Position numbers and translations under genes: made by a program. Shown here piece after piece: positions 1 through 64,000 of a stretch of DNA of 64,000 bases; positions within the stretch are counted from its first letter, which is position 1; each line of letters starts with the position of its first letter. Origin of the DNA: Eledone cirrhosa (lineage: Eukaryota); NCBI GenBank assembly GCA_964016885.1, contig OZ024742.1, forward strand, positions 21,700,001 to 21,764,000. The letters run 5' to 3'. The notes beneath the pieces were generated by a model. The model did no database searches, was not told where the DNA came from, and worked only from the letters and a program-made list of their open reading frames with translations.

Positions 1-237
1 TTCCCACTCTTAGTACGACTGTTACTTAAATATAAGTATGTACACGTACATACATATATGTATACAGACGTACAGTAGTATGTATATATATATACATACA
101 TGCACACATATATATATGTACGTATGGATTCACCGAACATTTATTATAATGCTCGGTGTGTTTGTAAACAAACATCCCGTATTAAGCCGTAGTGTCTAGC
201 AACCATCGTTGCTCGTTTGTTCAACACTGACAAAGGA

Positions 238-280
238 ACGCTATACTAGTTTCAAGCTTATTAGCTATCGTCAGCAACGT
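238..280 (-). ncRNA. Type I hammerhead ribozyme (family A)
   Basis: Minus strand ACGUUG CUGACGA U AGCU AAUA AGCU U GAAA CUAG UA UAGCGU: stem I, core, stem II, palindromic stem III, GUA site. Confidence 0.8.
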
Positions 281-365
281 ATACCTTCCTGCCAGATTGT
301 TGAACGTATATACTTACCTTATGCATATTAACGTATATACGTTCAACAATCTGGCAGGAAGGTAT

Positions 366-408
366 ACGTTGCTGACGATAGCTAATAAGCTTGAAACTAG
401 TACAGCGT
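366..408 (+). ncRNA. Type I hammerhead ribozyme (family A)
   Basis: ACGTTG CTGACGA T AGCT AATA AGCT T GAAA CTAG TA CAGCGT; stem I ACGUUG/CAGCGU with one G-U pair. Confidence 0.85.
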
Positions 409-999
409 TCCTTTGTCAGTGTTGAACAAACGAGCAACGATGTTGCTTGACACTACGGCTTAATACGGGATGTTTGTTTACAAACACACCGAGCACTATA
501 ATAAATGTTCGGTGAATCCATACGTACATATATATGTGTGCATGTATGTATATATATATACATACTACTGTACGTCTGTATACATATATGTATGTACGTG
601 TACATACTTATATATATATATATATATATACTATAAAACGAAAGGAGCTGTGTGGTTACTAAAAACAAGGTTTAGGATGGTGGTTGGGACGGAACAGGAG
701 GAGAAAGGAAGAAAGGAGTTTCCATCGTCAGCTGTAAATGTTTCCTGAACCGATGTTTCCGCGCTGAATTACAGGACATCGGTGTAGTTCGGGTGCGCCC
801 GAGGCCTTTTATTAATCAAAAGGCCAGGTGGAAAGGGAGAGAGAAAGAGAGAAAAAAACGGAGAGAGAAAAGAGAGAGAAAGGAGGAAGAACAGGGGTAG
901 GGAGATGAGGAGAGAGTAAGAAGGGGAAAAAATAGGAAAGGAATAGAAGAAAAAAAGTGTACAGGTCCCGTCATGGGAAGACACAGGTGAAAGAAACAT

Positions 1000-1507
1000 G
1001 CAAAAAAGTAACCGTGGAAAATCGGAAAAGGGGAAATCCGACGTGTGGCTTATGTATCGACGAACGAATAACTATCCTAAATAGATTACGCAATAGTGAT
1101 TGCCTAAACACGAGAAGTGAATTTTTCACACGTTGTCCACACGTCACCAAACGTCTATTGCATAACTACAAGGCTCCGGACTGGTTCTTTGTAATTATAT
1201 TTTTAATTTTTTTTAATTTTATTTTCAACCTAAAAACTTTCCGGACTTTCGCAGTTATCTCCCTTACACCTCCCCCCCCGCACGCAGTCTAGTATTGCCT
1301 GTGTGAAGTGACCGGGTTTCTGCGCATGCGCGTTTGCACGGTAGTCCTTCCTGTTCCTATAACTATACACATCCTGAGCTGAAGATCCGCGAAGGTGAAA
1401 CAATTGTTCGCGGTATGGTGAACTAACTGTTGTGTAACCACCTCTACCTAACTCGTCCCTTGGACTGAGTGCTCTACCACTACGGATATTACCTTCCAGT
1501 GTTCCAC

Positions 1508-1510
<3 letters not shown>
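1000..1510 (+). mobile_element. 3' remnant of a Penelope-like element (GIY-YIG C-terminal tail plus 3' UTR with decayed HHR)
   Basis: ORF segment CGLCIDERITIL...LNTRSEFFTRCPH parallels CDLCAAEALEIL...LNTKSEAISACKH of the PLE ORF at 17406-18836; HHR-like CTGAG CTGAAGA..GAAA CAATTG TT at 1374-1413; related inverted piece at 1921-2075. Confidence 0.65.
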
Positions 1511-1541
<31 letters not shown>

Positions 1542-1543
<2 letters not shown>

Positions 1544-1907
1544 AGGAGGTTATAGTTCACTTGAAGCATTGTGTAATGAGGTATAAACGTTTGTATATGT
1601 ATAATAAAGCCAAAACAATGCAGGTATGGACATAGAATAAAGAATGCAAATGCAAAAGATATTGTTGACAATTAGTCTTTTACCTTAGATTTATTTAAAT
1701 GTCAGCATGACTTGGCAAGCTATTTAGAACACTGGTTTAACCGCTTTACTTCCCTCCGGAGAAGAGATATTATCTCGAAAATTAAGGACATTTAAATAAA
1801 TCTAAGGTAAAAGACTAATTGTCAACAATATCTTTTGCATTTGCATTCTTTATTCTATGTCCATACCTGCATTGTTTTCGCTTTATTATACATATACAAA
1901 CGTTTAT
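1542..1907. mobile_element. Fold-back fragment of PLE 3' UTR family B in a (TA)n tract
   Basis: 1580-1703 is inverted relative to 1787-1907; same sequence as the arms at 21288-22881 and 52418-52592. Confidence 0.75.
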
Positions 1908-2073
1908 ATATATATATATAGAAGTGGTTACACAACAGTTAGTTCACCATACTGAGAACAATTGTTTCATCTTAGCGAATCCTCAGTTCGTAATGGGCAT
2001 GGTTATACGGAACAGGAAGGACAACCGTACGAACGCGAATGCGCAGAAACGATTACATCACACAGGCAATACT

Positions 2074-2112
<39 letters not shown>

Positions 2113-3221
2113 GCACACACACAAATACACACTCTCTCACACACACACATACATATATATTATAAAGAGTCGGGACCCAACGGCTGAGCTCTTGCCGTTT
2201 CAACGGCTAGTTCTAGACTCGTATACGTACATATATATATATGTGTGTGTGTTTGTATAATATACATATACATGCTTGTATGTATGTACGTATGTATGTA
2301 TGTACGTATGTACGTATGCAACCCTGATGGTATCCAATGATGTTGACTTGTTCTTCTTTTTGGTAAATATCATCTTGGTTAAGAGAGTGGGACTGGCTTT
2401 GTGCAGTGCCTTTGTTCACTATAAAAGCTTCATGGCACAGGCATTGCTTTATATCTGTAGATCTCTGTGCACTTGTCGTCACATGGTACCATGGGCCCAG
2501 CACTATGTGTCAATAATTGTCACAAGTGTAGTGTTTGTACCAGAGTTTTCAAGTCGCTGGCTGGACTAAAAAGTCACACTCGTTCAGCGCTTCGGTAGGG
2601 GTTCTCCTACATGGATATAAAGTAGTGGCCGTACTCGAAAACGAGTTGGCAGCCACCATATGTATGTATGGATGGATGGAGGGATGGATGGATGGATATT
2701 CATATATACCATGAACGATCGTCAAAACGGACTCCATTGAATCATATGTCGGGTAAAGTGAAGGAAATCTGAGTTAATATCATTGCAGTTAATATTGATA
2801 TCGACAACTATAGTTTAGAAGTATAGTATGAGTCTATATTTTTGATGTGTTAGATGACTGCTATGTATCTTTTAAAAATGTTATATTCATCATCTTTTAA
2901 CTAAATCAATAAAATAATCATGCATCATAATGTGAAATTAATGTTTCTGTCCCATATTATGAAATATTTTCTTAGTTGCTTTGTGATAGCAATGCGTACA
3001 CCGCAGCTAGTTGTATATATGAATTATAAGGATGGTGTGTGGGCAATTAGTAGAGTGGTTAACTAATAATCGAATTCTTAAACCATTATCTCAGGAGATA
3101 TGCCTGCTATTTTTCACATTAGCCCCTCCTTCTAAGCGGGATGTTCATCGTTATAAATTACTAACCCTTCACCTATTTTTTTATTTCTATTTTCAGTTCT
3201 TCTATAATCATTATTTACCAA

Positions 3222-3605
3222 AGGCGGTGGATTGGCAGTATCGGTAGAGGGTCGGACGCCATGCTTTCCAGCATAGTTACGTCCCTTTGCGATCTGAGTT
3301 CAAATCCCGCCGAGGTTGACTTTGCCTTTCATCCTTACGGGGTCGATAAAATAAAGTACCAGTAATGTACTGGGTAATTGCTGGCCTTGTGCCAATAGTA
3401 GAAATAATTATTTACCAATTGGCAGTATCGGCAGAGGCTCGGACGCCATGCTTTGACGCATAGAGTTATGGCCCTTGCTATTCTGAGTTCAAATCCCGCC
3501 GAGGTTAACTTTGCCTTTCATTCTTACGGGGTCGATAAAATAAAGTACCAGTAATGTACTGGGTAATTGCTGGCCATGTGCCATAAGTAGAAACAATTAT
3601 TTACC
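3222..3605 (+). mobile_element. Two tandem tRNA-derived SINE copies
   Basis: A-box-like TGGCAGTATCGG, B-box GAGTTCAAATCC, conserved body GACTTTGCCTTTCATCCTTACGGGGTCGATAAAATAAAGTACCAG, tail TAGAAACAATTA. Confidence 0.85.
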
Positions 3606-3802
3606 ATCATCCAAAGACCAACACATTTTAGTGCCGAAATTTATTTAATTGATATCTATATAATTCTCGCGCTCTCTCTCTATCTATCTATACATGCATA
3701 CATACATTACACACACACACACACACACATACACACACATATCATATATATATATTTATATATAAATATAATATATAATAAATGTAATCCGAGTTTTTCG
3801 AA

Positions 3803-3950
3803 TATTAATAATATTTGATTTGTTTGCAATTATGCAAACCAGCCTCATGTTATAGCCATGTCAGTAGAATGAACTCTTCATTCTACTGACATGGCTATAA
3901 AAATGAGGCTTGTTTGCAGAATTGAAACGAATCGAATGTTATTATTAATA
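3803..3950. repeat. ~150-bp hairpin centred near 3875 (family shared with 4980-5030 and 60617-60880)
   Basis: ATAGCCATGTCAGTAGAATGAA ctc TTCATTCTACTGACATGGCTAT with imperfect outer arms. Confidence 0.75.
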
Positions 3951-4322
3951 ATTGGCAGTATTGGTAGAGTGTCGGATGCCATGCTTTGGCGCATAGAGTT
4001 ACGGCCCTTGCCATTCTGAGTTCAAATCCCACCGAGGTTAACTTTGCCTTTCATCCTTACGGGGTCGATAAAATAAAGTACCAGTAATACATTGGGTAAT
4101 TGTTGGCCTTGTGCCTAACGTAGAAACAATTATTAATACTAGCAGATTGGCAGAATCGGTAGAGCGTCAGACACCATGCTTTCTAGCATAGTTACTGTCT
4201 GAGTTCAAATCCCGCCGCGGTTAACTTTGCCTTTCAACCTTTCGGGGTGGATAAAATAAGGTACCAGTAATGTACAGAGTAATTGGTGGCCTTGTACCTA
4301 AAGTAGAAACAATTATTAATAC
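3951..4322 (+). mobile_element. Two tandem tRNA-derived SINE copies
   Basis: Same A/B boxes and body as 3222-3605. Confidence 0.85.
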
Positions 4323-4771
4323 TAGCAGAAAACCACACTTCAGGTGGTTTTCTGCTAGTATTTGTAGTGTGCATATTTATATTATAGGCAAATATAGATG
4401 TATGTAGATATGATACATCAAATAAAATCGTAATTGACAATATGCAGAGAAATTGAAGAGAGACCGTTACACTCTTTTCTGTAAGTAAAGTAATCTTTGA
4501 TTCATTTAAAAAATACGATTTTATGTATAAACTGCATTACGGTGAACTGTAATGAAACCTTATATAACGATGCAAATATAAGGATGTTTATAGAAGCGAT
4601 GTAATTGTAGTGACATAACAAACGCTAACCGGAAGTGTAGACATTTGAAAATTGTAAAAGAAGTGTATCTTAAAATAAACAATCATTATATATAAGAATA
4701 TTTATGTTTAATTAACAGTCACGAAATTTAGTAGATAAATTATGTAATATTCATTCATTATTTATTCAAAC

Positions 4772-4892
4772 TTTGAGTTCAAATCCCGCCAAGGTTAACT
4801 TTGACTTTCATGCTTACGGGGTCGATAAAATAAAGTACCAGTAATGTACTGGGTAATTGCTGGCCTTGTGCATTAAATAGAAACAATTATTT
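4772..4892 (+). mobile_element. 5'-truncated SINE
   Basis: Starts at the B-box; flanked by the direct repeat TTATTTATTCAAACT (possible TSD). Confidence 0.8.
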
Positions 4893-5450
4893 ATTCAAAC
4901 TAATCTAAGTTATTTTACTAACGGGATAAAAAAAATATATTCGGGACGCAATCCCGCACTCCTCCTTTTATTATAGTTATGATTCGAAAAACTCAGATTA
5001 CATTTATTGTATTCAGCCATGTAGAGCGAACATTTTCTTCATATATATATATACTGTATATATATATATACTGTATATATAATTATATGTGTGTGTGCGT
5101 GTGTGTGTAAAAGGTAAACAGAAATAACAACACAATCGGTACAGTATATGGAAGGGATATATTAGATTAACGCTTGATATAGCAGGTAGGTATTAAGGTT
5201 TCGGATGCTAGTCCTTCATCAGAAGAAAGAATAAGCAATTAGATATATTGGGGGACGGGTGGGTTGGAATTGGAAAAAATGTCTTTAGATAAATATAACA
5301 GGTCCATTCATGTTGACATCTCTTGCAAAACTGTTGGTGCTGGCGTTTTGTGTATGATTTATTTTTTAGAAAAGTGGATGATGGAGTGCGTCTACCTGAA
5401 ATGAAAAAAAAACATTTTGTAAATAGATCTATACTTGTGCACGTGAGTAA

Positions 5451-5453
<3 letters not shown>

Positions 5454-5547
<94 letters not shown>
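5454..5547. repeat. (GT)n microsatellite
   Basis: Perfect dinucleotide run. Confidence 0.95.
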
Positions 5548-5549
<2 letters not shown>

Positions 5550-5837
5550 ATTATACGTCCGTACGCAGCTAAGAAATGTGTGTGTATATGTGAATAAAAT
5601 AATGTGTGTGCATGTAAGTACGAAGCTATGAGCAAAAGTATGTTAATATAAGGGTGTGTATGTGTGTATACAGAGGAGTGAAGGCAAAGGTGGGGTGAGC
5701 ATATATAGTTGGCATGTATTAGTTGTAAGAGAAGATGTTAATGATCAAGAGAAAGCGATAGGAATCTAGGGGCGTGATAATGGGCGGGGTATTGGAGAAA
5801 TTGGGGAGTCTAGTTGAGTCCAAGAGGGGAATAGGAC

Positions 5838-5881
<44 letters not shown>

Positions 5882-5921
5882 AAGAACACAAGAGCGTCTA
5901 CAACATTAAAAGAGTTTTATT

Positions 5922-5970
5922 GGCTAACAATGTTTCTTCCTTACGTGTAACCGTATGATTCATCAGAGCT
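5922..5970 (-). ncRNA. Type I hammerhead ribozyme candidate
   Basis: Minus strand AGCU CUGAUGA AUCAUACG GUUACA CGUAAGGAA GAAA CAUUG UU AGCC; core intact, stem I GCU/AGC, stem II partly paired. Confidence 0.6.
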
Positions 5971-6016
5971 ATAAAAGGGGTTTGATTGGTGTTATGGACT
6001 CTACCAACCAATATAT

Positions 6017-6320
6017 ATATGAAATATTACTGTCCTATATTGGAATCTCTCTCTCTCTCTCTCTCTCTCTCTAACACAAAAACATATGCAAGTATAGATA
6101 TTATCAGCAATGGAAAAAACAATGCAAACATTGTTTCCTTGGCCCGATTTGACGGTCATGAGATTTGAAAGGCATTTTATTTCTAGGTTATATATAAGTA
6201 CATAACCTAGAAATAAAATGCCTTTCAAATCTCATGACCGTCAAATCGGGCCAAGGAAACAATGTTTACATTGTTTTTTCCATTGCTGATAATATCTATA
6301 CTTGCATATGTTTTTGTGTT

Positions 6321-6403
<83 letters not shown>

Positions 6404-6428
6404 CCAATATAGGACAGTAAAATTTCAT
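6017..6428. repeat. Inverted repeat with (CT)n/(AG)n tracts of unequal length in the two arms
   Basis: 6017-6191 is the reverse complement of 6202-6428; it produces the mirror ORFs 5986-6168 and 6225-6431. Confidence 0.9.
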
Positions 6429-6606
6429 CACAAGTCGGATGGAACTCTAATATTCTAGGACATGCTAACATATTCGATACAGTTCTAAATGCTTGCGGGC
6501 GGATGTATATACATAGACTGAGAGTGAAATAGATTAAGACTGAGAGAGAGTCAGATACACAACCTGTGACTGTAAGATCCTCTTATGTAAGGATCTTTCC
6601 AAACAT

Positions 6607-6795
6607 GGTGAATTGGCCGTACGGGTAGAGGGTCGGACGCCATAATTTCCAGCATAGTTACGTCCTTTTATGTTCTGAGGTCAAATCCCGTCGAGGTTAA
6701 CTTTGCCTTTCATCCTTACGGGGTCGATAAAATAAAGTACCAGTAATGCACTGGGTATTTGCTGGCCTTGTGCCAAAAGTAGAAACAATTATTTA
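6607..6795 (+). mobile_element. tRNA-derived SINE
   Basis: Same family as 3222. Confidence 0.85.
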
Positions 6796-7678
6796 TTTCA
6801 TAGTCTTACGAATTGTTTTTGATCTATATATTTAAGCTAGTTTTAATATTCTGAAGACTATTTCCTATATAACTATTCATGTTAGAAACTGTTTATGTAA
6901 TCGAAAATAAAATTAGCTGCTATTTAGATTTGAAAATTCAATGACTTCGGATTGACGCAGTTCATATTAAGCTGGAGGCTTCATCAAACGTTGTTCAAAT
7001 GAACGAATTGTCCTAAAAATGGTGTTCACTTCATTTATTAAATTGAAGTTAAAGCCAGCAGATTGTATACTCCTACTATTTTTGTAATGAAAGAAAAATT
7101 TTCAGAGAGTCACTTTTGGTAATAATGGAACAGACGTAATATATTATTAAAATGGTGGTGGTTATTTTCATAATAAACACTGTGAATTTATATGGTGAAC
7201 TTTTTCAAAAGAAAGTGCCTGGATATAAGGATCTCTGTCAAAGCTTTGATCTAGTGTATGCGGTTCTACCTCAGCACGGTTTAATAAATCTAGAGAAACA
7301 TTGTGTGATATCAGGTATATTAGGTGGGTCGAACAGACATTATTAAAAGAGTAATCATATATAAAAACCTGGTGAAATACTTCTCCGTTTGATTCAAATT
7401 TCCTTTCAATTATTATTGCAATTTCATCATTGTAGCAACTTGTATACAGTTTAAATAATGAATACCATAAAAATTTCGGAAAAACCTAAGAAGTTTTCTG
7501 TTGACATAAAAGAAGAGGGAGATGTATTCAGTTGATTTATTATAACATATTACTGGTATTTATCCGAAATACTTGGTTAGATAAAGTATTGAATATGTTG
7601 CGTATATATCATTAGTTCATACTAGGTAATGTGTGCATAGTACATACCAAAATGTTCTCCATATTACTCATGTGAAAA

Positions 7679-7860
7679 GGGCGGTGGATTGACAGTATCA
7701 GAGGAGCATCGGACAACACGTTATATGTCAGAGGGTTACGCCCCTTTATGATGTGAATTCAAATCCCTTCGAAGTTAACTTTACCTTTCATCCTGATGGG
7801 GTCGATAAAATAAAGTATCAGTATTGCCATGTGGTCGATTTAATCGACTTTCACCACCCC
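7679..7860 (+). mobile_element. Diverged tRNA-derived SINE
   Basis: GGCGGTGGATTG head, GAATTCAAATCC, GGGGTCGATAAAATAAAGTATCAG. Confidence 0.7.
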
Positions 7861-8318
7861 CAGAGCGTGCGAAAAGGATGAATGTTTTAATTAAAGATGC
7901 AGTCCATTCGTAGGACTTCTAAACAGTTTACATCTATCTAATTCCTCCCACAAGACGTGATTTGGACAGTGGCTTTGGTAAATAGTCGATGCTTGTACAT
8001 GATGGTAGAAATACGGTGTCGGTGGATTCCTTGTCGGACTTCTACCTGTATATATTCATAGAGAATTTCTATATAGTGCATGAACGACTGACATAAGTGT
8101 ATCAAGAATAAATATCACAGACATGTATGCAAGACAAATAGAAAGTATGACAACTGTCGTGCCGTATTGACAGCAATAGTCTATGTGTGTTGTAAGACAA
8201 AATTATAAACTCCGCAGTAAATATTTCTAAATGTGTTGCAACAAAATATTCAGTTCTCTTTTATTCTGTCCATACCATTAAAATTTACCTGATTACACTT
8301 ACAAACGATTATTGCGAT

Positions 8319-8630
<312 letters not shown>

Positions 8631-8685
8631 CGAATTCGCTGGATACAAAGGTGAGGATTTTACTCTTCCCATCTCTCTCTCTCTC

Positions 8686-8712
<27 letters not shown>

Positions 8713-8717
<5 letters not shown>

Positions 8718-10025
8718 ATTTAGTATATCTACCAACATATGCGTACAGATGTACACTAATGCTAGCAAATACATAAGTTATGTCATAGTACCTAGGTGCT
8801 TCAATGCAGGAGGATGCAGAACAATAATATGAAAGACGTAAAATAAGAAAATTAAAAAAAAAATTAAAAATTAACTTACTAAAATTTTCACTCCAACTAA
8901 TTAGTTTCTGTAATGGGATAAAGATAGTTACGTAATATAACCATCGAGAATTCATTACGTCATCAGGGAGTCTATTCTCAGCTAAGTCTCCAGGCAATGC
9001 GCGGACACTAGGGACTCATATAAAAATAATAATAATTCGGTGGATGGAACAGCTAGCGGGGACTGGATTCCATGCACTGAAAAAGTTCGCTGTCTCTGGT
9101 CAAATGGCAGATTCTAAAGAATCAATCACGTGACACTGAGGCTAGTCGGAAGGAATGGGTTGGTAAGATGACAAAAGCCTACTACCACACCAATGAATTA
9201 GTAGTGGATTTGGAAGGTTTGCTCAACAAATAAATAATTTGGAGATAAATATAGAGAATTTCGTATATCTACCAACATATGCGTACATGTGTACACTGAT
9301 GCTATTTTTATATGAGTCCCTAGTGTCCGCGCATTGCCTGGAGACTTAGCTGAGAATAGACTCCCTGATGACGTAATGAATTCTCGATGGTTATATTACG
9401 TAACTATCTTTATCCCATTACAGAAACTAATTAGTTGGAGTGAAAATGTTAGTAAGTTAATTTTCTTATTTTACGTCTTTCATATTATAGTTCTGCATCC
9501 TCCTGCATTGAACTACCTAGGTACTATGACATAACTTATGTATTTGCTAGCATTAGTGTACATCTGTACGCATATGTTGGTAGATATACTAAATTCTCTA
9601 TATTTATCTCCAAATTATTTATTTGTTGAGCAAAACTGCCAAATCCACTACTAATTCATTGGTGTGGTAGTAGGCTTTTGTCATCTTACCAACCCACTCC
9701 TTCCGACTAGCCTCAGTGTCACGTGATTGATTCTTTAGAATCTGCCATTTGACCAGAGACAGCGAACTTTTTCAGTGCATGGAATCCAGTCGCCGCTAGC
9801 TGTTCCATCCACCGAATTATTATTATTTTTATATGAGTTCCTAGTGTCCGCGCATTGCCTGGAGACTTAGCTGAGAATAGACTCCCGATGACGTAATGAA
9901 TTCTCGATGGTTATATTACGTAACTATCTTTATCCCATTACAGAAACTAATTAGTTGGAGTGAAAATTTTAGTAAGTAAGTTAATTTTTAATTTTTTTTT
10001 TTATTTTCTTATTTTACGTCTTTCA
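8713..10025. mobile_element. Family C: ~520-540-bp circularly permuted monomer in tandem plus inverted arrangement
   Basis: The unit start at 8713 recurs at 9253; orientation flips near 9304; the inverted unit recurs at 9825; each unit has CCCTGATGA followed by a CGTAAT..ATTACG stem, but GAAA is replaced by TAAC; a relative lies at 58404-59066. Confidence 0.75.
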
Positions 10026-10647
10026 TATATATATATATGTTTATTCTCATATTTACACATATTTTTTCCCCCGCTGTGACCCGTCTATTTCGTTCTTACT
10101 GCTTCCTCTTTCTCTGTATCTTTACCCTCTCTAACAGTCACTCTCTCTGTTAGCATCTTCCTCGCCCTTCACTCACTCACTCTCTGTTACTACCTCTCCT
10201 CCTCCTCCTTCTTCCCGTTTGACCTCTGCGTAATTCTTTTCTTTCGCACGCTTGGTCAGGCTGGTTCGCTTATTTTTCTCTCTCTCGTCTACGATTTCAC
10301 AGAACTTACGTTCACCGAATTCACAGACTAGATCCCTTCTTCCTCCCGTTATACCTGTACGGAATTCCTTCCTTGCTTACATTCCAACCAGGTTTGATGG
10401 TCTTTATTCTCTCTTGTTCACGATTTCACCGAACTTATATTCATGGAAATTTGGGACTTGACTCGTTCTTCCTCACTTTTGTTGCTTCACCATCTTTGTT
10501 TGTTAACACTCTCGCTGCCCCCTTTATTTACGTGTCCCAACGACCTTTTTTTAGCTGTTGCTCGCACTAACCGGATGTATATGGTCTTTAAAGCGATGAA
10601 ATACCAATGATGGTTGGAAGATCACTGATGTAGGACTAACTTTATTC

Positions 10648-10694
<47 letters not shown>

Positions 10695-10736
10695 TAGAAA
10701 CATATGTGTATATATACAAATATATGGGTGTATATA

Positions 10737-10769
<33 letters not shown>

Positions 10770-10910
10770 GCACATACATATACACATACAATATAGGTAT
10801 TTGTGTTATTAATTACGTACCTTTATGATTCTATGGGTGTTTTAAGTGCGAAGTTATTAACAAAATTATTCGTACATATTCTTCCACTTTTTCCACCACA
10901 CACATTTTAA

Positions 10911-10943
<33 letters not shown>

Positions 10944-10950
10944 TACACAT

Positions 10951-10982
<32 letters not shown>

Positions 10983-11683
10983 GTGTGTATATATGTGTAT
11001 GCCTATATACATATGTGTGTATGTGTGTTTATATATAAGTGAATGAATAAAGAATATGACTTTCAATATGCACAATACTTTCACGATAGAAGGAAATCAC
11101 TTTGCCATTTCTTCAGGATATTTCAATGGCGTAGATAAACACAGAAATTAAATTATATGATGACATTTTGTGGAATGAAAGGTTTGTTTTCTTTCTTCTG
11201 CCAAGTCAAAATAAATAACTTAAAATTGCCATAAAAATGTAAGTCTTATTTCATGTTAATTTCTTAACAATATTTTAGATAGTTGTTTAAATGGCAACAA
11301 CAACAGCAAATACATCAACCAAGAGCAAAAATAATGGTGATAACAGCAGCAGCCATGATATGAGTTCTGAAATATGGATGTTATTTTAAATGTTGTCATT
11401 CCTTGAATATATATGGTCGTAATCGTATCACTTAAAACTGTAAAAGCATAAAAGAACATACTCTCAGACACACTCACAATATATGTGTGCGTTTCAGTGT
11501 GTCTGTTTGTAGTCTGGAACAAGCTGTTGAAAGGGCAACAGATCAGATGTCGGGTCCCTACTTTTTAAAATATCACCATACTCTACTACACCAAGTATCG
11601 AGTACTCTGTTGAATAATGGTGTAACCAGTTTCAAACTGAATCCACCCTGATTTATATATATGTATATATATATATAAATATA

Positions 11684-11758
<75 letters not shown>

Positions 11759-11788
11759 AAATGTGTGTAATCATTGGTACAGTTAGGT

Positions 11789-12212
11789 ATATTAAGATAG
11801 GGGGAAGAGAAAATGGCTTCACTTGTGCTTTCAACAAATTTATTTTCTTCACAAAATCCAAAAAGAATTTTTCTTAAAAAAAATTATTTTATAAATTAAG
11901 TTGTTGGTTGTTGGTTAGGTCTTAGGAGTTCTTGGTTAACGTAGGAGGTATTGTTTCGTTTTTAGAAAGACCTTTCACGCTGAGGTGCGCTTGTCAAACA
12001 GTTTGACAAGCGCACCTCAGCGTGAAAGGTCTTTCTAAAAACGAAACAATACCTCCTACGTTAACCAAGAACTCCTAAGACCTAACCAACAACCAACAAC
12101 TTAATTTATAAAATAATTTTTTTTAAGAAAAATTCTTTTTGGATTTTGTGAAGAAAATAAATTTGTTGAAAGCACAAGTGAAGCCATTTTTTCTTCCCCC
12201 CTATCTTAATAT
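11789..12212. repeat. Near-perfect 424-bp palindrome with a 1-nt centre at 12000
   Basis: ...GCGCTTGTCAAAC A GTTTGACAAGCGC...; the arms differ by about one base; bounded by (TA)n. Confidence 0.95.
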
Positions 12213-12240
12213 ATATATATATATATATATGTATGTATAT

Positions 12241-12481
12241 TTTCCCCTACCATGCTGACTCTGTCTCTGTCTATTTTTCCATCAAAGGCTACAGGCCATG
12301 ACTGGCTATTATTAATATTATTGCTGCTGTATTCTATCGGCTACTTTGCCATGCTGTATTCTATCGGCTAGTTTGTTAGCCTTGACGGCGACCCTCTCTC
12401 TACCTCACAATTTCCCTCCTACCCACCCCCTCACACCACCATAGCCTATTCGACCAATCAAACCTCAGCATGCCATTTCTT

Positions 12482-12520
<39 letters not shown>

Positions 12521-15500
12521 TTACTACTACCTAACTCCCTCCTCCCCCGTCCCAGCCCAACATACACTGCCATTATTACCACCACCACTGTTCTTCTAGC
12601 CCTAAATTTTCCTATCGTTATGGATGGATGAGCTGAGAATAAATTGGAGCAACTCTGAATTAATAGATGAAATGAATATGATTCCGCGAGCTACCAAGCA
12701 CCCTTGTGAAGCGCCAATCCAGAGAGAGGAAGCACACACAGACTCCTGCAAAAATCGGCCCTTCCCTACGAGTGTCGACAAATGCCCAAAACTCCGAGTT
12801 GGTACCATCAATGTAAGCACAATGAAAGGAAGAGCAGGAGAAATCGTAGAAATGCTAGAGCGAAAGGAAATTGATGTATGCTGCGTGCAAGGGGCTAGAT
12901 GGAGAGGAGTATCCGCTAGAGTCCTTGTAGGAAAAAGTCGGTGCTACAAATTGTTCTGGGTGGGAAATGACGATGGGATGGGTGGTGTAGGTATACTACT
13001 AGCTGACAAGTGGGTAGATAAAGTAATCTCAGTGTACAGGGTAAATGCAAGAATCATTAAACTCAGACTAGTTCTGAATAAAACAATTACCACAATAATA
13101 TCAGCTTACGCACCCCAATCGGGGTTGCCAGACGAACTTAAGGATAGATTTTACGAGTCCCTAATGCACACTACTGCTCTAACAAACGACAATGACTTCC
13201 TAATCATCGCAGGAGATATTAACGGACACGTAGGTAAACACTGTGACCGCTTCAATAGAGTCCATGGAGGCCATGGGGTTGGCACAAGAAATGAAGAAGG
13301 ATTCAGACTTCTAGAATTCTGCGACGCCAATGACATGTCGATATGTAACACAAACTTCAAAAAACCCGACAACCACCTGATCACCTATAGACCAGGGGAG
13401 CATTCTAGTCAGATAGATTTTATCCTCATCAGAGGACGTGACAGACGGACGGTCGTAAACACAAAAGCCTTCCCTAGTGAGGAATGTTCCTCCCAACATA
13501 GCTTAGTTGTCAGCGACCTCACAGTCAGAACTAGACTAACCTGGAAACAGAGGCCAGCCTGGAGAAGAAAGATCTGGAAGCTGAAAGACCCCTCAGCCAG
13601 TAACAGATTTAAAGATATTTTACTCAACGCCTACGACATTAAAGAAGAACAGATAGAGACATTCAATGTAGAAGAGCACTGGGAGTTCCTAAAAAATAAC
13701 TTACTAGAGGAGACGGATGAGGTCTGTGGCTGGAGTAAGACCACAAGCAGGAGGAGAGTGACTTGGTGGTGGAACAATAAGGTAGATGAGGCAGTTAAGG
13801 CCAAGAGACAGGTATGGAAAGAATGGAAGAACGGGGTAAGCAGGGTACATTACATAGAGACCAAGAGGGAAGCTAAGCGACAAGTATACTTAGCTAGGAG
13901 GGAAGCAGAGGATAGAAAATTCAAGCATGTTTTGCAACGTGAGGACCAGAAACAGGAGGTGTTCAAGATTGCGAGGCAGTGTGTCAGAGAGAATTGTGAT
14001 GTCATTGGAGAGAAGTGTATCCGGAATGATAAAGGTGAGCTTGCCCTCACAAGTGCTGAGAAGAAAGATGCAAGGAAGAGTATTTATGATAGATTACTAA
14101 ATGAGGAGAATGCATGTGAAGAAGAGACCCTACCCCAAGTAGACCCTATAGAGGGGCCAGCAGTACAAGTCAGCAGCAGCGTAATAAGTAAGGCAATCAA
14201 ATATATGAAGATGGGGAAGGCAACCGGTCCATCGGGTATAGCTGCCGAGATGCTGAAGGCATCTGGGTCTGTAGGTCACACTATAACCACACGTATTGTT
14301 AACCAGGTAATACTAGAAGGTATCATACCAAAAGATTGGTGTAGTAGCATCATTGTCAACTGCTACAAAGGTAAAGGTGATGCACTCGATAGAGGAAAAT
14401 ATAGAGGTATAAAGCTGATGGACCAGGTCATGAAAGTAACAGAAAGAGTTATAGCACAGTTGATTAGGGACCGGGTGAAACTAGATGAGATGCAATTTTG
14501 GTTTTTACCACGAAGAGGCACCACTGATGCCCTCTTCCTTGTGAGGCAGTTACAGAAAAAGTACCTAGCAAAAGGTAAGCCACTCTACCTGGTATTCGTC
14601 GATCTCGAGAAAGCCTTTGACAGAGTTCCACGTGCTGTAATCTGGTGGGCTCTTAGAAAACTATGAGAAGATGAATGGGTTGTGAAAGCTGTACAAGCCA
14701 TGTATAGGGGAGCAGTCAGCAAAGTTAGGATTAGCAATGAGTATAGCGAGGAATTTAGCGTACAGTTTTGGGTCCACCAGGGCTCTGTTCTTCGCCCTCT
14801 CCTGTTCATCATAGCCCTGCAGGCAATAACAGAGGAGTTTAAGACCGGATGCCCATGGGAACTCCTGTATGCTGATGACCTCGCACGTATAGCTGAATCT
14901 ATGATAGAACTAGAGAATAAATTCCAAACTTGGAAGCAGGGACTAGAGAGAAAGGGTCTCAAAGTCAACATGACAAAGACTAAGGTTCTATGTAAGTAGA
15001 CGTGAAAACAGAACCCAGATCCCCTCAGGGAAATGGCCTTGTTCAGTATGTAGGAAAGGTGTAGGTAGGAACTCCATTTCCTGCCCCAAATGCAAACAAT
15101 GGGTACACAAGAGAAGTAGCGGGATCTCGGGAAGCTTAATTAAGAATGTAGGCTTCACATGCAGCAGCTGTGCTGGGACAGCAAGCAGCAAACAGCGACA
15201 GGACACAAGTACCACCAATCTCTGGGAGGGCTCTGTAGAGACAGTAGACAGCTTCTGCTACCTAGGTTACCGAATTAGCAGCGGAGGTGGGTGTTCAGAA
15301 AGTACAATAACTAGGGTAAGAACGGGATGGAAGAGTTCAAGGAACTACTACCACTGCTATCTGCAAAAGGCTTCTCCCTCAAAATGAAAGGCAGACTGTA
15401 TGATGCGTGTATCCGAACAGTAATGTTACATGGTAGTGAGACCTGGGCGCTGAAGGTGGAAGACTTACGTAGATTAGAGAGAAACGAAGCCTGCATGCTC

Positions 15501-16121
15501 CGATGGATGTGTAATAGTAATATACGCGAACGACAAAGCATAAATGAATTGAGAGAGAGACTGAGCATAAGATGAATCAAATGCTGTGTGCAGGAGAGGC
15601 GGTTGCGTTGGTATGGACATGTGATGCGTATGAAGGATGACAGCTGCATAAAAAGGTGCAGAGCACTAGAAGTCGATGGAAACCGCGGAGTGGGGAGACC
15701 CAACATGACCTGGAATGAGGTGATAAAAGCCGACCTTACCCAATTACACCTCTCAAAGGCGATGACACACGACCGTGACCTCTGGCGTCACGCAGTAATA
15801 CAGAGCACCCGACCTCCCATGGGTACAAGCTGAAGCATATAGACAATATGCCCCCCCCCCACTGCAAGGTGGTCGTGGAGGTGCCACGGCAAGAAAGCAC
15901 CCAGCCCACACTGTAAAGTGGACGTGTAGGCGCCACGAAAAATCACCCAGCACTCACTGTAAATGAGGTTGGTGTTAGGAAGGACATCCAGCTGTAGAAA
16001 TCAAGTTCCTGTTTGAGCAAGGCATGGTCAGCCGACCAGACACTGCCCACAACAGGACAACCCGTCTAATCCATGCTAGCATGGAAGAACGGACATAAAA
16101 CGGTGATGATGATGATGATGA
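12241..16121 (+). mobile_element. Full-length RTE-clade LINE, decayed
   Basis: Single APE-RT ORF; 3' UTR with TTGGTGTTAGGAAGGACATCCAGCTGTAGAAA and a (TGA)n tail; lies between (TA)n tracts; the 5' boundary is approximate. Confidence 0.9.
12624..15833 (+). pseudogene. AP endonuclease-reverse transcriptase ORF of the RTE LINE (2 nonsense codons, 2 frameshifts)
   Basis: APE motifs GTINV, SAYAPQ, AGDINGH, SQIDFIL, SQHSLV; RT motifs FVDLEKAFD, VHQGSVL.PLLF, LYADDL; MLHGSETW, RLRWYGHV; stops at 14664 and 15573, frame changes near 14995 and 15325. Confidence 0.92.
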
Positions 16122-16156
16122 TATATATATATATGTATTATATATATATATATATA

Positions 16157-16240
<84 letters not shown>

Positions 16241-16375
16241 ATACTTGGGGAGGGTCATATTTGTGTAATATTGCCAGAATTAATAACAGAACACACTCAC
16301 TGTTCGGTTGCTTTTCGCTTCTCGCTGTCTTTTATATCTGCAATCTAACTTACTCGGTTCTCAATGTCGCCATAT

Positions 16376-19300
16376 ATATTTATTAAAATAACAGATTACA
16401 GTTTAAGAAAAGAATCGCTGCTTTCACCCTTAACGGGATCTTATGAAACTAACAAAGTCAATCTGTAAACGCAGAACTGGATATTTCAAAAAACGTTGCA
16501 ACCGGAGGAAGACAGGAAGACGATACTTTGGTTCGTGGAAACGTTCGCTGGCAAAGAAGGGAAAAAACGAATAATACATCATTAATAGGAGCTGTGAAAA
16601 ACAAATACGCGCAAAGACAGAACCACGTTTATGGTATAAAAGATGTCGTAGACTAATGTTCTCTCAGGTGGTGCATAGAGACGTTCTCTGGCAATGAACG
16701 AAAAAACGAAGATAATACGTCATATGTGGAGCGTGGAGAACAATAGCACACAAAGACAAAATCACGTAAATGGCATAGCAGAAGTCGTAGACTAAAATTC
16801 TAACTAGGAGACCGAATGAATCTCCGCTACAGAGTTAAGAACAAAGTAAATAAATACAATACAGAAGTAATAGAAATAAATAAATACATACACGCAAACA
16901 AATACGTACATACACAAGCATACGCAAAAACTTACCATAGGTATACAAAACCACGCACATATAAATATGTGTGTGTGTGTGTATGCGTGTATACAAATAA
17001 ATAAATAATTATATAAACGTATATAAATAAATATATACGTATATAAAAAGCGCACACACATACCTAGATATAAATACACGAATGTTCGGAGACGTAAGTC
17101 AACTAAAACATGAAGTACACATATACACACACCCACCATACGTACGAACCTGCATACTCACACAGACGCAAAACTCCCGTATACAGATAGCCAAACCATA
17201 TGTACCAGAATATATAAAATTATACGCCATAACAATCAAATATACGTACGAGAAGGTATACGTACCTTCACAAAACATACAGGTAATATATACTTACCTA
17301 TGCAAATAAGTAAAGGAATAAACAAAACATATACTTAGCTCCCACATCAAGACGTAAAATATCCACGTATAGATCGTACTATCCGTTAGGGTATAACGTG
17401 GGGCTCTAATACAGGAAAGTTTTGTGCAATTTATGTTTACAAGCCGAAATTGCCTCAGATTTTGTGTTTAAGATGTGGTATGTGGCGTAGAGTATTTCCA
17501 GGGCTTCAGCGGCGCAGAGGTCACATGGTCTTTTATTTCCGTTATACGATCTAGCCCTAGCTAGGATCTCCCAGTGTAACTTATATTGGGCGTGGTTGTC
17601 TTTTAGACTCCAGATATAAGCTGAAAGTGACGTCATATCCCTTCTTAGAGGGTAACGAAAAGAATGGGTATGCATGTAAAGACGCTGCTTGAAACTATTG
17701 GTGGTTAACCCTATGTAGGCCCTACGGGACGTGGGTGTTACAACCTTACATTTGTAGACAATGTTACTAGAGAGGCATTTCCCGGATAGGGGGCAATCAG
17801 GCCGATTCCTACAATTACAGTTAGTACTAACTACAGGGTTGCACGTGTTCCTACGGCTAGGTAGTTTAGCTAAATTTGAAGCTGTGATGTTATGTGCAAG
17901 GTTAGGAGTCGTAGAGTAAAACATTTTAATAGTATTTCTATTAAAAATATTACTATATTTATCTGTAGGGGGAAAATGCTTCGTAATAAGGGAAAGAAAG
18001 ATCTTAGCTAATGGTGTGGCCACCTCCATATTATATGGTGGGTTATACCAACAAATGCGACGGGATCTATTTCTTCTAGGTCTATTTTCGTACTCTGTAT
18101 ATGTTAGCTTATCAACAAATCCACTTCGAGCAAGAGCTTCATTGTAATAACTGGAATGGTCGTTGAAAATACGCTCGTTGGAGGAAAGACGGGAAAGCCT
18201 CAACGAAACGTTTCTTACCAGGTTCTTGGCTATGCTGGCAGGATGGTTGGAATGCTTACTTATGTAATTAAGCGTATCATTCGGCTTTCTATACGGGTAA
18301 TACAACCCATTCAATAAATTGAGGGTAACGTCGAGGTAATTAACGACCGAGATATTGGCCTCAACCTGTATAGAGAGGTTGAAGCCTTTAAAGAAGGCTG
18401 TGAGTTCTTTTCTGAACCTGTCGCAAGCACGAGGCCCGCATATAGTCATGGTCAAAAGACCATCGTCACGGTACAAACCACCGCCCGCGTTGGGGAATTC
18501 GTCTTTGATAGAGAAAAGAAGGAAAAGGCCAATAAGATCAGTAACCTCCGCAGAGTCACTGGCGCCCATACTCACGTGGAATGGGGTACTATTGGATTTT
18601 TTAATCCAAATAGAGTCGTCGAAATTAATCACCGACTTTCGGGCATTAAGGATGACATCAACTTCAAAATCCTTAACCTTAGCGAAATTGATAGCTCTAA
18701 GGAGAAGTGGTAAAGTGATGGAAGAGTAGTAATTGTTGATGTCGAATTGGATAAAACGGCAATGTTCCTTGTTACATATGCCGTTGAACCAATCAATCAC
18801 CGCGAAAGAATTGTTCCACAGTGCAAGAGTGGCCAAACTTCTAATTTCAGGTATAATTCTATCAAGAATCGTTTATCGTTTTACTAAGTCTACCTAAATC
18901 GGACTTCGTAGGGTTAATAAGCCGAATAGAGGGATTGTTCGGAAAATTGGATTTGTGATCCTTCAGGGTAAAGTGGGGAGAAATAGGGTCCAGAGGTTCG
19001 GTCCGGTCCAGGATGTTGAGATCAGATGTGATTTTAAACCCAGCATCGTTGATTTCATTGATGACGCACCGATTAGTTTTACGGTAATCTTTAGTTACAG
19101 CATTATGTAGTAGTTGATGGTAAGTACTGCGCTCCACTTGATATAGGTTGCCAGTTTTGTCGGAGTGGACGTGCACGGCATTAGAATCCTTAATAGAACG
19201 AATTCTATTCTTCAGGTGTTGCTGGAAGGAATTGCTCCTATTCTGAAATTTGATACTCCGAATGAGTTCCAAGACATCATTTTCGAGGGGTAGCAATTCT

Positions 19301-19786
19301 GGGTTCCACGGGGGGGGGGGGGGGGTTATTATGGGTTTTAAATCCAAATTTATCCTGTTTGTTGTCTGCTTCTCGCGGATTATCGAAATAAAATGCACGC
19401 CAACGCAACCTGTTAATGAACGCGTCTGTTTTCTGTATCAGGAGTTTTAGGTATGTTTTCCTGCTTGGTACGGGTATGTTCTTTGTAGAAATATTCAGAT
19501 TTTGTTTCTGCATGATGAATATAAGTCAGTAGAGTGCTCAACCGAGGGAGCCAAATAGTAATAATAATAAATTTGAAGACTAAAATCCAAAGAGGTCTCG
19601 ATAAGGATAAATATATATCAAATATATAAGAACCGTAGAGCAAATATTTATTAAAATAACAGATTAAAGTTTAAGCAAAGAATCGCTGCTTTCACCCTTA
19701 ACGGGATCTTCTGAAACTAACAAAGTCAATCTGTAAACGCAGAACTGGATATTTCAAAAAACATTGCAATCGGAGGAAGACAGGAA
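16376..19786 (-). mobile_element. Penelope-like element with 143-bp direct terminal repeats (pseudo-LTRs)
   Basis: 16376-16518 closely matches 19644-19786; together they enclose an RT + GIY-YIG coding region. Confidence 0.9.
17406..19513 (-). pseudogene. PLE reverse transcriptase + C-terminal GIY-YIG endonuclease (~700 aa, two frameshifts)
   Basis: SDKT, FTLKDHK, IRLINP, FDINNYYSSI, MGASDS, LYRDDGL, YLDVTL, YRKP, CNCR linker, IVYKC..YIGLT..FKQR, CDLC..E..LN..SE..CKH; shifts at the G16 run 19310-19325 and near 18870. Confidence 0.92.
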
Positions 19787-19966
19787 AAAGTATGACCACG
19801 ACGGCAGAACTCAAGCCGTTTCGACGGCTTTTTCTGGGCGGCAATTTCTGGACTTGAGCTCTGCCGACGGGGTCCTACTTTTTCCTATTTCGCACTCTAC
19901 TACCCTAAGTATTGAGTATTCTGGTGCGTTATTATCCATCTGGTTCCTTACCAAAATTCCTTTGTT
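19787..19966. mobile_element. Family D short fold-back element (also 2163-2220, 44741-45227, 48815-48930, 53513-54232, 59937-60517)
   Basis: Shared ends AAAAGTATGAC..CGACGGCAGA.CTCAAGCCGTTTCG and CACTCTACTACCCTAAGTATTGAGTA..TTCCTTACCAAAATTCC abutting (TA)n. Confidence 0.65.
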
Positions 19967-20088
19967 ATATATATATACATCAAGTATGTTTTGAAACAGT
20001 GAGCAGGTTTGAAATTAGAAAATAGAATAGCTTTCACCGTATTTTTGACTAAAGAAATGTTAGCCTGATAATGGGGTTTAGAACCCAC

Positions 20089-20144
<56 letters not shown>

Positions 20145-20199
20145 CAGGGTGGATTCAACTTGAAACTGTTTACACCATATATTTATATTTCTCTCTTTT

Positions 20200-20520
20200 A
20201 CTCCTTTACCTGTTCCAGCCATCCGGCTGAGCCCATACTGGGGCACTGGACCTTGTGGCTACACATGATATCTCCAGGTAGAGGTGCTACTTCTCCAAAT
20301 TTAGGGATACAGCTCTGACACTATGGGAATGTGGTTAGAATGTCTCAGGAAAGAATCGCCAGACAGATTTTACGGACAAACCATCCGCGGGAGGCCCAAG
20401 GGTTGATCCTGAGCAAGATGGTTAGATAATATCTTTGAACTTAGCTGGTCCCGCTTGGGATCTGTCCCGCTGGACGGAGTTTTTGAAGACTCTGCCTCCA
20501 CGACCCTCACAGGAATAATA
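20200..20520 (+). mobile_element. Decayed LINE (RTE-like) 3' fragment
   Basis: Similar to the minus-strand fragment at 50820-51075 (MSQERIA.QIL...RGGPR..W); ends in a (TAA)n/(GAA)n tail. Confidence 0.55.
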
Positions 20521-20612
20521 ATAATAAGAAGAAGTGTGTGCCTGTGCGTGTTTGTCTATATACACATACTTATTTATATATGTATATGAATACATATATG
20601 TGTGTATGTATG

Positions 20613-20672
<60 letters not shown>

Positions 20673-21250
20673 AGTATGCATGTGTACCTGTGTGTGAGTA
20701 TTGCAAGATAAAAATCAATCTAATAGAGTATAACTACAGCCATTTATTTAGAATTACCGCTGTAAACAGGAAAAAAAGTAAACATTTTATTATACATTCA
20801 GAGATTGCTGTCGCCTCATTACAATATAACTAGCGTTATGGTTCTACAAGTAAAGCGATCATTATTGCATAACTATTTATGTCAAATATGATATAAACCT
20901 AAACTGAAATGATCTTTTTAATTTGCAAGGCGTGCATTCCTTTGACAATGTAATTTATTATACACTGAATATTAATACATTATATATCTGTAGATGATGT
21001 AACTACCGTTGTTCTATTTAGAAACCTCGTCGGAAAATTATATTGTTTCACTGACGAATGACTTAGATATTTTTTATTGATTAGAAATAAGCTGATCTTG
21101 TTCAGATTAGTTGTGAGCAAGTTCATATGAGATCAATACAAAAGTTATACTGTAAACTAGTCAGTAATATATTGATATGATGCTGGCTATCTCTTGAGCT
21201 ATTGAGTACTCGATTAACTAACTGAAAGATCTGCTATTACTGAAAACCAC

Positions 21251-21287
<37 letters not shown>

Positions 21288-21292
<5 letters not shown>

Positions 21293-22506
21293 GTTTGTAT
21301 ATGTATAATAAAGCCAAAACAATGCAGGTATGGACATAGAATAAAGAATGAAAATGCAAAAGATATTGTTGACAATTAGTCTTTTACCTTAGATTTATTT
21401 AAATGTCCTTAATTTTCGAGATAATATCTCTCCTTCAGAGGGAAATAAAGCTCTCAAACCAGTGTTCTAAATAGCTTGCCAAGTCATGCTGACAGGAAAT
21501 GGTATAGAGTATCTGTTCTTCCTCTAATGTCAAAGAGTTAGAATTAGGTGGATAAAGAGTAGTCTCCCTTTAAAAGGGGTTTGTTTTTGTTTTTGTTTTT
21601 TTTTGTTTTTTTTTTGTTTTTTTATACATGCCTGTTTAAGTGTGTGGGAGAATGCATGAAGGTGTATGTGAGTGTCTGTGTGTGAGTGTGAGAAGATATG
21701 TCTATTCGTAAATGTGGGGGATAGGTGTTATCTGGTGTTAGAACTGGTTTTGTGTGTGTATGTGTGAGAGAGAATAAGTGGAGGTGTAAGCGTGTGTGTG
21801 TGTGTGCATGCGTGCGTATGTGTGTGGGGGGTGTGTGTAAATATGGGGCTAGAAGCTCTATCAGGTTATAAATTGGCTGTTGAGTTCTAGTCTATTATTG
21901 ATTGGTGGTTGTGTTTTATCTATAATTAGTGCTTCCTTAATTCTAAGATTGCCCAGGTTTCATTCCTTAGAATTCTATCCTAACTGTTATGGTTTTGTCG
22001 GTGTTTTTGCATTTAACTAGGTATTTCTTAAATGAGGAAGCGTTCGTATTACTCCACATAAGAATAAAAGAACACCTCAATACTAACGCTTCCACATTTA
22101 AGAAACACCTGGTTAAATGCAAAAACACCGATAAAACCATAACAGTTAGGATAGAAAATAAGGAAAGAAACCTCGGCAATCTTAGAATTAAGGAAGCATT
22201 AATTATAGATAAAACACAACCACCAATCAATAATAGACTAGAACTCAACACCCAATTTATAACCTGATAGAGCTTCTAGCCTCATATTTACACACACCCC
22301 ACACACACACACGCACACACGCACACACACACACACGATTACACCTCCACTTATTCTCTCTAACACATACACACACAAAACCAATTCTAACACCAGATAA
22401 AACCTATCCCCCACATTTACGAATAGACATATCTTCTCACACTCACATACACACACTCACATACTTACACCTTCATGCATTCTCCCACACACTTAAACAG
22501 GCATGT

Positions 22507-22538
<32 letters not shown>

Positions 22539-22879
22539 CCCAAAAAACCCTTTTAAAGGGTGACTACTCTTTATCCACCTAATTCTAACTCTTTGACATT
22601 AGAGATAGAACAGATACTATATACCATTTCCTGTCAGCATGACTTGGCAAGCTATTTAGAACACTGGTTTGAGAGCTTTATTTCCCTCGGAAGAAGAGAT
22701 ATTATCTCGAAAATTAAGGACATTTAAATAAATCTAAGGTAAAAGACTAATTGTCAACAATATCTTTTGCATTTTCATTCTTTATTCTATGTCCATACCT
22801 GCATTGTTTTCGCTTTATTATACATATACAAACGTTTATACCTCATTACACAATGCTTCAAGTGAACTATAACCTCTTC

Positions 22880-22881
<2 letters not shown>
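21288..22881. mobile_element. Head-to-head inverted pair of PLE 3' ends (family B) with a GIY-YIG remnant
   Basis: 21288-21970 is inverted relative to ~22170-22837; 22050-22267 encodes LHIRIKEH...LRIKEALII....PPINNRLE; decayed HHR-like motif at 21407-21441 (-) and ~22684-22719 (+). Confidence 0.85.
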
Positions 22882-22971
<90 letters not shown>

Positions 22972-23232
22972 GTATGTATATATATATATATATAGGAACA
23001 AGTATGTATAGAATAGAAAACGAAATATATATGTATATATATATGTTTGTATATATATATAGGAACAAGTATATACAGAATAGAAAACGAAAAGTCAGTG
23101 ATGCATCTGAACTCAATTCATTGTGTTACAATTGTTTCCCCGGCGGACAGCTCGCGATGCGATCATTGTGTGGATATGTCTGATTCTGGACCCGCAGGTT
23201 CGATGGACACGTCTAATGATTTCGGAGCATAT

Positions 23233-23287
<55 letters not shown>

Positions 23288-23420
23288 GGGAAGAATAAGC
23301 TATTACTTTTTCGACACCATTTCAGTACCTATAAAAGGGTAAATAGTGAGCCCTGATACTCTGGAGTATCGCCTGTTCATCATAGGACCCTGTGATGAAC
23401 AAGTGAAACTCCAGAGTAAA

Positions 23421-23465
<45 letters not shown>

Positions 23466-24070
23466 TTAGAGAGAGAGAGAGAGAGAAAGTGGGAAGTTAG
23501 ATATAGATAGGTCTGTGTCTGTGTATAAGGTTTACAATTCAAATATATTGGTGAGGATATTTGATTAGAATTCGATTTAAAACTTACTTGGACGATATCC
23601 GAACACTGTACTCTATATAACATAGCCACCTACAATACAGAACTTTCCACCTAAACGACTACTTTAAATATGTGATTCATTTCAGTCTAGGTATTTTGAA
23701 TATTAAATATTTTATTGGGAACCGGTTGCCATCACCAAAGAAAATTGCTTCATTAATGATATCACGCAATCGATAAAGACATTTTTTTTATTAAATTCTT
23801 TCGATGTGTAGATGTTTTGACAGCTGTTATAATAGATTAACACCTAAATTTACCTCATAGATCAATAAAGAATTTGTTGGGATAATAAATATTTACTAAA
23901 ATAGCAAAGATTCACTCTGGGTATGAAATATACTTCTTATAAAAATAAAATTAATGTAATTATTTTCTCGATATTGCATTGAGTTTGTAAAGCAGTTAAG
24001 CATTATTTGAAACAGAAAACGGTATCTGTTTCAGAAGAATTCATTCCAAATAAATACATGTATATATATA

Positions 24071-24146
24071 CAGGGTGTTCCAAAAATGTATACACACTTC
24101 AATAGTATTTTAATAAATATATGTATATATTTTCTGAGACACCCTG
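24071..24146. mobile_element. Tiny Tc1/mariner-type MITE
   Basis: TA|CAGGGTGT...ACACCCTG|TA: imperfect ~25-bp TIRs and TA target duplication. Confidence 0.7.
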
Positions 24147-24229
24147 TATATGTTACTAGCTTTATAAAAATCAACGAAAATGTAAGTCTACTATAATGGC
24201 TTCTGATTTATGCACTAGGTCAACAATTC

Positions 24230-24370
24230 TGGGGGAGGGGAAAGTCGATTAAATAGACACCTGTGTGTTATTGGTACTTCGTGCTATCGACCTCTTAACA
24301 AAAAAAACGTAAAGCTAACCTCGGCGGGATTTGAACGCAGAACATAAAATGAGGTAACTGTATGCGGCCC
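24230..24370 (-). mobile_element. Diverged tRNA-derived SINE
   Basis: Reverse-complement B-box GGGATTTGAAC and body ACCTCGGC. Confidence 0.65.
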
Positions 24371-24475
24371 TTCTGATAATAGTAATAAGTGTTCATACAT
24401 TAAGTGCAAGGCCAGGGGAAATCGATTCAATCAAACCAATGAATTTGGAACATTTCCATGTCAAAACAAAATAAC

Positions 24476-24476
<1 letters not shown>

Positions 24477-24507
<31 letters not shown>

Positions 24508-24545
24508 TGTATGTATGTATGTATGTATGTATGTATGTATGTATA
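24477..24545. repeat. (TATG)n microsatellite
   Basis: Seen directly; it flanks the 3' end of the RLE retrotransposon. Confidence 0.95.
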
Positions 24546-27500
24546 TCTTTTACCAATAGAGAGAGAGAGTCGGTTTCTAACATAGTTACAAGACTCTCTC
24601 ATTGAAATTTCCACAACATCAACTAGGTAGATGTGTATGTATGTCTGCATGCATGTGTAGATATGGATGTTATTGTATGTGTGGATGTGTATGTTTTGAG
24701 TTGTGTATATGCTTTGTATCTGTACATGTGTATATGCAGTTATTAGATGCAGAATGTTTGGAATGTTTTACATATTTTTACTGTTCCATTAATGGATTGT
24801 ACTTGTAATTTCCTAACTAGTTGTGTCCTTTCTGTTCCTGTGAAGCCTAGCTTCTCAAGATTTTTATTGAGGCAGTTACTAACATACCCCAGTGCCCCAA
24901 TAATCACAGGCATAACTCTGAAGGTGTAATCAGGGTGGAGTATCTGCAGATTTCTCATCAGTTCTGCATATACTCCTTTTCGCTAATCTTTGATATTATA
25001 TTGGTATCCGCTGGGCAGCTAACTTCCACTGCTGTGCATGCTTTATTTTCCCTGTCCCATATCATAATATCTGGTCTGTTATGCCTGCATTTTATTGGGG
25101 CTTTTACTGGAACATTCCACCAGTATTCTTTCTTATTATGTATATGGATGTATTCCACATTGCTGTAGCTTTTAATGTCTTTATTATCGGGGCTATCTTT
25201 TCTACGGATTGCATTGTACAGTGTTCTGGCCACTACATCATGCCTCATAGGTAGATAGTACCGCGATGACATCTTTGGACAGCTGCTGATGACATGGGTG
25301 ACTTTTTCGATGTTAATTCTGCAGAGTCTGCACTTGTTATCACATCTAGGTGTTTTGCCTGCATCCCTATCTCTTTTGGGAATCAGGTATTTCGTGTTAA
25401 TTTCCTGTTCTTGGATTGCAAAAGCGTATCCTTCAAAGTGGGAGCCAATATAGCGTTTGTTGGTCCAAGATAGACTACTTTCCTTATATATATTACTCTC
25501 ACTCTGGAGCTTCCTAGCAACATATCCATGCACGATCTTTTGCTGATAAAGATAGTTTTTTTTTCATGGATTCACTGCGATAATGCTGAGCAACTTCCCT
25601 GGGTATGAGTTTTTGATTATCACACAGGGAATATCTCTCGAGAAATTCCTTCCCAACTCTCATGATCTTATCTATTTCATGCAGATAGACTTGCTCGAGA
25701 GACGGGCTCCTACGCTTCGAGGTTCGTAGATGTCGTCGGAGCATATGATGCGACATTCAAATGCTGTCTGGACTGATGTTAGGCCTCTGCCTCCCTGCTT
25801 ACGTTTCAAGTAAAGGCGGTCTATGTCACTGTTGATGTGGAAGTTTCCGTTGTTGTTTAGTATTTTTCGAGTTCTAACATCAACTGCTCGGATTTCGTCT
25901 CTCATCCATTTGAGTATTCCAAACGTTGGTGTTAGGACAGGCACAGCAAACACATTGTGCGCCACTGTTTTGTTTTGCGCAGAGAGTTCCGATGACTATA
26001 TCTTTCTTAATCGGGTGTAGTATTCCCTGGTTACGCGTTCCTTATTACAGATACAATTATAGGATATGTTCTCATCTATCCTCAAGTATCTGTAGCAGTG
26101 CCCATCAAATATCGGTGAAACAGTTAGGCCATTGATCACAATGTTGCTAGATTGGGGTTGTTGTTTTCCCCCGCTTTGCAGTCATATATGAGCATTTATC
26201 TTAGCCAAACTCCATTCCTATATCCTTTGAAAATGTTGTAACCAGGTCAAGATTTTTCTTCATCCCATCCTTGTTCTTGGCATTTCAGATCATCCACAAA
26301 GAAATTATGGGTTAGGTTCGTATTTCTGTCTTCCTGTCCGCCAATGATGTATCCTTCACATTTCTTGAGCTGAAAGAACAATGGGTTTAATGAGAGGATG
26401 AATAATATCACAGAGAGACTGACCCCCTGAAATATACCCCTGCGATATTTTATTTTATCAGTGAAACTAGAGTCCTCCTTCTCTGTCTTTAACTTTAGGA
26501 TAGTAGCCCAAGAAGAAGACAGCTTCTCTATGGCTCTGGTAATAATGTCTGGGACTTTAGCAAGTTGGAGGCCTCTATCATCCAAGAGTGGGAAACAGAA
26601 TCGAAAGCTTTCCTGTAGTCCAGTCAGACTGTAGCCATATTCCTCCTAGGTTGTCGCACCTTCGACATTGCAGCTTTGTTGATTAGGAGTTGTTCAACAC
26701 ATCCCTAAACTCCTTTCTTTCCAGCTGCTTGTTCATCTGTGATGATGTTATTATTTTCACAGTGATCTTGGAGGAATAGTTTCAGGCAGGCTGTATACAT
26801 CTTATACATCAGGTTCTGACATGCAATGAATCAGTATTTTTTTGCCAAGTGGGTGTCTTTGTTCTTGGGGACCAGTAATGTTTGTGCTAATGTCAACCGT
26901 TCTGGTATAAGTGTATCTCCCTTAAGAACTTGCTGGTAGAGGTCAGTAAGTTACCTCCAATAGAATATCAGTGTTTTGTACCAGTAGCCGACAATCATGT
27001 CTCTTCCTGGTGTTTTCTTATTTTGGAGTTTTCCTATCAGTCTCAAGGGTACTCTCACTTATTTCGTATGTTTTTGTTGTGGTTTAGGAGCAATAGTTCT
27101 TTCGGATTTCGTTTAGCCTCACTGCATCTTGGTTGACATTCTTCTTTTCACCCCATATCTTTCTCCAAAAGGAATCTATGTCTTTCTGAGTGACACTTAT
27201 TATTTTGCCCTTCATATCTCTATAGACTGATCTTTGGTTTCGTCTGAATCTTTTATTAAGCACTTTTCTTTCATCTACTTTCTTCAGGTATCGGCGTATT
27301 TCGCTAATAGCTCTCAATTCTTGTCTGAGGGTGATCAGCTTATATTGAAGAGTTCTGGTTCTACTGTTACCAAACATCGTCGCTATTTTATTTTTCACTC
27401 TTTGTTAGTGAGGAGTGAGGTTTTTTTGTGTTTGTTTGCATGTAAGGCGCAATGTCACACATCCTATGGTTTTTCGTAGGTCAGCAATCTTTTTTTCTAT

Positions 27501-28622
27501 TTTAGTTATATATGATGATATTTTTGGTGGTGTTTTGTTCTTGTTAATATCTCTACTATCACCAAGATAATGCTTCACTGTCGTTGCTAAGGCATATAAA
27601 CAGGCGTTGATTTGCCAAAATGTTGGCGTTTTTATCCGTCGCAAATATTCATCCCCTATTTTGTCAATAACGTAATATTTCATTATTTAGTTTTTTATTA
27701 AATATTGTTGTTTTAACGCGTTCAGCAAGAGAGATATTTATACATGAATTAATTTCTCTCTGGAAGATTTCGCTGAGGGAAATTTTTAATTGTTTATACT
27801 TTTGATTATTATCATTATCGATAGTATTTTCCACAACAGTCGAGGTACACTTGGATGGTATACGTGGTGTCAAATTTCCTCGATTATTATTATTATTTCT
27901 TCGATTATTATTATTTATCGATAGTGTTTTCCCCAGCATTCGAGGTAGACTTAGATGTTACACATGGTGTCAAGTTTTTTACAGGCATAGTTGTTTGAAG
28001 GCACTGTTCGACCTGGCTGATAGGAAGTCTAGTAGCATCGAGACCTGTAGCACGTGTTGTTGATTCCATGTTTGTTGTGGAGGACTGACAATTAATAATA
28101 TTTATCTTATTTTTACGTTCAACAAACGTCGCTTGTTGGCGTAATTGTTTCGCTGGGAAGTGATTTAGCTCTGGGTGTATTTCGTCCCAGTGTAGCTTCA
28201 TTCTCTTCATATAGCCAATAGAGGGATTTTGTTTGCCATTTTATAACAATTAAATGAATCACCATTAAGTTCGCAACTCCAAGAGAAATGCGATTTATAA
28301 TTTCGGTTTCTTCTGTAGCTACAACTTAATACATTTTGTTTACCTTTCTCGTTTTTCTTTGGTATTCCACTGATATTGTTGTTGTTGATGTTATGTTCAT
28401 CCATGCTGTTTGTAGCAAATTCTTGTAAAATGAATTATGTATTTAGTCGGATATCTCTACGAATTTGAATAAAAGGTGTTTTCCGTGAATATAGTTAGAA
28501 GAATATCCAGTTATTCAACATGACTGTAGTTGTGGCATTACTGTCGGAGATAGTATTCATCTTAAATTTAATAAATAGTCTCCCACGCCAATATATGCAA
28601 CTGATCGCGTTGAGTGACTGAT
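24546..28622 (-). mobile_element. R4/Dong-like non-LTR retrotransposon (RT + CCHC + restriction-like endonuclease), heavily frameshifted
   Basis: RT: LDYRKAFDSVSH, RGIFQGVSLS.ILF, FFVDDLK; RKQGGRGL; CRLC....E.VTHVISSC, RHD.VA, RPDIMIWD, VEVSCP, VIIGALG. Confidence 0.88.
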
Positions 28623-28674
28623 TATGTATGTATGCATGTATATATATGTATGTATGTATGCATGCATGCATGTA

Positions 28675-28949
28675 TAGAATAAGAAAATGCGAAGTGGTTG
28701 CATATATTAAAGTCCTTTATTGATAAGGCTGTGATATATATTTACATGACGACACTGGCCACATGATTACGCGCAACCAGTGCCATGATCTCATCAGACA
28801 GCTTCATAACATAATAAGGTTACGTTCTCGAGGCAATCCAAACTAAAACGACAAGGGAACGGACAAAGATGATGTTTTTGAAGCGTTCACCAGTTCCTTA
28901 TCAATAAAGGGCCTTAACATTTAAAACTACTTCGCATGTTCTTATTCTA
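28675..28949. mobile_element. Small HHR-bearing element with ~55-bp inverted ends
   Basis: TAGAATAAGAAAATGCGAAGT..TTTATTGATAAGG versus CCTTATCAATAAA..ACTTCGCATGTTCTTATTCTA. Confidence 0.65.
28728..28802 (-). ncRNA. Type I hammerhead ribozyme, one core lesion
   Basis: GCUGU CUGAUGA [AUGGCACUGGU..GCCAGUGUCGU stem II] GUAAA UAUAUA UC ACAGC; perfect stem I, extra U in GAAA. Confidence 0.7.
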
Positions 28950-31786
28950 AATACACTCCGTTATTCCTATGTGTAAAAAGTACGTAGAGTGCTTGAATTA
29001 AATTGCATCAATGTTTATCGTGTGCGCATGCGTGCATGCGTGTGTGCATGCGTGTGTGCGTGTATCTGTGAGTGTGTGTGTGTGTGTGTATGCGTGTGTA
29101 TGTGGATGTGTGTGTGTGCGTGTTTATATATCTATAGAAAAGGTAGATCGCAGATCAATATTCAGCAAAGAAATATAGAAAAAAAATAACGGATACCCAA
29201 TTAGCTAACGGCGCTTATATCATTTCAATTTCCCTTCGATTCTTTAACATCTTTTATATACTTGTTTATGTTGATTGGTTTCCGATCATACGTCAGACTA
29301 GATAAGACATTCACAGCGACAGATCGTGCTATATATGATGATGCCATCAACACATCACATATATTTATTCATAATCTGTCTCGTATTAAAATAAGCATCA
29401 GAAATTTAATCATGTCACTTCTAATCATTAATGTTCAGTGTATATTATAGATTTATTTCTAATGTACTACTATCATGCCAGTGGGGCTATTAAGTTAGAC
29501 ATGGCCTGGGCCAATACTGGCCGAAACATAAAGTTATCATACATTAGTCTTCTCTCTTACTAAGTACTAAGATATATATTGTCCGCGGAAATACATTTGC
29601 GGTTTGTCCGCGGGGCGCATCGCCAACACAACCGCGTCCGAGGCCCAGAGCTCATCAACCTCTCCCTCCCATTCTGCTGTGAACCTAGAGCTATTGCCTT
29701 TCCCTTACTTTTCTGTATTCATAACTACAAAAGACACTTGCATATTTTACAATAAAATATTTTTTCTTCTTTTATTGCAAAAAAACATTTTAAAAGAAAG
29801 ATGGTCGAGTGAGCGAGGAAAGCAAAGAAAGAGAAAAAATATTTCTACGAAAAATAAATCGAACAATAAAAATCACGCGACGAATGTAGTCATGTGAGCA
29901 ATCTTATCTAGCTCTGGCGCGTTTTACGTGAAGATTCGTGCAATTTCGGAACTGAATATCTTACACTCCGACTATCACCAAAGATGAACGAAAATAACAG
30001 TAAAGTTACTTCTAACGATATCTCCTCAGCTTCATTAATGTTCAGTGACAGTAAAGTAAAATAAAACTGGGAATATCTGCAATCCTTTCTTATGCTAATC
30101 ATAGCAGTCAAATCTCCCGAATAATCCACAGCTTATAATCTAAATTAAGAGCTTCCATTTGCTTTATAACCGATCTCATCAAATAGTACTGAAACGGAAA
30201 TAAACCAACATAGAAGCCTCTTCGTGGCATCTCACCCTGTTAGGAATAGCAGCAAATTGGCTGTTAAATCCGGTCCAGTGACTATGCGGAAGGTACGTTG
30301 CCGGTGCAGTGCCTCCAGCTATATGAGTGTTGGTTGAAAATTTCATATAGCATAACGTTGTTCTTTTAGCAGGCCAGTGTTTAGCGACTACATTACACTT
30401 CTTTTTAAAATATTGCTGATGCTCTGTTGAATGGGTATGATTTTGTATGTTCATGCATTTGTGTGTAAGTGCGTGTGTGTATGCATATATCAGTATGTAT
30501 GCGTAGTTTATATTTATTTTACACGATTTTCTAAGCTAACATTTTTAGTAACACTTATTTTCTCAATATATATATTTATATATTCAACTTACATATTCAT
30601 ATATACCAGTGCGGATAATAGAATATTTTCCCCATACATCCTTCTAGTTCTCTAGAAATCGTTGTATGAATCTTAATGTTATATATGTAACTAGCCGCTA
30701 CAAAATTCACATCCCTCTATAACGGGTAGAAATGAATTTGAAACACTTAAAGTGTAGATATATTTTATAATTCTTTACTAAAATATCGAAACCCTTAATG
30801 CGACGAGAGACCTGCTGGTTTTGTAATTATTCGTTTCCTCTATTTCTTTACCTAATTTGTGAAACAACGCAAATTATTCACATAGTTGTGTAAAAATATG
30901 GATAGATCTCACACACACGAAAGCACCCACACGAGTACACGATCATTATCTCCCGTGACTGAAACCTGTCTTCTGTTAAGAAACGCCAATCCATCTTATT
31001 ACTTCCTTCGGCCTGGACTTCTGTCAAAAGTAGAAACAATTATTTCCTTCGGCTATCTCCCGATATATTTCGTCCACATTAGGCCAGCTAGCCAGTCATA
31101 TTTTTCCTTCTCATTCTTTTCATCTGTGTCTGTTGGCAAGGAACCACATTCTAAAATGTTGAAGTCCTACAGCGTAAAATATATTGCCATTTATTCCTGT
31201 GTATTTTTGTCTACGTTATATTTTTGTTGTTTCTTGTTCCTGAAATTATTTTTGTAAATGTTATTACATGAACACAGAGTCCACCCCCCGCTTTGCCTAG
31301 AGTTAACATATATTATTACTAAATATAGCTATAATATAATTATTTTCGTATCTAAATGTCACTGATATTTGGAACATTGATAGAAATTCGAAAACCAACG
31401 GGGTAACAAAATGATTGACATTCATTCTTAAACTCTATGAAACATTCTCCAGCAAATAGATTTCATGACTAAAATTCTTGCAATCAACTTATATATATAT
31501 ATATATATATATAAAACAATTGTGAATCTTGACTTGGAAATATGTTGCAAGTTTTTGCCCTTTAAGTGTCATATTTTATCATTATTAATCATAACAAAAT
31601 ATTGACTACTATCCATTACACATTTTTTCCTATAATGGTTCGTGAAAATTTCGCTTATTATTTACGACTGAGTCTATTATAGAATGAGAATGTTTCATAT
31701 GTAAAACTTGCGCAGCGTTTTATAACAATTTTGCCAATTGAAATTTCATTCCTCTAATTTTGTCACAAGTCAGGAGGTTCGTCAGG

Positions 31787-32030
31787 CCAGTGCCTTGCCC
31801 GGATTTCAAGGCGTGAAGCAATTGAAAGTACACGACTCTCCACTGGACAGGCCGCCTGTCCATCCCAGTGTAAAACCCCCAACTATTGCTGTTATTCATT
31901 TTCAGCTACGTACACTGGAGCGACGTGAAATGAAGTCTTTTACTCAAGAACACAACGGACAACCCAGCCAATGAATCGAACCCATGACATTATGAACATA
32001 ATTCCAACAGTCTTAGGCCAAGCACCTCAA
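31787..32030 (-). mobile_element. Second SINE family (CORE-like), diverged
   Basis: Minus strand GGGTTCGATTC B-box followed by GTTGTGTTCTTGAGTAAAAGACTT..GCTCCAGT. Confidence 0.6.
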
Positions 32031-34679
32031 TTGGTTCATTCTGCAGTGTCTAATTGATTAGATGCTGATATATCTTAATATGTATCCCATTCAATTAGAA
32101 AGTGAAACAATTAGGACCACAATGTTGGTAGATGCTGGGCACAGTTTTATTGCACATTTAACAGAATATTATGTTGTTTAATCACGAGGCAATATTTTCT
32201 CTGAATATTCGAAAAAACAACAGTCTTTACATTTTATATTCCATGTCTGGAAAATAATATTTGAATTATGTGTGCCAGTCTTTACATTACCGTAATAAGA
32301 CTGTATGGAATAAATCATTGGTTTTCTTTTTGTTTTGTTGGTTGTTGTTTTGCTTTGTTTTCTTTCAAATAACATAAGATGAAGAGAATTACGTGAGATG
32401 TAAATACTGTGTAGATGAAATAAAAATTGAATAATCCTGTAGATAATATATCGATTTACGTTATAAGTAATTTTCCTCTTATATAGCAAATCTATTGTAA
32501 ACACAGTGACGTACTCTTTAACTTCACATTTGTACTCTCAAACAATCACGATATTATAATTTAAATACATAAATATGGGGAAATGGTTTAAAACATCGCA
32601 CAATTATCATCATTGCCATATGAAACACCAAAATTACCATCCATATTATTATCATAATTAACACCATTACGAACATCTTGAGTTTTATTACCTATATAAT
32701 CCTTAATATATTCTATAATATTGACGCCGTTTTTATGCTACCCTAGGTGGTCAAGTGACATTTCTGAGATTCCATTAGTAACTACTAATATTATAAACTT
32801 CCCAATAATGCACAGTTGAGAATCTGGCTCTTGTTCACATGGGATACGTCTGACAAAATATCGATTTAATATATTCTGCTTCAAATATGCGAGGTTTCGC
32901 TTCTTCAGGCGATATTTTGCGAAATAAAATCCATAAGAGTGTTTGGATTAATGTTGCCACTTGGTCATTTTCTGTGTGTGCAATTTCTATGTTAGCAAGT
33001 TTTTTGTATAAAACTGTATATCCAATGATAACTAGGGGGAGATACAGGGAACACAAAAATGATTGAGTGTATTCATATTTTTAATTTTTACCCCAAAATA
33101 CCTTGAAGGAAATTTATGACAAAATTAATTGATTCGTCTCTCGTTAAAGGGTTCTTCTGTCCGAAATACAAACATTGTTGCTATTGATATATTAAATACA
33201 AGGATTGCGGATTGTCTGAATTGTTAGAACTTGAGATAAAATTCAATTACAGTATTTGTTTAGGCTTTTTACATTATGAGTTCAAATCCTGTAAACTTCA
33301 AATTGGTTTTTCATCTTCTCGGGGTCGATAACATAAAATATCAGTGAAATTCGGGCTTTGAATTAATAGACTTTCCCTTCTTCAAATTTGCTGGATTTAG
33401 AAATCGATATATTAAATGCAATTCTAACCATAGTTTTACATGATAGAGCCCACCTCTACACTTAATATATATACTATCTTGTCTGATATTTACTACCTCT
33501 CTCCGGTCATGATAGAGTATTTGATTACTTCTAAAATATTGTACATTGGGAGATCAAGGAGTAAGAGGTCATTGCTGATACGATTCTATCTCGTATTTTA
33601 ATCTAGCCCTTATCCCTCCCTAAGAACTGAACAATATTTCTAGATATACACAATATCATATTTGATGAATATGAAAATATAAAATCAAACAAAAACAATA
33701 CATATTTCCTCTCCCAGAATTTATAATTCGTCATATCCATTCTAAAAATAAATTCAAAACAAAACAAAATGAATGATTTGGATAAATACTAATTAATAAA
33801 AATGGAATATACCATGATAGAGCCTTACCATTTAAAATGAGCATTCTCAGAGGTCCTGATGAATGTAAATTGAGGAAAGTGTCCATTATTCTAGACACGA
33901 CCTCTCACACATTGTTTTCCCCTACACCATATATAAATGAACAGAAAATGAAGGAAATCGTATATCAATATTAATGATATTTCCATAATTCAAATTATAT
34001 AGTTCAGTCTAAAGTAAATTCCATATTCCTAGGATCACTTAAATTGTTTTTCTCCGTTTTAAAATTAATATAAAGTTCCTCCTTTATAAATACGTACATA
34101 TGTATGTACACACACAAACACACAGGCACACACACATACACACACATATATATAAATATATATATATATGCGTGTGTGTGTGTATTTAATTATATATATA
34201 GTCATATACATATATATATGTGTGTGTGTGTGTGTGTTTATATGCATGCTTATATACGTATGTATATACGTATGTATGTATGTATGTATGTATGTATGTA
34301 TGTATGTATGTATGTGCTGCAAGTGTTTAGAGAAATGATTTATCAGAGTGTGACACTAAGTGTTTCAATTTTGAACAATAGCAGAAGAAACAGGTTGAAG
34401 GTTGAGTAGCTAACATAATAAGAACATTAATGAAAAATTACTTCGTAATAAATTAGAACAGGAGGAAAATTGACAAGGGTTTTTGAATGGGAGTTCTATT
34501 TTCCCCTTCCAGCCTTCTCACGTCTTATAATATAATTATCCCCAGGAGAAATGTATGAATATCATCGCATCTCATTTCACTATTTCAGAAATAGAAAACC
34601 TGCGATTCTACCCAAACCATTTCTTCCTAATTATTGGTTTCTGATTGAAGCACAATACTATCAACGTTGAATGAAGAGA

Positions 34680-34942
34680 AAATGGATTACATTGACCCCA
34701 GTACCTTACTATTACTTTATTTATCAACCCCGTAAGGATGAAATTCAACGCTAAATACGGCCGGATTTGAACCCAGAACGTAAAGGGACTATATACTGCT
34801 TTTCTGGTAGTAGTAATAAATGTTTATACATTTAGCACAAGGTCAGCAATTTGAAATATTGAAAATCAAAACGTTGGAGGTAACTATATGCCATAGAGGC
34901 ATGTGGTACGGGGTTCCACTGATACTGCCGATTCACCGCCTC
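34680..34942 (-). mobile_element. Diverged SINE fragments
   Basis: TTTATCAACCCCGTAAGGATGAAA, GGATTTGAACCCAGAA, GATACTGCCGATTCACCGCC. Confidence 0.6.
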
Positions 34943-35364
34943 TTTTCTTTATAAATATTCGAATAATTCTGACTAATGATTTGAGTGATGAGAAAAAGTA
35001 ATGAACGAAGCTAAAACGGGGTTTGATTGTCAGAATCATCTAAGCGGCGGACAAAAGAATTTGGTATGTGGTGCGGCTCTTATGTACTGAGTTCAAATCC
35101 CACTGATGTCAAATTTGAATTTCATTTCTTTACCCTGTCGATAGAGTAGTTTACGTATCAATCTAGTTGTCAAATAAATGTATCAATAAATTGATCTAAT
35201 ATTCGTCGATTTTAACGATAAATGTTCAAATGGACCACCGCCCTTATTTAATTATCTTTCAAGAGGCTGAGAATTATAGTAACGTATGTACCCTTAATGT
35301 ATTTTTTAGGGACACTCAACATAACACAATGGGCGACAAGATTGGCCCTTTGAATTACAGATGC

Positions 35365-35520
35365 AATCGATCCGACTCTGTTCAAGCAGTTTCCGTGTAC
35401 CAAATTTTCACTCAAAAGACATGAGTCTACTGAAGTCAATAGCAAAAGACACTTGCTCAAGGTGCCACGCAGTGTGAACAGAATTGAGAGTAAATCTTTG
35501 CAAAGCGACTGCTGAAACAT
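35365..35520 (-). mobile_element. SINE fragment (CORE-like)
   Basis: AAGACACTTGCTCAAGGTGCCACGCAG motif; similar pieces near 7900-8000 and 36205-36300. Confidence 0.5.
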
Positions 35521-35613
35521 TCTACAAGTAATTACACGTGCAATAGATCCGAATGCCTCCCAAACAATTTCCGTATACCCAATTTTCACTCACGGGCATT
35601 GGTGGAATTGTAA

Positions 35614-36205
35614 CTAACGCCGGATTTAATGCGGAAAAAGTGGGCTATAGCCCCGATCTCCCTACCATCGAAGACCGCAGTAATTTATTTGTGCAGTCTG
35701 CTGAGCATTTTAGTTTATCGCTTTGATAACGAGCATGTTCGACCTTTTAAGTACAAATGCCACGATAAAGTGCACTCAGTACATCCTGCTGTGTTGGTGT
35801 CTTGATAAAATATACCTAGATAACTGTGTAAAGTGGTTGGGCTGCTCTCGAAAAAGCAATGCACTTAGTAAACACTCTAAAGTGGTTATGTTAGGAAGGA
35901 TATCCAGCCATAGAAACCATGCCAAATATGCACTGTATGAGCAAGATGGGGGTCACACCGATATGTCTGGGATGCGACTGTGACACCCATCCAACACATA
36001 ACAGTGAGAAAAGTGGACGGAAAACGAGGATGGTTAGATGTTTTGAATTAAATACATTTATGTATAACTTTTCAATTCCAGTTACTTGCTCCATGCAGTC
36101 TTTGATATGTAAAATTGGGGTTTGCTGAGTATTCTATTTTTATTTTGTGTACGAGCCCCAAAATCTGAAGTGCTCCCGGGCCCTCCAAGGTTTAAATATG
36201 ACCCT
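35614..36205. mobile_element. Probable hAT-type MITE, decayed, with an internal insertion
   Basis: Ends GCCGGATTTA..TAAATATGACCCTG; internal GGATGGTTAGA...ACTTTTCAATTCCA shared with 47309-47682. Confidence 0.45.
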
Positions 36206-36739
36206 GCTTGTGACTATGGCAAAAAAACACTTGCTAAAGTTTTTACGCAGTCGGATCAAATTCGAGAGCTAATCTCTGCAAAGTGAACTGCTTAAACATT
36301 CCTCACATAATCAATAAACGATGCTCAAATTTTCCGAAAGACCAAATAGAATCAGCCACTAGAAATAGGAAAAACAAAGATACAGTTCTGATACAGGAAA
36401 ACTTCGTAACGGTTTCGATTCCTTCCATTAATCGACTTTCTATCACTCATATAATTTTACTTCTTACATTTTTACCGTCGACGTTTACTAGAAAACAGAA
36501 ATAGAGTCTCTATGTGAGAGATCAATATATAGACTAGCGAGAAATCTGCTGTATCAATAAGTCAAATGTCAATTCTGATTGGCAGCATCTTAAAGAGATT
36601 TACATTATGTAAATATCAACTGCAGTTATCCATTTGAAAGTACGTTTCCTCCTCGTCATCTTTTTCTGATGGGTCTTCTACTTCATCTTCTATCTCCCAT
36701 TCTTCACATTCTTCAATACAGTCATCATATCCATCACAT

Positions 36740-37015
36740 TCGTCACGTTCATCTTCTTCTTTTCCTTCTTCTTTTCTTCTTTTTATTCTTCTTATTCTTC
36801 CACTTTTTATTGTCATTAATATTAATATTATTATTATTAACATTATTATTATTATCATTATTATTAATCTTCTTCTTTTTCTTTTTCTTCTTCTTCTTCT
36901 ACTACTTTTTCTTCTTTATCTTCTTCGTATTCTTCTTCTTTGTCGTCTATTTCGATGGCATGGTAATAACATTTCCAGTAATAATACAACTAATAATAAT
37001 AACAATAACAATAAA
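36740..37015. repeat. (TTC)n/(TTA)n/(TAA)n low-complexity tract
   Basis: Seen directly. Confidence 0.9.
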
Positions 37016-37059
37016 ATTAGTTACTTGCATTGCTACAGAAACTGAAGTACATATATATC

Positions 37060-39647
<2,588 letters not shown>

Positions 39648-42600
39648 TTTCTGAATATTTTACTGGGTTGTTCCAAATATAATCAAACTAGATCAATAAA
39701 GTAAACACGTTGACATGTGTGGTAATACAGAATGAGAAAAGCAATATATTGCCAAAGAAAACCAATTGTTTAATTAATATTTCTTCATAGGACTAGAGTT
39801 TTGTTTTTACTATAAACAAGTAATATTCTTGTCTGTCGTAGTATGTGTCGAGAAAACAACACAAAGAGAATACTCTATTTATTAGCTATGAAATTTTCAC
39901 TTTTATATTATTTAATTTTTTTTTTTCTCTGGTCTGAAACTGAATAAACGTAGATATTAAATCAATATTGATTATCAAATCAATTCTTTAAAATTACTGC
40001 TCAATTGTAGTATGAGCTCTGGAATGAAATGCGTCTTAGGAAATTTCTTAATAATTAATTAATGTTTTCTTGGCATTAGTTCATTAATAATTTTCTATCT
40101 ATCTCCTCTTAAAGTGATAACCAATATTTCATTTCTTTATTTATTTTATAAATAAAAGCATTCAACGTTAAGGATTTAAAAATTCCATGTGCCTGTGTCA
40201 AACTAAATATTGGAAATATCTTATTGAACTCGCCCGTCAACAAGTAAAATCAATATTATTGAGGAATTTACTGTCCTGTTTATCTAAGAATCCAAGTGGC
40301 AAATGAAAATTATCAAGAACATTAATTCTTGTAAAACACATCTTACCAAATTATTTATAGAGATATTGTACCTTCATTTGAGCAAACCTGAAGGCATGGA
40401 TGACTGAAGGGGAGCTCTACTGGAAAGAAAGACTGAGTTCTCAGGAATCGGTTTTCTGTCATCATTGGGACAAACTGAAGCGAAAATCCATCCAGATTTC
40501 AATAAATACTTCAGTTGATATAAAATACTGACGTAACCAGTCTCAAGTGACGTAGCATGACCGAATAGTTACGAAGTTTTCTTTTCAATCATTACGTCGT
40601 TAAATTTAAGTAGAAGTCCACAGTGGGGGTTGTCTGGAATTTTAGGATGTCGGGCAGTATTTTTCCTCCATTTCTGTGTTCTGAGTTGCCTACGTTAATA
40701 GTATTTTTACTCAATCCTCTGATTTAACAACACCACCTGACCATTCAATGCTTTTATCAGAGTCCGCTTTGTTGCAAGCATTTGGTCCGGTTTCCAGGTG
40801 TAAGGAGACCTTTTTTCCTTCTTCTCTGACACTTGAGAGGCCTCGAAGTGCGATTGTATTTCCCTGCCTTATTTAATATTGCTTTGGAGAATCCCGTAGA
40901 GTAGGGAAATTGTAATGGTCACTATAGGGCATGAAGAGATTATAGCTAAAATATCTCACTCCTCTTTACTCTAAACAGATATTATATTTAATCAAATGTT
41001 GATGGAAATTTGAGGATATCAAAATATCATATTTATTAAGCGTCGACAATTAAAACGTCTCAACTAACATTGATGTAATTCTATTATTTAAACGATTGAA
41101 AAGATCCCAGACCTCATTCGCGTAGCGAGAAAGGTGGACCTCGTCAAACTGGACCAAGGAAACAATGTTTTTATTGGTCTTTCTCTGATACTATACACCG
41201 GTCACAACTCTTGACAGATAATAAACTCCTTATTTTAAATACGTATAGATGTGATGTACAGTGATACTGTATTGGACACACATTTGTTAGATATACGTTG
41301 ACCATCGGACAGAATGGTTTTCTTGTATTGGAATTCGAATAGCTATCTTATAGATTTTGGGAAAAGTAAATGTTTGGCCGTTCATCCATTATCTCTCACA
41401 CTACCGAACTATCTCACCATTATCCTCCTCTACTACACACACCACACCTAATTCACCCCTACTTCTTTCATTCCTTACTATTAATTAACTCGCACCAAAT
41501 ATTCTTTGCCCTGTCATCCGTCTCTCTCAAGTCACGACGAGGTTTGCACCACTTTCCATTCACTGAAGTGATCCACAAGTGATATATGCTGGGTGTATGG
41601 AGATCCTGTGTTTCACAGATCCCAGAATCCACTCCATGACTGCGCAGCTGTGATCCAAAGTAGTTTTCAGTAGTATGTTTAGTGCTAGTTTAGCAGCAGG
41701 ATTTGATAAAATAGTGTCATATAAACCTTAGATTGTCTTAAAAGGTCCAATCCAGATTTCCTATAAGGTATACAGCCTATCATTTACTTCTCATCGAATA
41801 ATAAGGTCGTTTATCTATAATTGATGATCCCGTTCGCAAAGCAAAATACACAAACAAAATTTGTCAGACAACATATTAAGAAATATGCTGACAGACTGGA
41901 ACCACTGTTCGCGATGGTGAAAAGACGGAAGTTTGCCTGGTATAGTCAAGTATCCCGCCATAAATCCTTGTCTTAAATCATCCTTCACGGTACAGTCGAG
42001 TGAGCTCAAAGGAGAAACAGACAAAGAAAATCCTGATCCGACAACACCAAACACTTGACTGGTAACAACACCTAGACCCTTATGCGCATGACGGAGAATG
42101 GAAAACAGTAGGCTGAACAGAAGACTGAAAAACGGAAGCGTCTAGAGTGGCACCCAGCGACTGGGTGCTCCAGTTATAGGAACGAAATGTAGTTTCGGGA
42201 TCCCAAATCCCGGAGAGAGGCTCATAATATGTAATGTAGGCCTGAGCCAGCTGATCCTGGGACTATTGGGAGGCAGGGTCATCTGAGTTTCTTACACTCT
42301 GACTAAACCAAATAGCTTATCTATTCTCTTTTCATTCAATTAACCTTTACTTGACCACATCACTCTCTCGATTGTTATAACCCGAGGCTTTAGTATTGCT
42401 CACTCTTCAAAACACTCCTTTCAATTTAACTTATTAACACACAGCTTAGTTACAATAAAAGTGTCAGCTTCTCATATCTATTCAGATGGTATCACTTATC
42501 ACCTACCAAGTTTATATATATGTTGCTAATATATAAAAGTCACATTTTAAATTACTTACAGATCGTAGAAATCTTTATTAACATTTGAGATTATATTGGG

Positions 42601-44226
42601 GGTATTATCTCAATCCTTCGATTCCGTTTCTTTAAGCTTATTCCATAATACTAACAATTCCTTGATGGTATATCAACTATAGGAATAAAATTGCCAGAGA
42701 TATCGTCATTATTACCTGAACTGTCTTCAGTGTTATGTAACGTTCTTCTCCTATATCTGAATTATAAACGAACATGTGACATATTAATACTCAACGTTCA
42801 ATAAAATAGGTGGCCCATATGTGAAATATTTATGTTACATTATTGTCCCGGGAGATTATTTGATTTATTCACATAAATCTAAATTAAATTGCACATTGTT
42901 GTTTCTTATCCTAAGGACAGCAGTCAGGGGAGTCTTACTCACTGGATTATTCTGATTTATATCTTTTCTTAACACAGGGAATTGCTACTGTTGTTATCAA
43001 GCAACATTTAATATTGCATCGATGGATAAACGCAATATTGAAAGTACGCGACCGTTAAAATCCCGCAATATAGTTGAATTATAACTCGTAATCTCTAAGA
43101 AGAAATAATAATTATGGCCAGGTAGCTATGGCAATATACAACTACTCGACGTATCGTCACTTCTAATCCTATTAGCGCTATAGTGGTGGCAGTATGGCCA
43201 TATGGTTCAGATGTACGTTTTATAGTCATTAGGTCCCTGGTTCCATTCCACTGAGTGACATCTTGAGAATGTGTTGTTTAAGATAGCTTCGGTTGTGAGT
43301 AAAATTGGATGAATGGAATGTATTGGTTGCCCGTCGGATCGCTTGTACTTGTAATTCAAACGGCAATTTTTATCATAATGAATCTTCCTGAGATTTATGT
43401 TAAGGGGACATTCAAACACTATGAGCTTTATGTGTGCAGAATACTTTGTCATTTACTCGGTACTTTAAAAATTCGTTCATTTCTTTGGTGGAACAGCTGC
43501 AGCACTGATCGTTGTTACTGACTGAGGTCCTTAGAAAGCAAATGGTTCAAAAGGTGCGAATATACTCATACAATCTGTATTTAGAATCTACTGCAATTTC
43601 CTCTCGTACGATGTGACAAGTAATTCCTATGTTATACACGAAGTACATGTGGTATTTGTTACCACAAATTTCTAATTGTTTGGTTGGAGTAAATTTAGCG
43701 AACGTGTATTTTTTCGAGAATTGTTATTTAAATATTTTAAATTGCTTGTATCCAGGAGAAGATTCTATTAACAGGGAAATTAAATCTGAAATTCTAAATT
43801 TTGGTAATAAGACTCCCCACAACCCATGTCCAAATAGGCATTCGGTTTAAAATATCAGTGAAAAGTTTACATAATAAAAGCTCCGAGGTATTCATCCTCT
43901 GGCTTCCCATTTCTATGCAATAAATTAAGCTGCAAATCACCGAAAAGCGTAACTGAAATTAGAGAAAGCAGGAAATGTATTCTATCTGTATAATAGCCAT
44001 TGTAAACGTGTTATCAACAAAGATGCGCAAGAGGTGGTCGGAATTAGCTTGATTAGTAAATTAGAAAGATCAGCAAATGTGGTAATTCGTTTGAAGCAGC
44101 TTTAATGTAACGTGAGGAAATTTAGCAGCCAAATACAGAGACTGTAAATACCAAGAGAGCACACTGAACATGGATTACATGAGGAGCAAAACAATATATA
44201 TATTTGCATATACGCATATATATATA

Positions 44227-44680
44227 TATGCATATATATATATATAGGGCGGGTAAGATTCCCGAGATCCATGGACGAGTTCTCTCCAGCGGTCTCTGTC
44301 CTTCATCATCGCTGCCATGTCCTGCGTTTCCAAGGGGCCAGTGTCCGTCCTTAGGGCATCAACATATGTCAACCTCGATCTCCCTCTTCCAGTGTGTCGA
44401 TGCAGGGGCTCCCACATGAGCACTGAGTGCAGTGTCAACTCTGGATGTCGGTGAGCATGTCCAGCTAACCTCAGTCTCCTCTGTGCTACTCTCGAGCTGA
44501 CTTTTGGGAGGCTCCCGTACAGCTGTAAGTTCTTCCTCCTGAGTGTATACTGATTAATGCCCAGAGCAATCCTCAGCATTCTCAGGTAGCACACATCCAC
44601 CATCTGAGTGAGTTTCTTGGTCAGTGTCCAAGTCTCAGATCCTTACAGCAGTACAGACTCCACTATTACGATGAGAATTT
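44227..44680 (-). mobile_element. RTE-like LINE 3' fragment
   Basis: VESVLL.GSETWTLTK...RMLRIAL...RRLRLAGH..RH...GRGRSRLTY. Confidence 0.8.
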
Positions 44681-44692
44681 TACCCGCCCTAG

Positions 44693-44744
<52 letters not shown>

Positions 44745-45223
44745 AACAGGACCTGACTATCATGTATGACTGCGAATCGTTACAGACATCTCTATGCTTC
44801 ATATTTTTATTCTCTCAGAGAATATTCCACAGCAGAGGTCCGACGAGATTTTGATTCCAGAGTTGGGCCAAATCGATAAAGATGGAACCTTCAGCTGATC
44901 AATAGCGGAACGCGCATCACTACTCAATAAACATAATGAAGGCATAACAATTCGTCCTTTAACTATTATTTGTACACACTGTTTAGTTCTACACCTCATT
45001 ACATACGGGAAACTACCTATCGAGTGGTCACTTGGGTGAACCTACAGTAAAACCCTGTTTAGACCATTACTTACCAGAGTACTCGATAGGTGAGTTAGTA
45101 GAGTACGGTTATATGCAAGTGTCAGGACCCCTACAGCTGCCCTCTTGTCGTTTCAACAGCTAGTTCCAGCGTGTGGAACTAGCTGTTCCAGCGGCAAGAG
45201 CTCAGCCGTCGGAGTCCCAACTC

Positions 45224-45298
<75 letters not shown>

Positions 45299-45327
45299 AA
45301 AGAATAGAGGTGTAACACACAAGTTAT

Positions 45328-45691
45328 TATATATTGGTAAACGGAATAGAAAATGCTGACAAATTGTTCACAGTGAAAAATAGTTTAATTAGGAATAAAT
45401 GAGAATTAGTAATTGGTTAGTAATCAGTTTTGGTTTTAAGTTTTACCGGTTGTGCATTTCTAAATGCTTTTCAAAAATAATTTTGAGATAGAGCGTCCGT
45501 GATGTTTGCTCAGAGCAAACATCACGGACGCTCTATCTCAAAATTATTTTTGAAAAGCATTTAGAAATGCGCAACCGGTAAAACTTAAAACCAAAACTGA
45601 TTACTAACCAATACAATTACTAATTCTCATTTATTCCTAATTAAACTATTTTTCACTGTGAACAATTTGTCAGCATTTTCTATTCCGTTTA

Positions 45692-45700
<9 letters not shown>
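45328..45700. repeat. ~370-bp palindrome with a 1-nt centre at 45512
   Basis: GATGTTTGCTC A GAGCAAACATC; the arms differ by one substitution and a 5-nt indel; between (TA)n tracts. Confidence 0.95.
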
Positions 45701-45736
<36 letters not shown>

Positions 45737-46096
45737 GTACGTACGTGTGTGTATATATATATATATATGTGTGTGTCTGTGTGTGTTAGTATAATTCTAC
45801 AGAAAGCAATACGAGTTGAAATATATGTAAACTAAAATATAACCGTAGAATGTTGATAGTGTAGAAGTCTTCGGATGGAAATATTTTATCATCAAACCCC
45901 TCACCCATTCATACACACGTATTCAGATACACGCACAGTCAAGCTCATATACACGCATGCGGACACATACGGACACACACGAACACGCACACACAAAACA
46001 CAAACACTCAAACATTAATATATATTTAGACATATATTATGTGTATGATTTTGTGTATGTGTGTGTATGTGAGTGTGTGATCACAGTGTCACTGGC

Positions 46097-46131
<35 letters not shown>

Positions 46132-46172
46132 TTCCGTTGTATACATACAAATATATATGTAGACACACACAC

Positions 46173-46215
<43 letters not shown>

Positions 46216-46759
46216 GAAAAATTAATGATGGTAAATATATATTGATTAGTTGGTAGTAAATTAAAGTATGAAAAGAAAAAATTAGCATTATGTTAAACGA
46301 AACAGTAGAAAGAGATTCCTCTCCTTTAACGGATATATTATCATAAAGAAAGAATTGGACACAAAGAAAGGAAATCAAAGTTAACAATAATAATACAAAT
46401 GAGATAAAGACTTGCGTAAAAAGGAATTAATGACAAAAGGCGACTTTGGTTGAAGAAATCAACAGCAAATATTGCAATTACGACATCGATCTTTTCTTAT
46501 TTGTTCTACTTCCCTTATTATATATGATAGGTGAAGAATACAAACGAACAATTAGCGTATGATTCGTAATCTTTGCTAAACTTAAAAACTAGACAGTTTC
46601 TTTATATAATAATAATAGTGGATTATATTGTTCATTAAATAAAGTCACTGAGGCAGCAAAATTTTAGCAAACATCACACGATGTATTTCGGAAGAAACTC
46701 TTTGTAAGAACTTAGTGGAAAGTTTAAACATATTTTTGTTGCCTCCTCCACTTCTTCCA

Positions 46760-46944
46760 CCATCTATCTATCTTCTTCTTCTTCTTCTTGTACTACTAGT
46801 AATGTTGCTGCTACTGTTGTTGCTGCTATTCCTACAATTGCTGCTACTACTACTACTACCACTACTATTACTACTTCTGCTATTGCTGCTACTATTAATA
46901 CTTTCACTACTGATGTTGCTTCTACTACTACTCTTACTACTACA
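46760..46944. repeat. (CTA/CTG/TTG)n low-complexity tract
   Basis: Seen directly. Confidence 0.85.
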
Positions 46945-47308
46945 CGTTCTGAGTTCAAATCCCACCCTGGTTAGCTTTGCCTTTCATAATTAAGGGGTCG
47001 ATAAAATAAAGTACCAGTAATACACTGGGATCGATTTAATCGACTTCTCTCCCTTCCCCTTCCCTCAAACAATGTTGGCGTGTGCCTAAACCGGAATACA
47101 TTATTGTGGTGTATTAGTTATATCGGTAAAGCGTCAGTCAATATACTTACGACATATAGTTATGTCTCTTTATATTCTGAGTTCAAATCCCGACTAGGTC
47201 AGCTTTGCCTTTCATACTTACGTGGTTGATAAAATAATTTACCAACATCGCAAATGAGTCAATTTAATCGACTTTCTGCTCTCTACCTCAAATATCGTTG
47301 GCCTTGTG
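46945..47308 (+). mobile_element. Two tandem diverged SINE copies
   Basis: Two B-boxes GAGTTCAAATCCC, each followed by CTTTGCCTTTCAT..GATAAAATA. Confidence 0.75.
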
Positions 47309-47682
47309 CAGTGCCAATTTGATGGAGAGAGCAATGGGAGCAATTGCCCCTGGCCCCTAACAGTGGGGGGGGGGGGTCAGAAGCATCGGTCGTAGTAATT
47401 TATTTGTGTCCTTAGGTGGGCTTTCTAGTTTTAGGATGGTTAGAATTTTTTTATTTAATACCTGTATGTATGTTAGAATGTTTTTTATTTAATACCTGTA
47501 TGTATGTTAGAATGTTTTTTATTTAATACCTGTATGTATGACTTTTCAATTCCAATTAGTTGCGCCAAGCTAACTTTGATATGTAAAATTGTGTGCGGGG
47601 GGGGGGGGTGCATTCTAATTCTTTGTCTATATGGGGGACCCCTAAACCTGATGTACACCAACATAGCTCTAAATCCAACCCT
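47309..47682. mobile_element. Probable hAT-type MITE
   Basis: CAGTGCCAATTT..TAAATCCAACCCTG ends; internal 3x ~33-bp repeat; related to 35614-36205. Confidence 0.45.
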
Positions 47683-49227
47683 GGTACTGTACCTAAATCA
47701 GAAACTGTTCTAGTTGTGTTCCAGTTTGTCGCTATATTTTACATGTGTATAACAACGTTAATAGAAAGACAATATGATAAAGATTATGGAATTTATACAA
47801 AGTGCCTAATGTCTTTTATGTCTTTCATTATATTACGGACGTTGCCTTTATAGGAATCAGAAAAAAATATGACGTCAATGATATGGTTCCACGTTTTTTC
47901 TGTGCAGAGATATCAAAATATATTTTTCTATATAACCTAGAGGCAATTTGCTACGAGCTGCTATTTCTTTTTTTTTTCCTCTCTATATTTAATTATGCAT
48001 TATTACTAGTTATTACCTTTAAGTTAAAGGAAGACTGACACAGTAAGCTTGAGAAGGCGGCTACATTGATGTTTTCTCCTCGTATTCTAGACTTAATAAC
48101 TATAATAATACATATATATCTCTTGAAATAATCCAATTTATTCGAAACTATATATGTGAGTGAATGTTCAAATAGTTTGCTTTTTTTATGCTGTGTTTGA
48201 TTTGTGTTTTATGTTGCTGTTGTTGGTGGTGGTGTTTTCTTTTTGTATTGTTTGTCATGCATTTCTTTCTATAAACATATTTAGTCTCTATATGCTACAG
48301 ATTCATTTCAGCACCGAGATGGGAGAACAGTTATTTGGAAGTAAGCAAGTTATATGTGAGTGGCAGTAGTAACGAATGGAGTAGCCAGGAATCTATTAGT
48401 GATCTACACAGCTCACCAATCCGAGAATAAGCTCACTTTTGAAGCTGCGTTATTAAACTATTCTCTCTTGATGGCTTTTCTTTCCGTTTGAAGCGTTCCT
48501 ATATAGCCAACGTATATTTCAACAAAGATTAAACCAGCCTATAACTAATACACACTGCACAATATGTACCTAGTTTAATAGTGGTGATCCGAAAAATGTA
48601 TTAGGGTGGGAGAATTAACGAGCTCCATTTCAAGCATTGTGAAAACTTGTTTAATGTATTTTTATATTTCGGTAGCCGAAGGACTTAAAGACCTTTACAA
48701 GATGAACGTTTGATTTGTTTTCCACACAGATTCAATTTGTGGTAGTTTATATCAGCAATTTCCATACATACCAATGCTTGCAGGGGCCATATATACATAT
48801 ATATATATATATAACGAAGGAAATGTGGTAAGGAACCAGATGGACCATAACGCACCAAAGTACTCAATACTTAGGGTAGTAGAGTGGGTAATAGGAACAA
48901 GCTCTGCTGTCGGAGTCATACTTGTTCCTATATATATATATACATATATATATATATAGAATAGAATGAAACGAAATTTCATTTCTCACTCTTAGTACGG
49001 CACTTACTTAAATGTAAGTATGTATGTATACGTACATACATATATGTATACAGACGTACAGTAGTATGTATATATATACACACATGCAAACATATATATA
49101 TGCACTTATCGGTTTACCGAACATTTATTATAATGCTCGGTTTGTTTGTTTGTAAACAAAAAAACCGAATTACGCCGTACAGTGCTTAGGCAACCACGTC
49201 ACCTTTTTGTTCAACACTGACACAGGA

Positions 49228-49270
49228 ACGATGTACTAGTTTCAAGCTTATTAGCTATCGTCAGCATCGT
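49228..49270 (-). ncRNA. Type I hammerhead ribozyme (family A)
   Basis: ACGAUG CUGACGA U AGCU AAUA AGCU U GAAA CUAG UA CAUCGU; perfect 6-bp stem I. Confidence 0.88.
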
Positions 49271-49672
49271 ATACCTTCCTGCCAGATGGTTGAACATCTG
49301 AAAGTATATACTTTCCTTATGCATATTAACGGCTGAGCAGCCTAATTTGCATATCGAGTGAGTTCAGTCGGCCGGGCACACCGAAAACGATAAATTGTAT
49401 AGAATGAAACGAAATTTCATTTCTCACTCTTAGTACGGCACTTACTTAAATGTAAGTATGTATGTATGTATACGTACACACATATATGTATACAGACGTA
49501 CAGTAGTATGTATATATATACACACATGCAAACATATATATATGCACTTATCGGTTTACCGAACATTTATTATAATGCTCGGTTTGTTTGTTTGTAAAAA
49601 ACAAACAGCCCGAATTACGCCGTACAGTGTTTAGGCAACCACGTTACCTTTTTGTTCAACACTGACACAGGA

Positions 49673-49715
49673 ACAATGTACTAGTTTCAAGCTTATTAGC
49701 TATCGTCAGCATCGT
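49673..49715 (-). ncRNA. Type I hammerhead ribozyme (family A)
   Basis: As above, with stem I ACGAUG/CAUUGU (one G-U pair). Confidence 0.85.
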
Positions 49716-50819
49716 ATACCTTCCTGCCAGATGGTTGAACATATGAAATGATATACTTTCCTTATGCATATTAACGGCTGAGCAGCCTAATTTGCATATC
49801 GAGTGAATTCAGTCGGCCGGGCACACCGAAAACGATAAATGGAATAGAATTTACAAACAAACAAACCGAGCATTATAATAAATGTTCGGTGAACCGATAC
49901 GTGCATATATATATATGTGTGTTTGTGTGTGTGTGTGTGTGTGTATGTGTGTCTGTGTGTCTGTGTGTCTGTGTGTGTTTGTGTGTGTCAATTTTTATTC
50001 ATAAAGGGAAATAACAAAATAAAGTAAATGAAATTGGATCATATTTCACGATCATGGCTTCCAGTTTAGCAAATAGCGATTAATTTTGGAGAGTGTTTAT
50101 CTGCTTATATACGTGTGGGGGGGGGGCGTGAGTGCGTATGTGTTTGTATGTGTATAGAGTAAATCTCTGTGTGCTTGATAGGGAGATTTTAAATATGTCT
50201 CTAAGCAAGGAAATTCCATAGGTCTGGAAACCGGTCAAAATAAAGATATAGAAGGAGAGATTATAATTTGCCTTAAAGCAATAGATATGGTTGATATGTT
50301 TTAAAGTTTATGACATGTTTGTGATTTATAGAACAATTTTATACGTTTGGAGCATTAGAATAATGAAGATTTTGTCGTTTGGTTTAATTTGGTTTAAAGT
50401 GAATCTCATGGTTGTGATATCTGTGTGAGAAAAGATTTAAACTTAATTCGTTATCCGGTTTAACACGCCAACCTCGCTTTTAGTTAGATTTAGCAGATTT
50501 CATTCTGTTGTAAATATTTGGCACACTTTTCTGGGTCGAGGATAACGTCTTCCTTTGTTCTCATTAATATCAGCAACACACAAAACGGTCATGGGTGCCA
50601 CTGATTCTTCTCTGACTAAGAAGTAATCGGAAATATGATACGTTACTAAAAGGCAGATTCCATGAAGTATGGAAATATGGTTATATTGTGCCTAGCTTAT
50701 AGAGTAAATCGTACGGTTGTTACATCTGGTGTAGGATAAAGATCTAATTAATATGGGATATTCAGAGAAAGCGTATAATACTGTCTGTAATGAGGAAATA
50801 TAATTTTCTTCTTCATCGT

Positions 50820-51075
50820 CGCCCATTTATTCCTGGAGGGTCGTAAAGGCAGAGTCCTCAAACATACTTTCCATTGGGTCCATTCATAGCAACCATCTCC
50901 AACATATCCGACTGGACCACCAAGCGCGACCAGCCAAGCTCATGGATGTTACCCAACCAACTTGCTCGGGGTCCACCCCTGTGTCTCCTACCGATTGGTA
51001 TTGCCTGTAAAATCTGTCCAGCGATTCTTTCCTGGGACATTCTAACCCCTTGCCTAGAGTATCGGAGCTGCGATC
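50820..51075 (-). mobile_element. Decayed LINE (RTE-like) 3' fragment
   Basis: SQLRYSRQ..RMSQERIAGQIL..PIGRR.RGGPR.SW; related to 20200-20520. Confidence 0.6.
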
Positions 51076-51327
51076 TTCCAAATTCTTATAAACATAAGAC
51101 ACTAAAATAAAAGCAATTGCTGATTACTTTTTTCTATCGGTAGGGGTTTTTACCTGATTTTCTTAGCTATTGTTTTAGCAATCGACTATAAGTTATTTCG
51201 ACATTTGAAATTTCTACATTTTCTACGAATTAGATATTTTCCTTTCTTTTTCTTAATTGTGCCTTAATTAGAAATCAATATAAAGACTGCAGAATTATCT
51301 GGATGACATTGTATTATAGATAAAGTA

Positions 51328-51518
51328 TAATTGTTTCTACTTTTGGCACAAGGCCAGCAATTATCCAGTGCATTACTGGTACTTTATTTTATCGACCCCG
51401 TAAGGATGAAAGGCAAAGTTAACCTCGGCGGGATTTGAACTCAAACCATAAAGGGGCGTAACTCTTTGCTGCAAAGCATAGCGTCAGACCCTCTACCGAT
51501 ACTGCCAATCCACCACCC
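51328..51518 (-). mobile_element. tRNA-derived SINE with target-site duplication
   Basis: Complete reverse copy of the 3222 family; TATTATAGATAAAGTATAAT is repeated on both sides. Confidence 0.9.
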
Positions 51519-52417
51519 TATTATAGATAAAGTATAATATGAAATATTTAGTCAAATAGAAAAATACAGGTCGCTTAGTGTGTTTTCTTGTACACCTTTT
51601 GAGAAATCCTTTCATCAGTTGAAATGTTGGAAGGGAGGGAGAGCAACTCTGATCAATATTTATTCGTCGGTGATGTATTTTAATTCATATTTCCGATATC
51701 TAATAGAATAAGCTTTTTTTAGGTTTAGGCTTTCATGGAGTGCTTCCCAAAAACATTGTTTTAGATATCAGGGTATATCATTATGACAGAGGTATAAAAC
51801 ATCACCTGGGTCTATTTCCCATCTGTAATGAATTATTACAACTATCTAGGTTTCATATTTCAATAGAAATGCTGTCGTATACATAATGAATTGTTATGTC
51901 TCTAGGCAATAAGATACATAATATCTTTGCCACATTTACATGGCTAGACACTTTAGAAAATGGCTTTATTGCTTCCAAGAATAATCAGCTAATACAGTCA
52001 CCTATGTAATACATATAACTATAAACAAAAAGACTTCAATTTACATCATACACAGTTCAGATTTTCTTTTTAAACATAAGCTGACTCGTATCAAATATCT
52101 CAGTAACCAATGAGGGCTCTATTGATGAACTCTCAAACACATGAAACTGGCGTTCATTTTGAAATTTTTAACTCAACGTCTGAATGGGAATTTCAGAGCG
52201 AGGGAAATAATGTGTTTGGTGTAATTGTAGAAGAAATGTTAAAGCAGCGCTAGAGATCTGAGAAGATATAATACAGAAACACACACATATGCACACATAC
52301 AAACACGCACGTATATGTACGTCCGTCCGCCTCTCTCTCTCTATATATATATATATCTATATATATATTTCTTTCAATATATATATATATTTTTTTTAAT
52401 ATATATATATATATATA

Positions 52418-52592
52418 TAAACGTTTGTATATGTATAATAAAGCGAAAACAATGCAGGTATGGACATAGAATAAAGAATGCAAATGCAAAAGATATTGTT
52501 GACAATTAGTCTTTTACCTTAGATTTATTTAAATGTCCTTAATTTTCGAGATAATATCTCTTCTTCGGAGGGAAGTAAAGCGGTTAAACCAA
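52418..52592 (-). mobile_element. PLE 3' UTR family B fragment
   Basis: Matches 21288-21461; lies in (TA)n. Confidence 0.8.
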
Positions 52593-52632
52593 TATATATA
52601 TATATTTAAAAATATATATATATATATATATA

Positions 52633-53346
52633 TATAAATTAATAAAAACAATGAAATAAAAACAAAGAACAAGTTCCTTATATTAAAAAATTCATCATTT
52701 TACGATCGTTTCTAGGATGTATATGTGTGTTGGTATGTATATCATATAGATCTATGTAAAAATATTACAAATTATCAGAGGAAATATACATACCTTCAAA
52801 TATACATGCTGTCTTCAGAAATTTCTGAAGACAGCATGTATATGTGAAGGTATGTATATTTCCTCTGATAATCTATATATATAAAAGCAAGTCGGTCTGT
52901 GTGTATGTGTCTGTCTGTATGTGTACAAATACTAGGTTCCTTTGAAAACATTCGATATTGGGGCCGAAAAATCGATTTTTTGTACAAATACTAGGCTCCT
53001 TCTAGATTTTGAAGTACTACGCTGATTTCAACCAAATTTGGCACACATGTTGCTTATATGCCAGAGCAGGTTAGGGACACAAATAGATTTGAAAAATAAT
53101 CTATATTGGTGCGGAAAAATCGATTTTGTTTGTGTATCTGTCTGTGTACAAATACTAGGCTCCTTTTAACTTTTTCAAACCCCGGGCAACGCCGAGAAAA
53201 TCTGCTAGTTTGTAATATTTTTTACATAGATCTATATGATATACATACCAACACACATATACATCCTAGAAACGATCGTAAAATGATGATTTTTTAATAT
53301 AAGGAACTTGTTCTTTGTTTTTATTTCATTGTTTTTATTAATTTAT
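52633..53346. repeat. Palindrome centred at 52821/52822, right arm interrupted by a Helitron
   Basis: CATGCTGTCTTCAGAAA|TTTCTGAAGACAGCATG; left arm 52633-52821 mirrors 52822-52871 plus 53209-53346. Confidence 0.9.
52872..53208 (+). mobile_element. Non-autonomous Helitron
   Basis: 5' TC, 3' CTAG, subterminal CGGGCAACGCCG hairpin, inserted between A and T with no TSD; the empty site is visible in the opposite palindrome arm. Confidence 0.85.
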
Positions 53347-53465
53347 CTTCACTCCGTTTTCCTACTAGTTTCATCGAAAATCTTTGAATACATCTTCTCT
53401 TTTCATGATATTTGGATTACGTTGAGTTCTTCATAAGGATTGGACACTACCGTATATTTTGGTAG

Positions 53466-53515
<50 letters not shown>

Positions 53516-54230
53516 AAAAGTATGACCTCGACGGCAGAACTCAAGCCGTTTCGACGGCTATTTCTGGACTGAAATAGCCGGCGAAACGGCTTGAGCTCTG
53601 CCCTCGGAGTCATACTTGTAGTGACCGACATTCCGCGGGCTCACATACATTCTCTATGCGTGATTTGGCTCAGTTCAGCCAATCCCTACGCGCCCTGAGG
53701 AAGAAATTCCCCGCGAAGATTTGAAGAATCTCTCTCTTGTACCTGAAACTTCGAGCCAGCAACACGCATAATGTAACGGTGAGATATTGCAGCCTAGCCC
53801 CGCCGGCTTTTCGGCGCAATGGCACATTCCCTTTTGTAACCTCTTTTTATCTGTAACTTCAACCATATAAGTTAACAAACATTGTTTGTGCTACATCAAA
53901 AATAAACATACATTTCATCTCTAATTACTGCTGTTGAAATCATTATTATGTTACTCGTGTCTCAATAACATCTATAATCCATGCTGCTGGAATTGGCGAC
54001 CTGACGAAAGGAATATTGAAAATAGATGGTAAATAGATCGAGGGATCTTCCCTCACGTCTATGTCAACAAGATAATCCAACGAGGATACTATCACTAACC
54101 ACACTGGCAACTAATGAACTTTCATTTTACATCCTGCTAAATACTTTTTCCTATTATCCACTCTACTACCCTAAGTATTGATTACTCTGGTGCGTTATGG
54201 TCCATCTGGTTCCTTACCAAAATTCCTTCG

Positions 54231-54319
<89 letters not shown>

Positions 54320-54439
54320 TATAGACATAGAATATTCGAAAATATTCTGTATGTTTATAATAAACATTTTGAAGACCTAATCGCTATAGAATAGAATACG
54401 TCACGTATTACAATTAGATTCTCGATAAAAGCAAGGGAA

Positions 54440-54482
54440 GTAATCTACGCGTTTCATTCTTGTTAGAAATCATCAGGACTAC
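54440..54482 (-). ncRNA. Type I hammerhead ribozyme (array copy 1)
   Basis: GUAGUC CUGAUGA U UUCU AACA AGAA U GAAA CGCG UA GAUUAC. Confidence 0.9.
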
Positions 54483-54749
54483 ATATCCAGTGCTTTTATC
54501 GAGAATGACACAGCTAGAGACTTATAGAATACTTAGCTGTGTACAGGAACTGGTTTGAAAGAGCGGTTGCCGGTCCGGCAGAAATTAGAAATTGGAATAA
54601 ATGCTCTGAAATAGCGATATATATGTGAATATAGACATAGAATATTCGAAAATATTCTGTATGTTTATAATAAACATTTTGAAGACCTAATCGCTATAGA
54701 ATAGAATACGTCACGTATTACAATTAGATTCTCGATAAAAGCAAGGGAA

Positions 54750-54792
54750 GTAATCTACGCGTTTCATTCTTGTTAGAAATCATCAGGACTAC
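54750..54792 (-). ncRNA. Type I hammerhead ribozyme (array copy 2)
   Basis: Same motif, +310. Confidence 0.9.
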
Positions 54793-55059
54793 ATATCCAG
54801 TGCTTTTATCGAGAATGACACAGCTAGAGACTTATAGAATACTTAGCTGTGTACAGGAACTGGTTTGAAAGAGCGGTTGCCGGTCCGGCAGAAATTAGAA
54901 ATTGGAATAAATGCTCTGAAATAGCGATATATATGTGAATATAGACATAGAATATTCGAAAATATTCTGTATGTTTATAATAAACATTTTGAAGACCTAA
55001 TCGCTATAGAATAGAATACGTCACGTATTACAATTAGATTCTCGATAAAAGCAAGGGAA

Positions 55060-55102
55060 GTAATCTACGCGTTTCATTCTTGTTAGAAATCATCAGGACT
55101 AC
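55060..55102 (-). ncRNA. Type I hammerhead ribozyme (array copy 3)
   Basis: Same motif, +620. Confidence 0.9.
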
Positions 55103-55369
55103 ATATCCAGTGCTTTTATCGAGAATGACACAGCTAGAGACTTATAGAATACTTAGCTGTGTACAGGAACTGGTTTGAAAGAGCGGTTGCCGGTCCGGCA
55201 GAAATTAGAAATTGGAATAAATGCTCTGAAATAGCGATATATATGTGAATATAGACATAGAATATTCGAAAATATTCTGTATGTTTATAATAAACATTTT
55301 GAAGACCTAATCGCTATAGAATAGAATACGTCACGTATTACAATTAGATTCTCGATAAAAGCAAGGGAA

Positions 55370-55412
55370 GTAATCTACGCGTTTCATTCTTGTTAGAAAT
55401 CATCAGGACTAC
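55370..55412 (-). ncRNA. Type I hammerhead ribozyme (array copy 4)
   Basis: Same motif, +930. Confidence 0.9.
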
Positions 55413-55679
55413 ATATCCAGTGCTTTTATCGAGAATGACACAGCTAGAGACTTATAGAATACTTAGCTGTGTACAGGAACTGGTTTGAAAGAGCGGTTGC
55501 CGGTCCGGCAGAAATTAGAAATTGGAATAAATGCTCTGAAATAGCGATATATATGTGAATATAGACATAGAATATTCGAAAATATTCTGTATGTTTATAA
55601 TAAACATTTTGAAGACCTAATCGCTATAGAATAGAATACGTCACGTATTACAATTAGATTCTCGATAAAAGCAAGGGAA

Positions 55680-55722
55680 GTAATCTACGCGTTTCATTCT
55701 TGTTAGAAATCATCAGGACTAC
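55680..55722 (-). ncRNA. Type I hammerhead ribozyme (array copy 5)
   Basis: Same motif, +1240. Confidence 0.9.
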
Positions 55723-56265
55723 ATATCCAGTGCTTTTATCGAGAATGACACAGCTAGAGACTTATAGAATACTTAGCTGTGTACAGGAACTGGTTTGAAA
55801 GAGCGGTTGCCGGTCCGGCAGAAATTAGAAATTGGAATAAATGCTCTGAAATAGCGATATATATGTGAATATAGACATAGAATATTCGAAAATATTCTGT
55901 ATGTTTATAATAAACATTTTGAAGACCTAATCGCTATAGAATAGAATACGTCACGTATTACAATTAGATTCTCGATAAAAGCAAGGGAAGTAATCTACTT
56001 CCCTTGCTTTTATCGAGAATCTAATTGTAATACGTGACGTATTCTATTCTATAGCGATTAGGTCTTCAAAATGTTTATTATAAACATACAGAATATTTTC
56101 GAATATTCTATGTCTATATTCACATATATATCGCTATTTCAGAGCATTTATTCCAATTTCTAATTTCTGCCGGACCGGCAACCGCTCTTTCAAACCAGTT
56201 CCTGTACACAGCTAAGTATTCTATAAGTCTCTAGCTGTGTCATTCTCGATAAAAGCACTGGATAT

Positions 56266-56308
56266 GTAGTCCTGATGATTTCTAACAAGAATGAAACGCG
56301 TAGATTAC
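56266..56308 (+). ncRNA. Type I hammerhead ribozyme (inverted arm copy)
   Basis: GTAGTC CTGATGA TTTCTAACAAGAAT GAAA CGCG TA GATTAC. Confidence 0.9.
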
Positions 56309-56485
56309 TTCCCTTGCTTTTATCGAGAATCTAATTGTAATACGTGACGTATTCTATTCTATAGCGATTAGGTCTTCAAAATGTTTATTATAAACATACA
56401 GAATATTTTCGAATATTCTATGTCTATATTCACATATATATCGCTATTTCAGAGCATTTATTCCAATATATATATATATATATAT

Positions 56486-59066
<2,581 letters not shown>

Positions 59067-59466
59067 GTGCCAAACTTTGGTATCAAAACCTACCACTCAC
59101 TGCGCCACGGAAGACGCTGCCAGCTACTACCAATCAACAAAAAGGCTGGCCAGGCAGCAAAAACCCTGCGAGAGTCAAGTCTGTTGGTTCGAGGGGCACA
59201 ACTATTCAACTCCATTCCGGTACATGTCAGAAATCTATCAGGATACAGTGTGGAATCATTCAAATTGCAGCTGGATAGATACTTAAGCACCATTAGAGAT
59301 GAACCCCATCTCCCAGGATATACACAACGAGCACAAACTGACTCAAACTCGCTCCTACACATGTCAAAATTAAACAGAGAATCCAACCTGGCAACCACAC
59401 CAGACTCTGAGGGTGGAATCTTCGACTTGGCCTGAGCATGGACTCAAACTCAAATGAAATGAAATG

Positions 59467-59470
<4 letters not shown>
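59067..59470 (+). mobile_element. CR1-group LINE 3' fragment with (TGAAA)n tail
   Basis: SLLVRGAQLFNSIP..VRNL...SVESFK.QLDRYL..IRDEP, typical of a LINE ORF2 C-terminus. Confidence 0.7.
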
Positions 59471-59515
<45 letters not shown>

Positions 59516-60901
59516 TGTATTGATTTCTACAAATAGAATAAACAACAACGCTATATATTGCCATACGTAAATTATCTAAATAACGCTATAAAGAATGTAT
59601 GTATCATATTAGTCAAAAGTTCCCGTACTCATATATGATGATATCTTACATGAAAGAATTGTACTTACATGAACTAAATAATTTTGCCCCAAGGAAAACA
59701 CATATATTCGATCAATTGCAATTAAGAATTTACCATATTTTCCTATTTAATTGTCATTACTTTCTTCATGACCAGAATATATATGAATATCAAATATTGC
59801 ATTTAAGGAAAATTGACATTAATTCTCTTTAACGTCATCGTCCTTCTCTTTCTCTCTCTCTATCCCTTTCCCTACACCCACTCATTAACGCACACACACA
59901 CAAACACACTCACACAAACATATATATATATATATAGGAAAAAGTATGACTCCGACGGCAGAGCTCAAGCTGTTTCGACGGCTATTTCTGGACTAAATTA
60001 GAATTTTTAGCCTGGTGAATAAATAGCCGAACTTGTCAAGAGGGTACTTCCTTATATGGGAAGATTGTAGTTGTCAAGAGGATTGGTTAAAATTTGTTGT
60101 AAACACAAATAAGTCTATCATGGCATTTGGTGGCAGGTAGGGGTGGCTGAACTTACCTGTAGAATAATAGGGGAGTGAGTGGAGCGGTCAAGCGTTGAAA
60201 GTGATATGTATACATCAGATTCTAAGGATAGTGTATGAAGTGGAGGAGGGAGGTTATAGAATAGGTAAATCGAATGAGAGTAGGAGACAATAAAAGAAAA
60301 ATAGAAAGAAATAAAAAAAATATATAAAATTAGATAGTGAGAAATGAATTAAAAAAATCACAATGCTATCTTACAATTACAGGTTAGTAAGATGAGAATA
60401 GAAAAAACTTCTGCCTTCAGGGTCATATTTTTTCCTGTTTCCCACTCTACTACCCTAAGTATTGAGTACTCTGGCACGTTATGGTCCATGTGGTTCCTTA
60501 CCAAAATTCCTCTATTATATATATATATATATATATGCATGAATATATATATATATGTATATATATGCATATATGTATATGTATATATATGCATATATAT
60601 ATATATATATATAATAAATGTAATCTGAGTTTTTCGAATATTAATAATAGCACTCGATTCGTTTGCAATTATACAAACAACCCTCATTTTTAAAGCCACG
60701 TCAGTAGAATGATCACTTCATTTTTGCTCTTGTGTTGGCGTGTAAACAGAACAGCAGACACTAATGTTTCTGGTTATCACTCTCATCAGTAGAGCTCACC
60801 GTTTACCTGCTAACTGTCAGAGCTAGTGAAAATATATGCTATTTTCTCATATTATATTTATTGTATTCAGCCATGTAGAGCCAAAGTTTAAAATACATAC
60901 A

Positions 60902-61003
<102 letters not shown>

Positions 61004-61199
61004 AGTCGTTTGGAAGCCTCGACAATGTAAATGGGTAAATCTCCGGGTAAGAAGATCCGGTGGTAGAGATAGAGATGTAAGTGGGTGTACGTTAAGATGC
61101 ATGGTGTATATAAGACGTGTAGAGGAATGAAGGAAAGAGTATAAAGGATAAAATAAAAATAACAACACGAGAGAGAGTTACCTTGGGAGAGATTTAAGT

Positions 61200-63785
61200 G
61201 TCCCTATATATTTCGGATTCACATCCATCAACCTGGGGTTTTTTTCCGGGGTGGGGGAAAGGTTGTCTGTCGGAAAGGTGCGAAACGCGTCGTCCGCTGT
61301 TTGTTGTTTTGAATATCTGAGGTATTCGGCAGAGCGCGCGTGCGCGTGAAATGGGGTCGGTCTGGCAGAGGTCAGCGGCCGAATGTGGGAGTGGGGTGGC
61401 GCTGTCAGTCCATTCTCTGCCTGTTTCTTAAATGTTACTGTGTGTGTGTACGTGTGTTGTTGTCTCGCTTGAGTGTGTGTGTGTGTGTGTGCGTGTGTTG
61501 TTGCCTTGTTCCTCTGTATTGGCAGTGTAGTATGTTCGTATGGCGAAATGCTACTGTGTGTGTGTGCGTGTGCCTGTGCAGTTGTCTCGTTTGTGTGTGT
61601 GTGTGTGTGTGTGCGTGTGTTGCTGCATCGTTTGTTAACTTAAACCAGCCACTCATTTCGCTTCTCTCGGATCGATTGTTTATTTGCGGTGCCAGGCGTT
61701 TGATAAAAAGCGCTTCTTTGATACGTAACGTGCTGACGTTTCTTTCAGTCGCTAGAATTGTGACAATGGGCCTTCCGTCTTTGTTTCCGCATTTATCTAA
61801 GTGTTTCCGGAAAGACGAGGCCCTAGTGTTAGTGTGTTCCTTGATCCGGATGTGCAAAGGTCGGATTGTGCTACCTATATAGTATTGGTTGCACCTGTCA
61901 CATTCTATCTTATACACGACGTATGTGCGTAGGCAACAGTTCGCATGGCGTATCGGGCAGTCTCTGAGGGAGCACGCGTCAGTAGATTTCCCGGGTTTCC
62001 TGGAGAGGCATCTTCGCAAGGAGGGGCCCGAGTGGGCCAGGTGGATGTCGAGGCCCTCCCTCCGTATAGCCTTGCGGATAGCGTTGGTGGTTTTCTCGCC
62101 CAGGTGTGGCATTTTAAGGAAGCACTTGCCGTGGGTGCCTCTCTGTCTCTTGTGCCTGGCGTCTCCCACTCTGTCTGTGAGCGAGGTAGGGTACCCGTTC
62201 GTCTCCAGCCGCCTCGAGGAATCGCTTGGTATGAGTGACACCATTCGCGGGATCGCTGCATCTGTTTTTGATTCGCGCGATCTCGTTCGTGATGTATCAT
62301 CTTTTGGCACTGTTAGGGAGGGCGGACTTGTAGTGAACGAACAGGTACCTGCAGGCTGCCTTTCGGTAGAAGTTGCAGTGGATCCCTCCCTGTTCCGTGA
62401 TGTTGATTCGGAAGTCGAGGAGGGCAAGTGCCACGTCTTCGTTGGGGTTTTCAACACTGAAGTCAATGTTCTCGTCGGTGTTGTTGAACGTCTCATAGAT
62501 TCTCTTCGCCGTGTCTTGGGAAGATGTGAGGATGAGGATATCATCCACGTACCTTGAGAAAAAGGCGACGGCGTTGGGGTGGCAGGCGTCGAGTGCCTTG
62601 CGCTCGAGGTTGTCCATGTAAGAGACCGCTAGCACACCTTATAGGCTTGATCCCATGGGCAATCCCGAGGTTTGTTGGTATGTTTGGTCAAGGAATCCGA
62701 AGTAGGTGTTGTCGACGACGATGGATAGGAGTTGGTGGATGTCAGTGGTGGTGAGTCCGAAGCAGTGTAGGTCGGTGGATTGGACGCGTTCCAGCTGTAT
62801 ATTGACGGCCGGGAGTGCCGGGACCGAGGTGTAGAGAGCGACTACATCAAGGCTGAAGGCATATCTGTTATTCCTTCTGGTGTCGGGATCCATTTGATGC
62901 AGGCGCTTCAACACCTCCTCGGAGCTGTTAACGTGTCCCGGCAAGGTGTCTAAGATGGGTTTGAGTATTCTGGCTAGGAGCCATGAAATTTTGTAGAGTG
63001 GTACCTCCACGCTCGATAGAATGGGCCTGATCTTCAGGTCGGGTCCCTGCTTGTGTGTTTTCACGAGGTGGTAGAAGGTGGGTCGTCTGCTGTTCCTCGT
63101 GAGGATGTTGTATCTCAGCTTCTTCGGGAGCTTCCGCCGGTCGCAGATGTTGGTCCAGGCGGCGTTGATGTGCTCTTCTATCTGCGGGTGATTCCCGTGA
63201 CCTTGGAGTAGAGGTTGTCATCGTCAAGGTGTTGGAGGGCCAGGGTGTTGTAGGCCTCTCTGCTGATGACGCAGAATTCTTTTCCCTTGTCGGAGGGGAG
63301 ATAGATGAGGTTCTTCGATTTTAGGTTGGAGAGAGTGGTGAGTTGTGATTTGGTGAGATTATGTGTTGTGCGTGTGTGTGTGTGTGTTTGTGAAGTATAT
63401 CCGAGATGGAGTGTTTTAGCCTGATGAGTTTAGTGTCGAGTTCGTGGTTGGTGGGTCGGGGGTGGAGTGGGTTGTCGGGGTGGTAAGTGGGGAACTTGAG
63501 GTGGGTTGCGTGGGCGCTGTTATTTTCTGTGGCACTGTTGATGGCGGTCACCCATTTAAGTTGGTAAGCGGCTCGACAAAAGTTGGCCTCGATGTTGAGT
63601 TTGAGTCTGTCGTAGAGACGTTGTGAAACGATGAACTTGGGTCCGAGGTGTAGGAGTTTCAGCTCGTCGCTCGTGAGAGTGCCGGTTCGGTCGGTGACCA
63701 GGTGCGTCGCATCGTTGAGGTGTGGCTCGGTGTTGGTGGATGCGGCGGTAGCGGTTGTTAAGTTGTTGTTTTCCACGTGGTTCTG
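61200..63785 (-). mobile_element. GC-rich Penelope-like element (RT + C-terminal GIY-YIG), frameshifted
   Basis: LGPKF, PSDKG, KTHK, IRPILS, FSLDVVALYTSVP, QTSGLPMGS, RYVDDIL, LLDFRI, FYRK, VVYKIEC..C...YIGSTIR.LHIRIKEH, LRIKEALFI....PQINNRSE. Confidence 0.92.
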
Positions 63786-64000
63786 GTCCGCCCTCCCTAA
63801 CAGTGCCAAAAGAGGATACATCACGAACGTGATCGCGCGAATCAAAAATAGATGCAGCGATCCCGCGAGTGGTATCACTCATACCAAGCGATTCCTCGAG
63901 GTGCTGGAGACGAACGGGTACCCTACCTCGCTCACAGACAGAGTGGGAGACGCCAGGCACAAAAGACAGAGAGGCACCCAAGGAAAGTGCTTCCTTAAAA
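63786..64000 (+). mobile_element. Inverted second copy of the same PLE (runs off the window)
   Basis: Reverse complement of 62112-62327 with several differences; the reading frame is open (ALPNSAKRGYITNVIARIKNRCS...NGYP...CFLK). Confidence 0.9.

What the first reader, a model, noticed from the sequence alone, without database searches (positions are those of the whole stretch)
54317..56466. 310-bp tandem 'satellite' is an array of hammerhead ribozymes (non-LTR retrozyme-like)
Seen: every monomer carries on the minus strand GUAGUC-CUGAUGA-stem II(UUCU/AGAA)-GAAA-CGCG-UA-GAUUAC, a complete type I hammerhead core. A perfect 16-bp helix (AUUCUCGAUAAAAGCA/UGCUUUUAUCGAGAAU) extends stem I beyond an internal loop. 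The copies look identical and the array sits between (TA)n tracts. Established: non-autonomous tandem HHR repeats of a few hundred nt (retrozymes) yield self-cleaved, circular RNAs in several animals, and palindromic mini stem III motifs can cleave as dimers. Inference: this is a young 310-nt retrozyme family, with the multimer made by rolling-circle reverse transcription or later amplification. I cannot tell whether it has been described in this lineage.
Basis: partly seen in the sequence, partly recalled or inferred. Interest (0 to 1): 0.9.

Follow-up and report, generated by a model that had tools for sequence, protein, structure and literature searches.

The report
Twin-armed ribozyme-circle jumping element
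This 2.2-kb repeat is one of more than 1,200 young insertions of a 310-base unit carrying a hammerhead-ribozyme motif, most of them two head-to-head arrays with two fixed ends, a layout likely made when a borrowed Penelope-type reverse transcriptase copies one predicted RNA circle round and round from both sides of a cut in the chromosome.

Summary
Real, and richer than reported. The array is 5.4 identical 310-bp units (hammerhead on minus) plus a missed inverted arm of 1.5 units, inside (TA)n. The genome holds 4,208 exact cores and about 1,250-1,300 insertions. Each insertion has head-to-head arms whose outer ends sit at two fixed unit positions about 35 nt apart, one of each in 63 of 63 pairs: the Penelope-like (PLE) 'tail'. 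Both arms share one haplotype (26 of 26), inner junctions are scattered, microhomology-joined and not enriched at the ribozyme cut, and arms reach 45 units. Best reading: a non-autonomous non-LTR retrozyme whose predicted RNA circle is reverse-transcribed from both nicked target strands by a PLE enzyme. Two adjacent units are predicted to fold as a double hammerhead; an older sister family shows compensatory changes. Cleavage, circles and the partner PLE are not shown. The class is known; I found this insertion-level evidence for the proposed mechanism in no paper searched. The scan noted palindromic PLE-type hammerhead insertions before on other DNA.

The parts
54232..54315 (.). Left target microsatellite (TA)42
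   Evidence: TRF; sequence
54316..55998 (-). Arm A: 5.43 identical 310-bp units; outer end at unit position 130 ('end A', next to the unit's own AUAUAUAU); numbering starts at the first base after the predicted cut
54440..54482 (-). Type I hammerhead core, copy 1 (stem I, CUGAUGA, stem II, GAAA, ACGCGU palindrome); predicted cut between 54446 and 54445. Repeats at 54750-54792, 55060-55102, 55370-55412, 55680-55722
54418..54506 (-). 16-bp helix closing the ribozyme domain (arms 54491-54506 and 54418-54433), repeated in each unit
   Evidence: covariation with the older family
55993..55998 (.). Centre junction: 3-nt loop plus 3-nt microhomology; falls on the predicted cut site in this copy, apparently by chance
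   Evidence: 4 such mirror junctions genome-wide against 3 at a control position
55996..56467 (+). Arm B: inverted 1.52 units; outer end at unit position 165 ('end B')
56266..56308 (+). Hammerhead core in the inverted arm; predicted cut between 56302 and 56303
56433..56467 (+). 35-bp 'tail' (unit positions 131-165), present at this outer end only
56468..56485 (.). Right target microsatellite (AT)n
   Evidence: sequence

Best explanation
The locus is one insertion of a young non-coding 310-nt hammerhead repeat family, built as two head-to-head arrays with two fixed outer ends in a (TA)n tract, and it was likely made by a Penelope-like RT/endonuclease acting in trans on a predicted circular RNA monomer. 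Inferred cycle: (1) an array is transcribed as a multimer; (2) neighbouring units pair their ACGCGU palindromes into a double hammerhead and cut after GUA, releasing 310-nt monomers that a host ligase would circularise; a lone circle lacks a partner and would stay closed; (3) the PLE enzyme nicks both strands of a (TA)n tract and extends both 3' ends on the same circle, one from unit position about 130-139 and the other from about 165-170; (4) each cDNA runs round the circle for a variable number of turns; (5) the two cDNA ends are joined through a few bases of microhomology and filled in. Shown: anatomy, counts, fixed paired ends, shared haplotypes, scattered junctions. Predicted: double-hammerhead fold. 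Inferred: cleavage, circle, enzyme, order of steps.
For: Copy number: 4,208 exact 35-nt cores, control 0; 1,253 A ends and 1,306 B ends. Paired ends: among the 195 listed ends in the first 217.8 Mb of C1, 63 of 63 adjacent minus-then-plus pairs are one A and one B (33 BA, 30 AB); 69 ends were unpaired by the exact patterns. Of 18 unpaired ends fetched, 12 proved to be two-armed with the other end shifted by a few bases. Of 47 two-arm calls in fetched loci, 43 were A/B, 2 cut off by the fetch, 2 halves of one complex locus. The same head-to-head, two-end design is seen in three ORF-bearing PLE families of this genome, with ends about 40, 70 and 87 nt apart, and matches the published PLE inverted copy and 30-40-bp tail (PMC8557442, PMC3846280) and the two RT start sites with both strands extended in vitro (PMC11167929). 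One template: both arms carry the same fixed variants in 26 of 26 elements with at least two full units per arm (18 non-reference, 11 haplotypes; shuffled mean 5.4, maximum 14). Read-through of the cut: 3 of 88 inner ends lie within 5 nt of it, 3.1 expected; arms up to 45 units. Microhomology of 2 nt or more at 20 of 31 insert-free junctions against 18% by chance; 13 more have inserted bases. (TA)3 within 12 nt of both ends in 39 of 42. Ribozyme kept intact: all 6 fixed substitutions in paired positions keep or improve the pair, the only core change is the free position 7; against the older family 90% of cells pair and 8 of 15 pairs have two-sided changes. The unconstrained best fold of two units is the double hammerhead, cross-pair probabilities 0.79-0.87. 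An intact, young PLE family exists (55 copies listed at 98-99% identity, 51 without stops).
Against: No PLE sharing sequence with the unit was found among the families sampled; only stem II resembles the hammerhead of one PLE family, and the youngest intact family has an 87-nt tail, not 35. In vitro a PLE used uncut RNA as its main template (PMC11167929), so a circle is not required in principle. Only 1 of 9 predicted Xenopus retrozyme dimers cleaved in a recent test (10.64898/2026.07.22.740005). Rfam score is far below the cut-off. The covariation comes mostly from one split between two related families, so cells are not independent events, and two of the five shuffle measures were not exceeded (103 and 114 of 500). 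Some elements are single-armed (9 of 56 calls, one cut by an assembly gap). In PMC11167929 no strand difference in start site was seen, whereas here the two ends are always different.
Confidence: 0.7

Rival explanations
1. Same PLE-driven two-sided priming, but the template is a long uncut linear multimer transcribed from a donor array; no circle is involved.
For: PAc uses unprocessed RNA in vitro and ribozyme mutants insert normally (PMC11167929). Long uniform donor arrays exist (45 units). It also predicts shared haplotypes and no stop at the cut.
Against: It offers no route for a new variant to become fixed in every unit of an array, yet 11 haplotypes, several seen at a single sampled locus, are each fixed across whole insertions. 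A 14-kb transcript would have to survive about 45 predicted cut sites. The ribozyme fold is conserved.
Confidence: 0.2
2. The inverted arm arises by self-priming (fold-back) of one cDNA or an antisense template, as proposed for rotifer Penelopes.
For: The window's own junction is a perfect hairpin; PMC3846280 proposes self-priming for head-to-head palindromes; several short insertions of a related PLE family have mirror junctions.
Against: Mirror-phase junctions are at chance level, 7 of 47 against 6.2; either arm can be the longer (A longer in 21 of 43); the second arm ends at a fixed site different from the first.
Confidence: 0.04
3. The unit is only the terminal repeat (pLTR) of an autonomous PLE, and the arrays are 5'-truncated partial tandems of it.
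For: An earlier scan note judged a 302-nt look-alike in another genome this way (e1-7908855). PLEs carry hammerheads in their pLTRs.
Against: None of the 47 two-arm calls runs from unit sequence into PLE coding sequence; arms cycle through the same 310 nt up to 45 times. Short-read contigs of one sample show share 0 running on into unlike sequence, with (AT)n as the best-supported loose end among those shown. The older family is not fused to an ORF either.
Confidence: 0.04
4. Assembly or long-read fold-back artefact, or an ordinary satellite amplified at the DNA level.
For: Units are 100% identical and palindromes can arise from read chimeras; unit counts per array may be mis-assembled.
Against: Different flanks and different fixed ends on the two sides, locus-specific haplotypes and junctions; tandem join and end-A junction also present in short-read contigs (may be the same sample as the assembly); an older decayed family has the same ends.
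Confidence: 0.02

Closest known systems
Metazoan non-LTR retrozymes (Cervera and de la Pena 2020, PMC7229834; Li et al. 2026 preprint 10.64898/2026.07.22.740005)
   Same: Low-GC tandem units of about 300 nt, one type I hammerhead each, thousands of copies, no coding capacity, PLE mobilisation proposed.
   Different: In the parts read, neither paper describes head-to-head twin arms, fixed paired ends, a tail or (TA)n targeting for retrozymes; the 2020 paper gives copying of the circle by an RT as a hypothesis, the 2026 preprint favours later local amplification and rests on pLTR homology, which was not found here.
Endonuclease-positive Penelope-like elements (PMC8557442, PMC3846280; Anolis PAc in vitro, PMC11167929)
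   Same: Inverted 5'-truncated copy, 30-40-bp tail at one end, (TA)n or AT-rich targets, two internal RT start sites, both target strands extended.
   Different: No ORF; arms are many turns of one 310-nt unit; the two start sites are used strictly one per side (63 of 63), which the in vitro study did not see.
Newt/axolotl satellite-2 type hammerheads that act as dimers (PMC7229834, PMC4209133)
   Same: Helix III reduced to one or two pairs with a palindromic loop; double-hammerhead fold predicted.
   Different: Invertebrate-like AT-rich context, U.U at the base of stem II, 16-bp closing helix; activity untested.
L1 twin priming (recalled, not from a call)
   Same: Both target 3' ends prime on one RNA, giving an inverted 5' part joined by microhomology.
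   Different: In L1 the second site is variable and the RNA linear; here both sites are fixed and each arm makes many rounds.

Membership tests
non-LTR retrozyme | Tandem units of 150-450 bp, GC under 50% | tested here: met
   310 bp; GC 0.33 over 54,001-56,000
non-LTR retrozyme | Type I hammerhead in every unit | tested here: met
non-LTR retrozyme | No protein coding capacity | tested here: met
   no ORF of 130 aa or more over the array
non-LTR retrozyme | Many dispersed genomic copies | tested here: met
non-LTR retrozyme | Self-cleavage of the transcript | not testable with these tools
   fold prediction only
non-LTR retrozyme | Expressed as linear and circular monomer RNA | not testable with these tools
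   needs raw RNA reads or a blot
type I hammerhead | Conserved core CUGANGA, GAAA, UH with stems I and II | tested here: met
type I hammerhead | Stable helix III | tested here: inconclusive
   not as a monomer; 6-bp ACGCGU helix predicted between two units
type I hammerhead | Rfam gathering score | tested here: not met
   HH9 19.2 bits against 52; no Hammerhead_1 row listed, clan overlaps keep only the best
PLE-type insertion | Inverted 5'-truncated copy head-to-head with the direct copy | tested here: met
   47 of 56 element calls
PLE-type insertion | 30-40-bp tail at one end only | tested here: met
   35 bp; 63 of 63 pairs
PLE-type insertion | (TA)n target | tested here: met
   39 of 42
autonomous PLE | RT plus GIY-YIG ORF | tested here: not met
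PLE derivative by descent | Sequence homology to a PLE pLTR | tested here: inconclusive
   none in the families sampled; the genome's PLE families were not exhausted

The most novel reading that the evidence does not exclude
These 1,200+ insertions are a genomic record of twin-primed rolling-circle reverse transcription: a dimeric Penelope enzyme primes both strands of a cut microsatellite on one ribozyme-made RNA circle, each subunit from its own fixed start site. That would show how animal retrozymes move, and explain the long-puzzling inverted-plus-tail anatomy of all Penelope-like elements as the product of two-sided priming rather than self-priming.
Probability: 0.6. Interest if true: 0.75.

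Novelty: new member of a known kind. Interest (0 to 1): 0.6.

Why it matters
How retrozyme circles are copied into genomes, and why PLE insertions are inverted with a tail on one side, are both stated as open in the papers read (PMC7229834, PMC8557442, PMC11167929, the 2026 preprint). This very young family (72 sporadic differences in 132,897 aligned bases) gives strict, countable rules: one start site per side, one template for both arms, no stop at the cut. With dozens of intact PLE ORFs in the same genome it makes the mechanism testable in an existing in vitro assay, and it hints at a way to write long tandem DNA from a small circular RNA.

Tried and rejected
My first idea, that the fold-back marks the 5' end of ribozyme-cut RNA, failed: inner ends are not enriched at the cut (3 of 88) and mirror junctions there number 4 against 3 at a control site. 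DNA search of the genome with the unit returned nothing because common words are skipped; patterns were used instead. Sequencing runs: no RNA holder listed, so nothing on expression. Three runs under other organism labels hold one 340-nt closed contig at depth 10-15; the one also laid on the flank shows a trace of the flanking repeat in a similar ratio, so I read it as trace host DNA, not as horizontal transfer or RNA. Laying contigs on the right flank gave no answer on insertion polymorphism because the flank is repetitive. Partner search: window PLE family, two further families and 30 GIY-YIG loci gave no homology to the unit; a faint motif likeness between tails was not tested and is not counted. 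The 272-nt insert at the centre of L036 matches nothing else held. MAFFT shifted the 3' side of stem I between families, so stem I was left out of the pair count; an anchored recount matched 18 of 23 rows, nearly all old-family, and is not used. Rfam miRNA hits at the hairpin are palindrome artefacts. Dropped before counts: one duplicated element in L057 and the two halves of the complex locus L043.

Full report
Observation. The window holds five full 310-bp units with no differences plus part of a sixth, 54,316-55,998, after (TA)42. Each carries on the minus strand a type I hammerhead motif: stem I GUAGUC/GAUUAC, CUGAUGA, stem II with a U.U base and four pairs, GAAA, a palindromic ACGCGU in place of helix III, and a predicted cut after GUA. 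A 16-bp helix closes the domain; the region folds at z = -5.7. Rfam aligns the core but scores only 19.2 bits.

Family. The genome (3.0 Gb) has 4,208 exact copies of the 35-nt core, none of the reversed control. I numbered the unit from the first base after the cut and mapped 52 fetched stretches and the window: 56 element calls, 47 with two arms, always minus then plus, so the RNA 5' sides meet in the middle. The outer ends are not random. One lies at position about 130-139 (A), beside the unit's own AUAUAUAU, the other at about 165-170 (B). Exact patterns count 1,253 A and 1,306 B ends, a floor for the number of insertions. Of the 195 listed ends on the first 217.8 Mb of contig 1, 126 form 63 minus-plus pairs and all 63 are one A plus one B; 69 were unpaired. 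Of 18 unpaired ends fetched, 12 had the complementary end shifted by a few bases; the other six were single-armed or had a stub. Both flanks are (TA)n in 39 of 42.

This is Penelope anatomy. Published PLE insertions have an inverted 5'-truncated copy and a 30-40-bp tail at one end, with (TA)n targets in several clades (PMC8557442, passages; PMC3846280, passages). In vitro, the Anolis PLE cuts and extends both target strands and starts at two internal sites that bound the tail (PMC11167929, main text). Three ORF-bearing PLE families in this genome show the same head-to-head, two-end design with ends about 40, 70 and 87 nt apart; one has at least 51 stop-free 821-aa copies among 55 listed at 98-99% identity. 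None shares sequence with the unit beyond a similar stem II in one family, so the partner is not identified.

Template. In all 26 elements with two or more full units in each arm, both arms carry the same fixed variants (18 non-reference, 11 haplotypes; shuffled mean 5.4, maximum 14). Sporadic differences are 0.05%, so the family is very young. Inner ends are spread round the unit (3 of 88 within 5 nt of the cut, 3.1 expected), arms reach 45 units, and 20 of 31 insert-free junctions have 2 nt or more of microhomology against 18% by chance. The two inner ends are not mirror images (7 of 47 within 20 nt, 6.2 expected) and either arm may be longer, which argues against fold-back as the rule. The window's own hairpin on the cut site is one of 4 such genome-wide, against 3 at a control site. 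Variants fixed through whole insertions imply a one-unit bottleneck, most simply a circle; a long uncut multimer remains the main rival because PAc used unprocessed RNA in vitro.

Ribozyme. All 6 fixed substitutions at paired positions keep or improve the pair (one-sided changes, mostly A to G, so weak evidence), and the only core change is at the free position 7. An older sister family (67-80% identical, 719 exact hits to one 24-mer, mostly one or two units, same A and B sites) has a rewritten ribozyme: over 15 pairs of the closing helix and stem II, 90% of cells pair and 8 pairs have two-sided changes, though most reflect the single split between families. The unconstrained best fold of two adjacent units is the double hammerhead with a 6-bp ACGCGU helix, the dimer mode described for such motifs (PMC4209133, passages; PMC7229834, passages and Discussion). 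Cleavage is untested; only 1 of 9 predicted retrozyme dimers cleaved in the 2026 preprint (parts 1-3 of 5 read).

Known and new. It meets every sequence criterion of a non-LTR retrozyme; cleavage and circular RNA could not be tested. It is not an autonomous PLE. PMC7229834 proposes RT copying of circles by PLEs as a hypothesis; the preprint argues descent from pLTRs and has no main-text mention of tails or palindromes. Searches listed no paper describing twin-armed retrozyme insertions or paired start sites; the library lacks most subscription journals, and I read no supplements (that of PMC7229834 holds a life-cycle figure). My lineage guess, a cephalopod, is recalled from a repeat near window 3.2-3.6 kb and was not tested; a giant squid genome paper merely counts 235 Hammerhead_1 hits (passages). 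Two earlier scan notes describe palindromic PLE-type hammerhead insertions in other genomes; one prompted the check that these arms never run into an ORF.

Verdict. New member of a known class, with unusually clean genomic evidence on an open mechanism. Interest 0.6; confidence 0.7 in two-sided PLE priming on a circle, 0.9 in two-sided PLE priming on one template of either kind.

Noticed in passing
window 48952-49850 (cores at 49264 and 49709, minus) and 274(-)/372(+): A second type I hammerhead family with the same build (U.U at the base of stem II, palindromic ACUAGU), as a 445-bp tandem and as a short head-to-head pair; also in L052, L079, L084, L133.
   Followed up: no
window 61001-64000 (-): Decayed Penelope-like element with GIY-YIG domain ending in (AT)n; large family with head-to-head insertions and ends 40 nt apart; near-intact 923-aa ORF in L115.
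   Followed up: partly
L164:3129-5591 (+) and L199-L206: Young intact PLE family, 821-aa ORF, 98-99% identity, hammerhead with UGCGCA palindrome, ends about 87 nt apart; motifs resemble the Hydra clade (my reading, not classified by a call).
   Followed up: partly
L125-L167: Hammerhead family with 9,826 exact 25-mers, stem II almost identical to the 310-nt unit's, directly upstream of a PLE ORF in L131; many tiny palindromic insertions with mirror junctions.
   Followed up: partly
window 17415-19516 (-): Broken PLE related to the 821-aa family.
   Followed up: no
window 12606-14666 (+): LINE fragment with endonuclease and RT domains.
   Followed up: no
window 53515-53620: Long imperfect hairpin starting right after a (TA)22 tract.
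   Followed up: no
window 56730-56895 / 58104-58269 and 58394-58518 / 58929-59053: Two further pairs of 97% inverted arms, possibly other head-to-head insertions.
   Followed up: no
L036:3099-3370: 272-nt GC-rich foreign piece captured between the two arms; matches nothing else held.
   Followed up: partly
unit positions 139-155, 175-194 and 66-79: Blocks outside the ribozyme stay nearly unchanged between the young and old families around ends A and B, including a small GAC-loop hairpin; candidate RT recognition or promoter signals.
   Followed up: no
L043: Complex insertion with a repeated inner junction (minus-plus-minus-plus), suggesting a re-copied junction.
   Followed up: no
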